In this document: one piece after another, positions 1 to 20,000 of the stretch
Layout of the letters: each line of letters starts with the position of its first letter
How positions within the stretch are numbered: the first letter of the stretch is position 1
Assembly: GCA_000442015.1 (NCBI GenBank)
Contig: KE560848.1
Coordinates: forward strand, 123,603 to 143,602
DNA: 20,000 nucleotides
Source of the DNA: Rozella allomycis CSF55
Taxonomy: Eukaryota
Reading direction: 5' to 3'
The notes under the pieces: generated by a model
Told to the model about the DNA's origin: nothing
The model's database searches: none
Seen by the model: the letters and a program-made list of their open reading frames with translations, nothing else
Position numbers and translations under genes: made by a program

Positions 1-3000
1 AGTGAATATGAGAAATTAGAAGCGATATTGGACGAGATAAATGAAAAAATGCGAACGATTGAAGAAGAATTGAAGAGTTTGAATGACGTTTTGGAAAAGA
101 CTAGAGAAGAATCTATAGAGTTGAATGAAAAGCATATGTCTTTGATTAATGAAAGAAATTCTTTATTGAAAATGATTAACAATTTGCAAGAACAATTGGA
201 AGAGAGAGAAAGAGTCATTGTAAAGTTGGAGAATGAAATTGAAGCAAACAATAAAAGAATGATAGGTGAGATGGATAAAATGAATCAAGAGGCAAAAATA
301 AAACAAATTGAAATGAAAAATTATTATGAATCTTTCTTGTCACAGAAAGATTCAGAAATTCAAAACATTATCAATGCTGCCAAGAAAGAAACCAAAGAAA
401 AGTCTACAAATACTTTGAATAAAGTAATGCAACAAGATTCAAGTGAAGATCAACGTTTGGAATTGTTGGCAGATTATCAAATTGAAATTAAATTGAAAGA
501 TTGCAAGATCAATGACCAAGAACTGGAAATAAAAGAAATCAAACAAGAAAATGTTAAATTCAGAGAGGAATTAATTCAGTCAAGAGCTGCTGTTGAATCA
601 TCCAATTCAATAAATCAATCGCAGGTTGAAAAGATGAAAGAAATCCAAAATTCGTTTAATGAATTATCGAAAAAGTACACTCAATTGTTGAAAGAAAGGA
701 CAAATTTAGAATTTGATTTTGAGCAACACAGGATTGACAAGGGCAAACTAGAAAACGTAACATCTCAGTTAAACAAGGAAAATGAATATATAAAGAATCA
801 GATAAACGATTTGCAAAAAGAAAGAGAAATTTTGCATAACGAGTTTGTTAATTCAAAGAATCAAGTTTCTTCTTTATACGCCGTGAAGCAGGATATGGAC
901 GCATTGTTGGAATTCAAAGAGATCACTTATCAATCTTCCATAAAAGATATGGAAAACAAGATTAATGAAGCATATCAGTTGATTGAAAGCAAAGAATCTA
1001 GAATAAAATTACTGGAAGAGTCCATAACGCAATTGCAAATGTCTTTAGACTCTAAAACACAGATGCAACCAACGAGTGTTCCAATAGACGCATCAATCTT
1101 TGTGCAGCAAGAGGAGATGGTTGTTAAATTGTCTGAAATGACGCTGCTGAATTATTCTTTAGAAGACAAGATCGATTCACTAAAGTTGAAGATTGCGAAT
1201 ATGGCAACAACAGTGCATGAATACGAAGACAGAGGAAAGGTTTTAATTGAAAAGATTGAGAAATTGATGGAAGAAAAGAAGATGCTGAAAAGGAATATTG
1301 CTGATTTGGAAATTTCATTGGACCAATCAAGGAATGTGATTGAAAAGGACAAAAGAGAGATTCAGCGGCTGGAAGTGGCGGTGTTTGAATTGAATGAGAA
1401 TTTTAGTGTGGTAAATAAACGAGTTGGCGAGGTTGAGTTTATGTATTATGAAAAGACGAGAGAATGTGATTTGCTTGGAGTTGAGATTGTTAGAGGGAGG
1501 GAAGAAAAGGAGAGAATTTTTAATGAAAATAGAATTGTAGAAGAAGAGTTGAAGGAAAGAATTGCAAAGGAAGTGGAGAATGTTAAGGGGTTGCAGAGTG
1601 AGATTGAAAAGATTAAGAGTGAAAAGTTGAGTGTTTTGCAAGAGAATCAAAATTTAGTGTTTGAGAAGAATGTTTTGGAGAGTAATGCGAGGGAGTTGAA
1701 TGAAATGAATGAGATTTTGAATAAATCGTTGGAAGAAACTAGAAGTTTATTAAAAAAGCAAGCTGAAAAGAATATTGAAGAGAGAGATCATGTAAGTGGA
1801 GATAGAGTTGAAGTGTATAAAGATAGAGATGAAGTCTTTGGAATGATAAAAATTATAGAAAAAGAAAGAGATGAGATTCAAAATCATTTAAATAAAGCTG
1901 AATTAAAGATTCATGAATTGGAATTGAAGGGCCATGAAAGGGAAATGGAATTTCAATTATTAAGAGAAAGTTTGTTTAAACAACAAGAAGAATCAAAATT
2001 GTTAAAAGAAGAAATAAATGAAAAGGAAGAATCTTTAATTAAACTAGAAAATTCATTGAAAGAAAATGAATTGATTAACAAAAATCTAAAAATAGAAATT
2101 GAAGAAAAAGAAATTGAAAGAAACAAAATGATGAAAGAATTGAATAGCTTTAAACAGATTAATGAAAATTTACAGAATAGATTTGAAAAGATTGAAATTG
2201 AAAATGAAAGAATGAAGATTGAGAACAAAACAATTAATGAAAAGAATACAAGATTAAATAAAGAAATTAATAATTTAGAAAAGAGAAATGAAATATTACA
2301 TTTAGATTTAAAAGAGAAGAATCTAATTTTAGCCAATCAAGAAAAGGAAATTTCCAGAATAAAGGAATTGGAGAATACTGTAAAAGAAAATGAAGAATTA
2401 ATAAATTCATTAAAGAATGACAATTCTAATTTGAAACGAGAGAAAGAAGAAGGTGAAAAGATGGTAAAAGCGTTGAAAAACGAAAAGAATGAGCTAAATC
2501 ACAATTTGGAAATTTCAGAAACAGAAATTGAATCATTAAAGAATGAAATTAATTCGTCTAAAGTGACAATTGAAGAAATAATTAAAGAAATGAAAATTGT
2601 TAAAAATGAAAATGAAACATTTCAAAAACAAATCAATGTTTATAAAGAGGGTGAAGAATTGTTAAAAAAGTCTCTAGACAATGGCATTAAAGTTGATGAA
2701 CTAACAAGATTGTTGCAATCAAAGTTGATTGAGAAGCAAACTAGAATAGAAGAATTGAATCTTCAAGTAATCAAAGTTGAGAATGAAAATGAATCTTTAA
2801 GAAATGAATTAAAGGCTTTGAATGTGAAACATGAAAAAGAAATGATTGAATTTGTTAATGAAAAGGAAGAGATTAAAAGAAACAGAAAAGATTTAAAAGA
2901 TTTGAAAAAAGTTGTAGATGAATTGAATAGAATAATTAAAGATCAAAATGAATTGATAATAAAGAGAAATGAAAATGAGAGAATAAAACTCCAAGAAATT

Positions 3001-6000
3001 ACAAATGTGTTGAATGAAAGAGAAGAAGAAAATAGAGTGATTAAAAATAGATTAAAAGTAAAAGAAGAAATGGTTGAAAAATTGTTAAATGAAAAGGATG
3101 AAATAGAAAATAGTTTGAAAAGGAAGAATGAAACTATTCAAGGGTTTGAAAATGAAAATATTGATTTGAAGATAGAAATTGAATTGATAATTAAAGAAAA
3201 AGAAGATTATGAAAAAAAGATTAAGGACTTGAAAGGAAGAGATGAATTGAATAGATTAGAATTGAAAGAAAAGAATCATAGAATTTTGGAGTTGGAAAAT
3301 GAATTAAAGTATTTAAAGGAAACTATTTGTAAGAATGAAAAAGATTTGAATGAAATGAATAAGAAAATAATAAATCTAGAAAATGAAAATGCTGAGATTG
3401 AAAATGAAATGAAAAAGATTAAGATTGAAAATAAAGAAAAAGTAGAGGAATTGAATAAAGAAATTTCAATTAAAGAGAATTTAAGAATTAAAGAATTTGA
3501 AGAAAAAGAAAATTCAATTTCTAAAAATAGATTATTAGAAAATGAATTGAATCTTATTAAAGAAGAATTAAAAGGAATTGAAAAATTAAGAATCGAGTTG
3601 GTTGAAAAGTCTGCAAAGATAAATGAATTGGAAATAGAGATTAATGATAAGAATGATGCTATTTTAGAATTGAATAGAAATATTTTACATTTTCAAAACT
3701 TGATTGTTCAATTAGAAAAAGATAAAATTGAATCACTAAAAGACAATGTAGAAAAAGTTGAAATTGAGATGGAAGCATCAAGTCAAGATATGGCAATACA
3801 AACAGAAGTAGGTGAAAATATTATTAAAGTTGCTTCAGCTGATAATGGAACTGATGATAACAAAAGTAATTATTCAACAATTGATATAGTAGATAACTCT
3901 AATACAACAAATGATTCAATGCTTGCTTCAAATGCTTATATTTCTAATAAACAAATTGTAGAATTGGAATTGAAATTGAATCAAGTTTCAGAATTGAATT
4001 TGGAGTTGATTAAATCTAAAAATGAATTACAAAATGAAATAGAAAATCTTGAATTAAAAATCAACAAGGAATCAGATCTTAACATGAATTTAGTTGAAGT
4101 GAATAAATCTCTTAATGAATCATACAAAGAATTGTTAATGAAATTGCATGATGTTGAGTCTCACAATGCAGATAAAACAAATCAAATAGAATTACTTAAA
4201 GTTAGAATAAATGAAATAGAAAATGAATTAAAAATTAAAGATTCAGAAAATTCAAATCTAGAAAATAACTTTCAAAATCAACAAAAAGAATTCCTGAATT
4301 TATTAAACAGTGAAAAAAAAGAGTTAAATTATGCTTTAGAAAATAAGAATAAAAAGATTATTGAATTAGAAACTGTTTTAAATGCATTAACAATAAATAT
4401 TCAAGATATTTCAAAATTATTACAAAAATCTAATCTAGAAAGTGGCTTGGTTATTCAATCTAAAAATAATTTAGAAATTCAATTGGCAGAAAATGAAAAA
4501 GAATTAATAAAATTGAAACAAGAAATAAAAGAAAAACAATCTGAATTTGAATTGTTAGAAAATGAACGTTTAAGAAATAAAAATGTTATTAATGAAATGA
4601 AGATGAAATGTTTAAATCTTGAAACAGAACATTTGAAAAACGTAAAACAATTTGAAGATGAAATTGAAAACCTTAAACTGTCTAATGAATTAATAAAAGA
4701 GAAGCTGAATGTTTCAAATGAGAAAGAGTCCAACGTTACAAATCTAGCCATTCAAATTCAGGGGTTGCAACAAGATTTATTAAAACAAGGAAAAGATTTA
4801 AATAATTTAAAAAATGAAAACAATAAATTAAATAAATTGATAATCAAAGAAAAAGAAAATAAATATCATCTTCAAAGTCAACTACAGAATATTTTAAACA
4901 GCAAACAACTTTTAGAAGATGAAATGAAATTAGTTGTGCATGAAAAAGAATCAGCAATAAAAGATGTAAATAAACTATCTTTACAACTGAATGAGACCAA
5001 GTCAGAATTCTTGAATAAGATTCTAGAATTAAACAAGATTAAATTAGATTATGAAAATGAATTTATTAAACACCAAAATCAAATTAAAGAATTATTAAAA
5101 GAAAAGGAAAATTTAAAGTCTTTGAACGAAATGATACTGACCAAGTTGAAACAAGAGCAATCAGAGAATTCTTTAATTACAAAGAGTGGAAACAAACAAA
5201 ATGAATTGGAATTTCAATTTGAAAAAATTTATAAAGAAAATGAAAAGTTGTTGAAAGAGAATTCTGTTTTATTGGAAAACGTTAAAGAATTAAAGATTGA
5301 AATTTCTGAATCTAAAAATAGAAACGAAGAATTAGAAAATGAAGAAATTGAAAAGGATTCAATAATTGTTGAGTTGAAAGACATTAATAAAAGATTAAAT
5401 GATAAAGTTGAAGAATATAAAGAAGAAATAAAGGATTATCAAATTCAAATAAATCAATTTAAACAAGATATTAATACGTTAAATGAAAGGATTGTAAAGA
5501 TTGAAGATGCAACTGAAAATTACAAATTAGAAATTACAAGGGTAATCGATGAAAAGGAAAAGGAAATTGAAAAGCTTGTTAATGAATATGAGAAAATAGA
5601 TGAAAAGAGTAAATGCTTAGTTGGAGAAATGGAAATAATTTCCAATGAAAATGTTAAGCTCTTAAATGAAAATAATTTGTTAATGAAAGTAGTAAAGGAA
5701 CTAGAAGAGAGAATAAAATTATATGAAAAGATGGAATCCAATTTCTTTAATGAAAGGAGCGAATTGATTAATGAAATTCAAGAGAGCAGACAAAAGATTA
5801 AAGAGTATTTGAATCAAGATATCCAACTAACTATAGTTAGTGAACCCCTTATAGTTGAACAAAGAGTTGAAGAGAGAGTAGAAGAGAAAAGTATTGAATT
5901 GAAAGATGAAAATGTTCAGACAATGGTTAATTCATCTGAAATTGAACAATTAATAATTCAATTAGAATCTGTTACAGCTGAAAAGGAATATATACAAGTA

Positions 6001-9000
6001 GTGTTGAATGAAAGAAACAATAAAATTTCAGAGTTGGTTGATGAAATTGAATCATTAAAACCATCTGTTCCAATAAAGCAAGACGTTAAAAGTGTTCCTG
6101 CTTTTCAAATGAAAGATAAAGATAATCTCGTTGAAATATTGGAAAATGAAATCAAAGTAATGCAATCGTCAACTTTTCATTGTAGATTAAATCAGAAGAA
6201 ATCGAGTCTTTGAAGAAAGCTATTGAAATTCAATATCAAATAAATGAAACTCTTAAATTACAAAATGAAACACCTCAAGTTAACCATCCTGAAATTGACC
6301 AATTAAAATCTGAAATAAACTCTCTAAAGTTTGAATTGGATGCAAAAGAAAAAGATATTAAATCAATGAGGAATAATTATGAACATGAGTTGGATAGATT
6401 AAAGATGGATATCCATAATCTTCAAAATGAACTATCTGATAAAGAATTGGCATTTAAAAAGAAGATTGAATTAAAAGAAAGTGAAATTTTAACTTTAATG
6501 TTACAAAAGAGAAAAATTGAAGAATCTTTTAAAGAATTTGAATTGAGATCAATGGAGACTATTAAAGATCTTTCAGAAAAGAATGAAATTTTAATGAATG
6601 AGAATGGAGAGTTGATAAAGTATAAAATTAATCAAGAGAATCTATTGAAAGAGATTGAAAAGTTGGAAAACATTTTGGAAAATGAAGTTGAAAAGAAAAG
6701 TGAACTTGATACTGTCAAAAAGGATGAATTACATGAAAGGAATAAAAATAATTTCAAAATGGATTTGGTGGATTTGGCAGTTAAAAAGTTTAATATTATT
6801 CTACAATTAAAACAACAAGAATTTAGTTCAAAAGTTGAATCTTTAAATAAAATAAATCAATTCAATCAAGAAGAAATAAATTCAATTCAAAGTCAATTAA
6901 AATCAAAAATAAAAGAAAATGAAGATTTAAATTTAGAGTTTAATCTATACAAATCTCAAAGTGGCACTCAAATTAAAGATTTGAATTTAAAAGTTACAAA
7001 TCTAAAAGAAGAAATGAAATCATTGAAATTGAAGTGTTTGGAATTAGAAAATTTGAATAATTCGTTAAATCTTAATCTATTGGATTCAGCAACATCACTA
7101 GAGAAAAAGACTTTGGAGCTTAAAGCATTGCAAAATGAGCTTTCTACTAAGATTGATGAAATGAATGTTCTAAACATCAAATTATTGCAACTAGAGTCAA
7201 TTCCTGAGTTATTGAAATTAGAAAATAATAAATTAAATGAAATCAATTTAGAATTGAAAAATAACGTTGAAATTGGGAATGAAAAGATTAAGAATTACAT
7301 TTTGGAAATTTCAGAATTAAAGACTAGGGTTGATCAGTTGACGAGAGAGAATGAATCTTTAAAAGAATTGAATGGATTACATATAGAAATGTGTGATAAG
7401 TATAACAAATTGGTTAAAGAAAAGGAATCCTTGTTGATAACAATTGACCAGTAATAATATTTGAATGCCTCACATAGGTTAAATGAGAAAGAACAGGAAT
7501 TGAAGAGAATCATTAAAGATTTAGAGGTTCAATATGATGAAGAAAAGAATCAATTTGAAATGAAATTTAGTGAATGCAGAAATGAACTATTAAAAGCTAA
7601 ACAAGAATATTCAACATTAGTGGAAAAGAATCAGCTTGATGAAGCAATGATTGAACAACTGAATCTCAATAATAAAATACTAAATGAAACAATCCAATTA
7701 AAATCCACTGAATTTAAAAAAATTCATGATGAATTGAATGGAAACCTTTTGGAAGTCAATGAACGCTTGAACAATTCAAATATTGAAATTAACTTACTAA
7801 AAGTGAAATTGAATGAAAAATTGAATGAAATTGATAAACAGAAAACAGAAAATGAAGAATTGGAAATTTCACAGGCAAAGAATTTGGAATTGATAAAGAA
7901 AACAACTGATGCATTGCAAGTGGCGATTGCAGATAATAATGATCATAAAACAAGGGTGGAAGATTTGAGTAGAATAAAGAATGAAATGGAAATGGAGTTA
8001 AAATGTAAGGCTGTTCAACTTGACCAAGTGAATGTTGAATTGAAAGAGAATAGTGAAAAATGCAGCGAGTATTTGATAAAGATGAAGAGTTTCAAAAAAG
8101 AGTTGGATGAGATTGAGTTTAAATTTGGGGTTTCTAATAAAGAGAATAATGAATTGAGATTGGAGAATGGGAAAATGAATGTAGAAAGCTTGAAATTGAA
8201 AGAAGATAAAGAATTGATTGAGAATGAATTAAAGTTGCTGAAAATAGATTTTGCTGAATGTTTGAATGATTTTGGCAAGTTGAAGAATGAAAAGGAGAGT
8301 AATGAAGGGAGATTGAGTGAATTGGAGAAGCAAGTTGAAGAAAAGAATGAAATATTGTTAATGCTGACAAATAAGAATAAGTGTTTGGAAGAAGAGAATT
8401 TAGTTTTGAAGAAAGAAAAGATTGAAAATGAGAATGAAATGCAGGGGTTGAATAATGAAATTTCTGAATTGAAGAGAGAGATTGAATTGATTGAAAATAA
8501 ATTGAATGACTCTTTAATGAATAAAATAGAATTGAATAAAAGAGTAGAATATCTAGAAAAAGAGTTTAATGAATCTAATGAGCAATTGAAGAGAACTGGC
8601 ATTGTTTGTGAGCATGTTAAAGGAGAAGCTAAACTATTGATGGCACGTTTGAAGAGTCAAGAAGCGATAAACTTTCAACTAGAACAAGAGAAATCCAAGC
8701 TAGAAGATTCATTTAATGAAAAGAGGTGTGAATTAATGAATGAATTGGAGACATTCAAATTGATAAAAGCGAGTTATGAAAAAGATTTGTTATTTTTGGA
8801 GAATAAAGTTAAATCTCAAATTTTAGTTATTAATGAAAAATCTAAAACTATTTATAGATTGGAAGAATTGGTTGAATTTTATGAAAAGAAGAATGAAGAA
8901 ATTAAAGAAGAATTGGAAAAGATTAAAGGATGGTATTTGAAAAAGAAGAGTGAGAATAATGAATTGGAAATTTTGTATTTGAATAAATTTCATAATTTGT

Positions 9001-10895
9001 TGAATCAAGTGAACAAGGAGAAGTTAGAAGTCAAGGATTTTAAAGTAGACGAAATCAAAGATGTAAAAGTAGAAGATTTCAAAGAGTTTAAAGCTGATGA
9101 TGTAAAAGTTGAAGAGTCATTGTTGTTGAATAATCAAAGGAAATTGGAAATAGAAGAATTAAACGATTCAATTGAACTAAAAGATAAAAGAATAAATAAA
9201 TTAGAATTTGAAATAAAAGATTTAAAGAATGAATTAGAGAAATTTGAAAACGAATTAAAAGTGAAAAATAAAAGTGAAATTGAATCTAAAAATAGAATTG
9301 AAATTTTAGAAAATTTATTAGAAAAATCAGAAAAGAAGAATGAAGAAAGTTTGAAGATTATTCTTGAAATGAATCAACTTCCTTTTGATTATTTAAATGA
9401 AATTAAATTGAAAGATGAAGAAATTAAGAAATTGACATTAATCATTGGAGAGACAAAGTTAAAGAGGGTTGAATTGGTTAATGAACAAGTAAAGGAACAA
9501 GTAAAGGAAAAGGTATCTAATGAAACAACTAAAGAAGTTGATGAATCAGCTAAGGATAAAGTATCAAATAGGGAAGAAGGATTGAAAAGAGATGTTTTAC
9601 TTGGCAATAAAAATGTTTCACTTACTAATAAAGAAACTTCACTTGAAGAATATAAAATGGCTGTTTATAGAGCTAATAAAGAATTGAGACAATGGATTGA
9701 AAGAAAGAAATTGACTAGACTTTTGCCAGTCTCATTAAACAAAAAAGATGATTTAAATAGTTTAATAGAAGAATTGCTTACTCTACATCAAACTATTTAT
9801 GATTCAATTGGATTTTCTAATAAAAGAATAGAAAAGGAATATCCAGATTTAATTGCTCAAATTAACACTCAACAAGAATTAATCAAAAATTATCAACTTC
9901 AAATCACTCTTCAACAAGATGACATTATTTCTCTTTCTAATCAAATAAATTCTTTAAAATCTTCTGTAAATGAAAATCCACTTTGGTTTAAAGAAAAATT
10001 AATTCTCTTGAATCAAATTGAGACCTTTAAAGAGAAAATGGATTCAAATGATAATAATCAATGTTTAAGTAATTCTTCTGTTAATAATTCTAATGATGCT
10101 CTCTACAATACTTTTAATAAGATGTTTAAAAATATTATTCCTATTGATTCTGATTTAAATAAATCATTTTCGCTTCTTTATCAATTCATTAATAAACTCA
10201 AAAGTGAATTAAATTCTTTACAAAATGAAAACAACAAGAAACAATCTCAAATTGATTTTCTTTCTAAATCTTTAAATTCAATTCAACTAGAAAATAAAAA
10301 TTTAAACAATAAAATTGATTCTTTAAATATTGAAATACTAAATGGTTTGAAATCAACTAAAACAAAAGGTGATGTTAAAGAAGAGTCAACTATCAAAGAT
10401 GTAGATGAATTGTCGCCCTTAAAAGAAGAAACAGAATCTTCATCATCAAATCTATTGGATAAGTATACGTCTGAAATAGAAATATTAAATTCTCTTAGAT
10501 TAAATCTTTTGAAACAAAATCAACAACTTTCAATCAAACTTTCTGAACAAGATAAAATAATCAATCACTTGTCAATTCAATTAAACCAAATCCCTCTCTT
10601 AAACACTCAAATAAATGCTCTACAATCACATTCGTCAAATCTAAACAACAAAATCAATATTATCATATCCTCTATTCATTCCATTCTATCATATCATTTT
10701 AACTTAGAAGTCACAGAAAATAATATTGATGAACTATTCTCTATACTTGAATCACAAATTGAAAATATTAAATCTGAATCAAACACCTGCAAACAGCAAC
10801 TACAAAATTCATTTGTCCAAGTAGACGTCTGGAAAAATCATTACGATCAACAAAAGAGGGAAAACTCTCATCTCATCTCTCTTATCACTCAATAA
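1..10895 (+). CDS. Giant coiled-coil protein, 5'-partial; join(<1..6156,6186..7450,7478..10895), >=3612 aa
   Basis: Frame is open from base 1. ORFs 28..6213, 6210..7454 and 7461..10895 join in frame by removing two GT-AG micro-introns (junctions ...ENEIK|IKSEEIESLKK... and ...TIDQ|LNEKEQ...). Uniform E/K/L/N/I-rich heptad composition throughout; no family recognised. Confidence 0.88.
6157..6185 (+). other. 29-nt spliceosomal intron (phase 0)
   Basis: GTAATGCAATCGTCAACTTTTCATTGTAG; removal exactly corrects the frame change between the 2061-aa and 414-aa ORFs. Confidence 0.88.
7451..7477 (+). other. 27-nt spliceosomal intron (phase 2) containing in-frame TAA TAA
   Basis: GTAATAATATTTGAATGCCTCACATAG; removal deletes both stops between two same-frame coiled-coil ORFs. 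Confidence 0.88.
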
Positions 10896-10975
10896 ATGAA
10901 ATCAATTAATCACACTTTATTATCTCATTTAATTTAAATTCTTCAATTGCCTTTAAATTTTTCATTCATCCAATT

Positions 10976-11323
10976 CTAATTCTCATCCTTTTCTTTCCCA
11001 ACACTCTTCTTCAACACATCCATCGCCACATATTTCGACAGCGTCTGCCTCTCCACATTCCGTCTCACCCTCTCAGTCTCCACATACAAATAAATCATCA
11101 TCACCAGCAAACACAGCACCGCCAATACAGGCATCACAACCTGTATCCGCATTCTAAACCCCACACGGTCCAGCTCCCGTATCACACTCGCTTCATCCTC
11201 CCCTCCATCAACAAGATGCGAAAAAATAGGCTCCAAATTTATATTTAAAATCGTAATTAGCATAAAGCATGCAAGAAGACACACAGATACACACACTACT
11301 GGGAATAAATACCGCTTCTTCAT
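10976..11323 (-). CDS. Small two-transmembrane protein (115 aa from first ATG, MKKRYLF...), paralog of 11682..11963
   Basis: Two hydrophobic segments separated by a ~35-aa loop; shares PVLAV and overall spacing with the neighbouring ORF. The ORF track's 11389 start is TTG, so the ATG at 11323 is preferred. Confidence 0.7.
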   Translation of the reverse strand: MKKRYLFPVVCVSVCLLACFMLITILNINLEPIFSHLVDGGEDEASVIRELDRVGFRMRIQVVMPVLAVLCLLVMMIYLYVETERVRRNVERQTLSKYVAMDVLKKSVGKEKDEN

Positions 11324-11478
11324 CAAGATATTTGCGGCTGAGTTTGTAGTTGCAGGGCGTGGTGGGTATGCGTGATCAGGTAATGTCAATTATGGAAATA
11401 TTTGAGATTTTAAAAAGGAAAAGTAAAGCAGTTGCGCTGGTTTAGAAAATGAGGTTAATAATGAAAAATTGTGAAAAA

Positions 11479-11550
11479 TGCCTTCAGGGAGGATTGAACA
11501 CCCGACCTCATGTTTACAAGACATGCGCTCTACCACTGAGCTATGAAGGC
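11479..11550 (-). tRNA. tRNA-Thr(UGU), intronless
   Basis: Reverse complement GCCTTCA TA GCTC AGTGGTA GAGC G CATGT CT-TGT-AA ACATG AGGTC GGGTG TTCAATC CTCCC TGAAGGC A folds as a cloverleaf with anticodon TGT and discriminator A. Confidence 0.96.
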
Positions 11551-11681
11551 TTCGAAGTACTCTTGACAAAGTTAAATTATTTTAAGCATTTATAGCACGG
11601 AAGTATTTATTTAAAATAATGAAAATATCTGGTTTCAAACATTATATCACAAAATATATGCAATTTCAATTCTCCTTCACA

Positions 11682-11963
11682 TCAAGTAGCTGCTTCCTTT
11701 TTTCCCTTCTCAATCCATGTCACCAACTCTCTAAACTGGTAAACAACCGAAACAACCAAAATGAACACTGCCAAAACAGGATACGTCAATTCAACATGCA
11801 GCCTCATCACCAACTGGTTATATGCCCGCATCACATTTTCTCTATTGTTTTGTATCGCGTGTCTCAGTATCGCAAAGCCTGTAGTGTTTATGTGAACGGC
11901 TATGAAAATTATTGTTAATAGTATAACAGAGGAAATGTATAGGTATAGCTTGTTTCGCTGCAT
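11682..11963 (-). CDS. Small two-transmembrane protein (93 aa), paralog of 10976..11323
   Basis: ATG preceded by an A-run; TM1 LYLYISSVILLTIIFIAV and TM2 YPVLAVFILVVSVVY; aligns by eye to the neighbour. Confidence 0.7.
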   Translation of the reverse strand: MQRNKLYLYISSVILLTIIFIAVHINTTGFAILRHAIQNNRENVMRAYNQLVMRLHVELTYPVLAVFILVVSVVYQFRELVTWIEKGKKEAAT

Positions 11964-12286
11964 TTTTTTGGCAGATTTGGGTGGCGTGGCGGTTTGATCA
12001 AGAAATATATAGGACTTTAATTGGATTGAAAAAAAGATGAAATTTTAGTTAATAGTTGTTATCTAGCCATGTAGAAATATATTTGAGAATTGAGATTTTA
12101 AATCTTTGGTTCATCAAGGACGAGGGATAATTGTAGGGGACGAAAAACCTATCCAATCTTCGAAAGGATTAAATCAATAATTCAATTGCAATATTAGTAT
12201 TAGCAAAATAGTAAATAGAAAGAGTGGTAATCTGAATTTTTAGAATTGCATAATCCCAAATTGGCAAAAAATCAACTGGTATTATC

Positions 12287-13039
12287 ATGAAAAGATTTCT
12301 TCATCAGTCTCTTATTCTAAACTGTCCAAGAAATTTAGGCCGCTTGCAGCCAAAGATACTGCCAAGGTTAAAGGTGAGACCCAACGTCCAAGACCTGTAC
12401 GAAACCGAAGTTGAAGAATTCACGCCATTGTGGCAAAAGGTTACGCATGAAAGAAAAGAAAAAACATTCAGAGACGATTCAGTGGATACATCCATCCTCA
12501 AGGACAGGTATTCAAAGGATCCAATTGCACTGGACGAAATACTAACATGTTTGGAGGCCGAAAGGGCAATTAACATTACTGTTCTTGATGTTAAAAACAG
12601 GCATACATTTTGCAATTATTTTGTTATAGCAGAAGGCACTTCCGGAAAAGGTATAAGAACTATTGCTACCGGGCTGTGTTACCAGTTTAAGCACCGGCCT
12701 ATTCCGTTGAATGCGCCGCTTTCTGTTGAGGGAAAGGAATGCGAAGACTGGAAAATTGTAGACTTTGGGCCTGTCGTAGTGCATTTGTTTACAGAGGAGG
12801 CGAGAAGTAAGTACAAGTTGGAGAAACTGTGGGAGGAGGATAGGTCCCAAGAAAGAGTCCCTGGATATCCATTGGGATCTGGAGTTAAACAAAGGTTTGC
12901 TGAAAATGAAATTGATGACGATTTTGAGTTTTATTCGAGCAAAAATGAAATGGAAGGTTTTGACGATGACAAGGAAGGTGTGGATGAATTGGAACAGAAT
13001 GAACTTGAAGAACAAGATGATGAGCTTGAAAAGAAATAA
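12287..13039 (+). CDS. MALSU1: Mitochondrial ribosome silencing/assembly factor, RsfS/Iojap/MALSU1 family
   Basis: Family motifs LEAERAINITVLDV...YFVIAEGTS...VEG...DWKIVDFGPVVVHLFTEEARSKYKLEKLW. Basic, acid-free N-terminus resembling a presequence; acidic C-terminal tail. Confidence 0.9.
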   Translation: MKRFLHQSLILNCPRNLGRLQPKILPRLKVRPNVQDLYETEVEEFTPLWQKVTHERKEKTFRDDSVDTSILKDRYSKDPIALDEILTCLEAERAINITVLDVKNRHTFCNYFVIAEGTSGKGIRTIATGLCYQFKHRPIPLNAPLSVEGKECEDWKIVDFGPVVVHLFTEEARSKYKLEKLWEEDRSQERVPGYPLGSGVKQRFAENEIDDDFEFYSSKNEMEGFDDDKEGVDELEQNELEEQDDELEKK

Positions 13040-13477
13040 AATGTGTTTGAGTGGGCAATGAATTGCATAAATAAATGAATGTATTTAACCTTTCAGGACT
13101 AAATTTTCTAATTGATTATGATTAGTATTTTGGTTCATTTTTATCAATTTGCCTTCAAAAGAAGCAAATATTCTCACATAAAAAGCGCAAAAATAGATAT
13201 TTAATTACCTAGAATCTAGACTTTTAAATATACTTAGAGGTTAAAAAGTTTATTGTGTTAAAATTGCGAGTGGGCTCGTCATAATAACACGAGAACAACT
13301 ATTGCCTCTGAATTTTCGCAGTTTTTCTACAGCCATGCGATATCGATTTATGTTCCTGGTTTGGAGGTGCCGGTGGCCCTTCCCATTTAGAAACGTCGTA
13401 ACCAAGTTCTTTATATTTTCATACTTGTTGTCTTTAGCTAGATGCCAAAAGTAACCATAAAACATTGCAACCTCTTG

Positions 13478-13783
13478 TGTCGTACCAGGGATTCTCATCC
13501 CAATTCATAGAGGGATTCTCATCCCACCTTCCTTAGAATAATTATCAAAGAGAGGAGTCATAACTCTCAAAGGATCTCTTAATACTGACGGATCTCTATT
13601 CTGATACTAATTATAGAAAGGGATACTATTTATAGAAAAGACCCACATATAAAACTCTAAGGAGATATCAATAAATAGAACGGGGGATAATCCATTCTCA
13701 ATCGACATCTGTTTTTACTTTTTATCTTACGATTTATTATCCAATTTACGAGGATTAAGGTTCTATGAGCGCATGGAGCGACA
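13478..13783 (+). mobile_element. Solo LTR (306 bp) with 5-bp target-site duplication TCTTG
   Basis: Termini TGTCG...CGACA; TCTTG at 13473-13477 and 13784-13788; near-identical inverted copy at 19332..19661. TATAAAA at 13648 and AATAAA at 13670 in the LTR sense. Confidence 0.95.
13488..13526 (+). repeat. 24-bp tandem repeat in the LTR 5' part (1.6 copies), unit GGGATTCTCATCCCAATTCATAGA
   Basis: Directly visible; contains the inverted repeat GGGAT-N4-ATCCC. Confidence 0.9.
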
Positions 13784-14456
13784 TCTTGGATAACTCTTTC
13801 CGAAACCTCAAATTGGCACTTGGCGTATTCGTTGTAAATGACAAGCTTTAGGGCTGGTACGTCCCGCATTTCAACAATTTCAAGTAGAAACAATTCAAAT
13901 TGAGTAGCAGTTTTGATTTCTTTTTGAAGAAACTCAGTCAATCGAATGTCATAATTTTTTCCTCTTGGCTTGGGATACTCTATCCATTTGTCGTAGAATT
14001 GAGTTTTCTCGGTTTTATCAGTTTGAATTGAAGGAAAAATATAGCATATTAGTATTAATTTCAACCAATCAAATTTCATTAAGGAATTTTATTAAATCAC
14101 TATATCACTGCAAGTGACACTTTTTAAGCTATAGAATTCTTTTAAGTGAGTCAGTGACTAAGTCCCAGGCCATTGATATATTTTTCTCAATATTAGCTTC
14201 TGCTTGATATGCAGTCAGTGAAAGGTGTTGAATAATTCAAGTCACAAAAAACTCTTCGTTGAGGCACAAATTATAGAAATCATTGAGTTTTGGCATTATT
14301 TTTCAAATAAATTATAGGAGTGAAATTTACAAATTCAAGGCCACTGAGATCATCTTACTTGTCTTTTTATGAACAGAAAGAGTACTAAATATTACGTATC
14401 CACCAGAAAGAATTTCACCAGCAAAGTTTAAGGGGCATACTAATATTGTAGCTTTA

Positions 14457-15665
14457 ATGCCTTCAACAGAGTTTGTTCGAGAAGAAAACAGTTTACTCAA
14501 ATTAAAATGCATAGAAGATCTAGATTCAGAGGGAGTCAACGTTAATATTATTGGAATTTTAAAGGATGTAAAAGACGAGAAGGTTATTGTAACAAAAATG
14601 AATAATCAATTGAGTAAAAAGGATTTAGTGATTCAAGGATGCAAAGGAACTATTATTAACGCCACTCTTTGGAAAGATTGTATCCGGTGGGCTGAAAATC
14701 TTAAAATTCACGACATTGTTATTTTGACAGATATGAAAGTTTCGAAATTCAGAAATGAATGGCAACTGAATACTACTATCAGATCAACATTTTTTATTGT
14801 TGAAAGAGGTTTATTGATTAATCAAGATATCGCATCCAAATTTTCAAAGGAGATTCTTCATGGACTTTTGGACTTTAAGAAATCATTAATTAATACAAAA
14901 TCGGACAGAAAAATCGCCAAAACAATAAGAGATATCAGAATTATGAATCACGCAGAAGAAATCAAAGTTCAGGTCTATTTTCAATGTTCTTGTTCAGAGT
15001 ACCACGATAGACATTATCATGGTACCTTTGATAACTATCAGATTTTAATATTATTTGAACATTCTAAATGTGATATATATAATAAAGTGGTGCTATTTTA
15101 CGATGTAGTTTTCAAATGCACAGAAAATCTAATCATTTTAGAAGTTCTAAACAGAGGCAAATTTCAAGTCATAGAAACGACTGAAATAAAAAACTTGAAT
15201 ATAGAATATATCATAGAAAACAAGATCTCAGGTAAGAATTGTTTCATGTAGTTTTAAGGAATCGTTAACTCAAATTGCACCTTGAATCTGACAGCTAACC
15301 TCGAATTTCCGCCCTACAAGTGGTTTTGCAAGGCTTGTATGAATTTTATTGAACCAGATACAAATAATATCTTGTTTTGTCAGAATTGTGTTTCGAAAAT
15401 GGAGTTAATACATTGCTTTGCTCCTATAGCTGTAGATATATCAAAAAGGTTAAGGGCGAGTATTTCCCCAGATTGTGTCCGTTCTATGACACATCCCTGG
15501 AAAATTGAATACATATCCGATGAAAATGATTTTTCTGTATGGAAAAATGTTGTTGATGCACATATGAGCAGATCAGTCACTGCCCTTCTGCAAGTCAATA
15601 ATAAAGTAGATGATAATAAGTTTTTGACGTTACAATCGTGTATAATAAAGCAAATCACGGTTTGA
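14457..15665 (+). CDS. OB-fold ssDNA-binding protein with C-terminal C4 Zn-ribbon (RPA1-like, SHLD2/FAM35A-like); join(14457..15231,15259..15665), >=393 aa, true start probably upstream
   Basis: OB motif VNIIGILKDV...KKDLVI...INATLWKD...LKIHDIVILTDMKVSKF...LNTTIRS. A 27-nt intron joins it to an exon with CKAC...CQNC. The frame stays open upstream to ~14373, with possible further micro-introns near 14382-14410. Confidence 0.72.
15232..15258 (+). other. 27-nt intron (phase 1) with in-frame TAG
   Basis: GTAAGAATTGTTTCATGTAGTTTTAAG; joins two same-frame ORFs. Confidence 0.85.
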
Positions 15666-15880
15666 TCTCGGAAATCTAATTCTATTTGTAAATAATAAAT
15701 TAATCGATAGCATTTTCACTGTGAAATTTATGTTTATTAAAACTTTGAAACGAATTTTGGTTAAAATTTAGTGTTAATAAAAATGGTTTTAAACATTCTC
15801 GATTAAAAGACTGCTAAAACAGAACATAAATCTCATTTAAAAGTCTTTTATTTATTACACATTCCAAACAGTTCGCGGTT

Positions 15881-16795
15881 TTAATTTAGAAATATTCTTG
15901 AAAACAAACACGCGAAAAATCCCGTCAATACAAAGTTTGTATCGAAACTTGAACCTGATGAATTATTTAAAGTATTGCTTTTATCATTGTTCTCTGAATT
16001 CGTTTGATTTGCTGTAATATGTGAGACTTCAGACCCCAAGGTTTCAGGAGTAACACTAGATTCAATGTAATTCGTGTTGGAAAGAGTTTCGTTCTTGACT
16101 TTCGTTTCCTCATAAACCACTAAATTGTCATTGAGATGCTTCTTTTTCTTTTTTCCAATTATTTTTTTGGGTTCTGAATGTGTTTCATCCACATTTTCCA
16201 ATAAAACATTTTCAAATGATCCCTGTCCTTCTTGCAAGGGATCTTTAAGAATATCTGGGGTGCTTAAGTCTTGTGTTCCAATTATTTCAATCGGTGATGC
16301 CACCTCCGTATTTGCCAAAGGGTTACTGCTTAAAAACCCATTTGCAGATCCCATATTATTCTTTTGTCGATTTATGTACTCTGCCAAATTGTCAACTACA
16401 ACAACTTCAGTTAATTCTTTTGTTTTAGGAATTTCTATCGGTCTTGCTTTAGCAGATCCAGCTTTAGGAAGCAAAGTATTTTTAAGATAGTCTCGTATAC
16501 TTGACAATGACTCGAAATTATATTGTATAAACAGCTCCAACTGTTTTTTGTCAATTTTCTCTGGAGTCACGGGAAGAATAACAACAGTTTTAGAATTTTC
16601 CATAGGTGTCTGATCATCTGTTTCGCAGATTTGTCCGAGGTATCGCGTCACATTTCCAGCTACCTCCGGAATACCTAGCAAATCAACCAAAAAACTTGGC
16701 TCCACGCCGGCCAGGTATCCTGCAACTGCTACCTCGAAGCCATGAACATACTGCAGCAAGAAAATACTTGCTGTAAAGTAACCTAATATTCTCAT
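15881..16795 (-). CDS. Putative GPI-anchored cell-surface protein (304 aa)
   Basis: Signal peptide MRILGYFTASIFLLQYVHG; S/T/N/E-rich low-complexity C-terminal half with N-glycosylation sequons. Small-residue stretch NNSSGSS followed by a terminal hydrophobic tail FVLTGFFACLFSRIFLN. Confidence 0.75.
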   Translation of the reverse strand: MRILGYFTASIFLLQYVHGFEVAVAGYLAGVEPSFLVDLLGIPEVAGNVTRYLGQICETDDQTPMENSKTVVILPVTPEKIDKKQLELFIQYNFESLSSIRDYLKNTLLPKAGSAKARPIEIPKTKELTEVVVVDNLAEYINRQKNNMGSANGFLSSNPLANTEVASPIEIIGTQDLSTPDILKDPLQEGQGSFENVLLENVDETHSEPKKIIGKKKKKHLNDNLVVYEETKVKNETLSNTNYIESSVTPETLGSEVSHITANQTNSENNDKSNTLNNSSGSSFDTNFVLTGFFACLFSRIFLN

Positions 16796-16967
16796 TCAGA
16801 CAGGAACGAGTATAAGGGGTAAAGTAAGGAGTCATATCTAAAACGGAGTCCAAAAATAGTTCCAAGTGCTATATTTAATTTCTAGCATAGCATTTAAAAC
16901 GTCGACGAAAAAAATTTGGCGCGCAGATGCAATTTCCAAAATTTAGAAATTAAATATTAGAAAGTTA

Positions 16968-17789
16968 ATGGTATTCCCATCAACTCCGCGACAACACTGG
17001 ACGTCATATCGTCCTTTAACTCCAAGTGCGACACCTAGAAAAAAGAATTCTCATCATTCTTTACCCCTCGCCCCAAGGCTCTCCAGTTTACTCTTTAATT
17101 TAGCTCTCCAAGAGCCAAGAATACAAGACGCTGAAAATGCCGTAAATTTAGTAAATTAAATGCATTGCTGTAAAAAGGCTATTGAAACAGGAAACCCAAA
17201 CGTTTTCATGGAAGGATTGCACTTGACTGAGATGCCACCGGCTTTCCCAGATTTAAAGTTTACATACGGCTCCTTGTCTTTATTCCTTAGCGATAACAAA
17301 CTGAAATCACTTCCGTCTTGCTTATTCACAATGAATATTAGAGTTTTAATATTAAGGTCAAATCAGTTGGAAGAAATTGCACCATCTATACGAGAATTAG
17401 TTAATTTAAAAGAATTATCTTTAAGTTTTAATCAACTTAACCATCTACCTTGGGAGATACAGCTGTTACAGAAGTTATGCATTTTCGTTGCGAACCCAAA
17501 CCCTTGGATGGATTCAATTGAACCCGAAGCCGACATTGAACCATGTCAATCATTAAAGAACATAACCTTAAATAAAGTTGTCTCAAACCTCGAAGAGTAT
17601 AATACTCTGCCTCCACTTATTCAACGTCAGGTACCAAATGAAGAAAGAATATGTTACTTGTGTGGCAAAAGCATTTATATTCCCTGGAAAATTGTTGTTG
17701 TCAAACAAAATTGGATGGAGGGAAGATATCCATTTCAAACAGCCATTTGCTCATTTAATTGTTCAATCGCTAACAAGAATAAAGAATAA
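16968..17789 (+). CDS. Leucine-rich-repeat protein with BC/Cullin-box-like segment and C-terminal Cys motif; join(16968..17150,17178..17789), 264 aa
   Basis: LRRs LFLSDNKLKSLP, LILRSNQLEEIA, LSLSFNQLNHLP and FVANPNPW; then SLKNITLNKV...LPPLI and CYLC...CSFNC. A 27-nt intron gives the junction ENAVNL|AIETGN. Confidence 0.85.
17151..17177 (+). other. 27-nt intron (phase 0) with in-frame TAA
   Basis: GTAAATTAAATGCATTGCTGTAAAAAG; bridges same-frame ORFs 16968..17159 and 17160..17789. Confidence 0.8.
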
Positions 17790-17878
17790 CGAGATTCCAT
17801 AATCCCATTACAGTCCTTCAGCATTAAACAATAAAATTTGCATGTGAATTTCTTTCTCAAATTTCTCAAATATTTTGA

Positions 17879-18578
17879 ATGGAGTTGTTGGAATGGCCTG
17901 GATATTTTTATATATCTAATAGAACTGATCGACAATTTGTTACTCTACTCAAGGTAAATCTATAAATGTGTATTTATAGGATTATGGTGTTCCCATCACT
18001 CGCAATCTAGAAAAAGCAGATTTTGTTCTCGCTGAAAAGGATCAAAATTATGAAGGGCAAAAAGTTATCAAACCATCTTATATAACAGACTGCATTAAAG
18101 ACGGGACGGTCTTGGAAATTAACGATTATGTGGTCAAAGAGGACAAAAATGAGTTTTCAAAACAATCCAATTCACAAATGTCTACTGTGACTGATATAGA
18201 AGATACGCGAATGGAGCAAATGTTAGCTAGTCAAATCCAGAAAGTTACTCCGCCTACCACGCAATCAGATGAGGATGAAATAACTGAATTTTCAAATACC
18301 ATAACTTCTCTTTGTGAAAAGTATAAAAAAAGCGTTGAATGTATTTTCTCAGTGGTTGTCAATTGCAGCGGTGACATTTATACTGCAGAACTTTGTCTAG
18401 CGGGTAAAAAGTATCTGTCAAAAGTAAAGGCAAACAATTGCCACCATGGAATAAGGAGATGGATGATATAATAAAGCACGGATACGATGTATCACACTTT
18501 CAACTATTGAAAATGGAAAAAACGTTGGAAGAAATAAGAGAACGAGTAGAATTTTTGTCAGATCTAGATTTACTGTAA
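17879..18578 (+). CDS. RAP1: Rap1/TERF2IP-like telomere protein (BRCT + Rap1 C-terminal domain); join(17879..17953,17980..18403,18430..18578), 215 aa
   Basis: Spliced N-terminus MELLEWPGYFYISNRTDRQFVTLLK|DYGVPITRNLEKADFVL...IKPSYITDCIKDGTVLEINDYVV is a Rap1-type BRCT. C-terminus VVVNCSGDIYTAELCLAG|KQLPPWNKEMDDII...LLKMEKTLEEIRERVEFL matches the RCT pattern SG(D/E)...W...DD...R..FL. Two 26-nt introns keep the frame. Confidence 0.8.
17954..17979 (+). other. 26-nt intron (phase 0)
   Basis: GTAAATCTATAAATGTGTATTTATAG; supplies the ATG exon completing the BRCT domain. Confidence 0.88.
18404..18429 (+). other. 26-nt intron (phase 1)
   Basis: GTAAAAAGTATCTGTCAAAAGTAAAG; restores the RCT domain across a frame change. 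Confidence 0.85.
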
Positions 18579-18586
18579 TATATAAA

Positions 18587-19249
18587 TTAATATCTTTTTC
18601 CTTTTATTAATAAGAAATCTTCGCTGGTTTCAAGCTTGGGTCTTGCCGATTGCGCTCTTGTTTTCCTTTGAATATCATTAAGATCGGCTTTAATGGTGGA
18701 TTGTTTCTTGTTTGTACTCCTTGGTCGTGTCTGGCACATACTTGTAATGAAGAGGTCGTCACAATTTATTGTCTCCATCATCTTTTGCGTCCTTGACATT
18801 GACTTTTCTATTTCCTTTTTCTCGGTTAATTTATCAATTTGTCCTTTTTTCCAGTCCACATTCATGAGATGTGTTCTGTGAGATTTGAAAATAGCAGACA
18901 TCGGCCTTCTGGTCGGAATATTATCACTAGTATCATTTTTCCATGAAGATCGTTCTATAATCTTTAAGAACATATCAATCGATGTTACCGACTTTTTTGC
19001 GATCATACCAGTATTCGGGCGTTTGATTTCTTTGCTTGGTAGTTCAGCCGGACTATGAATCCCTGACATATTCTCACTAACTAATTCATGGAAAATCAAA
19101 AATAGGCGTTTGTTTAATTCTATGTCGCCCGAAATAATGTCGCTCATGGTTTCAATTGACCCTACTTGATGTCGCTCAAAGGCTTTGACACATTCCAGAA
19201 TATTTTCGTAGGTTTTCCCACTTAAATACAAATTCCTTGCTTTACGCAT
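18587..19249 (-). CDS. Uncharacterised protein (~220 aa exon); probably has an upstream exon reaching toward the LTR junction at 19331
   Basis: Long ORF convergent with the Rap1-like gene (stop codons 8 nt apart). Candidate intron 19236..19263 (GTAGGT...CAAG, 28 nt) links to an upstream frame with ATG at 19298 that stays open to 19331. Confidence 0.65.
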   Translation of the reverse strand: MRKARNLYLSGKTYENILECVKAFERHQVGSIETMSDIISGDIELNKRLFLIFHELVSENMSGIHSPAELPSKEIKRPNTGMIAKKSVTSIDMFLKIIERSSWKNDTSDNIPTRRPMSAIFKSHRTHLMNVDWKKGQIDKLTEKKEIEKSMSRTQKMMETINCDDLFITSMCQTRPRSTNKKQSTIKADLNDIQRKTRAQSARPKLETSEDFLLIKGKRY

Positions 19250-19331
19250 TTTAAATCACCTACTTCCCTGGCGAAGTTTCGTTATTTCTGTTCCCCATGT
19301 TTTGGTTCTCTTTTTCCTTCGGCGTTGTTTG

Positions 19332-19661
19332 TGTCGCTCCATGCGCTCATAGAACCTTAATCCTCGTAAATTGGATAGTAAATCGTAAGATAAAAAGTAA
19401 AAAACAGATGTCGATTGAGAATGGATTATCTCCGTTCTATTTATTGATATCTCCTCAGAGTTTTATATGTGGGTCTTTTCTATAAATAGTATCCCTTTCT
19501 ATAATTAGTATCAGAATAGAGATCCGTCAGGATTAAGAGATCCTTTGAGAGTTATAACTCCTCTCTTTGATAATTATTCTAAGGAAGGTGGGATGAGAAT
19601 CCCTCTATGAATTGGGATGAGAATCCCTCTATGAATTGGGATGAGAATCCCTGGTACGACA
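19332..19661 (-). repeat. 3' LTR (330 bp)
   Basis: Reverse complement of 13478..13783 with about 5 substitutions, two 1-nt indels and one extra 24-bp unit (counted by eye); TGTCG...CGACA termini. Confidence 0.95.
19589..19651 (-). repeat. 24-bp tandem repeat in the LTR (2.6 copies)
   Basis: TGGGATGAGAATCCC(TCTATGAAT) repeated on the + strand. Confidence 0.92.
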
Positions 19662-19673
19662 TTACCCCCTTCC
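19662..19673 (-). promoter_or_regulatory. Polypurine tract (plus-strand primer)
   Basis: Minus strand reads GGAAGGGGG-TAA directly before the TG of the LTR. Confidence 0.85.
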
Positions 19674-19784
19674 AGTAGCTGGAGGCGTTTAAAATAATGA
19701 AATTTCCTATCTGTTTCGATAGTTCCATTCTTGAAAATGAAGATTATCCCGGAGGTAAAGTACCATTTCTTGTACGTATATATG

Positions 19785-20000
19785 ATAATAATGTGTAGCC
19801 AAGCATCATACGGAGTGATTACTTGATTATTATGTGTATTTTGAATGTTAGTGGATATAATAATGTGTAAGCAAGTATCACGCAGAGTGATCACTTGATT
19901 ATTATATGGGTGTTCATGTGGATATAATAATGTGCATGGCGAGTATCATGCGGAATGGACACTCGATTATTATATGTGATTATTCGCAAGGATAATAATG
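19785..20000. repeat. Degenerate tandem array of ~49-50-nt hairpin units with variable spacers (periods 72, 67, 68 bp; 3 full units and the start of a 4th)
   Basis: Units start with ATAATAATG at 19785, 19857, 19924 and 19992; the three full units end with ATTATTAT at 19833, 19905 and 19973; an inner inverted repeat C(A/G)AG...CT(T/C)G is present in each. Confidence 0.88.

Follow-up and report, generated by a model that had tools for sequence, protein, structure and literature searches.

An array of imperfect palindromic units ahead of the 3' LTR of a high-copy retrotransposon in Rozella allomycis

The analysed window is a stretch of 20,000 nucleotides from a contig of Rozella allomycis CSF55 (KE560848.1, positions 123,603 to 143,602 of the forward strand), and all coordinates given here refer to positions within it. 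Apart from the array considered below, the window has the look of a compact, AT-rich eukaryotic genome, with small genes that encode RsfS, RPA-type OB and LRR domains, and it is not plant-like. Positions 1–10895 of the plus strand are occupied by three back-to-back open reading frames (ORFs) of 2070 (open at the window start), 414 and 1144 amino acids, with a GC content of 22–28%. These ORFs are crowded with short A/G-rich tandem repeats, appear coiled-coil-like and gave no Pfam family above the cut-off; possibly they are parts of a single giant gene of coiled-coil-like type, interrupted by small introns or by changes of frame. A tRNA-Thr gene (anticodon TGT) at 11479–11550 of the minus strand lies between a very low-GC block and a block of 30–40% GC, about 1.9 kb from a solo LTR.

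Two LTRs of a single family, oppositely oriented, are found in the window (Table 1). The LTR close to the window end is accompanied by a second copy at 13479–13783 (plus strand), which has TCTTG on both flanks and whose arms are 98–100% complementary to 19332–19661. At the 5' end of the LTR there is a 24-nt tandem repeat, the unit of which contains the palindrome GGGATTCTCATCCC; it occupies 19589–19660 with 2.7 copies, and 13487–13526 in the solo LTR with 1.7 copies. The solo LTR splits one apparent minus-strand ORF into two parts, 13250–13498 and 13657–14079, with the translation running into the LTR on one side. This ORF (13250–14079) is apparently a gene disrupted by an old solo-LTR insertion.

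Read on the minus strand, which is the sense strand of the element, the end of the window comprises an array of hairpin-forming units followed by a unique non-coding stretch, a polypurine tract (PPT) and the 3' LTR. The array thus lies in the 3' internal region of an element copy, the body of which lies outside the window together with the end of its last ORF. Sense frames 0 and 2 contain stops across 19662–20000, including inside the array, while frame 1, after stops near its 5' end, is open for 123 codons that begin inside unit A, cross units B and C and continue into the LTR. Because of these stops, the array is considered non-coding. A protein search with the 123-codon frame returned 40 candidates, none of them with an E value of 0.001 or better. 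An earlier note on this DNA, made from its letters only, had placed the array in the 3' region of a retrotransposon, about 110 nt upstream of the PPT. The setting proved correct, being the non-coding 3' internal region of an LTR retrotransposon, and the distance is 109 nt.

Table 1. Positions of the hairpin array and of the associated retrotransposon features in the window
Feature	Position	Strand	Remarks
Solo LTR, same family, 305 nt	13479..13783	+	flanked by 5-bp duplication TCTTG; one 24-nt repeat fewer
3' LTR, 330 nt, TGTCG...CGACA	19332..19661	-	24-nt tandem repeat, 2.7 copies, at 5' end
Polypurine tract ctggaagggggtaa, abutting the LTR	19662..19675	-	direct reading; LTR edge from inverted-repeat arms
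Unique non-coding stretch between array and PPT, 109 nt	19676..19784	-	direct reading
Hairpin unit C, 49 nt	19785..19833	-	CAAGT...GCTTG; middle-helix U-G wobble; C-A mismatch at loop-closing pair
Spacer S2, 23 nt	19834..19856	-	direct reading
Hairpin unit B, 49 nt	19857..19905	-	CAAGT...ACTTG; perfect inner helix ATCAC/GTGAT; 18/18 pairs formed
Spacer S1, 18 nt	19906..19923	-	direct reading
Hairpin unit A, 50 nt	19924..19973	-	outer helix 8 bp; middle helix CGAGT/ACTCG; inner helix 3/5 pairs
Spacer S0, 18 nt	19974..19991	-	identity 50% to S1, 43% to S2
Fourth unit, 3' outer arm (ATTATTAT)	19992..19999	-	direct reading; rest beyond window end

The array (19785–20000, minus strand) is composed of three full hairpin-forming units of 49–50 nt and the last arm of a fourth. 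Since this arm is still present at 19999–19992, the array continues past the window, and the number of units given here is a minimum. In the element sense, every unit consists of ATAATAAT, C(A/G)AGT, one purine, 5 nt, a 5-nt loop, another 5 nt, (A/G)CT(C/T)G, 7–8 unpaired nt and ATTATTAT. As an illustration, unit A reads ATAATAAT-CGAGT-G-TCCAT-TCCGC-ATGAT-ACTCG-8 nt-ATTATTAT. Each stem comprises 18 pairs, broken by a 1-nt bulge and a 7–8 nt bulge. We designate the units A, B and C in the element sense; they are equivalent to units 3, 2 and 1 of the earlier note, which numbered them from the low coordinate. Reading of the minus strand bears out the unit formula given there, as well as the divergent spacers of 18–23 nt, which measure 18, 18 and 23 nt and share 43–57% identity.

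Units follow one another head to tail in three copies, spaced by 72 and 68 nt in a repeat search, and Tandem Repeats Finder reports a period of 68 nt at 19851–19976 (1.9 copies, 83% matches, score 180). The first six nucleotides of S1 and S2 are identical (ATCCAC), and all spacers end with CAT or CAC. From the shared beginning of S1 and S2 it follows that a hairpin and its spacer were duplicated as one unit. Units A and B have the dinucleotide TA on both flanks, and in unit C it is missing on one side.

Some of these features would be compatible with a group of interpretations that we consider very improbable, in which the units are small-RNA precursor hairpins, MITE-like inverted-repeat transposons inserted three times, or a cassette of spacers targeting other loci. 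Every unit has 8-bp terminal inverted repeats, those of units A and B are flanked by TA on both sides, and the spacer sequences differ. Independent insertions are, however, at odds with the one-sided absence of TA in unit C, and with the regular 68/72-nt spacing and the common spacer starts and ends, which indicate tandem duplication. In addition, a motif search through the 20 kb gave three exact matches, all within the array, and a covariance model built from the three units and run over the window with filters off recovered just those three, the next best match having an E value of 2.1. A MITE-like element was accordingly rejected, as the window contains no solitary unit and unit C has no TA on one flank. 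When searched with up to 3 substitutions, S0, S1 and S2 match nothing else in the window, which argues against a targeting role for them. The small-RNA cassette proposed in the earlier note also fits poorly with hairpins of only 18 interrupted pairs and arms of 19 and 25–26 nt, which are short for a Dicer substrate.

Pairing within the units was assessed in an alignment of three rows, each consisting of a unit and the sequence following it. In the structure originally suggested, 51 of 54 cells form standard pairs (94.4%) and three are unpaired, and if the 3' partners are slid by 1–3 columns, pairing falls to 24–49%. In the predicted ensemble for 19700–20000, unit hairpins dominate, with pair probabilities of 0.28–0.75 in the outer helix and 0.73–0.85 in the middle helix, while the competing pairing, in which the 3' arm of one unit joins the 5' arm of the next one across the spacer, reaches 0.05–0.18. 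Minimum free energies of units A, B and C are -9.4, -10.4 and -6.6 kcal/mol. Relative to shuffled sequences, they correspond to z scores of -2.1, -3.1 and -1.4, and the sense units thus fold better than the antisense ones (-0.1, -2.6 and -0.4). For the whole array, z is -1.98 in the sense orientation, with 7 of 200 shuffles folding as well, and -1.43 in the antisense. When 49-nt segments of similar GC content from the rest of the window are compared with units A, B and C, the share that folds at least equally well is 10%, 1% and 11%, respectively. Unit A can alternatively form a continuous 8-bp helix that includes one G-U pair. The palindrome of the unit is therefore real, and its folding energy is ordinary.

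Dominance of the unit hairpins in the ensemble and the better fold of the sense strand speak in favour of a tandemly multiplied cis-acting RNA module that would bind Gag/nucleocapsid or a host factor for export or stability, with avidity increased by the presence of several copies. Its place in the genome, between the coding part and the 3' LTR, is also like that of retroviral elements. We regard this possibility as tentative and somewhat less than probable. The stability of the hairpins is ordinary, as stated above, and 8 A-U pairs have to close over a bulge of 7–8 nt. The majority form of unit A has two inner pairs broken. Wobble pairs, which could indicate the strand on which the structure is formed, are equal evidence for both, with one case each: the U-G in unit C favours the sense strand, while the C-A in unit C and a minority form of unit B become G-U in the antisense.

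A known RNA family could not be assigned to the array, in agreement with the earlier note, and this also weighs against a cis-acting RNA. At the gathering score, Rfam detects nothing but a tRNA in the whole window, and when the limit is relaxed to E up to 10 in the segment 19300–20000, one match appears, to a Dictyostelium snoRNA, at chance level (E 8). Searches beyond the window were likewise negative. The hairpin pattern has 0 matches in metagenome contigs and 0 in viral contigs, and the PPT-LTR junction has 0 in metagenome contigs. In prokaryote genome contigs, the hairpin pattern gave one match, on a Clostridiales MAG contig, which is single, non-repeated and without neighbouring units and was judged to be due to chance. 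A looser arm-arm-arm pattern occurs at 21 viral loci, all without the inner helices, and these were also judged to be chance occurrences in AT-rich DNA. In a limited survey of titles and abstract openings, covering Rozella allomycis retrotransposons and tandem repeats or hairpins near the PPT of LTR elements, such an array was not described.

Comparison of the three units with each other reveals that hairpins share 78–86% identity and spacers, as noted, considerably less. The better preservation of hairpin segments, which had been proposed from the sequence alone, is thereby confirmed, and the excess of spacer divergence over hairpin divergence is among the observations consistent with a cis-acting RNA. 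The same is true for the outer helix, the 8 pairs of which are constant in all three units, just as had been claimed. Variable columns are absent from the outer arms (0/16), and they make up 7/20 in the inner and middle helices and 7/14 in unpaired positions. All stems taken together differ from the unpaired positions (Fisher p 0.04), while the inner and middle helices alone do not (p 0.49).

Pair changes among the three units include two double-sided ones (A-U to G-C and C-G to U-A) and one change to U-G. The compensatory change reported in the earlier note (CAAGT/ACTTG in unit B, CGAGT/ACTCG in unit A) and the U-G wobble of unit C are indeed present in the sequence, and would be expected of a cis-acting RNA. 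Nevertheless, two double-sided changes were equalled by 101 of 500 shuffles, in a comparison of only three related units, so covariation is no greater than in shuffled sequences. The earlier conclusion that structure rather than sequence is conserved is not shown by these data: the best-kept parts, namely the outer arms and the CRAGT/RCTYG helix, are strictly constant in their sequence, and such constancy is silent on pairing. At positions that vary, pairing is mostly but not always retained, and statistical significance is out of reach of three related units.

To view other copies of the element, contigs from the public DNA sequencing runs X1, X2 and X5 were aligned to 19300–20000. We obtained 1356, 868 and 43 contigs, respectively, as is characteristic of a highly repeated family. 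In all three DNA runs, many different loose ends converge on the outer edge of the LTR at 19331–19334, as expected of dispersed insertions. An X5 contig (record 23, 19634–19834) spans from the LTR into unit C, and other contigs (X1 record 5, X2 records 14 and 15) extend from the unique stretch before the array into the units. Joined forms were observed that skip 68 nt (19910 to 19979), equal to one unit, or 101 nt (19739 to 19841), including unit C. Contigs that connect the LTR with the array, together with the forms in which a unit is skipped, indicate that the array belongs to the element and that the number of units varies among copies. A generic minisatellite unlinked to the LTR family, the outcome that the earlier note had named as contradicting its proposal, is thus not what the DNA contigs display. 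The existence of family members in which a unit is missing is in turn an argument against a cis-acting RNA. Other joined forms skip 67–106 nt in or beside the 24-nt repeat of the LTR. The RNA run X15 yielded no contig on 19300–20000 and is uninformative on expression.

Using a threshold of 5%, 29 polymorphic substitution sites were listed, 11 of which are within the array. They are found at 12/330 positions of the LTR, 6/123 of the unique stretch (19662–19784), 4/59 of the spacers (19839, 19840, 19843 and 19851, all in S2), and 3/41 of the unpaired hairpin positions. Among all classes, the inner helix has the highest share (4/30), and no polymorphic site was detected in the outer and middle helices (0/86). 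In the latter, 3.8 sites would be expected after adjustment for A/T versus G/C positions (P 0.023) or 4.3 under a uniform distribution (P 0.014), that is, P is about 0.01–0.02 for a partition that was made post hoc. Paired positions taken together do not differ from unpaired and spacer positions (4/116 vs 7/100, p 0.35). Absence of polymorphism in the outer and middle helices is a further point in favour of a cis-acting RNA, while variability is highest in the inner helix and loop, where proteins usually recognise a hairpin.

Minority letters in the inner helix are informative with respect to pairing. Those at 19958/19959 restore both broken pairs of unit A, so the majority unit A is the form with two broken inner pairs. 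The minority letter at 19815 turns the C-A of unit C into U-A. In unit B, the pair that closes the loop is broken by the minority letter at 19881. At seven positions distributed through the aligned segment (19840, 19796, 19776, 19731, 19693, 19556 and 19456), nearly all contig depth of the family differs from the letter in the window, indicating that the window copy has several private changes compared to the bulk of the family.

If the recognised part of the unit were its invariant AU-rich outer helix together with the CRAGT/RCTYG helix, the hairpins could be imagined as a modular, multimerised protein-binding RNA signal of an early-diverging fungal LTR retrotransposon, functionally comparable to the transport or packaging elements in retroviral 3' untranslated regions, with the number of units tuning export or packaging. 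In this specific form the proposal appears rather unlikely to us.

Constancy of sequence instead of pairing is also what would be anticipated if the repeated palindromic units were bound as DNA by a dimeric protein, in the role of an enhancer, an insulator or a silencing target. The short dyad formed by the core ATCAC-5 nt-(A/G)TGAT has the dimensions of a dimer site, and the LTR of the same element also carries a tandem short palindrome. A comparable array of binding sites is located in the untranslated leader of the Drosophila gypsy element. Dyad symmetry often marks transcriptional activators of retrotransposons (PMC2829016). However, the short dyad is precisely the variable part of the unit (4/30 polymorphic positions), the invariant 8-nt arms are 33–34 nt apart and hence too distant for one dimer site, and promoter elements are not usually located outside the LTR and downstream of the coding sequence. 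A DNA-level array of binding sites, comparable to the palindromic motifs of Sireviruses, is therefore improbable, and a weaker rival than the cis-acting RNA hairpin.

Taking the above into consideration, we favour, with roughly even confidence, the interpretation of the array as a short minisatellite of variable copy number, with a unit of 68–72 nt that includes an imperfect palindrome, in the 3' untranslated internal part of an LTR retrotransposon present in many copies. It has the attributes of 3'-UTR tandem repeats, namely a non-coding position before the PPT and 3' LTR, monomers arranged head to tail, and monomer number and sequence that are variable among copies. As to the hairpins themselves doing a job, there are weak hints. 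The invariant outer and middle helices, the contrast between hairpins and spacers, the pair changes, and the three of four inner-helix variants that restore pairs would also fit selection on the hairpin.

Both the origin of the minisatellite and its changes in length could be due to reverse transcriptase switching templates, or slipping, between co-packaged RNAs, as has been proposed for plant Tat/Ogre elements and their hypervariable 3'-UTR tandem repeats. Pausing and re-annealing may take place at the hairpin and at the 8-nt arms common to all units, in which case a jump would keep the register in the hairpin and lose it in the spacers. Jumps of this kind would keep the arms uniform and leave the spacers scrambled, and a separate function would not be needed. 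Apparent compensatory changes in a DNA palindrome might likewise stem from template-switch mutation instead of selection. According to one study (PMC8794818), stems can be created by template switching, which can also fix the pairing of their bases. The palindromic 24-nt repeat of the LTR, with its differing number of copies, fits a replication habit of the element rather than two separate adaptations.

If the array is only a minisatellite, the pattern of 3'-UTR tandem repeats, best described in plant Tat/Ogre elements, extends to a very distant host, and its palindromic unit makes it suitable for studying how template switching builds repeats and seeds satellites. If, on the other hand, the hairpins are functional, they would be one of the rare candidates for a cis-acting RNA signal located 3' in an LTR element that is not a retrovirus, and a repeated signal could be dissected unit by unit. 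Neither reading has a bearing on a long-standing open question.

Among known systems, Sireviruses of plants possess palindromic repeated motifs in their non-coding regions (PMC2829016). The RM boxes of these elements resemble the array described here in that a motif with dyad symmetry occurs many times in non-coding parts of an LTR retrotransposon, close to the 3' LTR (PMC2829016). Motifs of Sireviruses are short, with a CGG-CCG core, and they form CpG islands and occur in the LTR and beside env (PMC2829016), whereas units of the array are 49–50 nt long, AT-closed and positioned outside the LTR.

The constitutive transport element (CTE) that MPMV and SRV retroviruses carry and the direct repeats of Rous sarcoma virus (RSV) are situated in the 3' untranslated region, before the 3' LTR. 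With the CTE of MPMV/SRV-1 and the RSV direct repeats, the array has in common that structured or repeated RNA is placed between the last gene and the 3' LTR (PMC3856414). RSV direct repeats flank v-src near the 3' end of the genome and are present more than once; they are 115 nt long (PMC3856414), in contrast to the AU-closed hairpins of 49–50 nt in the array. As neither the sequence nor an Rfam model matches, we do not claim membership in these groups, and the resemblance, possible by analogy, would be in how the array works.

Hypervariable tandem repeats in the 3' UTR occur commonly among Tat-lineage elements (PMC7004042). In plant Tat/Ogre elements (Ty3/gypsy), just as in the element studied here, short head-to-tail repeats lie in the non-coding interval that separates the coding part from the 3' LTR, and the number and sequence of monomers vary among copies of one family (PMC7004042). 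The unit of the array differs from that account in being a long imperfect palindrome with invariant 8-nt arms, the terms "hairpin" and "palindrom" having 0 occurrences in PMC7004042. Our host is not a plant, and the kind of repeat is common to both, while a common lineage is not claimed, the gag-pol region being outside the window. Hypervariable 3'-UTR tandem repeats of plant Tat/Ogre elements were reportedly described by Macas et al. in 2009. Tandem repeats in the 3' UTR of LTR retrotransposons are thus already known, and the case presented here is distinguished by its unusual palindromic unit and by a host far from the best-described examples.
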